A stretch of DNA of 64,000 nucleotides from Gemmatimonadota bacterium (GTDB lineage: Bacteria > JBHIER01 > G020348925): positions 2,433,688-2,497,687 of the forward strand of contig CP070758.1 of NCBI GenBank assembly GCA_020348925.1, in the 5' to 3' direction. The notes beneath the pieces were generated by a model. That model was given only the letters and a program-made list of their open reading frames with translations. It did not search any database and had not been told where the DNA came from. This document shows, in pieces, positions 1 to 64,000 of the stretch. The stretch's first letter is position 1. Each line of letters begins with the position of its first letter. The translations under genes and the position numbers were made by a program.

Positions 1-717
1 TCAAAGGGGATGGATCCTGAGAAGGATACCTATTCGGATTTTGAGTCGTTCGATTCCAACGGAGTCGCTTTTTCAGATATACTGAGAATTCTTGGAATAG
101 ATGAATTGTTCGTAGGTGGACTTGCCACGGACTCCTGTGTCAAGCATACGGTTCTCGATGCGCTGAAATTTGGATTTCAGGTGAAATTATTGATGGATGG
201 TATCAGAGGCGTCAATGTAAAATCCAAAGATTCAGAAGCTGCGATACGGGAGATGATGAAGCATGGCGCCAAGAAGATGACTCTGGGGAGGCTGCCGGCT
301 TCCGTGCCGGAGCGGAAGCGTGCAACCTGCGATCACATCGGTATTTTCACTATGAACGTCAAAAAATTATCCGATTTTTATGTGAGGACCCTGGGGTTCA
401 AAAGTGAAAAGGAAGAGGTGTTCACCACGTCCCTTATGAGAAAGGCTCTGGGAGTGCATTCGGATTGTATGATGATTCGACTTGTATCGGGCGATGTCAG
501 ACTTGAGTTATTCCAACCAACTTCGGTTCGGCTCGCAAGGAGGCTCAATATTTCGGCAGGCTACAATCATTGGGGATATCACGTCGGTGACAGAGGGAGA
601 TATGTTCGGAAGCTCAAAAAAAAAGGTGTTCCTATCATTGAGGTTCGACGGAACGACCGGACAGTCTATTTCGTGAAAGATCCCGATGGAAACAGGATCG
701 AAATTCGAGGATATTAA
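1..717 (+). CDS. 5'-truncated nicotinamidase/isochorismatase-family domain fused to a C-terminal VOC (glyoxalase-like) domain
   Basis: Frame is open from base 1. It has the GGLATDSCVKHTVLDA cysteine-hydrolase motif, then VOC motifs DHIGI..FY..TLGF, NHWGY and YFVKDPDGNRIE. Confidence 0.75.
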   Translation, partial: SKGMDPEKDTYSDFESFDSNGVAFSDILRILGIDELFVGGLATDSCVKHTVLDALKFGFQVKLLMDGIRGVNVKSKDSEAAIREMMKHGAKKMTLGRLPASVPERKRATCDHIGIFTMNVKKLSDFYVRTLGFKSEKEEVFTTSLMRKALGVHSDCMMIRLVSGDVRLELFQPTSVRLARRLNISAGYNHWGYHVGDRGRYVRKLKKKGVPIIEVRRNDRTVYFVKDPDGNRIEIRGY

Positions 718-756
718 ACCAACCGTGAAGTGGCACAGGAATTGGAGGTATACGGA

Positions 757-1956
757 ATGCCAGCAGTGGAAATCAAGCCAGGCGTCTACTGGATCGGAGT
801 TAATGACCGGACCACAGATCTTTTTGAAGGTCTGTGGCCCATCACGAAGGAGGGGGTCTCATACAACAGCTATTTTGTGGACGATGAGAAGAAAGTTCTT
901 ATCGATTTGACCAAATCCTTCAAAGTTGATGAGTTTCTCAATCAGATCAGCCAGATTACGGATATTGCACGGATCGATTATATCGTGATCAACCATATGG
1001 AGCCGGATCACTCCGGCGTGTTGAGCACGATGAGGAAGATCGCACCGAATGTGACTCTTGTAGGGTGCAAGAAGACAAAAGACATGTTGGCATCATTTCT
1101 CGGTATTACAGAAAATATCAGAGTTATCCAAGACGGAGAAACCCTCCCTCTTGGAAAAAGGGAGCTGCAATTCTTCGTCACTCCCTTCGTCCACTGGCCT
1201 GAGACCATTATGACCTATGAGCTGTCGGATAAGATACTCTTCTCCTGCGATGCCTTCGGTGGATACGGCGCACTTCGGGGGGCGATATTTGACGACGAGT
1301 GCACGGATTTCGATTTCTATGAGAGAGAGTCGCTCCGGTATTATGTCAATATCGTGGCCAAATACAGCGCTCCTGTGCTCAAGGCTACTGACAGACTGAC
1401 CGATGTTCCCGTTGATATTATCGCGCCCTCCCACGGTCTGATCTGGCGAAAAAATCCTCAGATCATTGTCCAATTGTACAAAACGTGGGCGGGGTATGCA
1501 GGTGGAAAGACCGAACCCGGTGTGACACTCGTATACGGTTCGATGTACGGCAATACCGAGGCGATGATGAACGCCGTGGCGCAAGGTATCTCAAGCGTTG
1601 GCGTTCCCGTGGATATCTTTGATGCGGCGCGGACCCATTCCAGTTATATTTTACCGTCGTTATGGACGAAGAGAGGGGTGATGATCGGCGCCCCCACGTA
1701 CGAGACGAAGTTGTTCCCGCCGGTGGCCCAGATTCTTGAGATGGCGGTTCAAAAGCGCGTCTTGAATAAGAAAGTGGCTGTTTTTGGAAGTTACGGATGG
1801 AGTAAAGGAGCCGAAAAACATCTGGAGGAGATCATCGCACCGCTGGAATGGGAGATGGTCGATCTGTTCCAGTTCAACGGGCGTCCGACCCAGGAGGATC
1901 TGAAAAAAGGTGAGACATTTGGGGTGAACTTTGCTACTCTCGTAAAGACTGAGTAG
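757..1956 (+). CDS. fprA: Flavodiiron protein (FprA/A-type flavoprotein; O2/NO reductase)
   Basis: NHMEPDHSG, HWPET, SCDAFG and PSHG metallo-beta-lactamase diiron motifs, plus flavodoxin YGSMYGNT and FGSYGW. GGAGG lies before ATG 757. Confidence 0.93.
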   Translation: MPAVEIKPGVYWIGVNDRTTDLFEGLWPITKEGVSYNSYFVDDEKKVLIDLTKSFKVDEFLNQISQITDIARIDYIVINHMEPDHSGVLSTMRKIAPNVTLVGCKKTKDMLASFLGITENIRVIQDGETLPLGKRELQFFVTPFVHWPETIMTYELSDKILFSCDAFGGYGALRGAIFDDECTDFDFYERESLRYYVNIVAKYSAPVLKATDRLTDVPVDIIAPSHGLIWRKNPQIIVQLYKTWAGYAGGKTEPGVTLVYGSMYGNTEAMMNAVAQGISSVGVPVDIFDAARTHSSYILPSLWTKRGVMIGAPTYETKLFPPVAQILEMAVQKRVLNKKVAVFGSYGWSKGAEKHLEEIIAPLEWEMVDLFQFNGRPTQEDLKKGETFGVNFATLVKTE

Positions 1957-2007
1957 TGATCGTGAATTGCACTGAATAGGCGATTTGGAGAGGAGGTGAG
2001 AGAATAA

Positions 2008-2172
2008 ATGGAAAAATGGCAATGTATCGTGTGTGGTTACGTGTATGATCCTGAGAAGGGTGATCCGGACAACGGAGTCAATCCCGGAACGTCTTTTGCG
2101 GATGTACCCGACGATTGGATCTGCCCGGAATGTGGAGCGCCGAAGGATCAGTTTGAAAAAATGAGCGAATAA
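2008..2172 (+). CDS. Rubredoxin, 54 aa (absent from the ORF track)
   Basis: Hand translation [54 protein letters not shown] has two CxxCG motifs; AGGAGGT RBS upstream. Confidence 0.97.
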
Positions 2173-2183
2173 GGAGGACCTGG

Positions 2184-2681
2184 ATGGACAAGGACATCGA
2201 CATGTTGGGCGCCATTGAGCTGGCTATGGAGGCTGAAGACAAAGCGCATACGTTTTACAAAGAGGGTGCGGAGAAAACCGAACATCCGCGGGGGAAAGAC
2301 CTCTTTCTCCAACTGGCCGATTTTGAGAAGAATCATTACGACCATTTGAAGAGGCTGCATGAGTCCTTGAGCGGTTCGGGTCAGTACATCGATTATGGCG
2401 GTACGTCGTTTTCGAAATCCGAGGTCGAGGCCACATCCGAGGTGGCGGGCGAACCGAAGAAGACCGAGGTTCTTGAGATATTGAACATGGCCATCGGGGC
2501 CGAGCGCGAAGCTCAAAAGCGGTATGCGGATCTGGCCGGGCAGACGAGCGATCCGTCCGGCCGGAACATGTTTCAAACATTATCGGAAGAAGAGGGCGTC
2601 CACCTGCGGATTTTAAACGACGAATATTATAACATCGCAAATCAGGGGTCGTGGAGTTCCAAGTCCCTGTGGAGTGAGTAG
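2184..2681 (+). CDS. Ferritin-like/rubrerythrin-family diiron protein without a rubredoxin domain
   Basis: Duplicated AI..E..A..FY ... LA..E..H helical pattern (EKNH, EEGVH); AGGAGG RBS. Confidence 0.85.
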   Translation: MDKDIDMLGAIELAMEAEDKAHTFYKEGAEKTEHPRGKDLFLQLADFEKNHYDHLKRLHESLSGSGQYIDYGGTSFSKSEVEATSEVAGEPKKTEVLEILNMAIGAEREAQKRYADLAGQTSDPSGRNMFQTLSEEEGVHLRILNDEYYNIANQGSWSSKSLWSE

Positions 2682-2836
2682 TCGGATTTTTGAAGGGGAG
2701 TGCACTTTCCCTTGCGTGTTTCACATCGCATGTGAGAGGAAGGAGCTGAAAGGCATGATCTTGGGAGCCTGTTTTGATACGGGCTCCCAGAGTATCATTC
2801 GTTCTTGCCCAATCCGTCACGTCTCATGTTCTTCTC

Positions 2837-3997
2837 ATGAATTATCTGACAGCATTAGCCGTTTTTCTTATTGTTGGTTATGCCCTCGGGCGTGGGGCCG
2901 GTAAAATCCATCTGCCGGAGGTGGTTGGGTTAATTCTCTGCGGTGTGCTCGTGGGACCATCAGCCCTGGGGCTCTTTTCGAAATCCTTTCTTGAGAATTT
3001 CAAAGTCATTGAAATCGTGGCCCTCTCATTTATCGCCTACCAAATTGGCGGCGAGTTGGATCTTCGTCAAGTGCATCGCGAGGGGAAGGCCCTCGGCTTC
3101 GTTGTTTTTTTCCAGGCCTTTGCGGCTTATGCGTGCGTAGCGGGTCTGGTGTGGCTTTGGAGTAAGGATATTGTTTTTTCCACACTCTTGGCTGCAACGG
3201 CGGTAGCAACAGCACCGGCCTCGGTAAAAGCGGTCTTGGATGAGAGTCGAGCTCAGGGACCGTTTACAAAATTTCTCTATCATGTCGTGGCCATAGATGA
3301 TTTTTTTGCCGTTCTTTTTTTTGCACTCACTCTGAGCATATTAGGATTGGAAGGACACATCGTTCTCCATTCAGTGTACGAAATTGTTGGAGCGCTCTGC
3401 ATCGGGACCGTCTTGGGATTTGGAATTTATTTGCTTCAAAGACATCATGCCCAGGTTGAGACACTCCTCATCTATGAAGTCGGCGGATTATTACTCGGAG
3501 TTGGCGTATCCCTTACATACGGTTTTTCCTATCTCATTGCGGGAATGATGTTCGGGTTTACTCTGGTCAATCTGTCTCGACAGGGTCGCAACCTGTTCGC
3601 ACTCTCCCGGAGTCTTGAGAGAGTGATCTACGTTATATTCTTCGTTCTCATAGGAACACAATTTGAACTGAATGCCATATTGAAAATGGGTTGGATAGGA
3701 TTTTTATATGTTATCGGAAGGGCTGTGGGGAAATTTGTGGGGGTCAAGATTGGAGGGACCATCGGACGTGCCCCGGGGGTCATACGAAGCTATTTGGGAG
3801 CCGGATTGCTGCCGCAGGAGGGAGTCACAATTGGTCTTGTCTACGTTATAGGAGGACGCTACCCTCAATTGAGCCAAGCGGTGACTGCCGTTGTATTATC
3901 GGCAATAATTATTAATGAAATTATCGGTCCACTCGGTGTACGATGGGCCGTCACAAAAGCAGGTGAAGCAAGATTTCAGGAAGATGAAAAGGAATAG
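2837..3997 (+). CDS. Cation:proton antiporter (CPA/Na+-H+ exchanger family)
   Basis: Many hydrophobic segments; TAPA..., [21 protein letters not shown] and EIIGP motifs. Start codon uncertain. Confidence 0.85.
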
Positions 3998-4041
3998 ATG
4001 TTTCTCTGTTTTCTGTCGGCGTATTCATTGGAGGAGCGACA

Positions 4042-6159
4042 ATGTCCCGGGGATCTGCGGTCGGTAGCTCACAAGCCACTCCAAACAGATTGATATCGGA
4101 AAAAAGTCCCTATCTGCTCCAACATGCCCATAATCCAGTTGACTGGTACCCCTGGGGCAAGGAGGCTTTTGACATAGCGGTGAAGGAAGACAAACCGATC
4201 TTTCTGTCCATCGGATATTCTACCTGCCACTGGTGTCATGTCATGGCGCACGAGTCCTTTGAAGATCCTGAAGTGGCCCAAGCGATGAACAACACTTTTG
4301 TATCCATCAAGGTGGATAAAGAGGAACGACCTGACATTGATAGCATCTATATGACCGTCTGCCAGATGATGACGGGCAGCGGCGGCTGGCCCTTGACCGT
4401 TGTGATGACTCCGGAAAAGATGCCCTTCTTCGCGGCGACGTATATTCCCAGGGAATCGAGATTCGGGCGAGTCGGCATGAAGGAGCTGATCCCTCAGATT
4501 CGGGAAAAATGGAAATCCCAAAGAGAAGAGATCCTCAATTCGGCCGAGAACGTCGCCGGACAACTCAGACGTGTTACCAGTGTATCCCCCGGTGCAGAAT
4601 TGGGCAGGGATGTTTTGACCGCTGCCTTCCGAACGCTTTCGAGGCGTTTCGATGAGCACTACGGAGGGTTTGGTAAGGCGCCCAAATTTCCAACGCCCCA
4701 CAATCTCACGTTTCTCCTGCGCTACTGGAAAAGCACCGGAGATGAAAAGGCCCTGCGCATGGCAGAGAAAACCCTTCAATTCATGCGTCGAGGCGGCGTG
4801 TACGACCATATCGGATTTGGCTTCCACAGATATTCCACTGATGAGCGGTGGCTCGTTCCTCATTTTGAGAAAATGCTTTACGATCAAGCTTTATTGACAA
4901 TGGCATATGTGGAGGCGTATCAAGCCACAGGTAAGGAAGAGTACAAAAGGACTGGGGAGGAAGTCCTGTCCTACGTCTTACGGGATATGACTTCCCCAGA
5001 GGGCGGATTTTACTCTGCCGAGGATGCGGACAGCGAAGGTGAAGAAGGAAAGTTTTACCTGTGGGAGGAGGGTGAAATCAGAGGGGTGCTGCCGCCGGAG
5101 GAAGCCGAAGTGATCATACGTGCCCTCAATGTTGAAGAGAAGGGCAATTTCAGGGGTGAATCGACCGGAGAGAAAACCAATGAGAATATTCTTCATCTCA
5201 GGATGTCTTTGGCCGAGTCTGTTCCAGAGTTGGGGCTTGAACAGGGGGAACTGCTGCACCGTTTGGAGTCGGCCAGAAGAGCGCTGTTCGATGTGAGGCA
5301 GAGACGTCCCCGTCCCTTTAGGGACGAGAAGATTCTGACGGATTGGAACGGCTTAATGATAGCGGCATTGGCCAAAGCAGCGCGCGTTTTTGATAATGCT
5401 GATTATACGAATGCAGCCGGTACGGCAACGGCGTTTGTTCTTTCGAGAATGCGAGATAAAGAAGGACGACTCTATCATCGATTTGGAGATGGTGAAGTGG
5501 CTCTTGGGGGATTCCTGGATGACTATGCTTTTTTTACGTGGGGTCTTATAGAGATGTACGAAACCACCTTTGAAGTCGACTATCTGAAAGCGGCACTCGA
5601 AATGACGGAGAGAATGATACACCATTTTTGGGATAAGTCTGAGGGTGGATTCTACTTTACTGCGGACGATGCCGAGACCACGCTTATCAGAAGGAAGGAG
5701 ATATATGACGGTGCGATCCCTTCGGGAAATTCCGTGGCCATGTTGAACCTGCTCCGCTTAGGTCGAATGACGGCTCGTCCTGAATTTGCGGAGAACGCTG
5801 CGCACATTGGGCGAGCCTTTTCCAAAGATATTGAGAGGACTCCGGTGGCATATACCCAGCTCATGAGCGCCTTGGATTTCCAATCTGGGGAATCCTATGA
5901 AGTCGTTCTTGTCGGAGATGTGTTGTCCGCCGATACAAAAGTGATGCTCGATGCGCTTCGAAAACGATTCCTCCCGAAGACAGTGGTGCTTTTTTCTCCT
6001 GCACATGGGGAATCATCCGAAATCTCAAAGCTCGCCGACTATACGCAATCCATGTCGAGTATCAATGGAAAAACAACCGCCTATGTTTGCCAGAACTATA
6101 GCTGTAAACAACCGACGACAGATGTAAGAAAAGTGCTTCAAATATTGAAAGAGAAATGA
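4042..6159 (+). CDS. Thioredoxin-domain protein of the YyaL/SSP411 (DUF255) family
   Basis: [40 protein letters not shown] and DGAIPSGNS motifs. Confidence 0.95.
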
Positions 6160-6246
6160 AGTATGCAGTTTACGAATACAGAAATCTGAACACGATCTGA
6201 AAGAGCAGAAGGATTGAAAACAGTGATAGCTATCAGGGAGGCGAAA

Positions 6247-7356
6247 ATGAATAAAATATTCTTCCTTAAAAAGAGAACTTTTTACGTCCTCATGATGTGT
6301 CTGACATCGTGCATAGTACTCCGCATCATGCTCCATGCTCAGGAATCTGTCCCGAAACTTATCGATGCGAAATGGTTGAAGGAAAACCTTTCGAGAGAGA
6401 ACATGCGGATCGTTGATGTAAGAGACGATGTCAAAGAGTACTGGAAGGGTCATATCCCCGGTGCTGTCTATCTCGATCCTGAAGCGATGAAGTGGCCTCA
6501 GGGAGGGGTACCGGTGAAATTGATCCGGCCTGCGGCTTTTGTGGAATTACTGGGAGAAATGGGTATTGATCGAAACACGTTCGTCATTGCCTATTCTGAG
6601 AGAGGGGACTTCAGCGCTCCATATTTGGTGTGGGCTCTCGATTATATCGGTCATGAAAAGAGCGCGGTGTTGGACGGTGGTTTTTTGAAATGGGAGAAGG
6701 AGAAAGGTGCTGTAACTCAGGACTATCCTCAAATAGGGAGCGAACGGTATCCCCCTCCTTCAGGCTTGAATGAAAATGTCCGGGCGACGTTGAAGCAAGT
6801 GGAGCAATCCATAGGGCAGGAAGACGTGCTTGTGCTCGATGTCAGGACCGAAGCGCTCTATACAGGGGAAGCGGGTGTCTGGAAACGGAGGGGACATATT
6901 CAGGGTGCTGTCCATCACTTCTGGGGTGATGACATGAATGAGGACGGCACATGGAAAGAGGCTAAAGAAATACGGAGGATATACGAGACGTTAGGCGCTA
7001 CCCCTGATAAGACGATTATTGTCTCCTGCGGTCAGGGGAGTATGTCCTCTCATACGTATTTTACCCTCAAGCATGTTCTTGGTTATCCCAAGGTGAAACA
7101 CTACGACGGGAGCTTTCATGAGTGGTCGAACCTTGAGGAACTTCCGGTCCAATCCGGTCGGAGTGCAGGACCGGATCCGGAAAAGCTCCTTCAGAACAGG
7201 TGCACGGCCTGTCACAATCTGGACCGGGTCCACAAGCAGAAGGAAGACGCGGCCGGCTGGGAGAAGATCATCGACCGGATGATTAAGAGAGGCACAAAGC
7301 TTAATGAGACTGAACGGATGATGCTGGTGGATTTTCTCTCGAAAAAAGGGAAGTAA
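6247..7356 (+). CDS. Exported tandem-rhodanese sulfurtransferase with a C-terminal monoheme cytochrome c domain
   Basis: Signal-peptide-like N-terminus; GHIPGA, LDGG, GHIQGA, active-site SCGQGS and YDGSFHEW motifs; then CTACH heme motif and W..IIDRM. Confidence 0.85.
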
Positions 7357-7381
7357 GAGACCATATGAAAGGAGGAACGCT

Positions 7382-7546
7382 GTGAGTAAATGGGAGTGTT
7401 TGGCATGCGGATACATCTACGATCCGGCAAAAGGTGATCCTGAAAACGACATTGGGCCGAACGTGCCTTTCGAGGATCTACCGGACGATTGGGTCTGCCC
7501 TGCCTGCGGAGCGGGGAAGGATATGTTTGAAAAACTGGAGGGCTGA
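7382..7546 (+). CDS. Second rubredoxin, 54 aa, GTG start (absent from the ORF track)
   Basis: Translation (M)[62 protein letters not shown]. Confidence 0.96.
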
Positions 7547-7550
7547 GCGT

Positions 7551-9296
7551 ATGGTTACCAATGACATGTCGTTCCTCATCGGAGGAGATGCCGGGCAGGG
7601 GGTGGAATCGAGCGGGGCAGGATTCGCCAAGGCGCTGGCCAGGGGTGGGCTGCACATCTTCGCCATGCAGGACTATCACTCGCGGATCCGAGGCGGACAC
7701 AATTTTTTTCAGATTCGGGTGAACAAACGAAGCGTCCATTCTCACACCGAAGCCGTTCACCTGGTGTTGGCTCTGACTGAGGACACAATATCGAAGCACA
7801 CAGAATCCCTCGTTCCGGGCGGTGGGATCATTTACGATGCCGAAGTTGAAGTGACCGAGAAGGAGCTTGATGAAAAGGATATTAGGCTCTTTCCGGTTCC
7901 GTTGTCGAAGATGGCACAAGAGCATGGGGGAGCAGAGGTGATGAGAAATACGGCAGCCCTTGGTGCGGCTGCAGGTGTCGTTGAGTACGAAATTGATCGG
8001 ATTGAAAGTGTCATCAGGGATAACTTTCGGAAAAAAGGCGAAGCCGTCATTGAGAACAACCTCAAAGTGGCGGGGGCCGCCTATCGCTTTGCTCGCGAGC
8101 ACTACGCCGCCGAATTCGAATTCAAGCTCAAAACCGTGGATGCTCCTGCAAGAATGGTCATCAATGGCAACCACGCTTTCGCCCTGGGGGCTGCGGTCTC
8201 GGGCTGCAAGTTCGTGGCAGGGTATCCCATGACCCCGGGAACATCCGTTCTCATTTGGATGGCCACCCATGGGAAGCGCTTGGGCATTGTTACGAAACAC
8301 ACGGAGGATGAGATCGCCGCCATCTGTATGGCCATCGGCGCCGGTCATGCCGGGGTGAGGGCCATGGTGCCGACCTCAGGCGGCGGCTTCGCCCTTATGG
8401 CCGAGGCATTGGGTCTGGCCGGGATGACGGAGACACCGGTCGTCATCTTTGAGGCCCAGCGGCCAGGACCCTCGACCGGTTTTGCCACCAGAACCGAGCA
8501 GGGAGACTTACTCTTCATGCTTCATGCCTCCCAGGGTGAGTTTCCCCGTATTGTTCTCAGTCCCTGTACTGTGGAGCAATGTTACCAGGCAGGGGTACGG
8601 GCCTTCAACTTTGCGGAGAAGTACCAGTGTCCGGTCATCGTCCTTTCCGATAATTATCTGGCCAATTCCCTGAGGACCCTTGACCATGACCAATTTGACT
8701 TCAATCAGGTTGCCATCGATCGCGGTGCTTTTCTTACGGATGAGGATATGGAAAACCTTTCGGATGCGTATAAACGCTATGCGTTCACGGAATCGGGGAT
8801 TTCACCGCGAGCTATAGCCGGTCACCCGAAAGCTGTGTACTCCACGACGAGCGATGAGCATGACGAGTACGGCCACATCACCGAGGATGCCGGCAACAGG
8901 GTGAAAATGATGGACAAGCGCATGAGAAAGCTCGAAGAGGCGGCTCGGGATATGCAACCGCCGGAGTTGTACGGTCCTCACAGGGCGGATGTGACCTTCA
9001 TCTGCTGGGGATCGACGTACGGTCCTCTGCGCGAGGCTGTTGATATCCTCAATGAAGACGGAGACAGGGCCAATCTTCTCACAATTATGGATATGTGGCC
9101 GTTTCCCAAGGACAGCGTCGGTCAAAGGATCGATGCATCGAAACGCGTCATTATCGTTGAGGGGAATTACGCTGGGCAGTTGGCCGAGCTGATCCGAATG
9201 TGCACCGGTCGAGAAATAGAGGAACGGATCCTGAGATTTGACGGTCGTCCCTTCTCGCCGGAATATATTCTTCAGCGGTTGAAGGAAGGAGAATGA
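7551..9296 (+). CDS. korA: 2-oxoacid:ferredoxin oxidoreductase alpha subunit (gamma-alpha fused)
   Basis: GGDAGQGV, SRIRGGHN, GYPMTP, EDEIAA, TSGGGF and QRPGPSTG..T motifs. The true start is likely ATG 7551, after the rubredoxin. Substrate specificity cannot be determined. Confidence 0.92.
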   Translation: MVTNDMSFLIGGDAGQGVESSGAGFAKALARGGLHIFAMQDYHSRIRGGHNFFQIRVNKRSVHSHTEAVHLVLALTEDTISKHTESLVPGGGIIYDAEVEVTEKELDEKDIRLFPVPLSKMAQEHGGAEVMRNTAALGAAAGVVEYEIDRIESVIRDNFRKKGEAVIENNLKVAGAAYRFAREHYAAEFEFKLKTVDAPARMVINGNHAFALGAAVSGCKFVAGYPMTPGTSVLIWMATHGKRLGIVTKHTEDEIAAICMAIGAGHAGVRAMVPTSGGGFALMAEALGLAGMTETPVVIFEAQRPGPSTGFATRTEQGDLLFMLHASQGEFPRIVLSPCTVEQCYQAGVRAFNFAEKYQCPVIVLSDNYLANSLRTLDHDQFDFNQVAIDRGAFLTDEDMENLSDAYKRYAFTESGISPRAIAGHPKAVYSTTSDEHDEYGHITEDAGNRVKMMDKRMRKLEEAARDMQPPELYGPHRADVTFICWGSTYGPLREAVDILNEDGDRANLLTIMDMWPFPKDSVGQRIDASKRVIIVEGNYAGQLAELIRMCTGREIEERILRFDGRPFSPEYILQRLKEGE

Positions 9297-9300
9297 GCCT

Positions 9301-10170
9301 ATGTCTGAGATGAAAGATTTTCTTAGCCCGGTGAGACCGACGTGGTGTCCTGGTTGCGGGAATCATGGTATTTGGAACGCCCTGAAAATGGCTCTGGCCG
9401 ATCTCGATCTGTCACCGCATGAGGTCCTGCTTGTGTCCGGTATCGGCTGTGGAAGCAAACTCCCCGATTACACCCGAGCCAATGGATATCAAAGTCTTCA
9501 CGGGCGAACTGTGCCCGTGGCAACCGGTGCCAAATTGGCCAATCATGCCCTCACAGTGATAGCCGTTCACGGCGACGGGGACGGTTACGGCATGGGCATG
9601 GGGCACTTTGTGCACGCGGCCCGGCGAAACATCGATCTCGTGGATATTCACCAGGATAATCAGATCTACGGACTCACCAAGGGACAATACTCGCCGACGA
9701 GTGACCACGGTTTTCTCAGTAAAACGTCGCCCGAAGGGGCCATTGAAACCGCAGTCCGGCCTTTGGCCACGGCATTGGCGGCAGGGGCGACCTTTGTCTC
9801 ACGCGGTTTCGCCCTGGATCCGAAGCACCTCTCCCGGGTTATTCAAAAAGCGATCCAACATAAGGGCTATGCCTTGGTCGACATCCTGCAGCCGTGCGTG
9901 ACCTTTAACAAGGTGAACACCTACGACTGGTACAAGGAGCGGGTGTACAAGGTGGAAGATGAGGATGATTACGATCCCACGAATCGCGAACGTGCCTTTC
10001 GGATAGCTTGCGAGTGGGGCGATCGCATTCCCACCGGTGTGGTCTATCAGGTTGAGGGTGTTCCCTCGTACGAAGATCAGATCCCGGCCCTTGAGGCAGG
10101 GCCCCTGGTCAAACAGCCGCTGCAGCGGAGTATGGAGGAGTACGAGGCGTTAAAGGAGGAGTTTGTATAG
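9301..10170 (+). CDS. korB: 2-oxoacid:ferredoxin oxidoreductase beta subunit
   Basis: WCPGCG, SGIGC, HGR, GDGD TPP motif, YGLTKGQ.SPT and QPCVTFN. Confidence 0.94.
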   Translation: MSEMKDFLSPVRPTWCPGCGNHGIWNALKMALADLDLSPHEVLLVSGIGCGSKLPDYTRANGYQSLHGRTVPVATGAKLANHALTVIAVHGDGDGYGMGMGHFVHAARRNIDLVDIHQDNQIYGLTKGQYSPTSDHGFLSKTSPEGAIETAVRPLATALAAGATFVSRGFALDPKHLSRVIQKAIQHKGYALVDILQPCVTFNKVNTYDWYKERVYKVEDEDDYDPTNRERAFRIACEWGDRIPTGVVYQVEGVPSYEDQIPALEAGPLVKQPLQRSMEEYEALKEEFV

Positions 10171-10209
10171 GATCCTTGAGATTTCATCACCTGGGTGCGA
10201 CAGAAATTC

Positions 10210-10359
10210 GTGTCTCGGTGCCATTCTGGCAAAATTTTATGAAGTGTTCGGGCCCTATTTCGCCAATAGGAGGAGGAGTCATCTCTTTGATGTAGAGTTT
10301 TTACAGAAGAACCCCATGAAGAGTGCAGAGAAAAATTGAGTTTTAAAGGTTTGACCTCA
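10210..10359. repeat. Degenerate copy 1 of a ~150-bp MITE/REPIN-like element
   Basis: Shares aggagtcatctctttga..tttttacagaaga..ccatgaagagtgc..gaaaaatt..ttgacctcatagac with copies 2 and 3; the left end is eroded and its boundary approximate. Confidence 0.7.
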
Positions 10360-10392
10360 TAGACGTATACGAAGTGAAACCACGAGGACACT

Positions 10393-11055
10393 ATGAAAGT
10401 GGCCATCATCGGAGCATCCGGCCAAACAGGGCTGAAACTGGTTCGTGAATCGCTGAGGCGCGGGCACCAGGTGGTGGCGGTGTGCCGCACCTCGTCTGCA
10501 GACAGACTGAAGGAATTTTCCGACAACGGCGGATGCACGGTGATCACTGCCCCAGTGGTGTCCGACCTGGCCACCCTTACCCAGGCGCTTGCCGGCTGCG
10601 ATGCTGGGGTAGCCGTTTTGATTTCGGTGCGACGCCTGAGGGCGACTGAACTGGTGAGATCCCTGGCCAAGGCAGCGGCCGCCAATGGGGTGAAGCGGCT
10701 GGTGTTTACCGCCGGTGAGGTGACTGCCGCGCCTGAAAAGGACGAAACTTTTACCCTGCGGCAACGGATCATGCTTCTGGTATTCACACTCATGACGTGG
10801 TTTACGCCCTACTCCATGACAGATATGATCGAGGCATCGGTGCTGGTCAGACAACAGCCTGACTGGGATTGGACGATCGTGCGCGCGCCCACCTTGCGTG
10901 AGGAGCCTGGGGTGGGGTACAGGTTATGTGAGATCAATGAGGTCACGGCAAAACACGTTCTGTCCCGAGAGGACTACGCGACCTGCCTGCTCGATTCCTT
11001 GGAGAATCCCGAGCACTACCGCCGCGCCCTGACGGTGGTGTCGGCCGGGGGCTGA
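10393..11055 (+). CDS. NAD(P)H-binding Rossmann protein (flavin reductase/BVR-B-like); probable gene cassette
   Basis: IIGASGQTG, DWTIVRAP and SREDYA motifs; followed by an attC-like site. Confidence 0.85.
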   Translation: MKVAIIGASGQTGLKLVRESLRRGHQVVAVCRTSSADRLKEFSDNGGCTVITAPVVSDLATLTQALAGCDAGVAVLISVRRLRATELVRSLAKAAAANGVKRLVFTAGEVTAAPEKDETFTLRQRIMLLVFTLMTWFTPYSMTDMIEASVLVRQQPDWDWTIVRAPTLREEPGVGYRLCEINEVTAKHVLSREDYATCLLDSLENPEHYRRALTVVSAGG

Positions 11056-11108
11056 GGATCGTGTGGTGAAGACCAGAGTCAGCCATCAAGATGCAAGTGA
11101 AGGGGAAC

Positions 11109-11166
11109 GCCCGACCAGTGGCTGCAGGGACGCGTTGAACGCGCGCCCCTGAGCCCGATGTTCGGT
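11109..11166 (+). mobile_element. attC-like integron recombination site (58 bp)
   Basis: GCCCGAC-5nt-GCTGCAGG ... CCTGAGC-5nt-GTTCGGT. The L boxes pair perfectly apart from the expected extra base; R'' has GAC instead of AAC. Confidence 0.8.
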
Positions 11167-11201
11167 GACCCAGGCGTAATCGACGGAAGGAGTGAACGAC
11201 A

Positions 11202-11756
11202 ATGACCTGCTCTGAGAGTGAAACCGCCTTGAAATATCCGATTGGCCGTTTCACGGTAGAACATCTGGAGAAGCAGACCGACCCGGCGACTCGGCAGCTG
11301 CGGATCGAATCCCTTGCGAAGACTCCATCCTTGTTCGAGTGTGCTGTTGCGGGTTTGACTGAGGAGCAACAGAACGTTCCATACCGTCCGGGCGGGTGGA
11401 GTATACGCCAAGTGGTCCATCATATGGCGGACAGCCATCTCCAAGCATATGCGGTCTTCAAGATGACGCTCACAACTGATAAGCCGTTGCTCCGGATGTA
11501 TGACTGTGCGGCTTGGGGGGAGTTCGTGGATGCGCGCACCGGTCCGGTGGCCGCGTCACTCTCGCTCCTGTCGGGTGTTCACGCGCGATGGGACTTACTT
11601 CTGCATTCCATGGATGTTGAGGGGTTCTCGCGCTCTTTCGAGCGCCCAGAATGGGGTGGGCTGATTACCCTGGACAACTTCCTTCAGATGTTGGACTGGC
11701 ACCATCGCCATCACCTGGCGCAGGTCACGAATGTGAGGCACAAGCAAGGGCGGTGA
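11202..11756 (+). CDS. DinB/YfiT-family thiol (bacillithiol) transferase-like protein; probable gene cassette
   Basis: LKYPIG, YRPGGWSIRQVVHHMADSH, HARW and WHHRHHLAQ motifs. Confidence 0.88.
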   Translation: MTCSESETALKYPIGRFTVEHLEKQTDPATRQLRIESLAKTPSLFECAVAGLTEEQQNVPYRPGGWSIRQVVHHMADSHLQAYAVFKMTLTTDKPLLRMYDCAAWGEFVDARTGPVAASLSLLSGVHARWDLLLHSMDVEGFSRSFERPEWGGLITLDNFLQMLDWHHRHHLAQVTNVRHKQGR

Positions 11757-11771
11757 GCGCCACTGTGGGCC

Positions 11772-11850
11772 ACCTCACATGCGCCTGAAGCTGGTGAGCA
11801 CTGGATTTTAAAGGAACGTCGTTGGTTTGTTGGCACGGCAGCATCACTGT
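11772..11850 (+). mobile_element. Left half of a degenerate long attC-like site
   Basis: ACCTCAC-ATGCG-CCTGAAGC resembles R''-spacer-L'' and lies 16 nt after the stop codon. No right half is found before the repeat at 11891. Confidence 0.45.
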
Positions 11851-11890
11851 TGACCGACGCATCAAGAAGCCGGGGAAAGTTCCCTACTCA

Positions 11891-12039
11891 CGAGGGTCAG
11901 GGCTTAACTTCTAAATTTTGAGAGTACAAAGGGACACTCCTCGTAGAAGGGGGAGAGGAGTCGTCTCTTTGATTTCATTTTTACAGTAGAATCCCATGAA
12001 GGGTGCTGAGAAAAATTTATTTTATAGAGTTGACCCTCG
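11891..12039. repeat. Copy 2 of the ~150-bp MITE/REPIN-like element
   Basis: Ends CGAGGGTCA...TGACCCTCG form a perfect 9-bp inverted repeat extending imperfectly to ~25 bp; collinear with copy 3. Confidence 0.85.
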
Positions 12040-12220
12040 GAGACGGCTTCGTTTAACATGGTTTTACCCGCAATTGAGTGTGATTGGAGAAGGATTCGGA
12101 TGTTATCCACAGACTCTTCCATTCAGTCTGCTTCGAATGAACTCTTCCTGCTCAACTGCCGATAAAATCCTGAGTGTTAAACGTTGCTCGCAAGATTTCC
12201 AGTCAGAGAGGAGGCATATC

Positions 12221-12607
12221 ATGGCAATCCGAATTGTGCGTCTCGGAACCGATAGGTTCAGGGGAGAAGGACTACGCATCGGGACGGTCAGGCGTCCGCC
12301 ACGTGGCGTGCCCAAGAGCGAATACGCATCCCAAAATTGGTATGACGTGTGGCTCCCAAACGTTGCACCAACCCACGAACTCATGAAACTGGGGCGGGCT
12401 GCTGAATCCGAGAAAGATTGGAATGTATTTGCCAGGAAATATCGCGCTGAGATGGCCGATCCTGAAAAGAGCAGGATTCTTGATCTCCTTGCCGCGCTGT
12501 CTCACGACGCAAACTTCTCTGTGGGTTGTTACTGCGAGAACGAGGCGCGCTGTCACAGGTCCATCCTGCGCGAGCTGTTGGCCCAGAGAGAGGCTCAGCT
12601 CGAATGA
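12221..12607 (+). CDS. DUF488/YeaO-family protein; probable gene cassette
   Basis: GLRIGTVRRPPRGV, W...AP and GCYCENEARCHRS motifs; GAGGAGG RBS before ATG 12221. Confidence 0.88.
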   Translation: MAIRIVRLGTDRFRGEGLRIGTVRRPPRGVPKSEYASQNWYDVWLPNVAPTHELMKLGRAAESEKDWNVFARKYRAEMADPEKSRILDLLAALSHDANFSVGCYCENEARCHRSILRELLAQREAQLE

Positions 12608-12633
12608 GTCTGAAAGGGGCGCAGCACAACAGG

Positions 12634-12691
12634 GCCCACCCCCCTGCTGCAGTTGACTCGCTATGGCTCGCAACAGAACAGCCCGTTCGGC
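12634..12691 (+). mobile_element. Degenerate attC-like site (58 bp)
   Basis: GCCCACC-5nt-GCTGCAGT ... ACAGAAC-5nt-GTTCGGC has the same spacing and length as the 11109 site. Confidence 0.65.
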
Positions 12692-12712
12692 GTACTGGAG
12701 AAGTGGGATTGC

Positions 12713-12814
12713 ATGAAAATACGATACGCTATCGATCCAGAGTGCGGAGAACCTCACATTTTTTAAGCACGCGGAATCTGAAGCCGAAGGAGAAGATGTT
12801 TGACAGGGTCCAGC
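12713..12814 (+). pseudogene. Frameshifted 5' fragment of a small cassette gene resembling BrnT/DUF4258-like toxins
   Basis: MKIRYAIDPECGEPHIF, then after a +1 shift KHAESEAEGEDV*; cut by repeat copy 3. Family assignment is from recalled similarity only. Confidence 0.45.
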
Positions 12815-12816
12815 CA

Positions 12817-12966
12817 CGAGGGTCAGGGCTTGAATTTTAAATTTTGACAGTACAGGGAGCCTCCCTTGTAATGGGTCGAAAGGAGCCATCCCTTTGATTT
12901 CATTTTTTGCAGAAGAGTTCCATGAAGAGTGCGGGGAAATATATTGTTTTGAAGGGGTGATCCTCA
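12817..12966. repeat. Copy 3 of the ~150-bp MITE/REPIN-like element
   Basis: Begins cgagggtcagggcttgaattttaaattttg (near-identical to copy 2) and ends tgatcctca. Confidence 0.85.
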
Positions 12967-13100
12967 TAGACTTTACAAAAAGTCGGCCCTGTCTGTTTCG
13001 TGCGCAGTATCTGGGAGCTTTTCGAAGCGGAGCAATAAGGGGTGGCCTCATTGAAATCGGTCGATCAAACTTTTGTCTGCGAGTCTTCAAGAAAACCTTC

Positions 13101-13129
13101 TTGACATCATAGATCATGAGCGCTATAAT
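13101..13129 (+). promoter_or_regulatory. Consensus sigma70 promoter upstream of the PfpI-like gene and fhs
   Basis: TTGACA-17 bp-TATAAT, exact match. Confidence 0.85.
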
Positions 13130-13302
13130 ATGGACAAAAAGAAAATGCATCGTCAACCCGTTCTCAACCTCCATGTGAGAGCGGACATTTGGAATGGTAA
13201 CGAGTTTCCGTCGGTGTTTACGTCCCCAAACAGCGTTTGGGAAGGGTGGCGTAGCCGTAACCAAAGAGCGTAATCCGGGAGTCAACACATAAGGAGAGCG
13301 AC

Positions 13303-13842
13303 ATGCGGTTGCAAGGGAAAAGAGCGATTGTCCTCGTTGAAAACCAGTACCAGGAGCTTGAAGTCTGGTATCCTTACTACCGGTTAAAGGAGGAGGGGGT
13401 TGAGGTTTTTCTGGTGGGATCGGGGAGTGCGACGGTCTATTCCAGTAAGGTTGGATATCCGGCCGAAGCGGATGTATCTGCCGATGAAGTGAATATTGCG
13501 AAGTTCGATGCCGTCATTATACCAGGTGGCTACGCACCCGATTTCATGCGACGATACCCGGCCATGGTCAAGCTGGTCAAGGACGCATACGATCAGGGTA
13601 AGATTGTTGCTGCCATTTGTCATGCCGGGTGGATGCTCGTCTCGGCCGGTATTCTCGAAGGGAAAAAGGTGACGTGTTTCTTTGCCATCAAGGATGATGT
13701 GATCAATGCCGTTGCAGAATACGTGGACGAGGAAGTTGTCAGGGACGGCCGGTTGATCACGTCGCGCAAACCCGATGATCTGCCCGCCTTCTGTCGGGAA
13801 CTTATTGCGGCTTTGGAGGGAGAAGGGAAGAGGAGGAAATAG
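13303..13842 (+). CDS. DJ-1/PfpI-family (type 1 glutamine amidotransferase-like) protein
   Basis: YQELE..YP, IPGG.APD, AICHAGW and ITSRKPDD motifs. Confidence 0.93.
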   Translation: MRLQGKRAIVLVENQYQELEVWYPYYRLKEEGVEVFLVGSGSATVYSSKVGYPAEADVSADEVNIAKFDAVIIPGGYAPDFMRRYPAMVKLVKDAYDQGKIVAAICHAGWMLVSAGILEGKKVTCFFAIKDDVINAVAEYVDEEVVRDGRLITSRKPDDLPAFCRELIAALEGEGKRRK

Positions 13843-13988
13843 AAGGGGAGATTTGGGAAGAGTGGGGATTGGAAGATATGCCAGAGCGTCTAAGATCCAA
13901 AGAAGAGTGAGAAATAGAAAAGCCCTCTTTGCCCTCTCGCACATGTGATGTCCTCTTATTCCCTCTTCACCCCTCTTCATGGTGGAAC

Positions 13989-15659
13989 ATGAAATCAGAT
14001 ATCGAAATAGCCCAGGCAGCGCACCTTAAGCCCATACGGGAGGTGGCCGCCAGCGCAGGAATCCTGGAGGAGGAAGTCATTCTCTGCGGAAACCATAAGG
14101 CCAAAATTTCCCTGAATCTTCTTGAGCGTTTGAAATCCAAAGGGGATGGTAAACTTGTCGTCATTACGGCGATGACACCGACGGCCTTGGGTGAGGGAAA
14201 AACCACAACGGCTGTCGGGCTGTCCATGGCATTGACCAGACTCGGTATCTCCTCCATTGTTACTCTGAGAGAACCATCCTTGGGACCGGTGTTCGGTTTG
14301 AAGGGGGGAGCTGCCGGTGGGGGGTCTGCCCAGGTCCTCCCCATGGAGGAGATCAATCTTCATTTTACCGGCGATATGCATGCCGTTACGAGCGCCCACA
14401 ATCTTGTCTCGGCCGTGATCGATAATCATATCTATCAGGGCAATGCCATGGATATCGATCCGACGCAAGTGGTGTTTCCCAGGGCCATGGACATGAACGA
14501 TCGGGCCTTACGAGATATCGTCGTTGCCCTGGGTGGGACTCGGCACGGCATTCCACGGGAGGATGCATTCATTATCACGGCCGCTTCCGAAGTCATGGCC
14601 GTGCTCTCGCTGTCAGAAAGTCTCGGGGAACTGAAAGAACGGTTGGGCTCGATCATTGTGGCGTTTACACGGCGGGGAGAACCTGTCACCGTTGAAGATC
14701 TTGCCATTCGCGGCGCCGTAGCCGCACTCTTGAAAAATGCCCTGCAGCCGAACCTGGTACAGACCGTTGAACACACCCCCGCTTTCGTCCATTGCGGTCC
14801 TTTCGCCAATATCGCCCACGGCACGAACAGCGTGGTCGCCACGAAGATGGCGCTCAAACTCGCCGATGTCGTGGTGACAGAAACCGGTTTCGGCTCCGAT
14901 CTGGGTGCTGAGAAGTTTTTCCACATCGTCGCACCCCGGGCGGGTTTTCGCGTTCATTGTGTCGTGATTGTGGCTTCCCTGCGAGCTTTGAAGCTCCACG
15001 GAGGCGCCTCAAAAGAACAGATGGGTAAAACATCGATTGCTGCCTTAGAGATGGGTCTGCCCAATCTTCTGCGGCATCTTGAAAACATGAATAAATTTGG
15101 GGTGCCGACAGTGGTCGCCCTCAATAGGTTCCCCGGCGATTCCGATGAAGAAGTGAGGTTCTTTACCGAGTACTGTTCCGAGAAAAATATCCCCTCCGCC
15201 GTGTCGGAAGTGTTCGAGAGAGGGGGGCCAGGGGGGCGCGAATTGGCCCATCTTGTGCATGAGCGGGTCAAGACAAGCGACGGTACGTTTTCGAAACTGT
15301 ACACCTCGAATATTGCCGTCGAGGAGAAGATCAATACAATTGCCAGAGAGATTTACCGGGCCGAGGACATTGTGTATCAGCTTCAGGCCAAGAGAGATGT
15401 TCGGAGAATTGTGGACCTGGGTCTTGATCATCTGCCTGTATGTATGGCGAAAACGCCTCGATCTTTTTCTGATGATCCGAAGATATATGGGGCTCCTGAG
15501 GGCTTTTCCGTGACCATTCGCAAAGTGAGCATCTCTGCGGGAGCTGGATTTTTGGTGCCGATAGCGGGTGACATCATGTTGATGCCCGGCCTCCCGAAAC
15601 ACCCTGCGGCGATGGACATGGATCTCGATGAGGGGGATATGATTTCAGGGCTCTTCTAA
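13989..15659 (+). CDS. fhs: Formate--tetrahydrofolate ligase
   Basis: MKSDIEIAQ, TP..GEGKTT, KGGAAGGG, NLHFTGD, GPFANIAHG and MPGLP motifs. Confidence 0.97.
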   Translation: MKSDIEIAQAAHLKPIREVAASAGILEEEVILCGNHKAKISLNLLERLKSKGDGKLVVITAMTPTALGEGKTTTAVGLSMALTRLGISSIVTLREPSLGPVFGLKGGAAGGGSAQVLPMEEINLHFTGDMHAVTSAHNLVSAVIDNHIYQGNAMDIDPTQVVFPRAMDMNDRALRDIVVALGGTRHGIPREDAFIITAASEVMAVLSLSESLGELKERLGSIIVAFTRRGEPVTVEDLAIRGAVAALLKNALQPNLVQTVEHTPAFVHCGPFANIAHGTNSVVATKMALKLADVVVTETGFGSDLGAEKFFHIVAPRAGFRVHCVVIVASLRALKLHGGASKEQMGKTSIAALEMGLPNLLRHLENMNKFGVPTVVALNRFPGDSDEEVRFFTEYCSEKNIPSAVSEVFERGGPGGRELAHLVHERVKTSDGTFSKLYTSNIAVEEKINTIAREIYRAEDIVYQLQAKRDVRRIVDLGLDHLPVCMAKTPRSFSDDPKIYGAPEGFSVTIRKVSISAGAGFLVPIAGDIMLMPGLPKHPAAMDMDLDEGDMISGLF

Positions 15660-15919
15660 GCGGAGGACGGCTGATTCCTGGGTAGCGTGGCTTGGCCGTA
15701 CAAAATGATTTTAATGCGGTGAGGTCTCTTTTTACACGTCTTTCGTTTTTTTGTAGATTCTTGTTGACAGGGGGCGGTGCAAAGATTATTTTTGCGGCCA
15801 ATAGGTTTCGAACTTTTGTTTCGGGTCAGATGGGATTCTGGAGGAGTTCTACAGACGGAATCTGATGAGAGTTCATATGTATAAAACAGGCTACACTATT
15901 TTTATTCGCAGGAGGTGAG

Positions 15920-16111
15920 ATGATGAGAGCTACAGTCGATGCAGATCTGTGCACGGGGTGTGAACTCTGCGTAGAAACTTGTCCGGAGATTTTTGAAATG
16001 CAGGGTGACGTAGCCGTAGCGACGGTGGATGTGATTCCCGTCGATGCGGTTGAGAGCGCCAGGGAAGCTGCTGAAGAGTGTCCTGTTGAGGCGATCACTC
16101 TTGAGGAATAA
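15920..16111 (+). CDS. Monocluster [4Fe-4S]/[3Fe-4S] ferredoxin
   Basis: CTGCELC..TCP ... CPVEAI; GGAGGT RBS. Confidence 0.93.
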   Translation: MMRATVDADLCTGCELCVETCPEIFEMQGDVAVATVDVIPVDAVESAREAAEECPVEAITLEE

Positions 16112-16278
16112 CATCGCTCATATGTACCCAATTCGTTGTTGAACAAGAAGACACAAGTATCCTCTCACATATGTGATCCTTGCTCGGTATCGTTTTCGAA
16201 CCTGGAGCTCATGTGTGACCACGAAGATATCCGTGTCTGATACCGAACCGATCTGAGGAGAAAGGTCTCTATTTCTGA

Positions 16279-16320
16279 ACACCGCCCTGCTACATTCGTC
16301 GTAGCGGGGCGGTGTGTTTT
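16279..16320 (+). terminator. Terminator-like hairpin just upstream of the RNR gene
   Basis: acaccgccctgctac/gtagcggggcggtgt forms a 15-bp stem with one G-U pair, followed by GTTTT. Confidence 0.55.
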
Positions 16321-16356
16321 GAAGCGTTCGAATTTCAGTATGATTCTGGGCGGCCC

Positions 16357-18441
16357 ATGAAAAAGTTTACGCACATCCGCAAACGAGACGGGCGACTCCA
16401 GTCGTTCCAGCGCAAGAAAATCACGGCAGCCATCGATGCGGCGCTCAAAGAAGTGGGGATGGCGGATCACGCTCTGGCCGATGCGCTCTCCCGTGAAACC
16501 GTCGATCACCTGCAGGCGAAAAATTTCGCAAAGGTCATTGACCTGGAAAAAGTCCAGGACGCTGTGGAGCACGTGCTCGTCCGGAAGGATCTTACGGATG
16601 CAGCCAAAGCTTACATTCTCTCTCGTCAGAGGCACGCTGATGCCCGTCTGGTGAAAAGGATTTTGGGCGTCGAGGACGAGCTCAAGTTGAGTCTCAATGC
16701 CATTCGAGTCTTGGAAAGACGATATTTGGCGAAGGATACTCACGGTCGGATCGTTGAGAGCCCGTTGGGTATGTTTCAGCGTGTCGCCAGGGCTGTCGCT
16801 GAGCCTGATTTGGATTTTGGAGGGCGAAGTGCTGCGGCCGAGGCGGAAGGAAAATTTCTGGCGCTCATGGCCGATCTCGAATTTTTCCCCAACTCACCCA
16901 CCCTCATGAATGGAGGCACGGACGTCGGGCAATTGGCCGCCTGTTTCACGCTGCCCGTCGATGATTCGATGGAGAGTATCTTCGGAACGTTGAAACATAT
17001 GGCCCTCATCCACCAGTCCGGCGGCGGAACAGGATTTTCCTTCAGTCACATAAGACCGAAAGGTGACGTCGTTCAATCGACCCAGGGCATCGCATCCGGT
17101 CCTGTCTCTTTTATGTCCATTTACGATGCAGCCACAGATGTCATTCGCCAGGGGGGGCGTCGCCGCGGTGCAAATATGGGCATACTCAGGATTGATCACC
17201 CTGATATCATGGATTTTATCAATGCCAAACGAAACGGTAATGCCTTTCGAAATTTCAATCTGTCCGTCGCCGTGACAGATGCTTTCATGAACTGTCTGCG
17301 GCGAAACGGTATGTTTTCTCTGGTCAACCCGCGAACGAGGAAAGTCCAGGGACATGTGAGAGCGCGGGAGATCTTTCGCTCGATGGTCACGAGCGCTTGG
17401 GAAATGGGTGACCCGGGGGTGCTCTTCATTGATACCGTGAATCGCAGGAATCCAACCCCGGCCCTGGGAAAAATGGAGAGCACGAATCCCTGCGGGGAAG
17501 TCCCTCTGCTGCCCTACGAGAGTTGCAATTTAGGATCGATAAATTTGGCCAGGATGGTTTGCGATGGGGCCATCGACTGGCAAAAGCTGGAGCGAGTCGT
17601 TCGGACGGCCGTGCATTTTCTTGACAATGTCATCGAAGCAAATTCGTTTCCTCTTCCTCAGATTGAATCCGTGACCAAGACGAACCGTAAAATCGGTCTC
17701 GGCGTCATGGGGCTTGCCGACTTGTTTCTGTTACTCGGTGTCCCGTATCATTCTGAGGAGGCGCGCAAGATCGGGACGAACATAATGAAATTCATTACCC
17801 AAAAAGCTCGGAACGCTTCAGCCGACCTGGGGCGCACGCGCGGATCCTTTCCCCATTTTCAAAAGAGCATTTGGCCGAAACGCGGTTTTGACGCTCTGCG
17901 GAATGCAACCACCACCACGATTGCCCCAACCGGAACCATCAGCCTCATAGCCGGCGCCTCCAGCGGCATTGAACCGCTCTTTGCTCTGTCCTTTCGCCGC
18001 TATATCATGGAGGGGACGGAACTGCAGGAGGTTCATCCTATTTTTGAACGGATGTTGAGAGAGCGCAATATTTACAGTCAGGATCTTTTGGCCGAAGTGG
18101 CGCACACAGGATCCATAAGGGGGATCAAGACCCTGCCCAGAGATGTGCGGAACCTTTTTGTGACGAGTATGGATATCTCGCCCAAGGAGCATGTGACCAT
18201 GCAGGCGAGTTTCCAGCGATTTGTGGACAATGCGGTATCGAAAACGGTCAATCTGCCTCAGAACGCCACGCTTGATCACGTTCGGCACATCTATCATCTC
18301 GCATACACATTGAAATGCAAGGGTATTACGGTCTACCGCTTCGGCAGTAAGCGGGGGCAGCCCGTGTCTTGGGGGCGACCGGAGCTTGCCTTGGAACCTG
18401 AGGAGACGGGGGCATGCTCGCCGGAAAGGTGTTTTTATTGA
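16357..18441 (+). CDS. nrdJ: Class II (adenosylcobalamin-dependent) ribonucleotide reductase with an N-terminal ATP cone
   Basis: KRDG ATP cone, PNSPTLMN, QLAACF, QGGRRRGANM, TNPCGE.PL, CNLGSINL, IAPTGTIS and a C-terminal Cys pair; no adjacent beta subunit. Confidence 0.92.
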   Translation: MKKFTHIRKRDGRLQSFQRKKITAAIDAALKEVGMADHALADALSRETVDHLQAKNFAKVIDLEKVQDAVEHVLVRKDLTDAAKAYILSRQRHADARLVKRILGVEDELKLSLNAIRVLERRYLAKDTHGRIVESPLGMFQRVARAVAEPDLDFGGRSAAAEAEGKFLALMADLEFFPNSPTLMNGGTDVGQLAACFTLPVDDSMESIFGTLKHMALIHQSGGGTGFSFSHIRPKGDVVQSTQGIASGPVSFMSIYDAATDVIRQGGRRRGANMGILRIDHPDIMDFINAKRNGNAFRNFNLSVAVTDAFMNCLRRNGMFSLVNPRTRKVQGHVRAREIFRSMVTSAWEMGDPGVLFIDTVNRRNPTPALGKMESTNPCGEVPLLPYESCNLGSINLARMVCDGAIDWQKLERVVRTAVHFLDNVIEANSFPLPQIESVTKTNRKIGLGVMGLADLFLLLGVPYHSEEARKIGTNIMKFITQKARNASADLGRTRGSFPHFQKSIWPKRGFDALRNATTTTIAPTGTISLIAGASSGIEPLFALSFRRYIMEGTELQEVHPIFERMLRERNIYSQDLLAEVAHTGSIRGIKTLPRDVRNLFVTSMDISPKEHVTMQASFQRFVDNAVSKTVNLPQNATLDHVRHIYHLAYTLKCKGITVYRFGSKRGQPVSWGRPELALEPEETGACSPERCFY

Positions 18442-18555
18442 GTTGAAGATTTCAAAGCCACGGAGGCGCGGAGAGGCGCACTGTTGCGCAGAAGAGAGAT
18501 CGAAACGGATGTGTGCCGATTCCCTCGGAGAAAACGGATGTGTCGGGAGGTATCA

Positions 18556-19347
18556 TTGAATCTCGGTTTAAAGGGCAGGACGGCTGTTGTCGGAGGTGCG
18601 AGCCAGGGACTGGGCCGGGCGGTGGCCCTGGCCCTGGCACAGGAAGGCATAACCGTTGCTCTGTCCGCCCGCAACGAAGATCGTTTGAGGGATACAGCCG
18701 AGGAGATAGAAAAGACCACGGGTGTTCAGGCTCTCCCCATCCGGGCCGATCACACACAATATGCTGACATCAAAAGAATCGTTGAGCAGACCATCACGAC
18801 CTTTGGACGGATCGATATCCTCTTCACGAATACAGGTGGACCTACTCCCGGGACCTTTTTCGATTTCGATGACCGTCAGTGGCAGGCGGCTTACGAGCAA
18901 CTCTTGCTGTATGTCGTGCGGATGTGTCGCGAGGTTATACCTCACATGAAGAGACAGAGATGGGGGCGCATTATCAACAATGCGTCTGTGGCCGTCAAGG
19001 AGCCCTATGAGGATCTGTTACTGTCCAACGTTTTTCGTGTGGGTGTTACCAGCTTGGGCAAGACCCTTTCCAGACAGATGGCCCAATACAACGTTCTCAT
19101 AAACACGCTCTGCCCTGGGTTTACCCGGACGGAGCGGGCTATGGCACTGCTTCAAAGACGGGCGGAGGCTCGTAATATTTCATTGGAAGATATGGAGAAA
19201 ATAACTGTGAGCGAAATCCCGGTCGGTTTTATACCCTATCCGGAGGGCGTCGCCAGCCTGGTTGTCTTTTTGGCCTCAGAGCGAGCGTCCAGTCTGACAG
19301 GTACGACCATTCAAATTGATGGAGGCCATACGAGGGGTCTTCTTTAG
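18556..19347 (+). CDS. Short-chain dehydrogenase/reductase
   Basis: GGASQGLG, NTGGP, LSNVFR and IDGG motifs; GGGAGG before TTG 18556. Confidence 0.92.
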   Translation: MNLGLKGRTAVVGGASQGLGRAVALALAQEGITVALSARNEDRLRDTAEEIEKTTGVQALPIRADHTQYADIKRIVEQTITTFGRIDILFTNTGGPTPGTFFDFDDRQWQAAYEQLLLYVVRMCREVIPHMKRQRWGRIINNASVAVKEPYEDLLLSNVFRVGVTSLGKTLSRQMAQYNVLINTLCPGFTRTERAMALLQRRAEARNISLEDMEKITVSEIPVGFIPYPEGVASLVVFLASERASSLTGTTIQIDGGHTRGLL

Positions 19348-19406
19348 GACGTCGGAGCTCCCGATGCGGTTCAATCGTACAACTCCCAAAAGGAAAAAAG
19401 AGAAAG

Positions 19407-19649
19407 ATGTCCCTTGAGATCATAGGTCTTTTGGTGGGTGCGGCCATAATTGTTATTGAAACAATTATTCTGGCGATGTTGGTGCATCACCTCAGAAAAT
19501 TGAATGAGCATACAATGAAATTGGATTTTCACGTGAAGAAACTTGATACGTATTTTGATGAGCTTCATGAACACGCGCACTATTTGGAGAAAAATGTGGA
19601 TCGCCTATGTTCCTGTGTTCTTCCTTCGGAAGAAGCCGAGGGAAATTGA
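19407..19649 (+). CDS. Small membrane-anchored His-rich coiled-coil protein of unknown function
   Basis: N-terminal hydrophobic helix followed by a heptad-like His-rich segment; sits between co-oriented genes. Confidence 0.6.
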   Translation: MSLEIIGLLVGAAIIVIETIILAMLVHHLRKLNEHTMKLDFHVKKLDTYFDELHEHAHYLEKNVDRLCSCVLPSEEAEGN

Positions 19650-19694
19650 GAGGGAACCGCTCTGTCCAAGACGGTCGAAACAAAGGAGTAAACC

Positions 19695-20906
19695 ATGAGA
19701 GTAGTTATTATTGGAAATGGACCGGCTGGTATTACGGCGGCCAAAACGATTCGGGAGAGGGATTCTGAGATTGAAATCGAGATCTATGCGGAAGAGAAGC
19801 ACCCGTACTACTTCAGGCCGAAGCTTCCTGACCTTTTGGGTGGAACCGTCAAACCGAGTGAGATTTACGCCTATTCCGAAGCGTGGTACAGGCAACGGAA
19901 CATCGAGGTCCATCTGGGAATCAGCGTCACCCAGATCGTCCCCTCCGATAAGGGCGTTGTTCTCGAGACGGGTGAGAGCGTACGCTATGATAAACTGCTT
20001 TTGGCGACAGGGAGCCACTGTTTCGTTCCACCGATTCAAGGCGCCGATAAGAGCGGTGTGTTTACGTTGCGCACCATTGACGACGCAGTGGCAATCAAAG
20101 AGTATGCAAAAGATAAAAAACGTGCTATTGTCATTGGCGGGGGATTATTGGGGCTCGAAACGTCACGGGCATTACGCTCCCTTGGGCTTGAAATCACCGT
20201 CGTTGAGTTCTTACCACGGCTCTTGCCCCGCCAACTGGACGAGGAAGGTGCGTCCTTTTTAAAAACGAAGATGGAGGAGATGAGTATCCAGGTGGTTCTG
20301 GATGCAGAGTCGGACGAGATTTTAGGGGAGGGGGGGGTGGCGGGTCTTCTATTGAAAGACGAAAGGATTGTGAACGGTGATGTGGTCCTCATATCGGCAG
20401 GTGTCCGGGCAAATGCAGAGATCGCCCGAAGGGCAGGCATCGCGGTCAATAAAGGTGTTGTCGTTGACGAGCATATGAAAACGAATATTGATGATATCTA
20501 TGCGGCTGGTGATGTGACTGAATTTCAGGAGAGACTGTGGGGCATCATTCCGGCGGCCGTTGATCAGGCCAAGGTGGCGGCTGCCAATATTGTGGGTCAG
20601 GATGAAGTCGAATATACGGGGACGGTACCATACACCACGCTCAAAGTTGTGGGTGTCGATCTCACTTCGATTGGCATTGTGAAACCGGAGGGAGAAGGAT
20701 TCAAAGAAATCAGAAAGACGAAACCGCGGGAAGGTATTTACAAGAAGCTGGTGCTCCAGGACGGATATATTGTGGGGGCCATCTTTTTGGGTGACCGGGC
20801 CGACGTGACGCCGGCGAACAAGATCATCAATGAGAAGATAAACGTGGCGAAATACGCGAATCGGTTACTCGATGACGATTTTGATCTGAGGATCCTGATC
20901 CCATAG
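19695..20906 (+). CDS. FAD-dependent NAD(P)H oxidoreductase, NAD(P)H:rubredoxin oxidoreductase-like
   Basis: IIGNGPAG, LLLATGS, IGGGLLGLE, IYAAGD and LKVVGVDL.SIG motifs. Confidence 0.88.
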   Translation: MRVVIIGNGPAGITAAKTIRERDSEIEIEIYAEEKHPYYFRPKLPDLLGGTVKPSEIYAYSEAWYRQRNIEVHLGISVTQIVPSDKGVVLETGESVRYDKLLLATGSHCFVPPIQGADKSGVFTLRTIDDAVAIKEYAKDKKRAIVIGGGLLGLETSRALRSLGLEITVVEFLPRLLPRQLDEEGASFLKTKMEEMSIQVVLDAESDEILGEGGVAGLLLKDERIVNGDVVLISAGVRANAEIARRAGIAVNKGVVVDEHMKTNIDDIYAAGDVTEFQERLWGIIPAAVDQAKVAAANIVGQDEVEYTGTVPYTTLKVVGVDLTSIGIVKPEGEGFKEIRKTKPREGIYKKLVLQDGYIVGAIFLGDRADVTPANKIINEKINVAKYANRLLDDDFDLRILIP

Positions 20907-21180
20907 GCCGGGGCAGTTCTGAACCGGAGTGCACCATGTCATCCGTCATCGTCTGGACGTTGCCGGATCTGAAAATGAAAAACCCAACCAGACACTCCCC
21001 TTTAACATGCCCGCCCTTTTTAGCGAACGAATCATCATGAATCAATCTGAAAGTGCCAAGTTGGGCATATATTCATGGTATAGATTATGAACTTTTTTCG
21101 GAGTTGTCAAGTCCTTTTTTAAGATCCTTGGAAAAATATTTTTTATCGTTGCCCGGAGGGTTGTGCCAGGCTTTTGGAGG

Positions 21181-21363
21181 CCTCTGCGAGGAGGGTCGTG
21201 CGCCGCAATCCTTTCATCTCACCTCATCGTTGCGAGGATGAATGGTGGACGTGGCAATCTCCTTATCCCACCTCGTCATTGCCAGGAAAGCCGTGCGGAG
21301 CGCAGCATGACGAAGCAGTTTCCTTGTTCGAGAGAGATCACTTCACCTCTTTCGCAGTGACAG
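21181..21363. repeat. Degenerate REP-like palindrome cluster (GTCATTGC..GCAATC..GTGAC family)
   Basis: Several tgcgagga..gcaatc units plus cgtcattgc...gcagtgacag, between convergent genes; similar to 46749-46869. Confidence 0.6.
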
Positions 21364-21378
21364 GTTTCTATGAATGTA

Positions 21379-22401
21379 CTATCTCCAGTCCCAAACATAA
21401 TCGAGATCAGACTGGCTTGTAAGTTGCACGAATCCGGTCCCATCGATGTTGATCCGGTAGATATTGTGATCTCCGTCGCGGTCTGAGACGAAGGCGATGC
21501 TTTGACCGTCAGGGGCCCACAGAGGTTGACTGTCCGAAGCCGGATCGTAGGTGAGCTGGAATTGTTGTGATCCGTCTGCACGCATGACATAGAGCTCCGG
21601 CTTTCCATTAATGAGGGAGGTGAAGGCGACCTTGCTCCCGTCCGGAGACCATCGGGCCTCAAGGTCGAACCGACCGTTGTTCGAAATGTTGATAAGACCG
21701 GACCCGTCAGGACTCATCGTGTAGACGTCGCTCTGTCCCTCCCGACCGGAGAGGAAGAGAATACGGCTCCCATCCGGAGACCAGGTGGGGTAGAGGTCGT
21801 CGGCGGGGTGGTGTGAAAGATTGGCCAGATCGCCACCTTCTCGATTCACTCTATATATCTCACCGTGACCGTCGCGTTTCGACTGAAAAATTATAGAGTG
21901 GCCATCAGGTGACCAGGCACCATGGTCATCCGCCCCCGGATGATTTGTCACGTTTATAAACCAGGAGCCGCTCCCATCGACGGTGTAGATTTCCGAGTTG
22001 CCGTCACGATTCGAGGTGAATGCGATGATGTCTCCATCCGGAGACCAGATAGGCGAGAAATCGTGGGCGGGATTCTTCGTCAGGTTTCGTAGGTTTGAGC
22101 CGTCCGGATCCATGATCCAGATATCCGGAGGTCCGTTCTTCATCTCGCTGGCCTCGAAAGCGATCATGTCACCCTCAGGAGACCAGACAGGGTTCCACTC
22201 CCATTGAGAGCTCTTGGTGAGGTTCGTCTGTCCGCTCCCGTCAGGATTCATGACAAAGATGTCATACGTTCCCTCCCGGTCTGAGATGAATAGAATTCCT
22301 TCTCCGGATGGCACTGTCACCTCTGTCGGCTTCTTATCGCAGCTGAAGAATAGGACTATTGACAGGAGCAAAACAATCATTGAAAGCATAGTGTCTGTCA
22401 C
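21379..22401 (-). CDS. TolB-like PD40 beta-propeller lipoprotein
   Basis: Lipobox-like FFSC; repeated P.WSPDG..IAF.S.RDG. Confidence 0.9.
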   Translation of the reverse strand: MTDTMLSMIVLLLSIVLFFSCDKKPTEVTVPSGEGILFISDREGTYDIFVMNPDGSGQTNLTKSSQWEWNPVWSPEGDMIAFEASEMKNGPPDIWIMDPDGSNLRNLTKNPAHDFSPIWSPDGDIIAFTSNRDGNSEIYTVDGSGSWFINVTNHPGADDHGAWSPDGHSIIFQSKRDGHGEIYRVNREGGDLANLSHHPADDLYPTWSPDGSRILFLSGREGQSDVYTMSPDGSGLINISNNGRFDLEARWSPDGSKVAFTSLINGKPELYVMRADGSQQFQLTYDPASDSQPLWAPDGQSIAFVSDRDGDHNIYRINIDGTGFVQLTSQSDLDYVWDWR

Positions 22402-22508
22402 TTGAGTTTTTCTTGTGTCATGAAAAGGTTCCCAGCGCCTTTTCTCTGACCAAGGATACGATTGATTGTCAAAACAACGTCCACGATATTCACGACACCG
22501 TCACCGTT
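22398..22508 (-). pseudogene. Relic of a dockerin-tailed gene (3' end only)
   Basis: The minus strand reads NGDGVVNIVDVVLTINRILGQ...KLK*, and its TGA overlaps the GTG of the TolB-like gene. Confidence 0.65.
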
Positions 22509-22690
22509 GGAACAAGACGCCCTCCCAATTCTCCTCTGTTGTAATTTTTCTTTTTAAATTGTGGAGTCACCGTACCAACTAATTGCATCTTCCCATCTTG
22601 TTTCAGCATTTGTCTGCGGCTCGTGAGGACACTCGGATTTCCTGTTCCCATGTTCGTAGACGGGAGGGTGAAACTCTTTCGAACTTTTTC

Positions 22691-25678
22691 CTATTTGAGG
22701 AAAACCATTCGTTTTGTATCTGAAAATTGACCTACCTCGATACGGTAAAAGTAAATCCCACTGGCCACCTCTCGTCCTTGACCGTCCCTTCCGTCCCAGG
22801 TGGCTGTGTGGGATCCCGCTTGCCGAGCTTCATCCACCAGTGTCCGCACCTCCTGGCCCAGAATATTAAAAACCTTCAAGGTGGTGTGGCTGGGAGATCT
22901 CATATCTGGAATCTGATATCTAATATCTGTCCGCGGGTTGAAGGGATTGGGGTAGTTTTGAAAAAGCCTGTACGTCTCCGGAGAAATCTGGGCGACCTGC
23001 CCGGGAATGACTTCGGTCCTTTGTGTGCTGAAGTTGAAGACGTCCTCGCCGGTAAAGGGCTTTGTCACGATAAGACTCAGAATGGCACCAGGTTGGGGAT
23101 CGATGGGATCCTCATCCTCCGGACTGCTGAGGGTGATGCGCCACGTATAATCCGGAAAAGGTTCGGTCAGAATAATAACGTCACCACTTGACCAGTCTTT
23201 CGAATCGTCTGTATCATGAATCATGAACTGTACCTTGTACTGCTCGGTGAGGTTTGAAATTTCAAAGGGGACCGGGATAAAATTGGTGATGGACGTATCC
23301 CCAGCAACTGTGAATCGAATTTCATAGTCCGCTGGGCGAGGTTGAAATCGCTGGATACGAAAGTCCCAATTGCAATCACCAGCAGTCCAGCCCGTCAGCG
23401 AATCGATGATGGAGATCGAGGTCCAATCCCTGATGAGTACCCGCAGGCCATCAAACTCCGGACTTTCGACCCTGCCCGTCATATCGATCTGATCCCGGAC
23501 CACGAATTGAGCCAGACCTCTATCGAAGATATTGTATATTTTCACGTCAGCTGTGTCGACGAAACCCAATTGATACGCGTGGCCGGTGAAGCGGGTGGAA
23601 TCGACGACAAGAACGTGGACCTCACCGTTTCCGTGGCCGGAGATGTGCACGGCTTCGATTTCTGAACGCTCGTGAACGAGAGTGAAGTCACCGTTTGATA
23701 TGTCTTCCCCGGTGGTGTCTCCGTCGGAGGCCACGACCCTGATCCTGGCACCATCGCCTGAGCCGCACACCCACGGGTCCCACAGATAGCGACCGTCGTT
23801 CTCCTCATCGAGCGCAACGGACTCCCAGGCCGAATTCTCGGAGGAGCGGTAGAAGATGTCGATGGTCAGCTCATCCCCGTCGGCGTCCCGGGCCCACCAT
23901 GCGATCTCAAAGACACCCTGGATGTTCTCGCCTCCGTTCGGGGAGAGGAGGCGTATTTCCGGCACGGCGTGACCGGGATTGTTGATTGTGAAGAGTGAAT
24001 CGGAACGGTCCTCGCCAGGGAGATACCCGTCTGTGGTTGAGACGGCAAGACAGTATTGGGTTCCATCCGGGACCTCCTCCGTATTCCAGGAGGCGAGACC
24101 GTCGTTTTCCTCTTTCGAGGCAATGGAGAACCAGGACGAGCCGCCGTCACTGCTGCCCCAGAGATCGACGGTTTCGAACGGCTGTTCCGTAATGCTGTGT
24201 GCGGTCCAGGAGATGTCCACCGGTCCAGCCAAAACCTCACCACCATTGGGTGAGAGGAGCGTCACCCCCTGTTGCCGAAACCCATAGTCGTACATGGCAT
24301 GAGCGGTTTTCGTATTCAGTTTCATATCCTCTTCATCGTCGCCCATGACCAGTGCGAAGGCCACCTCTGTCGTGCCACCCGCTTCCAGAGCGAAAGGTCC
24401 GGTGGACATGAGGAAGGCACAATCAAGACCATTGGGATAGAGGCCGGGGATTTGTTCCCAGTCGTCGTAATGAGGATCGATCCGACCCGCGGCGTCCGGA
24501 TGGAAGTAGGCCTCCTGCTCCTCAGGGCGAAGATCGGTCGTATCGCCGCTCAGTACTTTGTATTGAATGAGCTCCTTGCGGAAAGCGGTCAATGCTCCGG
24601 GTCGGTCGTACCAGTCGAACCAGTGCCAGTCGGAGAGGCCCACTTCCTGGCCCGTCGTGTCCTTGGGGGATCCCAGCAGCGTGACACCGGCGTAGGCCCG
24701 CCAGTTCGGTTCCGGCCTGAAATCGTATATAAAACCAAGATCGTAACGAATCGTATCCTCGGTCTCCGGGTCAACCTCCTTGAGCAAGAGTTTCGTCCAA
24801 TCCTCATTATCGTTGACGGTCCCGCTTGAGTCGCGATCTTCGATATCGGCATCAAGGTACAGCCCGATGAACATGCCCTCATATTTGAAAAGACTCGTAT
24901 TGATGGCCTTCGCCTTGAAAAAGAGTATATCCCGGGCATAGGACGCCTTGAAGGCGAAGGCGGCGACATCGCATTGCAGGCCGATGGAAAAGCCCTGGTC
25001 CAACTGCTCGTCGCGGTCGGCGTAGCCATCGTCGGTCATGCTGAAAAAGACCTCCTGGTCCGCAGCAAACACACCTTCAATGCCCTCTGTTGTCAGGGGG
25101 TCCACCGCCCAAAATCCCGGCCAGTGTCGTTCTCCAGGCGTGGCAATGAATATACCATGTCCGTCGAAGTACCCCTCAGGCCAGGTGGCAGGAAGGGTGC
25201 TCGTGGCCATAAGGGGAATGTCAGGGAATCTGGAGTGCGGGATGAGATCACCCGCGACAACATCTCCTGAATGGAACCAGCCCAGGGAGCCGAAACGGGG
25301 GCCCCAGTCCGATTGATCGGTGCCACCGTGGATCTGGGCTTCGGTGACGGTCGGTCCCTCAATACCGGGCGGATTCCAGGGCCCTTCGGGGATGCCGACC
25401 CAGAGGTTGAAACCGGCAATGTACCCGTACCCCTTGTACCAACCGCAGGGCAGATCTGGGACGGAATAACCGGACAATACCCAAGTACCCAGTTGACCGT
25501 TGTTGTACACGGTGTGCACCAGTGTGCCGATGTCCAGAATACCTGCGGCCAAGTCGATGTCGTCCAAGACAGGTGAATGGGTTTCTGGGCTTAACTCCCT
25601 GGGAGCTGGACAAAGGGTTTCCGGCAGGGATATGAGAACGAGCGTAAAAATCATCCAGATGTATACGAACGTCTTCAC
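22691..25678 (-). CDS. Large secreted multidomain protein with a T9SS-type/FlgD-Ig C-terminal domain
   Basis: Signal peptide after probable GTG 25678; two SPNGGE Ig-like repeats; C-terminal QNYPNPFNP...WDG.D..G..VASGIYFY. Confidence 0.85.
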   Translation of the reverse strand: MKTFVYIWMIFTLVLISLPETLCPAPRELSPETHSPVLDDIDLAAGILDIGTLVHTVYNNGQLGTWVLSGYSVPDLPCGWYKGYGYIAGFNLWVGIPEGPWNPPGIEGPTVTEAQIHGGTDQSDWGPRFGSLGWFHSGDVVAGDLIPHSRFPDIPLMATSTLPATWPEGYFDGHGIFIATPGERHWPGFWAVDPLTTEGIEGVFAADQEVFFSMTDDGYADRDEQLDQGFSIGLQCDVAAFAFKASYARDILFFKAKAINTSLFKYEGMFIGLYLDADIEDRDSSGTVNDNEDWTKLLLKEVDPETEDTIRYDLGFIYDFRPEPNWRAYAGVTLLGSPKDTTGQEVGLSDWHWFDWYDRPGALTAFRKELIQYKVLSGDTTDLRPEEQEAYFHPDAAGRIDPHYDDWEQIPGLYPNGLDCAFLMSTGPFALEAGGTTEVAFALVMGDDEEDMKLNTKTAHAMYDYGFRQQGVTLLSPNGGEVLAGPVDISWTAHSITEQPFETVDLWGSSDGGSSWFSIASKEENDGLASWNTEEVPDGTQYCLAVSTTDGYLPGEDRSDSLFTINNPGHAVPEIRLLSPNGGENIQGVFEIAWWARDADGDELTIDIFYRSSENSAWESVALDEENDGRYLWDPWVCGSGDGARIRVVASDGDTTGEDISNGDFTLVHERSEIEAVHISGHGNGEVHVLVVDSTRFTGHAYQLGFVDTADVKIYNIFDRGLAQFVVRDQIDMTGRVESPEFDGLRVLIRDWTSISIIDSLTGWTAGDCNWDFRIQRFQPRPADYEIRFTVAGDTSITNFIPVPFEISNLTEQYKVQFMIHDTDDSKDWSSGDVIILTEPFPDYTWRITLSSPEDEDPIDPQPGAILSLIVTKPFTGEDVFNFSTQRTEVIPGQVAQISPETYRLFQNYPNPFNPRTDIRYQIPDMRSPSHTTLKVFNILGQEVRTLVDEARQAGSHTATWDGRDGQGREVASGIYFYRIEVGQFSDTKRMVFLK

Positions 25679-25849
25679 AGAACTGCATCCCTTTTTGGAA
25701 CAGATGGAGTGGGGGGACTGCACGCAGTCATCCGATGCATTAATAATATGAACCGATCCCTTGTGTGTCAAGTCCATAATGGTCCAGGACAGGTTGCGCT
25801 CGCGTGTTCTGTTTTCACGGAGAGCAGTGAGGGTGTGTCGAGGAGGTGG

Positions 25850-25955
25850 AGACTGTAAAACCGGAATCTCCTTAGTAGAGAGGAAGTTGAGCCAACCGAG
25901 GGGATTCCGGCACGGAGTTTACCCCCGTATTCTATTACGGGGGCCGGAATGACAG
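25850..25955. repeat. REP-like palindrome (CCGGAATC..GATTCCGG..CCGGAATGAC)
   Basis: Nested inverted repeats ccggaatc/gattccgg and cccccgta/tacggggg just after the PPIase stop codon; may act as a terminator. Confidence 0.6.
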
Positions 25956-25972
25956 CTTGTGAATAAAGCAGG

Positions 25973-27781
25973 TTAGAAATACATGTTGCGGTAGTCTTTG
26001 ATATCCGCTTTTTCCTTTAAGTCGTTAAACCACGCGGTATAGGTCTCGCTCTGCTTCTGTTGAAGGAGGGTCTGTTTCAGATTCTCCTTCTCCAGTTCGA
26101 AGGTCGCCTCGTCAATGGGCTGAAAATCCATCTTTTGAATGATGTAGAATCCCCGCGATGCTTCGATGACATCACTCAATTGATCCTGTTCCAGTGTGAA
26201 AGCGGTCCCGATAAAATTTTCGTCTCGCCCCACACCGGAGACATAGCCTGAACGCGCGAAGGGATCGGTCTCTTCTATTTCGAGGGAGCACGCGGCGGTC
26301 ACCTGATCGAAGGTCAACCCTCTGGCCAATGAGTCGGCAATACTCCGGGCTTTGGCTTTTGCCAGGACCATTCGCTTTTCATTGAGGACGGCGGTCTTCA
26401 CCTTGTCTCTCACGTCCTCCAGTGGTTGATAACCGGCCTCCGTCTCGTCGGCGAGGCGCAGGACGTAATAGGCCTTCTGATCCTCGTTGACATCGCTCGT
26501 CGCCCCAATTTTGGAATTGAAGGCAAAATTGACACCCCGCTGCATGTACCCGATGCCGGGAATATAGCCGGCCTGACCGAAGAAGCGCGTTTGCTGAACC
26601 TCGAGGCTGTCCAAGGCGGCCAGGGAGTCGAAACCGACCTCCTGGCAGGATTGGGCGAAATCCTCGGCAGCATATCTGAGTTTTTCCAGAGTAGCCTCAC
26701 TGGCTTCGATTTTCAAGAGAATATGACTGGCTTTGACCTGCTCCTCGCCGTCCTCTTTTTTCCTGTCGGTGACTTTCAGGATGTGCCATCCGTACTGCGT
26801 CTGAATGGGCTCGGAGAGAGCGCCGATATCAAGACCGAAAGCGGCGTCTTCAAAGGGTTTGACCATATTGCCCCGCCCGAAGAACCCCAGGTCACCGCCG
26901 TTCTCCCGCGTGCCGATATCTTCGGAGTAGATACTGGCCAGTTCCGCAAAGTCCTCCCCGTTTGCGATTCTTTCGTGCAGCTCCTGGATCTCCCTTTTGA
27001 CGTCGGCACTGTCCTCAGGGCTCGGATTCTTGTTGAATTGAACGTAGTCCAATTTACGCTGGGCCTCCTGGGTATATTCCTCTTTGTTGTTATTGTAATA
27101 GGCTAAAATCTCCTCGTCCGAGGCCTCATCGAGGGAGTCGACAAAGTCTCGAGCACCGAAGAACATGTACCGCACCTTGACCTTTTCATTCTTTTGAATA
27201 TAGTCCTGGCGGACCTCGTTGTCGGTAACTCTGACAGTGGCCATAACCTGGTTCTGCAGTTTTTGGAGAGGCAAAAAGGCTCGAAAGTAATTCTCCACTT
27301 GAATCCAGGGAACCCTCGGATCGTCCAATGCCTGCTGAAATTTCGTCGTATCGAACTGTCCCTGTTCATTTTGAAAAATCTCTGCCTGTGTTATGTACTC
27401 AGGGGGGTTGTGACGGATGTGAAAGGAGATTTCTGGGTCCGAGACCGTAATGCCGCGTTTTACGATCTCCTGTCGTTGAAGGATGACGGCGATAATGTCA
27501 TCCCACGCTTTCTGAGAGGCCTGCTCGTAATCCCTTTCGGTCAGTTCGGTCTCGCCTCTCTGGGCTTTCATCTGTTGGATTGCCTGCCAGCGCGTATCAC
27601 GAAAGGTTTCCCAGCGGACCTCCTGACCGTTTACTTCACCAATAACGCCGGCATTGCGGGCACTTCCTCCCCGGCCCGAGATGTCCAGACCCCATTGGAA
27701 AACGATGAATCCCACGAATCCGGCGAGGGCAATCCACAGGACTGTTTTCATAAAACCGGCCGATCGCATTTTTCCCATCAT
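25973..27781 (-). CDS. PpiD/SurA-like periplasmic chaperone with a parvulin PPIase domain
   Basis: N-terminal TM anchor, GEVNG; F.ELA..YSED..GGDLG.F..G.MVKPFE..AF and GWHI motifs. Confidence 0.92.
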   Translation of the reverse strand: MMGKMRSAGFMKTVLWIALAGFVGFIVFQWGLDISGRGGSARNAGVIGEVNGQEVRWETFRDTRWQAIQQMKAQRGETELTERDYEQASQKAWDDIIAVILQRQEIVKRGITVSDPEISFHIRHNPPEYITQAEIFQNEQGQFDTTKFQQALDDPRVPWIQVENYFRAFLPLQKLQNQVMATVRVTDNEVRQDYIQKNEKVKVRYMFFGARDFVDSLDEASDEEILAYYNNNKEEYTQEAQRKLDYVQFNKNPSPEDSADVKREIQELHERIANGEDFAELASIYSEDIGTRENGGDLGFFGRGNMVKPFEDAAFGLDIGALSEPIQTQYGWHILKVTDRKKEDGEEQVKASHILLKIEASEATLEKLRYAAEDFAQSCQEVGFDSLAALDSLEVQQTRFFGQAGYIPGIGYMQRGVNFAFNSKIGATSDVNEDQKAYYVLRLADETEAGYQPLEDVRDKVKTAVLNEKRMVLAKAKARSIADSLARGLTFDQVTAACSLEIEETDPFARSGYVSGVGRDENFIGTAFTLEQDQLSDVIEASRGFYIIQKMDFQPIDEATFELEKENLKQTLLQQKQSETYTAWFNDLKEKADIKDYRNMYF

Positions 27782-27904
27782 GGCTTTGTATCTCCTTTTA
27801 CATGAACAAAATTCTCACTATACGACGCTCGACATAAAAACCTCATAAAGATACATTTTCACTTTGAAAATGCAAATCTTTTTTCAAGGGGCTTCAACTT
27901 AGCC

Positions 27905-27933
27905 TTGACCTTTTGAGAACAGGATATTATACT
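27905..27933 (+). promoter_or_regulatory. Probable sigma70 promoter of the M23-rhomboid-lipoprotein-dnaE operon
   Basis: TTGACC-17 bp-TATACT. Confidence 0.6.
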
Positions 27934-27960
27934 TCAGAACATGCGACAGCGGGTGACCAT

Positions 27961-30270
27961 ATGAAAAGGGGCCTTGTTCATGTCACGGTGATGCTGGGGC
28001 TTCTGTGTGCCGCGCTCTTTTCTCGGGCTCAGGATTATCACTGGCCTTTAGAGGCCGAGCCGGCTGTGACGTCGACTTTTTGCGAGTATCGACCCGGCCA
28101 CTTCCATTCCGGAATCGATCTCAAAACCTGGGGTGACGTCGGGTTGAAGGTCTATGCCATTGATGACGGTTATGTCTGGAGGGTGAAAGTGTCCCCGTGG
28201 GGCGGTGGCCGCTCCGTCTATTTGAAATTGACCCAGGGCTCTCTCGCCGCCTATTTTCACCTTTCAGCGTTTCATCCTTCCATTGAGAATGTGGTTGGAC
28301 GCGAACAGGAGAGAGTGGGGCGCTACAGCATCGATCTTTTTCTTAGGCCAGGGGAAATTCCTGTCGCCTCCGGAGAGGTCATCGGTTATTCGGGGGAGAG
28401 CGGTATTGGGGGGCCTCATCTTCACTTTGAACTGCGCGATGAGGAGAACAGACCTCTCAATCCGCTCAGACATGGGTTCTGTGTTGAGGATACGATCCCT
28501 CCCACGGTTACGAAGGTGAGTGTCTCTCCGGTGGACCTGCAGTCGAGTGTGAACGGTGGGCACCGGACCTTGATTCTGCCCGTCCGGAAGGTTCGGGATG
28601 GCCTCTTTCGTGTCGATCAAGGGGTGACCATCACGGGATGTGTGGGCTTTGGCGTGTGTCTGTATGATCGGGCCAATGCCGCCCGGAACAAAGTGTCCGT
28701 CTACCGATTGGATCTTTCCGTGGACGGCGAGTTGATGTTTCGCACCCAGTACGATTCGTTCCCTTTTGAACGGACACGCCAGGTGGACCTGGATCGAGAT
28801 TTCTCCGTCAAGCGCGCCGGACACGGTCTGTTTCAGAGGTTGTACACGGTCAGGGGGAATGACCTCCCTTTTTACTCCGAGGTCGTTCCAGGGGGTCATG
28901 AAGGGGGACAAGGGGCTCGTGCGACACCACCGTGCGCCTGGACGTCGATGCCTGGCTGGCACGCGGTCCGAATTGTTGGAGCCGATGTCAATGGCAATGA
29001 GGCCGTTGTTGAGATGGATGTTTTGGTCGATCAATCACCTCAGATCCTGGCCTGTGATGGCCGGCATGAGGACGGTCGACTCTCTCTCAAGGCACAGGCG
29101 AAAGACGATGACGACGAGGTGCGCCTGGTTTGCTTTGAATATTCGACGGATTTCGGAGCCCATTGGGCCGTTGTGGCCGTCGACTCAGCGAACAGTCCTA
29201 CCGGTTCATACAGTGCCGAGGTTCAAAAGGGCCCGAACGAACCGTGTCAGGTGCGGGCCAGGGCCTGCGATGCTTTCGGTGTGTGGTCTGCCCCTCACAT
29301 ATGTTGTGTTACGGAGATGGAGGGTGCGGCCTATCCGGGCAACCGGATCGTTCAGTGGGAACCTCGATTTCAGAACACCTTTATCGAATGGACCCTGACG
29401 TCTGATCGACCTCTGGTGTCCACGCCACGTGTTACGCTTTTTCAGCCTTCGAATGCTCCTGTTTCCTTACGGGTGAACCGGCTCGATGAACACAGCTTTG
29501 CCGTGCTTTCAACCTATGAACCGGATCCCAGGGGCCAGGCGGTGTTGGTCGTGGAGGCTCGCGATCTGGGGGGCGCTCCGTGTCGCACTGAGATCCCGTG
29601 TGATGCCTTCAGAATTACGAGGGAGGATGGAGGGGTGGTGGTGTCCGAGGGGGCAAAGGTATCGGCGTCCTTTGAACCGGGCGGGGTGTACTGGGATCTC
29701 TGGGCCCGCATCGATATTGATTCGGTGTCCGAGCTTCCTGTGCTCCCCATGCGAAGCGATCCTTACCTCATGCGTCCCGATGATGTTCCCTTCGATAAGG
29801 GGGCACAGATCGCCTTTCGCTGGGGATTGGACAGGGGGTCCGCACAAAGAGTCGGGGTCTATCGGTTCCTTGAGGGAGGGGCGTGGGAGTATGTTGGATC
29901 CGAAAGGGATACCTTGAGCGAGATCATTTCAGCCGACGTCTACAGTTTTGGGATGTTTGCCCTCTTGGAGGATACGATTCCTCCGAGAATTTGGAACCTC
30001 AGACCGAAACAGGGGTCAAAAATCAGGACGAAAGGTCTCCGGCTTTTTGCTCGAATACGGGATGAGGGATCGGGTCTGGGCAGAGAGGGCGATCTCGTCA
30101 TGGAGCTGGACGGCCGCCGGATGATCAGCGAATACGATCCGGAAGGAGCGTGGCTCCAGTATCGGGTGAAAGACCCTTTGTCCGTGGGTTTTCACCGATT
30201 GAGCGTGTCGGTCACGGATCTCGCCGGCAACACGACCACGCGAGAGAGTCTCTTTCAGGTGGTGCAGTAG
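27961..30270 (+). CDS. M23-family metallopeptidase with C-terminal Ig-like domains
   Basis: Signal peptide; HFHSGID and GPHLHFELR motifs. Confidence 0.88.
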   Translation: MKRGLVHVTVMLGLLCAALFSRAQDYHWPLEAEPAVTSTFCEYRPGHFHSGIDLKTWGDVGLKVYAIDDGYVWRVKVSPWGGGRSVYLKLTQGSLAAYFHLSAFHPSIENVVGREQERVGRYSIDLFLRPGEIPVASGEVIGYSGESGIGGPHLHFELRDEENRPLNPLRHGFCVEDTIPPTVTKVSVSPVDLQSSVNGGHRTLILPVRKVRDGLFRVDQGVTITGCVGFGVCLYDRANAARNKVSVYRLDLSVDGELMFRTQYDSFPFERTRQVDLDRDFSVKRAGHGLFQRLYTVRGNDLPFYSEVVPGGHEGGQGARATPPCAWTSMPGWHAVRIVGADVNGNEAVVEMDVLVDQSPQILACDGRHEDGRLSLKAQAKDDDDEVRLVCFEYSTDFGAHWAVVAVDSANSPTGSYSAEVQKGPNEPCQVRARACDAFGVWSAPHICCVTEMEGAAYPGNRIVQWEPRFQNTFIEWTLTSDRPLVSTPRVTLFQPSNAPVSLRVNRLDEHSFAVLSTYEPDPRGQAVLVVEARDLGGAPCRTEIPCDAFRITREDGGVVVSEGAKVSASFEPGGVYWDLWARIDIDSVSELPVLPMRSDPYLMRPDDVPFDKGAQIAFRWGLDRGSAQRVGVYRFLEGGAWEYVGSERDTLSEIISADVYSFGMFALLEDTIPPRIWNLRPKQGSKIRTKGLRLFARIRDEGSGLGREGDLVMELDGRRMISEYDPEGAWLQYRVKDPLSVGFHRLSVSVTDLAGNTTTRESLFQVVQ

Positions 30271-30292
30271 GTGGCGGAGCGGAGACGAAACG

Positions 30293-30988
30293 GTGATCCC
30301 TTTTAAAGACGACAATCCGACGGAGCGCTATCCGTTCGTTACGGTATCGTTGATCCTGGCAAATGTTGTGGTCTTTCTCTATCAGCTCTCTCTGGGAAGA
30401 GGGGCGGAGCGGTTTCTCTTTCAGATGGGGGCCATCCCGTACGAGATCAGTCACATGGTGGATCTTCCTCCTCTGGCCGCAGTGCCGATTCCGCTGACGC
30501 TCATTTCTGCCATGTTCATGCACGGGGGCTTCATGCACTTGGGTGGCAACATGCTCTATTTGTGGATCTTCGGTGATAATGTCGAAGATGCCATGGGACG
30601 GTCCCGGTTCCTTCTCTTTTATCTGATCTGCGGTATCGCCGCCAGCGGACTCCACATCGCCATCGATCCCAACTCGAGAATTCCCATGGTGGGGGCCAGC
30701 GGAGCGATTGCCGGAGTCTTGGGAGCCTACCTTCTTCTCTATCCGCAGGCGCGGGTGTACACGCTCCTCTTCCTCTTTTTCTTCATTCAGGTCATACGGC
30801 TTCCGGCTCTGATGGTCCTGGGCTTCTGGTTCCTGTTACAGATTTTATACGGGTTACCCTCACTCGGCGGTATGCCCGGTGGGGGCGTGGCCTGGTTTGC
30901 GCACATAGGGGGATTTTTGGCCGGAATGATTTTGATCAAAGGATTTGTACGACCCAGACCGGCGAAGAAGATATGGTATTTCCGATAA
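30293..30988 (+). CDS. Rhomboid intramembrane serine protease
   Basis: HGG..H..GNM, GASGA and AHIGG motifs. Confidence 0.95.
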   Translation: MIPFKDDNPTERYPFVTVSLILANVVVFLYQLSLGRGAERFLFQMGAIPYEISHMVDLPPLAAVPIPLTLISAMFMHGGFMHLGGNMLYLWIFGDNVEDAMGRSRFLLFYLICGIAASGLHIAIDPNSRIPMVGASGAIAGVLGAYLLLYPQARVYTLLFLFFFIQVIRLPALMVLGFWFLLQILYGLPSLGGMPGGGVAWFAHIGGFLAGMILIKGFVRPRPAKKIWYFR

Positions 30989-31010
30989 TTATCGGTGGAA
31001 AGGAGGCGTT

Positions 31011-31499
31011 GTGAAAAGAGGGATTTTGTGCGTTGTGTTGCTGGCTCTTCTCATCGGAGCGTGCGGAAAACAAGAGGAGGCTGAAAAAGATGTTCTGATG
31101 GGCAAGCTCACGATGGCGGAGGTGTACGCGTCATCTCCGAAATTTCGTCAGAATTCAGAACGCTCGAGGCCGGATGAGGCCGTGGTTCAAAGGTTGCGGG
31201 CTATTCAACGGCACATCACCTTCAGGGTTTTTTTAGGCACGTGGTGCTCCGATTCTGAGGAGCACGTGCCGCCCTTTGAGGTCCTTATGGAAGAAGTGAA
31301 GAATCCCTTTTTCGTAGTGGAGTACTACGGTGTCAACCGAGACATGTGCGATGGGATCAGAATGGCCAGAAGCCACAACATTCAGTATGTGCCTACGTTC
31401 GTCCTTCTGGAGAAGAACAAGGAGATCGGCCGCATTGTAGAAACGCCGCAGGTCTCGATCGGGAAGGATATTCTGAACATCCTGGAGGGAGGGGTGTGA
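31011..31499 (+). CDS. Thioredoxin-like lipoprotein (CxxS)
   Basis: Lipobox IGAC; GTWCSDS, VPTF and EIGRIVE.P motifs; AGGAGG before GTG 31011. Confidence 0.85.
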   Translation: MKRGILCVVLLALLIGACGKQEEAEKDVLMGKLTMAEVYASSPKFRQNSERSRPDEAVVQRLRAIQRHITFRVFLGTWCSDSEEHVPPFEVLMEEVKNPFFVVEYYGVNRDMCDGIRMARSHNIQYVPTFVLLEKNKEIGRIVETPQVSIGKDILNILEGGV

Positions 31500-34400
31500 T
31501 GGCTCAGGGGACGTTCGTTCATCTTCACACGCACACCCACTACAGTCTGTTGGACGGTGCCTCTCGCATCGACAGTTTGGTCTCGGCGGCAAAGGAATTT
31601 CACATGGGAGCTCTGGCTATCACGGATCACGGAAACATGTTCGGGGCGATCGAGTTCTACCAAAAGGCCATGAAAGCAGGGATTAAGCCCATCATCGGGT
31701 GCGAGGTGTACGTGGCTCCCGGAGATCGACGGGACCGGACGTCCGCCAGAGGGATGTCCGATGCCAGTTTTCATCTTATTCTTCTGGCGAAAGACAAGCG
31801 AGGGTATGAGAATTTGATGCAGCTGTCCTCGCTGGCCTATTTGGAGGGATTTTACTACCGACCCCGGGTGGACAAGGAAATATTATCCCTGTATCATGAG
31901 GGATTGATCGGTCTTTCCGCCTGTCTGAAAGGGGAAGTGGCACACGCTGTGTTGCACGATCAGCTCGACAAGGCAAAAGAGACCGCCTCGTATTACCTTG
32001 ATCTTTTCGGTCCGGGTAATTTTTTTCTGGAAATACAGGATCACGGTATTGAGGAAGAAGCCCGAGTCCGTCAGGCCTTTCAAGAGATGAGTCGGGAACT
32101 GGGAATCCCCCTGGTGGCCACAAACGACTGCCATTACCTGCACAAAAGAGATGCCGCGGCCCACGATATTCTTCTCTGTCTCCAGACGGGCAAAGATCGG
32201 GACGATCCCAACCGGCTCCGCTTTTCAACCGATGAGGCGTATTTTAAATCTTCACCGGAGATGACCGATCTCTTCTCCGAGATACCGGAAGCCTGCGACA
32301 ACACGCTGAAAATCGCGGAGAAATGCAATCTCCTGTTGGATTTTGGGAGATCGCACCTGCCCCATTACACGGTTCCGAAGGGATTTGAGAGTCTGGATAC
32401 CTATTTGGAAAGTATGGCTCGACAGGGCTTGGCTGAACGGTATTCGAAAGTGACGCCCGGCATGGAGGAGCGACTGGAATACGAGATCAAGTCCATCGTA
32501 AAAATGGGGTACTCCGGCTATTTTCTCATCGTCAAGGACTTCATCGATTACGCCCGGAAAGAGGGCATCGCCGTCGGGCCGGGCAGGGGATCAGCCGCTG
32601 GAAGCCTCGTGTCCTACGCCTTGGGGATTACGGACGTCGATCCCATCAGATATGGTCTCATCTTTGAGCGGTTTCTCAATCCCGAACGCGTGACGTTGCC
32701 TGACATCGATATTGATTTTTCTGATTGGGGTCGGGATAGAATTATTGAGTACGTCAAGGAGAAATATGGGCAGGAGAACGTGACCCAGATAATTACCTTT
32801 GGGACGATGGCGGCCAGGGCGGCTATTCGAGATGTGGGTAGGGTCCTGAAGATTTCGTACGCTGAGGCCGATCGCTTGGCAAAGCTGGTGCCTTTTTAGA
32901 TTGGAATGACGCTGCACAAGGCCCTGGATACAGTCCACGAGTTGAGGCAGCTCGTCGACTCGGACGGACGCTATCAGGAGCTCATGGACTATGCCCAGAC
33001 GTTGGAGGGCATCGCCCGCCACGCCTCCACTCATGCGGCCGGTGTCGTGATCACACCCCAAAAACTGACGAAATACGTTCCTCTTTTCAAATCGACGAAG
33101 GGCGAGGTGACCACCCAGTACGACATGAAGTGTGTTGAGGAGATCGGTCTCCTGAAGATGGATTTCTTGGGACTTCGGACGCTGTCTGTGATCCAGGAGG
33201 CGACGGAGCTGATAGCCGAAAACAGAGGGGTGGCCATCGATTGGGCGCACATCCCTCTGGACGACACGAGAACGTTCCGCCTCCTGTCCGGAGGTGAGAC
33301 AGTGGGGGTTTTTCAGTTTGAGAGTCCCGGCATGCGGGATTATTTGCGGAAGCTCAAGCCCGAATCGATCGAGGACATGATTGCCATGAATGCCCTGTAC
33401 CGACCAGGCCCCCTCAGCGGTGACATGATTGATGATTTTATTCATCGCAAGCACGGTTTCAAGCGCATTCAATACGAGCATCCTCTGCTCGAACCCATAT
33501 TGAGGGAGACCTACGGCGTCATCGTCTATCAGGAGCAGGTGATGCATATCGCCAGTCAGTTGGCGGGCTTCAGCCTGGGGAAAGCCGACATGCTGCGGCG
33601 AGCGATGGGGAAAAAGCAGATGGATATTATGGCCGAGCAGCGGGAGGAATTTGTGGTGGGCGCGACGAAAAAGGGGATAAAAAAAGCGACGGCCAACAAG
33701 ATCTTTGACCTCATGGCCCATTTCGCCGGATACGGTTTCAACAAATCTCACAGCGCGGCCTACGCCCACATCGCCTATCAGACCGCGTATTTGAAGGCCC
33801 ATTATCCCTTGGAGTTCATGGCCGCGACCATGAGCAGCGAGATGGATAACACCGATCGTATTGTCGTCCTCATCGAGGAATGCCGGAGGATGGGTATTGA
33901 AGTCCTCCCGCCCGATGTGAACGAGAGTCAGGCCAGGTTCCGGGTGTTGGACAAGGGGCTCCGGTTCGCCTTGGGGGCCATTAAGAATGTCGGTCTCGGC
34001 GCGATTGACTCCATCGTCACAACGAGGCGGGATCATGGCCCGTTCACATCCCTGTACGACTTCTGTCAACGGGTGGATCTCCGGCTGGTCAACAAGCGGG
34101 TGATCGAGAGCCTTATTCAGGCGGGGGCCATGGATTCCCTCCAGGGTCATCGGGCCCAGCTCATGGCCGTTGTGGAACAGGCCATTGAGGCGGCCCAAAC
34201 ATATCAGAATGACCGCCTGCGGGGTCAGACGTCCCTCTTCGAGGAGACCGGTTCCGGGAGTGGATTGGCAATCACGTTTCAAAGCTTGCCCGATGTTCCG
34301 GAATGGCCGGTGAATGAAGGCTTGGCCAAGGAGAAGGACGTTCTTGGGTTCTATGTGTCCGGCCATCCCCTGGCCAGATTTGAGGAGGAGATCAAGAGCT

Positions 34401-34948
34401 TTGCGACGCACGCGATCAGTTCTCTCGAAGCGACACGAGAGAATCAAGAGATCGTCTTGGGAGGATCCCTCATTGCGGTTAAGCAGATCACGGACCGAAA
34501 AGGGAATCCCATGGCTTTTGGCACGTTGGAGGATTTCACCGGGACCACGGAGGTTCTTTTCTTTTCCGATTTGTACGGGAAAAGTCGGACGGTCGTTGCC
34601 AACGGATCGATGGTGCTCATTCGGGGGAGAGTATCGATCAAAGACGAAGAGGTGAAAGTCATCGCCCTGGAGGTCACGCCGCTCTCGGAGGTTCGACAGG
34701 AAGTCCCGACGACGGTTCATATCTCCATGTCGACCGCAGGCCTGGAGGATGATACGATCATGACGCTGGCCAACATCCTGGAGCAGAGTCCGGGCCAATG
34801 TGCGGTCTGTCTTCATCTGGAAACACTGCACAGCGGGAAGGTTACGGTGCGCTCGCAGAAATATCGGGTAACCCCCACATCGGAAGCAATCGACCATGTG
34901 CGGTCCCTCGTTGGGGAGGAGGCGGTATGGTTGGGTCACGGTTCGTGA
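31499..34948 (+). CDS. dnaE: DNA polymerase III alpha subunit, interrupted by one in-frame TAG at 32897-32899 (codon 467 of 1149)
   Basis: [21 protein letters not shown] and PDIDIDF lie before the [25 protein letters not shown] and the OB fold lie after it in the same frame. Confidence 0.95.
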
Positions 34949-35049
34949 GTCGCCTGATCATCCCCGGGGGCACGTCTGCGGAACACGCGCGATGGGAGGC
35001 ATCACCCCTCTGATGGGGCGGGGCGATGAGGGCAGTTCCGATTTTTTCC

Positions 35050-35078
35050 TTGCATCCATCCCCAAAAAGTGCTATAGT
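35050..35078 (+). promoter_or_regulatory. Probable sigma70 promoter of comM
   Basis: TTGCAT-17 bp-TATAGT with an extended -10 TG. Confidence 0.55.
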
Positions 35079-35129
35079 TATATATGCAGGTTTGAGGAAG
35101 AGCGTCACGTTTATTCTGGATGCGATGTC

Positions 35130-36665
35130 ATGTTAGCTCGGATTTTCGCCAGCGCAGTACTGGGGATCGATGCCTACATTGTTGAGGTGGAGGCGGACAT
35201 CGTCCGCGGATTGCCCTCGTTCTCCACCGTTGGTCTGCCCGACGGCGCCGTCAAGGAGAGCAAGGAGCGGGTCACAGCCGCAATCAAAAATTCCGGATTT
35301 CAGTTTCCGCTGAAGAGGATCACCATCAATCTTGCCCCGGCGGACATACGTAAGGAAGGAGCTGCTTTCGACTTGCCCATTGCCGTTGGCATTCTGGCGG
35401 CCGTGGGACACGTCAGCACGAAGCGCCTCAAGGGATGCGTCGTCTTAGGGGAACTATCCCTGGATGGAGGATTGCGACCTGTCAAGGGTGTGCTTCCCGT
35501 GGCGGTTCATGTGCGAGATCAGGGCCTTGAAGGTATCGTTCTGCCCCAGGAAAACGCCAGGGAAGCTGCCATTGTGGATGGGATTCACGTGTACCCGGTC
35601 CAGACGCTTCAGGAAGCGGTTGATTTCCTGAACGGGGAGCGTCCTCTCGAGCCCTTTCACGTGAATGTGGCTGAACTGTTTGACGTCGGGTCTCGGTATG
35701 AGGTGACGTTTTCTGATGTGAAGGGACAGGAGCATGTGAAGCGGGCCCTGGAAGTGGCTGCGGCCGGAGGACACAATGTCGTTCTTATTGGACCCCCTGG
35801 AACGGGGAAGACGATGTTGGCCCGCCGCGTGCCCACTATTCTCCCGGACATGACCCTGGAGGAGGCACTGGAGACGACGAAGATCCACAGTGTCGCCGGT
35901 CTTCTGGAGCCTGAACGGGCGCTGGTCGCAACCCGCCCCTTCCGAGCACCTCACCATACCATCAGCGATGCGGGATTGATCGGCGGCGGTCATGTTCCCA
36001 GACCAGGCGAGGTGAGTCTGGCCCATTACGGTGTGCTCTTTCTGGACGAACTTCCGGAGTTTAAACGGAATGTCCTGGAGGTCCTGCGCCAGCCCATGGA
36101 GGATAACAAAGTGACCATTTCCCGGGCCGCCTTCTCCCTGACGTATCCTGCCTCGTTTCTCCTTATTGGAGCCATGAACCCCTGCCCCTGTGGCTATCTG
36201 ACTGATCCCACGAGCGAATGCACCTGCACGCCTCTCCAAGTGCAACGCTACATGTCGAAGATCTCAGGACCGCTTTTGGATCGGATCGACATTCACATTG
36301 AGGTGCCTCCGGTCCACTATAAAGAGCTCTCGGGCGAGCCCACGGGCGAATCGTCCGAGACGATACGCGAGCGGATCAATCGTGCTCGCCGTATCCAGTT
36401 GAAGCGATTCAGCGCACGTGAACACATGTTCTGCAATGCCCATATGGAGGCCAGGGACATTCGAACCTACTGCACCATTGATGACAAGGGTGACGATTTA
36501 TTGCGCCTGGCGATCACGCGTCTCGGACTAAGCGCCAGGGCCTACGACCGCATTCTCAAGGTTTCGAGAACGATCGCTGACCTGGAAGGTGCAGCGGACA
36601 TACTGCCTGAGCATATCAGTGAGGCCATTCAGTATCGGAGTCTGGATAGGAATCTATGGATGTGA
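35130..36665 (+). CDS. comM: YifB/ComM Mg-chelatase-like AAA+ ATPase
   Basis: [41 protein letters not shown] and NPCPCG motifs. Confidence 0.95.
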
Positions 36666-36667
36666 GT

Positions 36668-38680
36668 ATGGAGTTTCGGAACACAAAGAGGGCCGTCGTA
36701 ACCTTTCTGCTTTTGTGGTGGTGTGCTTTCGATGCAGGTCTTGTGGCCGATACCTATGTGGTCACACATACGGGTGATTCAGGCGCGGCATCCCTCCATG
36801 AGGCCGTCGTAAGGGCCAACAGTCGTTCGGGTGCGGATACGGTGGCATTCAACATTCTCATGGACGATCCCGGTTTCAACGGGGATGTCTGGAAAATAGA
36901 ACTTTCCTGTGCCTGCGAAATGATCGACGACTCCACGTGCATCGATGGTTACAGCCAGACACAATTTTCCGGCGACACCAATCTCGAAGGTCCTGAAATA
37001 GAGATCTCGTTTTTCGGGACCCTGTTTGCGGTCAACTCGTCCCACGGCACCATAAGGGGCCTTATCCTGAACGGGTTTGAAACGACCGCTGTCAGGATAC
37101 GCGGTGGCGGCTTCAACAGAGTCTGCGAGAATTACATAGGCACGGATTTCCGTGGTCTCACGTCCGCCTGTCAGGGTCTCGGGATCCATATATCAAAAGG
37201 GGCCCACGACAACAGAGTCTTTTCCAACCTCATCTCTGGAACTGTGCCCGCGGGCGTCTATATGGAGGGGGATAATGTGGAGCGAAATAGTATTCAGGGA
37301 AACACAATTGGGACGGACAAAGATGGGTCGAAGGTTATTGGCGGGGGAAACAAGGGACACGGGATTTTTGTCTTAAGCAACCTCTTGACCTTTCAAGGCC
37401 CTGAGGAAAACACGATTGTGGGCAATACGATCGCCGGATTCCAATGGGGTGTCTATTTGGCCGGTGCCGGTACCGATAATAATGTTGTCGAGGGGAATTA
37501 TATCGGCATCACCGCCGGGGGCATCCTGTTGGGCAACCGGGATGCGGGCGTCCACCTGTGCGATGGGCCGAAACACAACCGGGTCATCGATAACATCGTG
37601 GCAGGCGTCAGCGGTGGTTCCGCCTTCAATTCCGGGGTGAATATCAATGGCTCCCAGACATGGGATAACCTCATTGAAGCCAACACCGTGATCTCAAATT
37701 ATTACGGGATATCACTCTCCGGATGGGCGGGTGGGGTACACGAAGACACGTGCTTGAATGAACATTGCGTCAACTGCCTGTCTCGAAACATAATCCGGAA
37801 TAATGAGAGTCACGGGGTTTACGTGGCCAGCATGAACTCCAGCAACAGAATATGGGAAAACACGATCGCCGACAATGAGGGAGACGGTATCCATATCGCC
37901 GGTACGAACAACGGCATCATCGTAACCAGAAATTCAATTTTCAACAACGGTGGCTTCGGAATCTGGAGCAGCATCCCGGCTCCCCAATTTCAAACATACC
38001 AGGATTATGCGGTCCATGGGACAGCCAGGCCGTACGCGATAATTGAACTCTTCTCCGACAGCTTCAACCAGGGTGCGCGGTTCTTGGGTGAGACCGAAGC
38101 GGATGCTTCGGGCTCTTTTCACTTTGATATTTCACATTCGCAGACCTCCGGGGTCGTGACCGCTACGGCGACCCATGGAGAGGCAGGGACTTCCGGATTT
38201 TCGTCGCCCCTGACGATCCCCTTATCGATTACGTCTTCAATGCTTGCGGAGGGATGGAAAGGGATCGCCTACGGCGACACCCTGTCTGCGATTGGGGGCA
38301 AACCGCCCTATGTCTGGGCTCTTGTTACCGGGTCTCTGCCTTCAGGATTGCTCTTGAATTCGGAGGGGATCATCTCCGGAACTCCGGGCGAGGCGGATAC
38401 GGCCGAATTTGCGGTGGAACTGTCCGATGATGCGGGAGCGACGGACATCCGGACGCTCACCCTGGCCGTCCATCCGTGCCCGAAAGGCGATGTGAACGGT
38501 GATGGTGAAGTCGACATAGCGGACGTCCTGCGTGTCATAAATATTATTCTGCGAGTCGGAGGCTCACCGACGGCGCATGAAATCTGTGCTGCGGACGGTA
38601 ACGGTGACGGTCGCATTGATATTCTCGATGTCGTGGGAATAGTGAACATGATTCTTGGAGCAGGAAGATACACACAGTGA
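36668..38680 (+). CDS. Secreted parallel beta-helix protein with an Ig-like domain and a C-terminal dockerin
   Basis: Repeated N.I.GN.IG; GG.PPY.W....G.LP.GL.L...G.ISGTP; GDVNGDG.VDI.D ... D.NGDG.IDILD. Confidence 0.85.
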   Translation: MEFRNTKRAVVTFLLLWWCAFDAGLVADTYVVTHTGDSGAASLHEAVVRANSRSGADTVAFNILMDDPGFNGDVWKIELSCACEMIDDSTCIDGYSQTQFSGDTNLEGPEIEISFFGTLFAVNSSHGTIRGLILNGFETTAVRIRGGGFNRVCENYIGTDFRGLTSACQGLGIHISKGAHDNRVFSNLISGTVPAGVYMEGDNVERNSIQGNTIGTDKDGSKVIGGGNKGHGIFVLSNLLTFQGPEENTIVGNTIAGFQWGVYLAGAGTDNNVVEGNYIGITAGGILLGNRDAGVHLCDGPKHNRVIDNIVAGVSGGSAFNSGVNINGSQTWDNLIEANTVISNYYGISLSGWAGGVHEDTCLNEHCVNCLSRNIIRNNESHGVYVASMNSSNRIWENTIADNEGDGIHIAGTNNGIIVTRNSIFNNGGFGIWSSIPAPQFQTYQDYAVHGTARPYAIIELFSDSFNQGARFLGETEADASGSFHFDISHSQTSGVVTATATHGEAGTSGFSSPLTIPLSITSSMLAEGWKGIAYGDTLSAIGGKPPYVWALVTGSLPSGLLLNSEGIISGTPGEADTAEFAVELSDDAGATDIRTLTLAVHPCPKGDVNGDGEVDIADVLRVINIILRVGGSPTAHEICAADGNGDGRIDILDVVGIVNMILGAGRYTQ

Positions 38681-38789
38681 TCGACAAAAATATGCACTCC
38701 TGGTTGAATTCTTTCACAATTTTGAATTATATTTGAGGTATGAAACTGGAAAGGGTGCCTGAGAATGAACGAAGAAGATTTCGAGAGGG

Positions 38790-38930
38790 CCCTTTCCGGA
38801 TCTCTGCGAACCTCGCAGAGCGAGGTGAAGCACTCTCTTGACACCGTAGGGTCATTGCGGAGACGCCGTGTCTTGGTACAGGACACATTCCGCCCGTGGC
38901 GATTTCAGGCGTTTCATCGTTCGCTCGGGA
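38790..38930. repeat. Highly degenerate REP-like palindromic remnants
   Basis: tctctgcga..tcgcagag hairpin, gtcattgcg and gtggcgattt units; boundaries approximate. Confidence 0.4.
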
Positions 38931-38997
38931 CAGAGTTTCATCCTCTCTGCGGAAATCTGCTGATCCTTGCAGCGAGAATATGAAGGAGTTATCGAGT

Positions 38998-41046
38998 ATG
39001 ATCGGGCGAGTCAAATATTCCCTCGTTTTCTTTTTCTTCGTATTCTTGTTCGTGGGTGGTCTTCACAGTGAGGACTGGACACATTTCACCTGTATAGAGA
39101 ATCCGCGAGCCGTAACGGTTGATCCCTATCGTCCCGGCTTGGTCTGGTTTGCCACGAGCGGCGGTCTGGCCAAGTATCATACGACCGAAGAGAGTTGGAA
39201 GGTGTATACGAATTCGGAGGGGTTGTCGAAAATCTGGTGCAGGAGTGTGCTGGTGGATGAGGATTGTCTCTGGGTGGGGACAGAGAATGAGGGTGCAAAC
39301 AGATTTGATCGTGAGACAGAACGGTTGACACCTTTTATTCAGGACATCATCAATCCCTACGCGCCTCGAAGAACGGTCAATTGTTTTGCCGATGATGACC
39401 AAAACCTTTGGGTGGGGACGGATGAGGGGGCACTGTGCGTTGACAAGGAGAGCCTCGAGATCATCGAGGAGATCACTGTCGATGATGGCTTGAGCACGAA
39501 CTGGGTTTTTTCCATCATCGCCGAACCTGAATACATCTGGTTCGCTGCAACCTTTGCCGGTGGGTATATTCCTGAATTTCCCCCCGATGTGGGAGGCCTC
39601 TCACGATACGAGAGAGCGACCGGTGACGTCCGAACCTTCAGGGCTGGCGAAGGACCGTACATCAACTGGTTCTGGGCCATGATTGACGATGGAGACGATC
39701 TATGGCTTGGCAGTGACAGAGGGTTGTATGCGTTTTCCAAGAATTCACTGACCTTTACGCAGGTGCTGTGTGACAGTATTCGGTCGGTCTTCAGTTTGGC
39801 CGTTGAGAAGGATACGCTCTGGTGTGGCAGCCGGAGAAAAATATTCAAGATTGATACGGGCAGGAGAGAGATTTTGGAGACGTATGACACTGCCGAGGCG
39901 CCTTACGGTGAAGTCTATTCACTATCTCTTGATGATGAGTATGTCTGGGTTGCGGTGCACGGGTGTATCAACGTTATTGATAGACGCCAGCACACCGTTG
40001 AAAGAGTCCAGACACCCTTCCTGCCGGAGCGAACGGTCTATGCTCTTGCGCATAAAGATGGCTTCGCCTATATTGGTGCCCAGTCCCAATTGGTCCAGGT
40101 TGATATCGAAAGGATGACGATCCTGAATCGCGACATCACACAAGGGGCCCTCGGTCCTCCCATCAGCTCAACGATACATTGTCTTGCCTTTGATGGCGAT
40201 TATCTCTGGATTGGCAAGAACAGTGGTCTGAAGAAATTTAACATACATTCGATGGAGGTTGAAGAATCGTATCTTGAAGAACCGTATTCTGAGAGCGCCT
40301 CCGTGCGTTGCATTGTCCTCGAGGACCCCTTCTTATGGTTAGGAACCATTAACGGCTTTGTGAGATTGGACAAGCGGAATGGAGAGAGAGTGTTCTTCCG
40401 ATACCCTGAATTGGACGGCCCCTGGACTTCCGATATTCTTTCCGATGGGGAGCACCTCTGGATCGGCTCCAGAAGTGGACTGTTCCGGTTTGACAAGAAC
40501 ACCCAGGATCTTGAAAAAATTACAGACGTTCGAGTCGAGGCGCTGTGCGACGACGGGGAGTACGTCTGGTTTGGCTCCGCACAACTGAAGAGAATGGAAA
40601 AGGAATCCCTGGTCATTACGACGTACACTACGCCCAGGGATATCCGGGACATGACCATGTATCACGGCTATTTATGGGTAGCCACGCATGAAGGGGCCTT
40701 CCTCTTCGACACAGCCCGGGACACAGTCGTCAGACACTATACCGAGGAAGGTCATGTGACGCACAATTGGGTGAATTGCGTGCACCTGACGGATACGCAT
40801 GTCTGGCTTGGTTCTTACGGAGGTGCGAGTGCGCTGGACCTGTCAAGCGTCGCCTTTGAGCCCTCGAAGGGAGATGTCAACGGAGACGGCAGATTGGATG
40901 TGACCGACGTGGTGATAGCTGTCAACATTATTCTGGGTACACGCATGCCGACGCCGGAACAATTTTGGGCGGCCGACTACAATGATGATGGTGCGGTGGA
41001 TATACGAGATGTGGTGCTCATGGTATGCGCCATGATCGGTGGGTGA
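38998..41046 (+). CDS. Secreted beta-propeller protein (two-component-regulator-propeller-like repeats) with a C-terminal dockerin
   Basis: Repeated D...LW.GT..GL blades; GDVNGDGRLDVTDVV...ADYNDDGAVDIRDVV; AAGGAG before ATG 38998. Confidence 0.85.
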   Translation: MIGRVKYSLVFFFFVFLFVGGLHSEDWTHFTCIENPRAVTVDPYRPGLVWFATSGGLAKYHTTEESWKVYTNSEGLSKIWCRSVLVDEDCLWVGTENEGANRFDRETERLTPFIQDIINPYAPRRTVNCFADDDQNLWVGTDEGALCVDKESLEIIEEITVDDGLSTNWVFSIIAEPEYIWFAATFAGGYIPEFPPDVGGLSRYERATGDVRTFRAGEGPYINWFWAMIDDGDDLWLGSDRGLYAFSKNSLTFTQVLCDSIRSVFSLAVEKDTLWCGSRRKIFKIDTGRREILETYDTAEAPYGEVYSLSLDDEYVWVAVHGCINVIDRRQHTVERVQTPFLPERTVYALAHKDGFAYIGAQSQLVQVDIERMTILNRDITQGALGPPISSTIHCLAFDGDYLWIGKNSGLKKFNIHSMEVEESYLEEPYSESASVRCIVLEDPFLWLGTINGFVRLDKRNGERVFFRYPELDGPWTSDILSDGEHLWIGSRSGLFRFDKNTQDLEKITDVRVEALCDDGEYVWFGSAQLKRMEKESLVITTYTTPRDIRDMTMYHGYLWVATHEGAFLFDTARDTVVRHYTEEGHVTHNWVNCVHLTDTHVWLGSYGGASALDLSSVAFEPSKGDVNGDGRLDVTDVVIAVNIILGTRMPTPEQFWAADYNDDGAVDIRDVVLMVCAMIGG

Positions 41047-41107
41047 TGTGTGGCGGTTGGAAATTCACGGTTGAAAAGGACATCATGTAACAAAAGCGTT
41101 CGGGGTT

Positions 41108-42466
41108 ATGATGAGTAAAATTCTTGTCGTTGACGATGAGCAGAGCATCCGTGATTCGTTGAAGATCATTCTGGAGTACGAGAAGTACGGCGTGGTCCTG
41201 GCTGCCGATGGGCAAAAGGCTCTCAGGGCTCTCGAGGGGAATGACATCGATGTGGTGCTGCTCGACATCAAGATGCCGGGCATGGATGGCTTGGAGGTGT
41301 TGCAGGAGATAAAGCAGCGCGACCCCCACATGGCGGTTGTCATCATCTCCGGGCACGGGACGATCTCCACGGCCGTTGAGGCCACCAAGCTGGGGGCCTT
41401 CGATTTTTTGGAAAAACCCCTGGATCGGGATCGACTTCTGTTGACCATCCGAAACGGTCTCGCCCAGAGGAGACTGACGGACGAGAACATCGATCTTCGG
41501 AAGCAGATCTCCAGACACGATGAGATCATCGGACGGAGCCGTGCCATTCAAGAAATCCTCGCGACGATTCAGAAGGTGGGTCCGACCCAGGCGAGGATCT
41601 TAATTACTGGTGAGAACGGCACCGGGAAAGAGCTGGTGGCAAAGGCTATCCACAGGAGCAGCCCGCGAAAGGACGGCCCCTTTATTGAGGTCAACTGTGC
41701 CGCGATTCCCACTGAGTTGATAGAGAGCGAACTCTTCGGACACGAGAAAGGGGCCTTCACAGGAGCCGTCGGCCGGCGCATCGGAAAATTCGAGCTGGCC
41801 GACGGGGGGACCATTTTTCTCGATGAAATAGGGGACATGAGCCTTTCGGCTCAGGCCAAAGTTCTTCGTGTCCTGGAAGAGAATCGATTGCAGCGTATCG
41901 GGGGATCCCAGACGATTGACATCGACGTCCGTGTGCTCGCCGCCACCAACAAGGATCTCCTGGAGGAAGCCGGGCACAAGAGATTTCGGGAGGATCTCTA
42001 CTATCGATTGAACGTGGTGCCCCTGCATCTGCGGCCACTGCGGGACCGGATTGAGGATATCCCACTCCTGGTCGACCATTTTCTCCGCCAGGCCTGCGAA
42101 CAGAATAATGTCCATCCCAAAGCCATCACTCCTGAAGCCCTCAAGGTCTTGCAACGCCACCACTGGCCGGGCAACATTCGGGAGTTGCGGAATGCGGTGG
42201 AGCGCGTCGTCATTCTTTCCGCTGGCGAAACGATTCTCGAGGGGGACGTCGAGCATGTTATTACAGGTAGAGGAGGCGCATCCGATGGCGTGCGTGAGGC
42301 GAAGACGTTTCAAGATTTCAAAGAGCAGGCGGAGAAGCAGTTTCTTATGAAGCGACTGAGAGAAAACAGTTGGAACATCAGTCAGACCGCCCAGGATCTG
42401 AAGATGCAGCGGAGCAACCTCTACCGCAAGATGGAAAAGTACGGCCTGCATCCGCTCGATGGTTGA
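41108..42466 (+). CDS. Sigma54-dependent response regulator (NtrC/NtrX family)
   Basis: Receiver LVVDD/DIKMP, GENGTGKE, ESELFGHEKGAFTGA, WPGNIREL and a Fis-type HTH. Confidence 0.96.
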   Translation: MMSKILVVDDEQSIRDSLKIILEYEKYGVVLAADGQKALRALEGNDIDVVLLDIKMPGMDGLEVLQEIKQRDPHMAVVIISGHGTISTAVEATKLGAFDFLEKPLDRDRLLLTIRNGLAQRRLTDENIDLRKQISRHDEIIGRSRAIQEILATIQKVGPTQARILITGENGTGKELVAKAIHRSSPRKDGPFIEVNCAAIPTELIESELFGHEKGAFTGAVGRRIGKFELADGGTIFLDEIGDMSLSAQAKVLRVLEENRLQRIGGSQTIDIDVRVLAATNKDLLEEAGHKRFREDLYYRLNVVPLHLRPLRDRIEDIPLLVDHFLRQACEQNNVHPKAITPEALKVLQRHHWPGNIRELRNAVERVVILSAGETILEGDVEHVITGRGGASDGVREAKTFQDFKEQAEKQFLMKRLRENSWNISQTAQDLKMQRSNLYRKMEKYGLHPLDG

Positions 42467-42587
42467 GCCTGTTCTCCCTCAATTCCGGTGTCTGGGGGTG
42501 AAGGTGTGGTGCTCTTTCTCCCCCTTAAGAACATTGTCTGAGACCGCCTCATCCGACCTGCACAGCCGTTACGGGTTCTCCCTTTTG

Positions 42588-43724
42588 TTATCTCACCGCT
42601 CTTTGAAACCCAAACGCATAGACGTGTCCGTCCTTGCTGCCGACGTAAACACCGGCCGGCGTCAGGGCCGGTGAGGAGGAGATACTTCGATCCGTTGTAT
42701 AGTGCCACATAAGGGTACCGTTCCTTTTATCCAGCATGGACAGTGAGCCGCTGTGCGCTCCGACGAAAACGGCGTTGTGACTGACGGCCGGTGAGGAGTG
42801 GATGATGCTGTCTGTGTTCCACGTCCACAGGAGATGACCGCTGGAGAGGTCCAGGGCATACAGCCGGCCGTCGTATGATCCGATGTAACATGCGGAGTCA
42901 TCGAGAGCTGGGGAGGAATGGATCGATCCTCCTGTCCGGAAGCTCCACATGAGTCGGCCCTGTGAGGCGTCAAGGGCGTAGAGTGTGCTGTCAGCGGAGC
43001 CGATACAGAGTGTGTTTCCTCTGATGGCCGGTGAGGAATCGATGGAACCGCGAGTTTCAAATTCCCAGGCGACTGCGCCGGTGGTCACATCAAGCGCGTA
43101 GATGCGGCGGTCCATGGAGCCAGCGTAGACGAGGCCCCCAGCGATTGCCGGAGACGATCGGACCGCAGCGCCTGTTTCGAATGTCCACAGCACGCGTCCT
43201 GAATCCGCCGTGACGGCGTATACGTTTCCGTCACCCGAGCCGAAGAGGAGAACATCTCCGGCTGTCACTGGTGAGGAGAAGATGTCCCAGGCTTTCATCT
43301 TCCACAACATCCGCCCCGAGAGCGCATCAAAGGCGTAGAGGCGGTTATCTCGGTACTCACATCCCACAAAGAGCTTTTCCCTGTCAACAGTTGGTGAAGA
43401 CGAGATGCTGCCTTTCAATCGAATACGGCTCACCCGTTTCCCGTTGAGCGGATTGAGAATATACACTTTTTTATCCCAGGAACCGACATAGAGAAGCCCG
43501 TGAGCGATGGCCGGTGACGAGACGACGGCCCCGCCTGTTTTATATTTCCAGAGCAGGGAGGGAATGGGTGTTGTTATCGGAACGTAACCGGTACGCCCTG
43601 GATCTCCCCGAAACATGGGCCATGCCGCGGACGTATCCGCAGACTCCGGGACGAACCGCCCGGTGCTGCATGACCAGGTCAGAAGAAAGCATACGACGGG
43701 ATGAATGAGGATGCGAAGCTTCAC
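42588..43724 (-). CDS. PQQ-repeat beta-propeller lipoprotein (BamB-like)
   Basis: Lipobox-like TWSC, WPMFRG and repeated SSPA....Y.GS.D..YALD..G...W. Confidence 0.88.
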   Translation of the reverse strand: MKLRILIHPVVCFLLTWSCSTGRFVPESADTSAAWPMFRGDPGRTGYVPITTPIPSLLWKYKTGGAVVSSPAIAHGLLYVGSWDKKVYILNPLNGKRVSRIRLKGSISSSPTVDREKLFVGCEYRDNRLYAFDALSGRMLWKMKAWDIFSSPVTAGDVLLFGSGDGNVYAVTADSGRVLWTFETGAAVRSSPAIAGGLVYAGSMDRRIYALDVTTGAVAWEFETRGSIDSSPAIRGNTLCIGSADSTLYALDASQGRLMWSFRTGGSIHSSPALDDSACYIGSYDGRLYALDLSSGHLLWTWNTDSIIHSSPAVSHNAVFVGAHSGSLSMLDKRNGTLMWHYTTDRSISSSPALTPAGVYVGSKDGHVYAFGFQRAVR

Positions 43725-43739
43725 GGGGATATGAACATG

Positions 43740-46622
43740 TTAGTAGTCCCAGCCGAAGAAAAACTGGACGGAAGGACGGTGTGAAACGGTGTGAAAATCG
43801 GTGGTCTTGGCGACGTCGAAACGGAGAACAAGAAAACCGGCCACCCTCATACGGGCTCCCAAGCCGAAGCTCCCGTACAGGCCGTCGTAATTCTTTTCCC
43901 AGGCGTTCCCCACATCGAAGAAGAACGCCCCTCGAATGCTCTGAAGCCCAAAGGACAGGAACGGAAGCCCCGCCCTGAGATAGTCGATGAGGGGAAACCG
44001 GAATTCATTGTTCATCAGGACCAGTTTTCGGCCAAGAAAATGTCGGAAGGAATAGCCCCGCAAGGACCAGCTGCCACCCAAATAGAAGCGCAGCGGTTCA
44101 TCACCGCCGCTGTAATATCCCACCAGGCGGAGCGCGTAGGACGTTCGCTGCGAGAGTCGAAAATACTTTCGAATGTCCGTCAGAAAACTGATGTTATGAT
44201 TCTCTCTCTGGGTTATGTTCGTCGTCGTACCGAGGGTGATATTGCAGCGCATGCCGTCGAGCGGTCCGACTGGTCCCCAGAGACTCGTATCCCGGACGTA
44301 GGAGATGTAGTTTGACGCCAGCAGCGCTTTTCTTCGCTTCAGGTAAAATGAATAGTTTCGATCGGATTTCTTGATCTGCAGGCTCGATTCAATGCGCTCA
44401 AATTTTGTGAGAGGATAGGTGACGGCCCCGAAAACACCGTAATCCCGTTGAAAGTACCAGCCGTCGAAATCGTTGTAGTAATCGTTGGCCAGGTGGAAGG
44501 CTCCGTATCCGTAGTTGAACCGATGGGTCAGGTTCAAATATGTCGCACCAAAGTTGAACCGTTCCAAAAACTCTTGGCTGGCTTCGGCCGTATTGGCCAG
44601 GAGGAAGTAGTAGTGATGGTTGCCCAGCATATCGGAGAAGGCGACCTGAACGCCGCCGAAGGAGCCCCATCCCGGGGAGAAGGCAAAAGCGCTTTGGGCG
44701 ATATCGAGGGTAAACTTTTTCCGATAGGTGAGCGGACCTCGAGTGACCTGGGTGCTGAGGCGCGGGGGCTCCCAGCCCGTCGTGTCCAACGCCGCTGTTT
44801 GAGGCACCGGAGAGTTCGACTGCTCCGGAATCTCGAGGCGATAGAGGTGAAACTGGTATTCCTCAAAACCGGAGAAGATAATGTGCCGTCCGTCAGACGT
44901 CCAATCGGGATCGAAGGCTCCTCCGAAGGTATTCGTGACGCACCGGAACCTCGAGCGACGGTCGGTGATATAAATATTGAAGATGCCCTCACGGTCGGAG
45001 CTGTAGGCGATGTGCTGGCCGTCCGGTGACCAGGCCGGTGCGTAATCGTTGTGCTTCCCGGCGGTGAGGGGTGTCGGTCGGAGGGATTCATCCGGACCGT
45101 TCGGCACCGGTCCTGATCCAACGGCCAACCTGTGCTTCACGGCGCGTCCCTCCAGGCTGAGGAGGTACAGGTTGTAGAAACCTTCCTGGCCGTATGCTCC
45201 CCGGTCTGAGCTGAACACAAGGTGATCGCCGTCGGGTGACCAGTCGGGATCTCGATCGTCGTAGATGTCGTGGGTCACACGACGAAGGTGGCCCGAGCTT
45301 CTATCGAAAACATAGAGATCGGCGGTGCCTCCCTTGTCGATGCCCGAAAAGGCAAGGCGATCGCCCCGCGGCGACCAAGTCGGAGACGACAGCGCGATCA
45401 ACTCCGGCCACTGATATCGAGCCGTCACCCGGTTCTGATCGAGGTTCCAAATGTAGAGGGCATCGCGCTCCTTGTGCTTCGAGACAAAGGCCAACAGACC
45501 ATCACGGCTCACACTCAATTTCGTCCGGAATAAATGGAAGGATTCGAACTTCGCCGAGCGACCGCCTTTCACAATCTCTTGAGGTTTTTTCTCGTCATCT
45601 TTTTGGCGAAGCCTGTAGATGTCCGAGTAGCCCGTGGTGTTGCCGAGAAATATAATGTCCTCCTGATCACCTGACACGTCCGGGTTCGGAACAACGACCG
45701 GTCTGACATTGATACCGATCCCATCCGTCAGACGGAAAGCGATCATCTCCGCCGGTTCCTTATCCTTCATAATTGGAAAATATCGCTTCTTGAGGGTATA
45801 GGTCCAGGCGTCGTTGAGTTCTTTGAGCGAGGTGCCGAGGGTCAGTTGCAGGAGCCGGTCGAAATTCTTCGCCTTGGGCCAGTTCTCAAGAAGCAGCGTG
45901 ATCGACTCCTGGCCGTAGGTTTCGGCGATGAATTTCACCACCGATTGTCCCTGCTTGTACATCTTGTACGTGCCGAAAATTCTGTGCATTTCCTGGAGAG
46001 GGACGAGGCGTCCGGTGAGGACGGCATCGCGTATGAACATGTCGGCCTCGGTGTTCCACCCTTGGGACCAGTACTCGGCCAAACCCTCTGTAAACCACAG
46101 CGGGGCGGAGAAGGAGACAATCTTTCGGTGCTGACGGAGCGTGGCATCGATCTTATGGTGCATGAAGACGTGGACCAATTCGTGCCTGAGAATCTGATTG
46201 AGGTGGGGCCAGGATCCATGACTGGGAATGACGACGCGACCCTTCATATATTCGAAGAAGCCTCCGACACCTTCCGGGAGAAGATACGGTATGGTATTCG
46301 TCTGTTGAAAATAACTGGGAGCACTGTACAGGATCAGAGGTATCGGTTTGAAGATGTGATGGGCGACCTTCCGTTCAAGCTCCCTGTAATGCTTCTCGGC
46401 CCAGGCTGCGACAGTTTCGGCCAAAGGTTTCTCTTCCGAGTAAAAATAAATGTGAAAATGTTGGGTCTGAATGACGTGCCAGTCGAACTGGCTATACTGG
46501 ATCTTATTTTTGCCGAAATAGTACTGTCCCTGAACTCGCTGGGGGAGGGACCAGGCGATTATGAGGGCACACGCGATGAAGAGTATTACAAAAGAATTGG
46601 AAAGAAAAACTCGTGTTCTCAC
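43740..46622 (-). CDS. Omp85/BamA-TamA-family protein with an N-terminal zincin-like domain and a TolB-like propeller
   Basis: FGKNKIQY, HELVH..PLWFTEGLAEY, PD40 repeats, and barrel motifs LGG..SLRGY, E.RFP and F.DVGNAW. Confidence 0.85.
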   Translation of the reverse strand: MRTRVFLSNSFVILFIACALIIAWSLPQRVQGQYYFGKNKIQYSQFDWHVIQTQHFHIYFYSEEKPLAETVAAWAEKHYRELERKVAHHIFKPIPLILYSAPSYFQQTNTIPYLLPEGVGGFFEYMKGRVVIPSHGSWPHLNQILRHELVHVFMHHKIDATLRQHRKIVSFSAPLWFTEGLAEYWSQGWNTEADMFIRDAVLTGRLVPLQEMHRIFGTYKMYKQGQSVVKFIAETYGQESITLLLENWPKAKNFDRLLQLTLGTSLKELNDAWTYTLKKRYFPIMKDKEPAEMIAFRLTDGIGINVRPVVVPNPDVSGDQEDIIFLGNTTGYSDIYRLRQKDDEKKPQEIVKGGRSAKFESFHLFRTKLSVSRDGLLAFVSKHKERDALYIWNLDQNRVTARYQWPELIALSSPTWSPRGDRLAFSGIDKGGTADLYVFDRSSGHLRRVTHDIYDDRDPDWSPDGDHLVFSSDRGAYGQEGFYNLYLLSLEGRAVKHRLAVGSGPVPNGPDESLRPTPLTAGKHNDYAPAWSPDGQHIAYSSDREGIFNIYITDRRSRFRCVTNTFGGAFDPDWTSDGRHIIFSGFEEYQFHLYRLEIPEQSNSPVPQTAALDTTGWEPPRLSTQVTRGPLTYRKKFTLDIAQSAFAFSPGWGSFGGVQVAFSDMLGNHHYYFLLANTAEASQEFLERFNFGATYLNLTHRFNYGYGAFHLANDYYNDFDGWYFQRDYGVFGAVTYPLTKFERIESSLQIKKSDRNYSFYLKRRKALLASNYISYVRDTSLWGPVGPLDGMRCNITLGTTTNITQRENHNISFLTDIRKYFRLSQRTSYALRLVGYYSGGDEPLRFYLGGSWSLRGYSFRHFLGRKLVLMNNEFRFPLIDYLRAGLPFLSFGLQSIRGAFFFDVGNAWEKNYDGLYGSFGLGARMRVAGFLVLRFDVAKTTDFHTVSHRPSVQFFFGWDY

Positions 46623-46748
46623 GCTTCACTCCTTTTCAACCACTCTCAAAACATAGTGGTTCTTGCAGAGGATGTCAACGTAAAATTGAACGTTCCGAGG
46701 GAGAGATTGTTTCTCATGATCGGCCTTCGAGGTGGAAAGGTTCCTGCT

Positions 46749-46869
46749 GTCATTGCGAGGAGGGCCGTGCGAAGCACGGCGTAACGGTGTCCGGTCTCGG
46801 ATTGACAGGCAGGGAAGGTCATTGCGAGCCCCGGGACTCCCCCCGGGACAGGCTCCGCGAAGCAATCTC
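46749..46869. repeat. REP-like elements (GTCATTGCGAG..CGAAGCAATCTC)
   Basis: Two gtcattgcgag units with internal hairpins (gccgtgc/gcacggc; cccggg). Confidence 0.65.
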
Positions 46870-46999
46870 GTGCCATCGAGAGACAGTTTGGCTTCTTCTG
46901 GTTTCGTGCCATTGCTGCACCATACCGGCTGAGGTTCGGACTGGTGGGTGGAAACGATGAGGGCTGTTTTCGGGGAATGAATTTTTTTTAAAAAAATGC

Positions 47000-47027
47000 T
47001 TGACAAGCCTCATTTTTTTTCTATAAT
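47000..47027 (+). promoter_or_regulatory. Strong sigma70 promoter pointing into the assembly gap
   Basis: TTGACA-16 bp-TATAAT preceded by an A/T tract (UP-element-like). Confidence 0.75.
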
Positions 47028-47186
47028 TATATCTCGTGCTATTTAGGTAGGATCGCCAAGCCATAACAGGGACAGGGACCAGGGGATGGGCAAGGGCTTG
47101 AGAGAGAAACAGAGGGGCACCAGTCAAAGTTCAAGACCTCGTCATTCATAATCGGTAAGTGTAATTTTTTCCGGTTGCCCCGAGGC

Positions 47187-47286
47187 NNNNNNNNNNNNNN
47201 NNNNNNNNNNNNNNNNNNNNNNNNNNNNNNNNNNNNNNNNNNNNNNNNNNNNNNNNNNNNNNNNNNNNNNNNNNNNNNNNNNNNNN
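47187..47286. other. Assembly gap or contig join (100 N)
   Basis: Run of exactly 100 N. Confidence 0.99.
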
Positions 47287-47403
47287 ATTCTTTTTTTCAC
47301 GTTCTTCTTGTTGCTACAATCATTGAATTTCCTTCACTTATCACCGAATAATAAACTCACGTTTCAAAATCGGATCTTCTTTCCACGGCATGCCTTGGAC
47401 CTT

Positions 47404-48042
47404 TCAAAATCCACTCAGGAACCTCTCCGCCTTTCTTTTTGTGGCATTTCTTGAGTTTTTCACAGCCCGCTTAGCAAACGCTAAAATCGGTTTCTTGTCC
47501 TTTAAAAATTCAACGTATTCAGAAAAGGCCTGGATTGTTTGGCCGATATGAATATTGCGGCATTCCTCGTTTCTCTCAATTTTCTCCACTTTCAGAAGTT
47601 CGGTAGTGATTTCCTTTCGATACCGGGCTTTGTTCCGCGCTATTTTTCCCAGAGTCTCAATTGAATGACCGGCAGTAATCATCGATTCGTCGGATAGAAG
47701 ATCGTACAACTTTGTAAGAAATTTCTTGTTGATTTTGTTCTCACGGTCAACACCAGATAAATTTCCTACCATATCGATTGCTATCCATTTCAGGATTGTA
47801 TCTTCGCCTTCAATGAGATTTACTATGTAATTAAACCTCAGGTACAATTTCTGTGGTGCAATTTCACTGATGATTTGTAATGTTTTTCCCGCTGCATTTT
47901 TTATCCTCTTGCTGGGAGAGCCCGCCCCCTCAAAGACTTTTTTCAGAACGGCAATATTTTTTATGGCTAATTGAGCCACATCGTCTACCGCTCTATTTCC
48001 CCTTTCTTTGAATTCCTCAAAAATGTCAATATCTTCGTTCAT
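47404..48042 (-). CDS. Hypothetical HEAT/ARM-like helical protein
   Basis: 212-aa ORF with a GGAG..GAGG RBS and an amphipathic helical-repeat pattern. Confidence 0.65.
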   Translation of the reverse strand: MNEDIDIFEEFKERGNRAVDDVAQLAIKNIAVLKKVFEGAGSPSKRIKNAAGKTLQIISEIAPQKLYLRFNYIVNLIEGEDTILKWIAIDMVGNLSGVDRENKINKKFLTKLYDLLSDESMITAGHSIETLGKIARNKARYRKEITTELLKVEKIERNEECRNIHIGQTIQAFSEYVEFLKDKKPILAFAKRAVKNSRNATKRKAERFLSGF

Positions 48043-48247
48043 TTGATCCTCCTACTCCTTGATGAAACAAAAAATGTTCATTTAGAATTACGAACAACGC
48101 ATCATCGCCAAAAAAAAGGGGAGCTGAAGATAAATACATTGAGCGAGATGTTCTCGGTTCGATAGTCCATCCGGCGTCCCTTTCCACGATCTCATGACCA
48201 TTAAAAGGAATAAGAACGCCATTGTCTCTCAGCTCCGGTTAACTGAA

Positions 48248-49435
48248 TTACTTTTCTATGGCTTCCTTCATACGCCTCAGACCTTCCGTAATATTCTCCT
48301 TTGAATTGGCATAGGAGAGCCGGATATACTGCTCGGCTTCGCCTTCGTTTCTCACACCGAAACAACTCCTGGCCAGAACAGCGACACCAGCATCGTGCAA
48401 AAGATAATTTTGCAGCTCCTCGGCATTCTTGAGACCGAGATTCTTGCAGGCTTGCGTGACGTTGGGAAAGACATAGAACGCACCTTTCGGTATGTGACAT
48501 TTTACGCCTTCGATGTCATTGAGGCCTGCAACAACGAGATCCCTTCTCTCTTTAAATTCCTTCACCATAGCCTCAGAGGGTTCCTGTGGTCCGTCAAGCG
48601 CCTCGATCGCAGCATATTGGGTAAAGGTAGCGGTACAGGAGTTGGAATTGGTCATAAGTCGAGCGACCCAAGAAGCCATTTCCTTATTCATGATGCCGAA
48701 ACCCACGCGCCAGCCTGTCATGGCATAAGTCTTGGAGTGGCCATCTATGATAATTGTTCGCTCCTTCATCCCCGGCAGGGAAGCAATGCTCAAAAACGCA
48801 TCCTCGTACTGCATACGCGAATAGACTTCATCGGATAAGACCCACAGGTCGTGTTCGATGGCCACGTCGGCCACAGCTTCCAAGTCCGATTTGGTAAGTA
48901 CGCCTCCAGTCGGATTCTGAGGCGAGTTGAGAACAATGAACCGTGTATTCGGGGTGACTCTCTTTTTGAGATCTTCGACATCGAACCTGAATTCCTTCTC
49001 CTCCAATAGCGGTGTGGGGACAGGCTTTGCCCTGACGAAGTTGATAACCGATTCGTAGATGGGAAATCCTGGATTCGGATAGAGCACTTCATCACCCAGT
49101 TCCACACAGATCAATAATGCGAAAAACATAATAGGCTTGGCTCCGGGAGTGACAACAACTTCGTCCGGTTCAATTTCAAATCCCTTCGTTCTTGCAATAT
49201 ACCGACAAACGGCTTCCTGCAAAGGGCGGATGCCGGCAGAGGGGCTGTAATGTGTATGATTCTCCTCAATGGCCCTGATCCCGGCCCGCTTAATATGTTC
49301 AGGAGTATCGAAGTCAGGTTCTCCTATGGAAAAACTGATAATATCCTTTCCCTGCGCTTTCAGTTTGTTCACCTCCGCTAAAACATCAAAAGCAGTCTCT
49401 GTACCCAACCGATTCATTCGTCTCGCGAACTTCAT
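48248..49435 (-). CDS. Class I PLP-dependent aminotransferase (aspartate aminotransferase-like)
   Basis: GEPDFDTP, NSPQNPTG, SDEVY, SKTYAMTGWRVG, GAFY.FP and IRLSYA motifs. Confidence 0.95.
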   Translation of the reverse strand: MKFARRMNRLGTETAFDVLAEVNKLKAQGKDIISFSIGEPDFDTPEHIKRAGIRAIEENHTHYSPSAGIRPLQEAVCRYIARTKGFEIEPDEVVVTPGAKPIMFFALLICVELGDEVLYPNPGFPIYESVINFVRAKPVPTPLLEEKEFRFDVEDLKKRVTPNTRFIVLNSPQNPTGGVLTKSDLEAVADVAIEHDLWVLSDEVYSRMQYEDAFLSIASLPGMKERTIIIDGHSKTYAMTGWRVGFGIMNKEMASWVARLMTNSNSCTATFTQYAAIEALDGPQEPSEAMVKEFKERRDLVVAGLNDIEGVKCHIPKGAFYVFPNVTQACKNLGLKNAEELQNYLLHDAGVAVLARSCFGVRNEGEAEQYIRLSYANSKENITEGLRRMKEAIEK

Positions 49436-49556
49436 TTTTCACTCCTTTTCAAAGAAAGATCCAAGGATTCATGTGTTCATTCATTGCTTTGTTTCCGATT
49501 CACTCCGTTCTCAAAAACGAATTTATAATAATTGGATATACAGGTTTTCATTATTC

Positions 49557-49997
49557 TTAATACTTTTGAGAAAAATAATCCTTTAGAATGTTGCTGTGGT
49601 CAAAGGCGATTGGTTCAGGAAGGTCTTCGCAGGTGAATATACTGATTTCAGTAGCGTCGTCTTCCGCTTTTGGTGTTCCAGTCGCCTCCGCTATGAATAC
49701 GGTTGATATTGAGTGGTGTCGTGGATCACGCCTGGGATTGGAGTACGTATGAAACTGTCTTTTCAAGTTGATCTCGAGGGAGGTTTCTTCTCTCGCTTCG
49801 CGCACGGCTGCCTCTTCAACGGTTTCCCCCACATCAACAAAACCGCCCGGTATAGCCCAACCGTATGGCGGGTTTTTGCGTTTTATTAAAACAATCCCGT
49901 TTTCGATTTCGATAATGATGTCAACCGTTGGGATGGGATTCTGCCACTCTTCAAACTCTCGTCCGCAGTGTGGGCAGATTTTGTACATTTTGGGCAT
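49557..49997 (-). CDS. Nudix hydrolase
   Basis: Nudix box [27 protein letters not shown]-terminal CPHCG. Confidence 0.93.
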
Positions 49998-50030
49998 ATG
50001 AGCATCAACTTGAAGAATAGTGGCACTCCC

Positions 50031-50119
50031 TGTCATTTCGATCGAAAGAAGTAGGTGGAGAAATTCGGTTTTTTCTTAAACTGATTCCCCGATTCGGCTG
50101 CGCCTCACTCGAAACGACA
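50031..50119. repeat. REP-like palindrome (TGTCATTTCGA..TCGAAACGACA)
   Basis: Imperfect terminal inverted repeat of the same GTCAT..ATGAC class as the other intergenic palindromes. Confidence 0.55.
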
Positions 50120-50189
50120 TACGTCTCTTCAAACGACTTTTTCCCTTTGTACTGCTTCATCCTCAACAAACACCACTGAGACGTTATTA

Positions 50190-50498
50190 CTACTTCTTTA
50201 TCTCTCGCCCTAAGGTTTTCTCTACCGATTCGATCTTTCCGGTGATCCGCCCTACAGCATCTTTTCTGTCATCGACAGAAATGTTTGTAATCACCCTGGT
50301 CGAAAACTGGCGCATCTGATGATGGCAGCGTTTGATCAAATCGAATACTTCGTCCCATTCACCTTCCACCACCGTACCCATGGGATTCAGGCGATACTCG
50401 AGCCCACTTTCGTCGACCATCTTGATGATCTGGCTCACATATTGACTGAGGCCTTCTCCTCTACCTATGGGAAAGACACTGAATTCGGCCAACATCAT
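50190..50498 (-). CDS. MTH1187/YkoF-like thiamine-binding protein
   Basis: S..P.G...S.YV, SGL.Y...PMGT..EG and ID.R..K..SV pattern. Confidence 0.9.
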   Translation of the reverse strand: MMLAEFSVFPIGRGEGLSQYVSQIIKMVDESGLEYRLNPMGTVVEGEWDEVFDLIKRCHHQMRQFSTRVITNISVDDRKDAVGRITGKIESVEKTLGREIKK

Positions 50499-50559
50499 TC
50501 TACCTCAGAAGTTTATTATTGAAAATCGATTTTCTATATTTGTTCCCTCTGAAACGCTA

Positions 50560-52404
50560 TTAAAATCTCCAGCCTCCCGGTCGCGGTGGTCGGGTTTTCG
50601 GCTCCCATGAAAATGAATCCCACGCCGGGACCATTTCGGTTTTCTCCCGCTCCTTCTCCCTGGGCGGTTCTTCCGCGCCCTTCTCTGAAGGGATGATTGC
50701 GAAGGATTTTTCCGCCTCTCTTATAATTTCGGCTTTCAACCCTTCATCTGATATCTCTTCGGTGAATTTTTTCCTCCCCTCCACAATATCTCGGAGATAG
50801 AAGGCAATTTCTTCTTGACTGTAAAACCGCTTCGGATCGTAATCATCGAGATTCTGTCCGACACAAGAAACAATCTCCTGTGTCCCTAATCGTCCTTTTT
50901 CGTATCTGTTTGTGCCTCGCAAATCTCCTCGTTGGATCTCCGCCATGAGATTGATCGGGACTCGTGTCACTTTACGAACTTGTGTCTTTCTTTTTATATC
51001 GCCATCGATCTCCTCCTTCAATATTTCGCCGACCCCACCCGTGTTGTACTGGTAGAATTTCACCTTGCCGGGATATGTCTCTACAAGATCCATGATGATT
51101 TCATGAAACCGGTTGACCTTCCGAGCTCTCGAACCAATAATAAAAGGATCGGTGCCGACGATCCTCACCGATTCGCCTGCTTTCGCTGGCTGTGAGGCAA
51201 AACTATGACTCGATTCTCCCCACAAATAGGCCAATACCGCTTGCTCCGGAGTGAGCTCCTGGGCAAAAGGCATGATTGTGTTTCTCCGGGTGACAAAGGC
51301 AAAGATAACACCGTCCAGATCATCCAGAGACGGCAGATCGATACACTTCGCTCCGATTCCAACCAGCCGTCTGCCCCTGCGAACTTTCAACCTGTCCCTG
51401 CGAATCACGGCCCGCCCGTTGGCGTTCAAACGCTCGTCGAGAAAATCGGGATTGCCTCTGGCGTCGATCATGACATTTTCCAACAAGGCTGTCTTGTCGA
51501 TCAGTGCATAATACATGGCTTCTTGCAAAGCTTTATCGACATCCGTTTTTACGAAGAAGTTCTGCTCGCTGCCGAGGGCAGAGCCGTCACGTTTTAGAAA
51601 GACTATGTCATCTTGAATCACTTCCGTAGTCTCGCCGCGCCTATGATCAAGACCCAATTGATGACACGACCAAGTCGTCTTTCCTGTGGCTGACAGACCG
51701 AAGAGAAAAACCCCGTATTTCTTCAACGTGTCATCCTTCGCATCCCGCACGGTGACCAATTTCGTGCCGGCGTGCAGGCCCAGCATGCCGAGATTATCGG
51801 CACACCACATCGCCTGTCTCAGAAAACCCTTCTTAATCTCGCCCATGTAATCCGTGCCCAGGGCGATATTGATATTGTGTTCGGGAAGAACCAGGACCTG
51901 CTGTCGGATCATGTGCTCCTCGGGAATGTCGATCATAGTAAATTCAGGTCCGGGTCGTTTCGAGGGCTTTGCCATGGTGTGTCCCCACATGTAGGCGAGA
52001 CGATAATTTTTATGATCGGCTACGGACATGTAGAGATTGCAAATAGGGTTGAATTCATCGTTCTCACCCATCTGCCTTCGGATATGAATAAAGGGCAAGG
52101 TCCGCATGGCATGCAAAACATTATGCAGCTCCTCAGGCGCTTTCTCAATAAGTCCTTTCTGGAGGGATGAAAGTTTCGGCAGTCGGATGTGCTCGCTCCC
52201 CAAGTAAACGGTCCGTGGCGCCACCCGGGAGGAGACCGAGGACCGCCATCCGTAGGAGCCAAAAACGGTTTTCGTCCCGGTTTTAAAAGTGGTTCCTTTT
52301 AAGGCATTGTGCTTAAAGTGGATAACGCTACGCCCCTCAAGAAGACCCCTCAAGTTCTCACAGAAACGCTCGTATGTAGGCAGGTCGTATAAATCCTTGA
52401 TCAT
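50560..52404 (-). CDS. pckA: Phosphoenolpyruvate carboxykinase (ATP-type fold, divergent clade)
   Basis: YMGEIKKG, GLHAG, FGLSATGKTT, QDD, E..FFVKT, LENV, NGRA and YNTG motifs. Confidence 0.82.
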   Translation of the reverse strand: MIKDLYDLPTYERFCENLRGLLEGRSVIHFKHNALKGTTFKTGTKTVFGSYGWRSSVSSRVAPRTVYLGSEHIRLPKLSSLQKGLIEKAPEELHNVLHAMRTLPFIHIRRQMGENDEFNPICNLYMSVADHKNYRLAYMWGHTMAKPSKRPGPEFTMIDIPEEHMIRQQVLVLPEHNINIALGTDYMGEIKKGFLRQAMWCADNLGMLGLHAGTKLVTVRDAKDDTLKKYGVFLFGLSATGKTTWSCHQLGLDHRRGETTEVIQDDIVFLKRDGSALGSEQNFFVKTDVDKALQEAMYYALIDKTALLENVMIDARGNPDFLDERLNANGRAVIRRDRLKVRRGRRLVGIGAKCIDLPSLDDLDGVIFAFVTRRNTIMPFAQELTPEQAVLAYLWGESSHSFASQPAKAGESVRIVGTDPFIIGSRARKVNRFHEIIMDLVETYPGKVKFYQYNTGGVGEILKEEIDGDIKRKTQVRKVTRVPINLMAEIQRGDLRGTNRYEKGRLGTQEIVSCVGQNLDDYDPKRFYSQEEIAFYLRDIVEGRKKFTEEISDEGLKAEIIREAEKSFAIIPSEKGAEEPPREKEREKTEMVPAWDSFSWEPKTRPPRPGGWRF

Positions 52405-52720
52405 TCACTTCGCCCTAACACGATTGACTGTATCTCCAGATTCATTTTGATCCATAATATAGCCCAATTTGTTTCACAAATCAATGGCATTGTGGTATTT
52501 TAAGGAATAGAGACCTGTCAAAATGTCAATCCTGAACCATACATCCATTGAATGATTAGATTCTGGTTTCAGTAAAAGCAAATTTATCGGTACACAAATC
52601 ACCCCTTTCCTTGAAATTGGTCTACCGAAATCGGGAAAATAGTTGCATGAGATGTTGTTTTACCGTATATTTAAGCCCCAAAAAAAATATGTTTGAAAGT
52701 ATAAAATAAGGAGGAAGAAA

Positions 52721-54139
52721 ATGGCTCTCACAAATTTAGTCGTCCTAATCGCCGCCATCATTGTCGTCTTGATCCTTATTATTTTAGCCTTTGCAAAACA
52801 GTACAAAAAAGTCGGGCCGAACGAAGTTCTGATCATTTCCGGAGGTCGAAAACGGACCATCGTTGAACCTGATGGAACGAAGCTAAAAATCGGTTATCGT
52901 ATGCACATCGGCGGTGGTACCTTCGTCATGCCCCTCATTGAACGGGCGCAAATTCTCCCCCTGGAAGTTTTAACTGTAACCATTAAAACACCTGAAGTCC
53001 TTACCGCACAAGGAGTACACATCATCGCTGAGGCCGCAGCTCAGGTGAAAGTGGGGAGTGACGAGCATGCCATCCGCATGGCTGCCGAGCAATTCCTGGC
53101 AACAGGCACACAGGGCATCAAAGAAGTCAGCTTCCATATTTTAGAGGGGCGCATGCGAGCCACCATTGGAGCCTCCACTGTCGAGCAGATTTATAAAAAT
53201 CGTGAGGAGTTCAATAACAAAGTCATGGAGGAATCATCGGACGACTTTGCTCGAATGGGGCTGACAATCCTATCCTTTGCCCTCAAAGACATTAGTGATG
53301 CCCAGGGATATCTCGAGTCCCTGGGGAAACCGCGCATCGCTCAGGTGAGGGCAGAAGCGGCCGTGGCCGAGGCTGAAGCCAACAAGGAAGCCACAATCAA
53401 GGCCGCTCATGCACGGAAAGAGGGAGACATCGTTAAATTCCAGGCTGAGGCCGATATCGCCGCTGCCAGCCGAGATTACGAAATAAAGCGAGCCGAGTTC
53501 CAGGCGGCCATCAACCAGAAAAAAGCCCAAGCCGATCTGACCTATGAGATCGAACGGCATCGGATGAACCAGCAACTGAAGAAGGAGGAGTACAGGGTTA
53601 GGCTCATCGAAAAGGAAGAGGCCATCAAGGTTGAAGAGCGTGAGAGCCTGAGAAAGGAGCAGGAGCTGGAGGCGACTGTTAAAAAAGCCGCCGACGCCAA
53701 GAAATACCAAATCCAGACTGAATCTGAGGCTGAGAGTTACAAACTGGAACAGGAGGCCAAGGGTCGAGCTGTGGCCAAGAAGCTGGAAGGGGACGCCGAG
53801 GCCGAGGCCATGCGAAAGAAAGCGGAAGCCTGGGCGCAATACAACCAGGCGGCCATCTACGAGATGCTCGTGGAGAAGCTGCCCGAGCTGGCCCGGGCCG
53901 TGTCCGAGCCACTCTCCAAAGTGGATAAGATCGTCATAGTTGGCGGCGGCCAGGACGGCTCCCTGGGTGCTTCGAAAATCAGTGGTGAGGTGGCCAGAGT
54001 TCTGGCTCAATTGCCACCAATTATCGAGACGCTCGGGGGTGTTGATCTCAAGAAACTTGTGGAGAAATTACCGGAACTGAAGACTCAGAAAAGTCAGGAG
54101 GAAAAGGGATCGTCAGGGATCCCTGAGTCAAATACGTGA
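52721..54139 (+). CDS. Flotillin/SPFH-domain membrane protein
   Basis: N-terminal TM, YKKVGPNEVLIISG, AAEQFL, LEG..RA, GYL..LG, EA-rich coiled coil and EPLSKVDKI. Confidence 0.93.
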   Translation: MALTNLVVLIAAIIVVLILIILAFAKQYKKVGPNEVLIISGGRKRTIVEPDGTKLKIGYRMHIGGGTFVMPLIERAQILPLEVLTVTIKTPEVLTAQGVHIIAEAAAQVKVGSDEHAIRMAAEQFLATGTQGIKEVSFHILEGRMRATIGASTVEQIYKNREEFNNKVMEESSDDFARMGLTILSFALKDISDAQGYLESLGKPRIAQVRAEAAVAEAEANKEATIKAAHARKEGDIVKFQAEADIAAASRDYEIKRAEFQAAINQKKAQADLTYEIERHRMNQQLKKEEYRVRLIEKEEAIKVEERESLRKEQELEATVKKAADAKKYQIQTESEAESYKLEQEAKGRAVAKKLEGDAEAEAMRKKAEAWAQYNQAAIYEMLVEKLPELARAVSEPLSKVDKIVIVGGGQDGSLGASKISGEVARVLAQLPPIIETLGGVDLKKLVEKLPELKTQKSQEEKGSSGIPESNT

Positions 54140-54150
54140 GATGTATCACC

Positions 54151-54262
54151 TGTCATGCCTCCGACGGCAGGCATCTCCAGAAAAAGCTGAAAATCCTGCC
54201 TGCGCCTTGGGTAGTATCTACAGCGAGAGAAACCGGGCCGCTCAGGACGAGGTAGGAATGAG
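54151..54262. repeat. Degenerate REP-like palindrome
   Basis: tgtcatgcct..aggcat, cctgcctgcgc and ggaatga units. Confidence 0.4.
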
Positions 54263-54296
54263 AAGAATGTAACCTTCCCACGAACAAAGGAACACT

Positions 54297-56657
54297 ATGT
54301 TAGCCGACAGAATCCAGCGGATCGGGTTTTCTCCGACCCTGAAAATTTCAGCCAAAGCCAAAGCGATGCGGGCCGAGGGGATAGACGTCGTCGATCTCAG
54401 CGTCGGCGAGCCGGACTTTCCCACCCCCCAAAACGTGAAGGAGGCAGCCACCCGGGCCATTGCCGAGAATTTCACGAAATATACAGCCAACGACGGTATG
54501 CCAGAGTTGAAGAAGGCTATCATCGAAAAACTCCGAAGAGACAACGGCCTCGAATACGAACCGAATGAGATCATTGTCTCCAGCGGAGCTAAGAATTGCC
54601 TCTACAATCTCGCCGTCGCCCTATTGAACAAGGGAGAGGAAGTCATCATCCCCGCCCCCTATTGGGTCTCCTATCCCCCCATCGTCAGTTTGGCCAAGGG
54701 CAATCCGATTGTTATACAGACAAGGGAGGAGAATGGGTTCCGGCTTACTCCGGATCAACTTAGCGCATCCATTTCACCCAGCACAAAAGCCATAATGCTC
54801 AACAATCCATGCAATCCAACGGGGGCTGCATACACTCGCGAGGAGTTGGAGGAGATGGCCGAAGTCTGTGCCGATGAAGGGTTGATTATCATTGCCGATG
54901 AGATCTATGAAAAACTGGTCTACGATGGATTCAGTTTCGTGAGCGTCGCTTCCCTGGGCAAGAAAATCAAAGAACGATGTGTTATCGTAAACGGCGTCTC
55001 GAAAGCTTACTCCATGACAGGCTGGCGTATCGGCTACGCGGCAGGACCCAAAGAGCTTATTACCGGCATGGACAAGGTACAGAGCCATAACACTTCCAAC
55101 GCCTGTTCGGTTTCTCAGAAAGCCAGTCTCGAAGCCCTGACCGGTCCTCAGACTGATGTATCCATGATGGTCATGGAGTTTCAGAGGCGGCGCAACGTCA
55201 TTCTTCAGAAATTGAACGCCATTCCAGGGATTTCCTGCATGGAACCGCGCGGTGCCTTCTACGTGTTCCCTAACTTTCGAAATTATTTCAACAAAGAATA
55301 TGAGGGCATGCAGATCCGTAATTCGTACGGTATGGCTTACTTCCTTCTGAAGCACGCCCGAGTGGCCGTGGTCCCTGGAGAGGCTTTCGGAACCGAAGGG
55401 TACATCCGGCTCTCCTACGCCACTTCCATGGATCGAATCGAAGAGGGCCTGGATCGGATCATTGAAGCTACTGCGAAACTGGAACCGACCAGAAAGGCAA
55501 AAGTCATCACTCTGAACAACACGGTCACTCTGCGTAAATCCTTTGTCGAGACGGAAGCGACGGTGGGTGCCGAGGTGCGTGATGCCCTTGTTACCGAGGC
55601 CGAAGCTCACTTGACGCATGACAACTATTTCGAATGGAACGTGAACATCTCCGGCGTTGTTGTTCAGTTGCGAACGAATCTCCAGCACCTCTATGACTTC
55701 TGGATCGAGAACTGGTATCCGGCTCAGCTTGAAGCCGACCTTGAGCCCCATGGCATTATCTACGCCGTAGGCTGGGTACCCGGCCGCGAACCCAGGGCCT
55801 ATTACAATTCTGAGTCACGCACCGCCGTCTTCTTCAAATCCGCCTTTTACGGCCAACTGCGAAGTCTGGCCATCGGCATGACCGCGGATATCTCCGAGCG
55901 CCTCTCCGATCTCCACTGCCTCCGCGGTTTCTGTGTCGATTTCGGCGGCAGCGGGCTGATCCTCATCGCTCCGAAAGGAACGGGCAAATCGGAACACCTG
56001 GCCGAGTTCTTGAGAACGAAGGAAGTGAAACTTGTCTCCAACGACGTTGTCTTCGTCCGCTATGTCGGCGGCCAAGCGTTAGCCGATACACCCGAACGAA
56101 AGTTTTACCAGCGAACGGACTTCACCAAATTCTATCCTGATTTTGCCACACTCTTCGACCGCAGTAAATGTGAGAATGTCATCTTCAACAGGGACGAGTG
56201 CACGAACAGCTCCTGTCCGATACAGGACGACTGTCGTCTCGACCGGGGAAACCCCTTCTGTTATGAGGCCTCGGACAAATCGTACGCTATGCTCGATCCG
56301 TACTGGATCGGCGGTCCGGCGAAACATGCGAAACGAACATCGCTGAAATGGGTATTTCTCCTGACCCGCGATGCCGTCGCACCTCCGATAGCCAAACTCG
56401 GATCGAATGATGCCATTAAAATCCTCGAAGAAGGGCGGTCCGAGACATCGACAGGTGGGATCCGAAACGAACCGTTCTTCAATCCCCATTTACTCGTCCG
56501 AACCTCCGAGCGAATTGACCATCAGAAGCGCTTCTTCGACCGCCTCTTCAAAGTTGCCTCTGTCTACGCCATCAACACAACCGCCCTATCAGCACGCGAC
56601 ATCCAGACCCGCATGCGCCACATCATCTCCGGTAACGAAGCGGAGGGATTGAGGTAA
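54297..56657 (+). CDS. Fusion of a class I aminotransferase (aa ~1-400) and a PEPCK/HPr-kinase-like P-loop domain (aa ~405-786)
   Basis: GEPDFPTP, NNPCNPTG, DEIY, SKAYSMTGWRIG and IRLSYA; then FYG, APKGTGKS, SND, E.KFY.RT, CENV, FLLTRD..PP and YAINT. Confidence 0.88.
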   Translation: MLADRIQRIGFSPTLKISAKAKAMRAEGIDVVDLSVGEPDFPTPQNVKEAATRAIAENFTKYTANDGMPELKKAIIEKLRRDNGLEYEPNEIIVSSGAKNCLYNLAVALLNKGEEVIIPAPYWVSYPPIVSLAKGNPIVIQTREENGFRLTPDQLSASISPSTKAIMLNNPCNPTGAAYTREELEEMAEVCADEGLIIIADEIYEKLVYDGFSFVSVASLGKKIKERCVIVNGVSKAYSMTGWRIGYAAGPKELITGMDKVQSHNTSNACSVSQKASLEALTGPQTDVSMMVMEFQRRRNVILQKLNAIPGISCMEPRGAFYVFPNFRNYFNKEYEGMQIRNSYGMAYFLLKHARVAVVPGEAFGTEGYIRLSYATSMDRIEEGLDRIIEATAKLEPTRKAKVITLNNTVTLRKSFVETEATVGAEVRDALVTEAEAHLTHDNYFEWNVNISGVVVQLRTNLQHLYDFWIENWYPAQLEADLEPHGIIYAVGWVPGREPRAYYNSESRTAVFFKSAFYGQLRSLAIGMTADISERLSDLHCLRGFCVDFGGSGLILIAPKGTGKSEHLAEFLRTKEVKLVSNDVVFVRYVGGQALADTPERKFYQRTDFTKFYPDFATLFDRSKCENVIFNRDECTNSSCPIQDDCRLDRGNPFCYEASDKSYAMLDPYWIGGPAKHAKRTSLKWVFLLTRDAVAPPIAKLGSNDAIKILEEGRSETSTGGIRNEPFFNPHLLVRTSERIDHQKRFFDRLFKVASVYAINTTALSARDIQTRMRHIISGNEAEGLR

Positions 56658-56838
56658 CACATCAGGCTCAACTTCATACCTCTTCAATAGGCATTGCTTG
56701 CGGTTTAGCAAAATTCATAACAAATAACATGTTAGTTGAAGAACAATTCATTCTTGATCGCCCACTATTTGTATGCTGGGCGAAAATCTTTAATGGGACA
56801 TATATCTCACTCGATCTCTCGTTAAAGATACATATACC

Positions 56839-57600
56839 ATGAATACTGAAAAAAAAACAAACATAGTGCTCTCCATGGTAATTGCCTTTTCTGTAGGAGC
56901 TTCATCATCATCCTGTGCCCGATGGCACTTTGATATTGAAACAGGAGTAGTTTTGCCCGGCTATAATGACGTACGTATCCCCAATGAGACCGGGACCCTC
57001 TTTTCATTGACAGAAGAACTTGAGACAGATCCGAAGCCGTTTTTTCGGACAAAAGTAACCTATCCAATAAACGATAGACACTCCCTAACGATTTTGGCTG
57101 CTCCCCTTCGTCTGCATGCCGAAGGTCAGGCAAACAGGCCGGTGAAGTTTGAGGAGGAGGAATTTCCTGCAAATACTTCGCTTACAGCGAAATACCGTTT
57201 TGATTCGTATCGGTTGACCTATCGCTATGATTTCCACAGATCGGAGAACCTGCAATCAGGAATCGGCTTCACGGCAAAGATCCGGGACGCTTCAATCAGT
57301 TTGGAGGGGGATGATAAGAAAGCCGAAAAGAAAAACACCGGCTTTGTCCCCCTCATCAACTTCAGACTCCATTGGACCTTTGCTAAGAAACTCAGTCTCG
57401 TACTGGACGGTGACGCCCTGGCTGCGCCGCAGGGCCAAGGGAGAGCTGAAGATGTCTTGTTGGCTGTTCAATACAATATGAATAAAAATATTGATCTCAA
57501 ATTGGGTTACAGAATTCTTGAAGGGGGTGCAGACGTTGATGAGGTTTACAATTTCACACTGATTCATTATCTTGTATTTGGGGCGGTTGTTTCGCTTTAA
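56839..57600 (+). CDS. Putative outer-membrane beta-barrel protein
   Basis: Signal-peptide-like N-terminus; alternating aromatic beta strands (YRFDSYRLTYRY, LGYRILEGG). Confidence 0.7.
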   Translation: MNTEKKTNIVLSMVIAFSVGASSSSCARWHFDIETGVVLPGYNDVRIPNETGTLFSLTEELETDPKPFFRTKVTYPINDRHSLTILAAPLRLHAEGQANRPVKFEEEEFPANTSLTAKYRFDSYRLTYRYDFHRSENLQSGIGFTAKIRDASISLEGDDKKAEKKNTGFVPLINFRLHWTFAKKLSLVLDGDALAAPQGQGRAEDVLLAVQYNMNKNIDLKLGYRILEGGADVDEVYNFTLIHYLVFGAVVSL

Positions 57601-57687
57601 GAATACAATCAACGATCCAGCTTTCAAGAGCATGGACTCATCTCTTTAAAATTTTATTTCTAAAAATAGTAATAAGGGAGTATACGA

Positions 57688-58344
57688 ATGAAACCTTATG
57701 TCACTTCAAATTCAATTGAGAAAAAGACGCAACATTGGCTCAAAAAAACAAATTCGTTCAACACACATCGGATGGAGCTTGATAGAGGCAAAACCGCTCT
57801 TCTCGTTATCGATATGCAGGACTTTTTCCTGGATCCCGACTCCCCAACGTTCACGTGTGGTGGACCGGCAATTCTTCCAACACTGAAAAAACTCATTGCT
57901 GCTTTTCGTGAAGCAGAGCGTCCGGTGATTTATACGCGGCACGTTCATCATCCCGACCGAATTGACGCCGGTATAATGGGTTGGTGGTGGGAGGGGATGT
58001 GTATTGAAGGTAGCCATGAAAGTGAGATACACAAGGAGATTGCTCCGCTGCCTCATGAGAAAGTGATTACCAAACATCGTTATTCGAGCTTCTACAACAC
58101 AGATTTAGAGACAGTCCTCCGGTGTCTAAAGATCGAGGATCTGGTCATCTCCGGAATAATGACAAATTTGTGCTGTGAATCGACAGCGCGTGATGCTTAT
58201 TACAGGGATTATAGAGTATTCTTCCTTGCTGACGGCACAGGCAGTATCAATGAAGAGATGCATCTGGCAAGCCTGCTCAACCTTGCCTTTGGCTTTGCAC
58301 TTGTGACAACGGCAGAAGAAATCATACAACAGTTGAGGAAATAA
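57688..58344 (+). CDS. Isochorismatase-family cysteine hydrolase
   Basis: LLVIDMQ..F, K.RYSSF..T.LE and GIMTNLCCESTARDA motifs. Confidence 0.93.
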   Translation: MKPYVTSNSIEKKTQHWLKKTNSFNTHRMELDRGKTALLVIDMQDFFLDPDSPTFTCGGPAILPTLKKLIAAFREAERPVIYTRHVHHPDRIDAGIMGWWWEGMCIEGSHESEIHKEIAPLPHEKVITKHRYSSFYNTDLETVLRCLKIEDLVISGIMTNLCCESTARDAYYRDYRVFFLADGTGSINEEMHLASLLNLAFGFALVTTAEEIIQQLRK

Positions 58345-58379
58345 AGGTGTGTTTTGAATTATGAAGAGGGGGAGTGGAC

Positions 58380-58757
58380 ATGACAAGTAATTTGCTGCTG
58401 TATGTTGGTTCTGTTATAATTACTTTATGGGGAATAGCCCACATCGCTCCGACGGGATCAATCGTGAAAGGATTTGGGGAAATATCCATTGACAACAAAC
58501 GAATCATCACGATGGAATGGGTCGCCGAGGGTTTGACGCTCGTCTTCATAGGTCTTCTCGTACTATTTCTTACTCTTCTGGGAGGTGCACAAAACTCAGC
58601 TTCGCTTATTGTGCATAGGGTATCCGCAGTTATGCTGCTTGTTATGTCAGGATTGAGTCTGCTCACCGGGGCGAGAACATCGATTGTGCCCATGAAAATT
58701 TGTCCATTGGTAAAAATAACAGTCGCAATATTGTTTCTCTTGGGAAGTGTACTATGA
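58380..58757 (+). CDS. Small four-TM membrane protein of unknown function
   Basis: Four hydrophobic segments; RBS GGGGAG. Confidence 0.75.
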   Translation: MTSNLLLYVGSVIITLWGIAHIAPTGSIVKGFGEISIDNKRIITMEWVAEGLTLVFIGLLVLFLTLLGGAQNSASLIVHRVSAVMLLVMSGLSLLTGARTSIVPMKICPLVKITVAILFLLGSVL

Positions 58758-58800
58758 CGGTCGACTCCGTCGTGAATCAGTAAAAAGGGAGAAGATCAAC

Positions 58801-59334
58801 ATGGACAAACCGATGTCAAATCTTTCCTTTCAATTCATGTCGCTTGAATTCAAGATCCGTGATTTTCTTCGCCCTCGAATGACTGTCTTGAAAGAAGCAG
58901 GGATACAACCGGGATTTCATGTGCTCGACTACGGGTGTGGGCCTGGGAGCTATACTGTGCCCGCCGCAACATTGGTGGGAACGACCGGAAGAATATATGC
59001 TCTCGATATCCATCCATTGGCAATTCAGAAGATCCAAAATATCACCTTTAAAAAAAGACTGACGAATGTGGAGACCATTCATTCTGATTGCAATACTGGA
59101 TTGCCGGGTGAGAGCATTAATGTCGTACTCCTGTACGATACGTTTCACGATCTTGCTGACCCGCAAGGCGTACTACGAGAGTTATATCGAGTATTGAAAT
59201 CGGATGGAATTCTCTCGTTTAACGATCACCATATGGAAGAAAATGATACCGTGTCGAAATTAACGCTGAAAGGGCTTTTCACTTTATCAAAAAAAGGCAA
59301 AAGAACATTCAGCTTCTCGAAAGCGGAAAGATGA
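58801..59334 (+). CDS. Class I SAM-dependent methyltransferase
   Basis: VLDYGCGPG, YALDIHP and RVLKSDG motifs. Confidence 0.9.
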   Translation: MDKPMSNLSFQFMSLEFKIRDFLRPRMTVLKEAGIQPGFHVLDYGCGPGSYTVPAATLVGTTGRIYALDIHPLAIQKIQNITFKKRLTNVETIHSDCNTGLPGESINVVLLYDTFHDLADPQGVLRELYRVLKSDGILSFNDHHMEENDTVSKLTLKGLFTLSKKGKRTFSFSKAER

Positions 59335-60005
59335 GAGGTTACTACTCCGATACACTCTCTGCTCAGCGACTCAAACAGGTTTACGAAATCGCTCCTCCGC
59401 GAGTGCAGCAATATTTAACTGCTGAGGTAGAACACGTTCTTCAATATCTCACACCAGGCGACTGGGTTCTTGAACTGGGCTGCGGTTATGGACGAATGAT
59501 TCCGGAACTCTCCAAAAAGACCGGAAAAATCATTGGGATCGACACTTCTCTCTGCAGCTTATTACTCGGAGAGGAATTTTTATCCAATATTCAAAATTGT
59601 TATTTGACATGCATGAACGCGGTTCAACTTGCATTCCCAAATCATGTTTTCGATATGGTCGTCTGCATCCAGAATGGCATTTCAGCATTTCATGTGGACC
59701 AAAAAGAGTTGCTCCGAGAGAGCATTCGAGTGACAAAACCTGGTGGAGTCGCCCTCTTCTCAAGCTATTCGGCTAAGTTTTGGGAAGACCGATTGGACTG
59801 GTTTCGGCTTCAATCCGAGGCGGGTCTCGTGGGCGAAATCGACTTCGAAAAAACCGTTAATGGTGAAATCGTCTGCAAAGACGGCTTCACGGCAACGACG
59901 GTAGGCCCTGGCAAATTTCGACTCCTGACCGAAGAACTCGATGCCGACGTGCGGATTTTCGAAGTGGATGAATCGAGTCTTTTTTGCGAGATAATGCCTC
60001 ATTAG
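59331..60005 (+). CDS. Class I SAM-dependent methyltransferase
   Basis: VLELGCGYG, GID, FD.V and RVTKPGG motifs; ATGA overlap with the previous gene. Confidence 0.9.
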   Translation: MRGYYSDTLSAQRLKQVYEIAPPRVQQYLTAEVEHVLQYLTPGDWVLELGCGYGRMIPELSKKTGKIIGIDTSLCSLLLGEEFLSNIQNCYLTCMNAVQLAFPNHVFDMVVCIQNGISAFHVDQKELLRESIRVTKPGGVALFSSYSAKFWEDRLDWFRLQSEAGLVGEIDFEKTVNGEIVCKDGFTATTVGPGKFRLLTEELDADVRIFEVDESSLFCEIMPH

Positions 60006-60051
60006 TCCAACTTCTTATTGACAAACATATCGACCTGCAGGCGTTTTGAAA

Positions 60052-60474
60052 ATGGCAACAGACGAGTTCATTAAAGATATCTTTGAAAAGAATAAGACAA
60101 TCGCTGTCTACGGAATGTCGACCAATCCTTCGAAACCTGCTCACTACGTTCCTCTCCCCCTGAAATCAAAGGGCTTCTCCATAATTCCAATAAATCCCAA
60201 CACAGATACGATTGCAGATTGTAAGTGCTATCCAAACTTAAAGGATGTCGAGGAGAGGATCGACATCCTGGAGATTTTCCGACCCTCGGATCAGGCACTC
60301 GATGCTGTCAGAGAAGCTATTGAAAGAAGAAAGACGAAAGGGGATATTAACGTCATCTGGCTTCAACTTGGCATTCAAAGCGATGAAGCCCGAAGGCTCT
60401 CGGAAGAATCGAATATCACCTTCATTGAAAATAGGTGTATGAAACAAGAGTATCAACGGTTGTTTTCGGATTGA
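60052..60474 (+). CDS. CoA-binding protein (YccU-like)
   Basis: IAVYGMS....KPA, PINP, FRPS, IWLQLGI and NRCM motifs. Confidence 0.92.
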   Translation: MATDEFIKDIFEKNKTIAVYGMSTNPSKPAHYVPLPLKSKGFSIIPINPNTDTIADCKCYPNLKDVEERIDILEIFRPSDQALDAVREAIERRKTKGDINVIWLQLGIQSDEARRLSEESNITFIENRCMKQEYQRLFSD

Positions 60475-60576
60475 TCCGGCGAAGAAAGACCTCCCTTCGG
60501 AACACTCCCCATTAGTATTAAAAGAGCATATTGTGGTAAAACACTGAAACATAGCCGTAAAGAAGCACGTCTAATA

Positions 60577-60612
60577 GTTGATATTGTCAACAAATATATT
60601 GACAGTATCATA
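60577..60612 (+). promoter_or_regulatory. Putative MarR operator pair overlapping a -35 box
   Basis: GTTGA-N5-TCAAC palindrome at 60577-60591 and a weaker TTGA-N5-TCAT over TTGACA at 60599. Confidence 0.55.
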
Positions 60613-60615
60613 TAA

Positions 60616-61593
60616 ATGATCATTTATTTAAAAACAGGTAAATTAGAGACAGAAGAAATTACTATGGTTGAAGACCCCCTCTGCGAAAGCATCGAGAAAG
60701 TACGTAAGTTCAATCGTTTCTACACCAAGCGGATTGGTCTCCTTGAACAAGGTTTACTGAAAACGCGATATCCCCTGACCCAGGCACGCATCATCTTCGA
60801 ACTGGCCCAGCATGAGCAAACCACAGCACGTGACCTCGTCAGTGCACTCAGTATAGATCCCGGATACCTCAGCCGTATCCTGAGTATATTTGAGAAAGAC
60901 GGTCTCATCCAAAAAACACCTTCAAAATCGGACAATCGGCAGCGCGTTCTCAAACTCACTGCCAAGGGAAGAAAATCCTTTCATGTCCTCAACAACCGAT
61001 CAAGTCAAGAAGTGAAGGGATTGTTACAAAGCTTATCCGGCGAAGATCAACATCGGCTCATACATGCGATGCGTACTATTACGGACGTTCTTGAAACTGA
61101 ATCGAAGCCTACGATGTCTTATCTCTTGCGCCGTCATAAGCCTGGGGACATCGGGTGGATGGTACATCGTCACGGTGTGCTTTATGCCGAAGAGTACGGT
61201 TTCGACGAGACCTTTGAGGCCTTAGCCGCTGAGATTCTGGCCCGGTTCATCCAGGATCATGACCCGAAGCAAGAGCGCATCTGGATCGCGGAGAGTGCCG
61301 GGGAGCGTATCGGATCAGTGATGATTGTGGATGGAGGAAATCGGGTGGCCAAACTGCGCTTGCTTTTAGTCGAACCGAAGGTCAGAGGTCAAGGGATAGG
61401 ACAGCAGCTCATCAAGGAATGCGTGGATTTTTCAAAGCGGAACGGCTATGGGAAAATCACATTATGGACACAGAGCATTTTAAAGGAAGCTCGACATTTA
61501 TATTCGAAGGCCGGCTTCAAACTTGTTGAGGAGAAACCCCACACGAGTTTCGGTCATGATCTTGTTGCGGAAACATGGGAACTCGAGTTATGA
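60616..61593 (+). CDS. Bifunctional MarR-family regulator/GNAT acetyltransferase
   Basis: FNRFYT..IG, D.GYLSR, D.R...L.LT; PGD.GW, LRLLLVEP..RG.GIG and LWT motifs. The start may be ATG 60664. Confidence 0.93.
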   Translation: MIIYLKTGKLETEEITMVEDPLCESIEKVRKFNRFYTKRIGLLEQGLLKTRYPLTQARIIFELAQHEQTTARDLVSALSIDPGYLSRILSIFEKDGLIQKTPSKSDNRQRVLKLTAKGRKSFHVLNNRSSQEVKGLLQSLSGEDQHRLIHAMRTITDVLETESKPTMSYLLRRHKPGDIGWMVHRHGVLYAEEYGFDETFEALAAEILARFIQDHDPKQERIWIAESAGERIGSVMIVDGGNRVAKLRLLLVEPKVRGQGIGQQLIKECVDFSKRNGYGKITLWTQSILKEARHLYSKAGFKLVEEKPHTSFGHDLVAETWELEL

Positions 61594-61657
61594 GTTCCCC
61601 ATCTCCGTTCGAAAGAGCGCTTTAAAATTGAAGCTCCCACAGAAATTGGAGGGACCA

Positions 61658-62800
61658 ATGAAAACTATACTTGCCGTCACCCTCTTCATATGCTGTGGTG
61701 TAAATGTTTTGTTTGCACACAGCGAACTGGCACGTGTTACTTTCCAAGTCATTGCTCCAACTCTGGATGATTCCTCGGTTGTTTACATCACCGGCAATCA
61801 CGAAAAGCTTGGGAACTGGAATCCCGGAGCGATAAGGCTGAAAAAGATGAGTGCTGATATCTGGAGTTTTTCCTCTCAATTCCCAAAAGGATTTACCCTT
61901 GAATTTAAATTTACAAAGGGAAGCTGGGAGCAGGAGGCGGTTCGTGAAAACGGTGAGATCCCCTCGAACAATTATTTGGATGTGATTCAGGACACAACGG
62001 TGTCCTTCGTCATAAAAAATTGGAAGGACGAATTCGAATATGAGATTGTGGGACAGATTACTGGAACAGTCGTCTACCATCAGGACGTTAAAGGCCATGG
62101 ATTACAGGCTCGAGACATTATTGTCTGGCTCCCTCCAGGTTACGAGAAGAACGAGACGAAGCGTTATCCTGTGTTCTACATGCATGATGGGCAAAATCTT
62201 TGTGATCCCCGTACTTCTTTCATACGCTGCGATTGGCAGATTGACGAGGTGGCGGACAGCCTTATCCGCAAAGGAGAAATTGAACCGATAATCGTTGTGG
62301 GTATGTACAATACATCCGACAGAACACCCGAATATTCACCGGGTCCTAAGGGTGATGCTTATATGAAATTTGTTGTGAATGTGGTCAAACCACTGATCGA
62401 CAAGACATACAGAACATTGCCTGATCGGGAACACACAGCCGTCGGGGGTTCATCCATGGGAGGAATCGTTTCATTCATGTTGCTGTGGGAATACAACGAT
62501 ATTTTCTCCAAAGCGGCGTGCATGTCCCCAGCTTTCAAGTTCGACAACGTCGACTATGTCACGACTGTCGAAAAATACAAAGGACCAAAAAAGGATATGT
62601 TGGTCTATATCGATAATGGCGGTCTTGGCCTCGAAGCCCGACTCCAGCCGGGTATCGACGACATGATAAAAATGCTTGAAAAGAAAGGCTATAAGGAAAA
62701 TAGAGATTTCTACTGGTTCGTCGATAAGACCGCCGAGCACAATGAGGCCGCCTGGGCCAAACGCATCTGGAAGCCGCTCACATTGTTCTTTGGGCGTTAA
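61658..62800 (+). CDS. Secreted CBM20-like domain plus alpha/beta-hydrolase (esterase)
   Basis: Signal peptide; VYITGN...LGNW.P, EFKFT.GSW; YPV.YMHDGQN, GSSMGG and HNEAAW motifs. Confidence 0.9.
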   Translation: MKTILAVTLFICCGVNVLFAHSELARVTFQVIAPTLDDSSVVYITGNHEKLGNWNPGAIRLKKMSADIWSFSSQFPKGFTLEFKFTKGSWEQEAVRENGEIPSNNYLDVIQDTTVSFVIKNWKDEFEYEIVGQITGTVVYHQDVKGHGLQARDIIVWLPPGYEKNETKRYPVFYMHDGQNLCDPRTSFIRCDWQIDEVADSLIRKGEIEPIIVVGMYNTSDRTPEYSPGPKGDAYMKFVVNVVKPLIDKTYRTLPDREHTAVGGSSMGGIVSFMLLWEYNDIFSKAACMSPAFKFDNVDYVTTVEKYKGPKKDMLVYIDNGGLGLEARLQPGIDDMIKMLEKKGYKENRDFYWFVDKTAEHNEAAWAKRIWKPLTLFFGR

Positions 62801-63432
62801 TGGGGAATATCAAAACACGTTTCGCTGGTCGAATTCATGCAAATCTTCTCTTGATCTTATATCTACATATTTAAGGATAACCGCGTCCGAAAATTTATTC
62901 TGAGCAGATCCATAAAAAAAACATAAGAGCTCGTAAAGTCTGTACCATAATACGTTTCTTTGACTGAACATTTTACACATCTTGTCAATAAAGTTCTTGA
63001 CACCGTAACCATTATTTAATAATATTAGTCCGTAAGGTGATTGGTGCTCACCTGTGGAAGGAACTGAAGAAAAGTGATATGCTCTCTGAATTGTCACAAA
63101 CCAGAATCTCTTTGTATTCTTTAAAAATTGTTTCAATCCCAACTATCCCTTTGGTTTTTGACTTCTGCAGCTTTCTTTAAGAAAAAGGGATCGAGATGAA
63201 CGGAAATATTAACCCTTCCCTCCAATAACGGCTCCGATGGGCCGGATGACTGGAGTGTCGTTGCTGCAGAATAGAAATACTCAGAGAATCAAACACCATG
63301 AAATGCATAACCTTCACCTGAATATCAGTACAGATCAACGATAGAAATACGCCTCTTTTGAGATAGATGGCTATTAGTCAAGCAGAAGCTCAGATTGCTA
63401 AGCACAAATCACCCTATGAAAGGAGGAGTAAA

Positions 63433-64000
63433 ATGAAAAAGATCCTTGTCTCTCATTCCTCTTACAGGAAAGGCCTCAGCTGGCTCGTCGTACTCATGAT
63501 ACTGTTACCTATTTTAACAGCTGTCTCTCGAGAGGAACAAGCCAGTGATACGAATCAAGATGTGGTTACATTTCAACACCGGGCAATTTCGGAGCAACAA
63601 AAATCCGCATCAGGCGACAGCGGCTACACCATAAGATACGACTACAATGAACAAGGGCGCCTGGTGGGAGTGGACTACGGCGACAGCACGGTTATTATAT
63701 ATAGTTACGACAACGCAGGAAACCTCCTTTCAAGGGTAATCAAGCGGGGATCTCTCCGCACAGGGGATGTCGAAACAGAAACGCCCTTGACCTACGAATT
63801 GGCCCAAAATTATCCAAATCCTTTTAATCCGATAACAACCATCAGATACCAAATCCCGAAAAAGAGCCACGTGACATTGACAATTTACAACATCCTCGGC
63901 CAGGAAATCCGAACACTTGTCAACGATCGACAAGATGTTGGCACATACTCAATCGTATGGGATGGACGAGATCAATTCGATCAGGATGTGTCCAGCGGGA
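63433..64000 (+). CDS. 3'-truncated small secreted protein with two YD/RHS-like repeats and a T9SS-type C-terminal domain (absent from the ORF track)
   Basis: AGGAGG RBS; hand translation gives YDYNEQGRLVGVDY..YSYDNAGNLLSR, then QNYPNPFNP..IYNILGQEIRTLV..WDGRD; the frame is open to the window end. Confidence 0.88.
   Translation, partial: MKKILVSHSSYRKGLSWLVVLMILLPILTAVSREEQASDTNQDVVTFQHRAISEQQKSASGDSGYTIRYDYNEQGRLVGVDYGDSTVIIYSYDNAGNLLSRVIKRGSLRTGDVETETPLTYELAQNYPNPFNPITTIRYQIPKKSHVTLTIYNILGQEIRTLVNDRQDVGTYSIVWDGRDQFDQDVSSG

Follow-up and report, generated by a model that had tools for sequence, protein, structure and literature searches.

ATP-dependent PEPCK (PckA, PF01293; solved as 1ii2 and 1aq2) and HPr kinase/phosphorylase (HprK; PF07475, TIGR00679) belong to the same superfamily. 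PEPCKs of 520 to 610 aa fold into two lobes and carry, in this order, the motifs Y-G-x-x-K, H, P-loop, DD, E-x-x-x-Y-x-K-T, ENV, NTR and NTG, whereas HprK lacks the first lobe. K212/K213, H232, D268/D269 and R333 (E. coli numbering), which we take to be the catalytic and metal-site residues of PEPCK, are positions that were studied as mutants according to the titles of PDB entries. Flotillins are another component of the locus described here, and in bacteria their cargo is poorly defined. A PEPCK fold in non-catalytic use has a precedent in NDUEG2, a complex I subunit of Euglena gracilis (8j9h): the paper describes a truncated C-terminal lobe without ATP sites, judges the protein unlikely to be functional and assigns it a structural role within a larger assembly (PMC10884005).

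Here we compare these systems with an aminotransferase that continues into a PEPCK-fold domain. We found no publication on a fusion of an aminotransferase with a PEPCK fold, on a bacterial PEPCK-like pseudoenzyme or on a flotillin-aminotransferase operon. This agrees with the first-pass annotation of this DNA, made from the sequence alone, which knew of no characterization of the architecture.

An aminotransferase fused to a PEPCK fold

The window is a 64,000-nucleotide stretch of contig CP070758.1 (positions 2,433,688 to 2,497,687) from a Gemmatimonadota bacterium (GCA_020348925.1). Its features are listed in the table. A complete aminotransferase running without a stop into a C-terminal domain had been proposed, and this reading held for the 786-aa ORF: Pfam Aminotran_1_2 (PF00155) matched aa 30 to 388 (nt 54384-55460) with an E value of 6e-82, and the stretch SKAYSMTGWR with K236 lies at 54999-55028. 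The N-terminal half aligned end to end with solved class Ib aspartate/prephenate aminotransferases (6f35, 6f77, 1j32, 5wmh and 1bkg), the best relative being 6f35_A, aspartate aminotransferase B (E 2e-116; 1bkg, E 2e-94), but none of them bears a C-terminal PEPCK-fold domain. K99, N173, D201, Y204, K236, R244 and R371 were invariant in 40 fused proteins and are presumably the positions expected for PLP and dicarboxylate substrate binding. By these sequence features, the half is an intact class Ib aspartate aminotransferase (AspAT). The NCBIfam equivalog for aspartate transaminase, NF004769, stayed below its cut-off (456 versus 617 bits), and the specificity for aspartate is therefore one that we infer. 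The host genome also encodes three unfused paralogues of this aminotransferase, and the PEPCK-fold domain is what sets the fused protein apart from them.

Features of the fusion locus (positions in the window)
Feature	Position	Strand	Basis or remark
Whole fusion gene	54297..56657	+	786 aa plus TAA stop, without internal stop
Class Ib aspartate aminotransferase half, aa 1-396	54297..55484	+	Pfam Aminotran_1_2
Flexible interdomain linker, aa 397-408	55485..55520	+	pLDDT <50 for aa 400-408 in full-length model
PEPCK-fold domain, compact, catalytic residues replaced, aa 409-786	55521..56654	+	model, Foldseek, hhalign
YGQLRS motif	55848..55865	+	R522 = PEPCK K212, S523 = K213
CLRGF motif	55917..55931	+	R543 = PEPCK H232 and HprK His
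P-loop APKGTGKSE	55968..55994	+	K564 = PEPCK K254, S565 = T255
SND motif	56037..56045	+	N582 = PEPCK D268, D583 = D269
ERK triad	56094..56102	+	E600 = PEPCK E282; invariant, 118/118 fused proteins
CENV motif	56169..56180	+	E626/N627 = PEPCK E311/N312; E and N in 118/118
Cys4 insert C635-x4-C640-x5-C646-x8-C655	56199..56261	+	between ENV and NTR-equivalent motifs
KSYA	56277..56288	+	Y663 at PEPCK NTR arginine (R333) position; T. cruzi alignment pairs family nsR with NTR
Divergent-clade ATP-type PEPCK, 614 aa, all catalytic motifs	50560..52404	-	PF01293, E 3e-27
PEPCK basic/aromatic C-terminal tail KTRPPRPGGWRF	50563..50598	-	conserved in 21-sequence alignment, after variable linker
Divergent intergenic region, 316 bp	52405..52720	.	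between PEPCK and flotillin-fusion pair; promoter-like hexamers on both strands
Flotillin gene (SPFH/Band_7 + Flot)	52721..54139	+	Pfam; 157 bp upstream of fusion, same strand

A search among database proteins of 432 to 1376 aa for matches to the C-terminal part at E≤1e-3 yielded 954 relatives. Among the best 120 of these, 118 were at least 700 aa long, which rules out an artefact of a single assembly; the 118 proteins are the set used for all residue counts given below as x/118. Upstream DNA was available for 34 bacterial loci, and in each of them the aminotransferase part abutted the domain. The fusion was present in at least 55 genomes from several FCB-group phyla, and the lineages bearing it include Zixibacteria, Aminicenantes, KSB1, Calditrichota and Ignavibacteria, which are uncultured and abundant in sediment and the subsurface. 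Databases label the members of the fused family simply as aminotransferases. In a sister genus, the aminotransferase half of the fusion carries an internal deletion.

The AlphaFold2 model of the ~380-aa domain (pLDDT 92.8, pTM 0.91) matched ATP-PEPCKs in Foldseek (E about 1e-17, TM 0.68 to 0.75), and VIA-align superposed it on both lobes of Trypanosoma cruzi PEPCK 1ii2_B (Z 28.5, rmsd 3.1, 351 residues, model positions 7 to 390). In contrast, the match of HPr kinase structures was limited to the second lobe (about 140 residues within model positions 142 to 390, Z about 11). As modeled, the domain is a complete two-lobe PEPCK fold, in line with the PEPCK-like fold suggested from the motifs. It also matched NDUEG2 (Z 21.6), the PEPCK-fold protein used as a structural part of complex I; NDUEG2, however, is eukaryotic and mitochondrial, without an aminotransferase fusion and without a relation to flotillin. 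In the full-length AlphaFold2 model of the fusion (pTM 0.52), the linker was disordered and the interdomain packing was without confidence, so that, in this model, a tether joins two modules that do not depend on each other.

When the C-terminal 390 aa were compared with the neighbouring PEPCK by pairwise BLASTP, the match was insignificant (E 0.43); this comparison was too insensitive, and profile and fold methods were needed. With phmmer, nothing significant was found among PDB sequences (best match, HprK, E 0.098). PF01293 did not match the domain at E≤1, and NF006821, with a cut-off of 369 bits, scored 11. The only library matches of the domain, Hpr_kinase_C (E 9e-4) and TIGR00679 (E 8.5e-6), were located around the GKSE P-loop, and both were below their curated cut-offs (19.3 versus 33.3 and 25.2 versus 240 bits). 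Alignment of the domain family with the neighbouring PEPCK family by hhalign, however, gave a probability of 97.3% (E 2.7e-11, 238 columns). Eight motif pairs between the domain and this PEPCK had been listed in the first-pass annotation; all were present where it had placed them, and hhalign reproduced seven exactly. For the eighth, the His pair, it set DLH(540)C against GLH(211)A instead, but the pairing of R543 with the His is backed by the family, HprK and E. coli PEPCK alignments. We conclude that the resemblance of the domain to PEPCK is far beyond chance.

Replaced and retained active-site positions

Domain positions were mapped to E. coli PEPCK numbering by alignment, the NTR position via the T. 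cruzi alignment. The substitution of catalytic residues noticed at first reading was confirmed: the window protein has R, R, N and Y at the equivalents of K212, H232, D268 and the NTR arginine (R333). Like the fusion itself, the replacements recur in other genomes, with Arg at position 522 in 116/118 and at position 543 in 108/118 fused proteins, and Asn at position 582 in 76/118 (Asp in 30/118). The NTR-arginine position is variable (R in 42, Y in 25 and I in 25 of the 118). Compared with PEPCK, the domain is also shorter, at about 380 aa, and differs by Ser at K213, R-K at G283-G284, the Cys4 insert and the aminotransferase fusion. The Ser and the R-K pair are departures shared by the wider family.

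Other positions were retained. The window protein keeps a Walker A P-loop (G561-T-G-K564-S565), as had been noted, but across the family this loop is often non-canonical: K564 is present in 115/118 proteins, the next residue is T in 36, S in 32, M in 32 and A in 9 (thus Met or Ala in 41/118), and most loci read G-T-K-K-T-E. D583 was kept in 114/118. R459, Y518, K564, D583, E600-R601-K602, E626-N627, D667-P668, N729, H731 and N760 form a near-invariant pocket, with E-R-K, E-N and D-P in 118/118 and, if N760 is included, a range of 117 to 118/118. The four cysteines of the insert, probably a metal-binding knuckle, were found in 117, 117, 117 and 113 of the 118 proteins, and also in some active-like relatives. 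At sequence level, homology to an enzyme family and loss of residues conserved in its active members are thus both seen, which covers part of the definition of a pseudoenzyme.

The wider domain family comprises 203 cluster representatives, and we found no curated family or name that covers it. Its free-standing members (P0131, P0134, P0147, L041, L042, L069 and others) are homologues of the same compact size with 30 to 42% identity and share the ERK, ENV, DP, NP[YH] and NT motifs, some of them also Cys4. Unlike the fused domain, they are unfused and keep Lys, His, GK[ST], DD and Arg. Among the 84 family rows, 49 have Lys at position 522, none of them in the fused clade, and K and H are both kept in 49/84, as they are in both archaeal genome loci. 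Because K, H, DD and R persist in the nearest free-standing relatives, the substituted state of the fused domain is the derived one. Archaeal free-standing copies retain YYGQVKS, SIHGS, GTGKST, SDDW and YSRA; a class I aminotransferase gene adjoins 20 of 25 such loci, and in one archaeal locus an Ldh_2 malate/lactate dehydrogenase gene lies directly upstream. No flotillin homologue was found in the loci of the free-standing proteins.

In the tree, the aminotransferase-fused clade had an SH-aLRT support of 99. N-terminal domains fused to PEPCK formed its sister, with a support of 84 for the two together, and only active-like rows joined in the next supported set (95). Judged from these sequences, the fused domain is a descendant of an unnamed free-standing, active-looking family. 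The K213 position is occupied by Ser in the active-like relatives too. The family may therefore have differed in chemistry from textbook PEPCK all along, and arguments from PEPCK residue roles lose force accordingly.

Flotillin and PEPCK as genomic partners

Of the 44 loci for which upstream DNA was available, 41 had a flotillin gene directly upstream of the fusion, at a distance of 21 to 42 bp in the 10 loci, from a set of 12, where the gap was read. Flotillin was detected (E≤1e-40) in 55/55 sampled fusion genomes but in only 9/147 others, three of the nine being of the full-length type; the compared genomes are MAGs of related lineages, so that such counts are not independent and absences may reflect incompleteness. 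Genes farther out from the pair vary. The fusion thus has flotillin as an obligate partner in its operon, and this tie is tighter than that to PEPCK. It was absent from the first-pass annotation. In scans of the region 50000-57200, neither promoters (10 versus 6.1 ± 2.4 in shuffled sequence) nor terminators (7 versus 7.7 ± 2.6) exceeded expectation.

The neighbouring PEPCK is the only ATP-type PEPCK in the host genome, in which no GTP-type PEPCK was found. Genomic context ties both this enzyme and the fused domain to oxaloacetate metabolism, and the proposed link between the two was strengthened by three observations. PEPCK and the fusion shared a locus in 26 of 39 cases. Furthermore, the divergent PEPCK clade was confined to fusion genomes (25/25, namely 14/14 Zixibacteriota and 11/11 of the Aminicenantia-class sample) and was seen in 0/86 and 0/61 genomes without the fusion, with the same reservation as to independence and completeness. 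Finally, in P0145 and the loci L056 and L062-L064, the same substituted domain is fused directly to a PEPCK of this clade.

The link is not uniform. The special PEPCK was not seen in 30/55 fusion genomes (in one class, in 29/40), and docking of PEPCK therefore cannot be the sole role of the domain. That the fused domain itself acts as the true PEPCK where the special one is missing was considered and rejected, as R522 and R543 were both present in 12/12 such loci. The P0145-type domain has neither the P-loop nor Cys4, so that nucleotide binding cannot be universal, and no flotillin gene was found within 3.5 to 7 kb of this PEPCK-fused form. Complex prediction for the domain (P0003 aa 10-390) with the neighbouring PEPCK (aa 1-614) gave a score of 0.00 twice, which the tool reported as 'no answer' and which speaks neither for nor against docking.

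Candidate roles of the fused domain

We favor, with a probability of roughly 0.55, the reading that the domain is a non-catalytic, PEPCK-derived ligand-binding and/or adaptor module. The fusion gene would encode a working class Ib AspAT (aspartate + 2-oxoglutarate <-> oxaloacetate + glutamate), which a flexible linker of roughly 12 residues would tether to the compact PEPCK-fold domain. This domain descends from free-standing, intact-looking proteins of the PEPCK/HprK superfamily, whose genes already adjoin those of aminotransferases in archaea. On the way to the fused form, Arg, Arg and Asn replaced the equivalents of K212, H232 and D268, and the position of the NTR arginine came to vary. Because of these replacements, the domain is very probably incapable of PEPCK-type metal-assisted phosphoryl transfer. 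Since the pocket that once was the active site is otherwise almost invariant and Cys4 is present, we read it as a ligand-binding and/or adaptor module, which would tie the oxaloacetate-making AspAT into a conserved module at the aspartate/oxaloacetate/PEP node, made up of flotillin, the fused protein (AspAT~pseudo-PEPCK) and, often, PEPCK. To this end, it may sense an anionic metabolite or nucleotide, hold the partner proteins, or both.

Against this reading, the Lys-Ser of the P-loop, D583 and most pocket residues are kept in the window protein, which would be as fitting for an enzyme as for a sensor, and a repurposed active site would show equally strong pocket conservation. The domain could thus still be an enzyme, with an Arg-Arg pair in place of the metal-binding Lys and His and a metal-independent reaction on the aminotransferase product, for example oxaloacetate decarboxylation or tautomerization, or phosphotransfer via the retained P-loop Lys and D583. 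We consider this unlikely, but several observations speak for it: the pocket is nearly invariant (K564 and the 117 to 118/118 positions) in a domain that otherwise drifts, the replacements follow a specific, conserved pattern (R, R) and are not random, and the wider family is already off the PEPCK pattern at K213 and G283-G284. Apparent pseudoenzymes are also reported to be able to retain activity via migrated residues (PMC10211241). However, three residues common to PEPCK, HprK and the active-like relatives were replaced together, the P-loop Lys is followed by Met or Ala in 41/118 proteins and preceded by Lys instead of Gly in most loci, the sister PEPCK-fused form dispenses with the P-loop altogether, and many genomes encode a separate intact PEPCK.

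Somewhat less probable still is a role of the domain chiefly as an adaptor that binds flotillin. It would then bring AspAT, and PEPCK where present, to membrane-associated flotillin assemblies, and its likeness to PEPCK would be only historical. Flotillin is indeed the only invariant partner (41/44 loci, 55/55 genomes, short gaps where read) amid variable farther genes, and it is the domain that distinguishes the fused aminotransferase from its three unfused paralogues. A pure adaptor, however, would have no need of an invariant former active-site pocket, the PEPCK-fused form was without a nearby flotillin gene, and adjacency and co-occurrence could reflect one block inherited among related lineages.

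An HPr kinase-type protein kinase acting on a protein substrate is very improbable. The domain and HprK share the P-loop region GKSE followed by an acidic pair, around which the sole library matches fall, and the second lobe superposes; these matches are, however, far below their cut-offs, PEPCK fits both lobes, Arg takes the place of the conserved His of HprK, and a genuine HprK (216 bits) is encoded elsewhere in the host genome. Finally, a missed stop, frameshift or chimeric assembly is refuted by the ~780-aa architecture in 118 of the best 120 proteins from many sources, the 34/34 bacterial loci and the 55 sampled genomes, and a decaying C-terminus by the fold modeled at pLDDT 92.8 and the strong conservation.

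The constant pairing of the fusion with a flotillin gene, and its frequent pairing with an intact PEPCK, point to an undescribed way of organizing the aspartate-oxaloacetate-PEP junction. Tentatively, this could be a flotillin-scaffolded metabolon from aspartate via oxaloacetate to PEP, in which the dead PEPCK domain would park AspAT on flotillin and recruit the special PEPCK, perhaps through the conserved basic/aromatic C-terminal tail of the latter, and unstable oxaloacetate would be handed over at the membrane. We regard this scheme as doubtful. If it is true, bacterial flotillins would have their first defined metabolic-enzyme client, and a pseudoenzyme derived from PEPCK would be known from bacteria for the first time; as a corollary, the archaeal free-standing relatives would be a new class of compact oxaloacetate-using kinases working with the neighbouring aminotransferase.

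The 954 matching proteins and 203 cluster representatives amount to a large protein family outside every curated model. It offers a natural example of the passage from enzyme to pseudoenzyme, in which the substituted domain of the fusion can be compared both with active-looking ancestors and with the alternative fusion to the real enzyme. The obligate pairing with flotillin provides a concrete candidate client for bacterial flotillins. Moreover, metabolic reconstructions of the fusion-bearing lineages would need to include an aspartate/oxaloacetate/PEP module.

Architecture and fold of the fusion protein

The first-pass annotation described an aminotransferase continuing without a stop into a C-terminal domain, and a single open frame indeed encodes both, with no stop before the terminal TAA. 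Residues 30-388 matched Pfam Aminotran_1_2 (E 6e-82), and the first 396 residues aligned over their whole length with class-Ib enzymes of known function, either aspartate or aspartate/prephenate aminotransferases (best 6f35_A, E 2e-116, then 1j32, 6f77, 5wmh and 1bkg), class-Ib aspartate aminotransferase being the closest known kind. Residues K99, N173, D201, Y204, K236, R244 and R371, which we take to be the expected PLP/substrate-site positions, were invariant across 40 fused homologues. We conclude that the aminotransferase half is intact. Since it scored below the cut-off of the NCBIfam aspartate-transaminase equivalog (456 versus 617 bits), aspartate specificity is strongly predicted rather than proven. 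In the full-length model (pLDDT 84.5, pTM 0.52), residues 400-408 were disordered, and the PEPCK-fold domain is predicted to fold independently, tethered to the aminotransferase.

Features of the window and of related loci
Feature	Position	Strand	Description
Fusion gene	54297..56657	+	786 aa, single open frame, TAA stop
Flotillin gene	52721..54139	+	
PEPCK (P0002)	50560..52404	-	
PEPCK C-terminal tail	50563-50598	-	variable linker, then conserved K-[ST]-R-P-[RP]-R-x-G-x-W-R-[FWY]
Genes from PEPCK to cluster edge	48248-50498	-	Thiamine_BP/YkoF-type gene, NUDIX hydrolase, second class-I aminotransferase
Closest fusion relative (sister genus, genome G001)	L005:7050-9167		domain 81% identical
Free-standing relative	L069:6941-8053		example from L067-L091, ~370-aa family
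Free-standing relative	L041:7923-9173		~370-aa family
Free-standing relative	L042:1791-2900		~370-aa family

In the closest relative, the aminotransferase core carries an in-frame internal deletion, with residues ~122-209 swapped for a short unrelated stretch, and the PEPCK-like half is intact. Neither PEPCK nor flotillin was found in its source, an 87%-complete MAG; the deletion and the missing partners could mean that the system is decaying, or could be artefacts of the MAG. In five further genomes (G046, G076, G090, G093 and G198), one in-frame stop (TAG, TGA or TAA) was flagged in the domain match. Their ORFs are full length (781-812 aa), and the alignment probably ran past the natural stop codon.

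The C-terminal 390 aa gave only sub-threshold library matches, located around the P-loop: Hpr_kinase_C at 19.3 bits (cut-off 33.3) and TIGR00679 at 25.2 bits (cut-off 240). Pairwise BLASTP of the C-terminal half against the neighbouring PEPCK was not significant (E 0.43). The motif-by-motif likeness to PEPCK proposed earlier was recovered by hhalign, which aligned the domain and 43 homologues with 21 PEPCKs of the P0002 clade at 97.3% probability (E 2.7e-11, 238 columns), along a path crossing the proposed motif pairs. AlphaFold2 modelled the domain from its alignment with a pLDDT of 92.8 and a pTM of 0.91. With this model, Foldseek placed ATP-PEPCKs at ranks 1-35 (E ~1e-17, TM 0.68-0.75) and GTP-PEPCKs next. 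In line with this, T. cruzi PEPCK (Z 28.5; rmsd 3.1, 351 residues, model 7-390) led a VIA-align 2 comparison with 48,161 chains, followed by GTP-PEPCK (Z 21.9), the Euglena complex-I PEPCK-fold subunit (Z 21.6) and PPi-PEPCK (Z 14.8), whereas four HPr kinases reached Z ~11 over ~140 residues of model 142-390 only. This ranking shows a full PEPCK fold, more than an HprK-like P-loop lobe, the domain forming a complete, compact two-lobe structure in the model.

Membership in HprK was rejected, because the scores were sub-threshold and the HPr kinases covered only part of the model; the superfamily is shared, but the domain falls outside HprK. A genuine HprK (216 bits) is encoded elsewhere in the window's genome, which is a single 5.04-Mb contig. 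In the GTDB-based collection its phylum is represented by just two species genomes, which places it in a very sparsely sampled candidate lineage.

Conserved replacement of catalytic-type residues

The residue mapping comes from an alignment of the wider-family profile with two PEPCKs, that of T. cruzi and that of E. coli (2py7_X, residues 198-464). Conservation was counted over the best 120 of 954 matching proteins, less the two that fall short of 700 aa (P0009 and P0070), which leaves 118 fused proteins. Catalytic roles are ascribed to the mapped E. coli residues. PEPCK mutants named in PDB titles affect Y207, G209, K212, K213, S250, K254, D269 and R65.

Mapped residues of the fused domain and their occurrence in 118 fused proteins
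Fusion residue	PEPCK counterpart	Occurrence
R522	E. coli K212	R 116
S523	E. coli K213	S 112
R543	E. coli H232	R 108, H 5
K564	E. coli K254	K 115
S565	E. coli T255	T 36, S 32, M 32, A 9
N582	E. coli D268	N 76, D 30
D583	E. coli D269	D 114
E600 (ERK triad)	E. coli E282	E, R and K each 118
E626/N627	E. coli E311/N312	both 118
Y663	NTR arginine	R 42, Y 25, I 25

The substitutions at R522, R543 and N582 thus recur across fusion homologues. Further near-invariant positions were D667-P668 (118 of 118), N729 (117), H731 (114) and N760 (117), together with the four cysteines C635, C640, C646 and C655 (Cys4; 117, 117, 117 and 113). All 48 fused genome loci had R522, and all except L040 had R543. The earlier statement that the P-loop is kept holds in part: the window protein has K564-S565 and the lysine is retained in nearly all fused proteins, but most of the 48 loci read G-T-K-K-T-E, and the residue after the lysine may be M or A. 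Residues common to PEPCK, HprK and the active-like free-standing relatives are therefore replaced in a conserved manner in the fused domain. Decay was rejected, since the conservation fits selection instead; the sequence pattern is that of strong selection and a remodelled pocket. The domain has the fold in common with ATP-PEPCK but differs from it in catalytic residues and stays below model thresholds. The initial observation is confirmed, and the inference of a retained fold, probably without PEPCK activity, is supported.

Free-standing relatives and origin of the domain

An exhaustive domain-only search of 1.84 billion cluster representatives returned 203 at E<=1e-3 and 130 at E<=1e-10, many of them free-standing (350-420 aa) or of other architectures (450-570 aa). 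In the motif table, which takes in the 78 representatives with 280 aa or more, most retained Y-K-S-H, G-G-K-[ST], D-D and Arg, and K and H were both present in 49/84 rows of the tree set. No curated family covers any of the free-standing relatives, and the nearest ESM Atlas clusters were mostly hypothetical proteins, chiefly from Archaea. Since the K213 position is Ser even in the active-looking relatives, these are no textbook PEPCKs.

A mostly archaeal free-standing family of ~370 aa, possibly an oxaloacetate-using enzyme not yet described, has a compact PEPCK-like sequence in which K, H, GK[ST], DD and R look intact and Ser stands where PEPCK has K213. Archaeal copies in 25 interrelated, hence not independent, metagenome loci showed the motifs YYGQVKS, SIHGS, GTGKST, SDDW and YSRA. 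A divergently oriented class-I aminotransferase gene adjoined them in 20 of these loci, the other five being without upstream DNA. In a Bathyarchaeia MAG, an Ldh_2 malate/lactate dehydrogenase gene lies directly upstream of a free-standing relative. The active-like P0192 (754 aa) contains an intein just past the P-loop region (Intein_splicing, E 1.5e-16).

A fast maximum-likelihood analysis of 84 rows (LG+G4; rooted at the midpoint for display only) placed the aminotransferase-fused domains in a single clade (19 rows, SH-aLRT 99). Its sister comprised three domains from the N-termini of PEPCK-fused proteins (support 100; joint support 84), and only active-like rows, the archaeal aminotransferase-linked clade among them, came in with the next set to be supported (95; 36 rows). 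The domain descends from an unnamed, active-looking family that was already aminotransferase-linked. Other substituted clades are of separate origin. One of them (P0180, P0226, P0243 and P0263; free-standing, 387-410 aa) has kept Cys4 and lost the P-loop and nearly all catalytic-type residues, an independent origin of the substituted form within the family.

Partner genes and proposed function

Of the 39 genome loci recovered by searching with the domain, 26 also contained a PEPCK sharing 59-71% identity with P0002, usually as the next gene downstream in the same orientation. Co-occurrence was counted in Zixibacteriota and in the class around an Aminicenantia MAG (101 genomes each; related MAGs, so that counts are not independent). 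PEPCKs of the window's clade were detected in 14 of the 15 Zixibacteriota fusion genomes and 11 of the 40 in the Aminicenantia class, leaving 1 and 29 with the fusion only. Genomes without the fusion had none (0/86 and 0/61); six of the former gave weak matches to other PEPCKs only, and six of the latter had a 39-44% identical cousin. Since this PEPCK occurred only alongside the fusion (25/25), which is also found without it, the dependence is one-way, although absences in MAGs may reflect incompleteness.

P0145 (899 aa) provides a Rosetta stone, as do loci L056 and L062-L064: here a substituted-type N-terminal domain runs straight into a PEPCK from the clade of P0002 (40% identity, 503 aa). 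The N-terminal domain shows K->R, H->R, N-D or D-D, and R->F/Y, without Cys4; in P0145 the P-loop is missing too. The conserved tail of the clade's PEPCKs (alignment A3) looks like a candidate short docking or membrane-binding peptide.

A co-directional flotillin gene (Band_7 + Flot) immediately preceded the fusion in 29/32 bacterial loci with upstream DNA and in 12/12 loci from PEPCK-less genomes. The gap was 21-42 bp in the 10 of those 12 loci where it was read, and 157 bp in the window; genes beyond the pair were variable. All fusion genomes in the two samples (15/15 and 40/40, MAGs of related lineages) contained flotillin; among those lacking the fusion, 8/86 and 1/61 had a match at E<=1e-40, which in three of the nine was of the full-length type. 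We conclude that flotillin is the invariant partner of the fusion, the two forming an obligate pair with a frequent dedicated PEPCK.

Three Zixibacteriota genomes without the fusion (G010, G032 and G087) encode a 580-600-aa protein matching only domain residues ~44-194 (E ~1e-27) and, on other contigs, a second, shorter-matching flotillin type; these may form a parallel system. The second aminotransferase in the window, whose best solved relatives are Pyrococcus 1dju and 1gd9, shares 38% identity with the fused one, and the aminotransferase-NUDIX pair adjoins the fusion in L005 as well.

With Lys and His replaced by two arginines and one Asp by Asn, metal-assisted phosphoryl transfer would be abolished. 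The still-invariant, more cationic pocket may bind a partner protein, an anionic ligand (a nucleotide, PEP or oxaloacetate) or both, and the domain would link the oxaloacetate-producing aminotransferase to PEPCK and flotillin assemblies. We favour such a non-catalytic sensor/adaptor at a probability of about 0.55. NDUEG2 of Euglena complex I sets a precedent, being an inactive protein of PEPCK fold within a larger assembly; its authors (PMC10884005) detected no PEPCK activity and judge it unlikely to be functional. A repurposed active site, which the invariance of the pocket would suit and the replaced Lys, His and Asp would not, is unlikely. A pure flotillin adaptor, matching the invariant gene pair, is somewhat less probable still, and the remaining rivals have little weight.

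Full-text literature searching, with subscription journals mostly outside its scope, turned up no account of this fusion, of a pseudoenzyme derived from PEPCK in bacteria, or of an operon pairing flotillin with an aminotransferase. The ancestry of the domain, the alternative PEPCK fusion and flotillin as invariant partner are new beyond the first-pass annotation. The fusion is a variation on the themes of the PEPCK superfamily, pseudoenzymes and gene fusions, and is of real biological interest.
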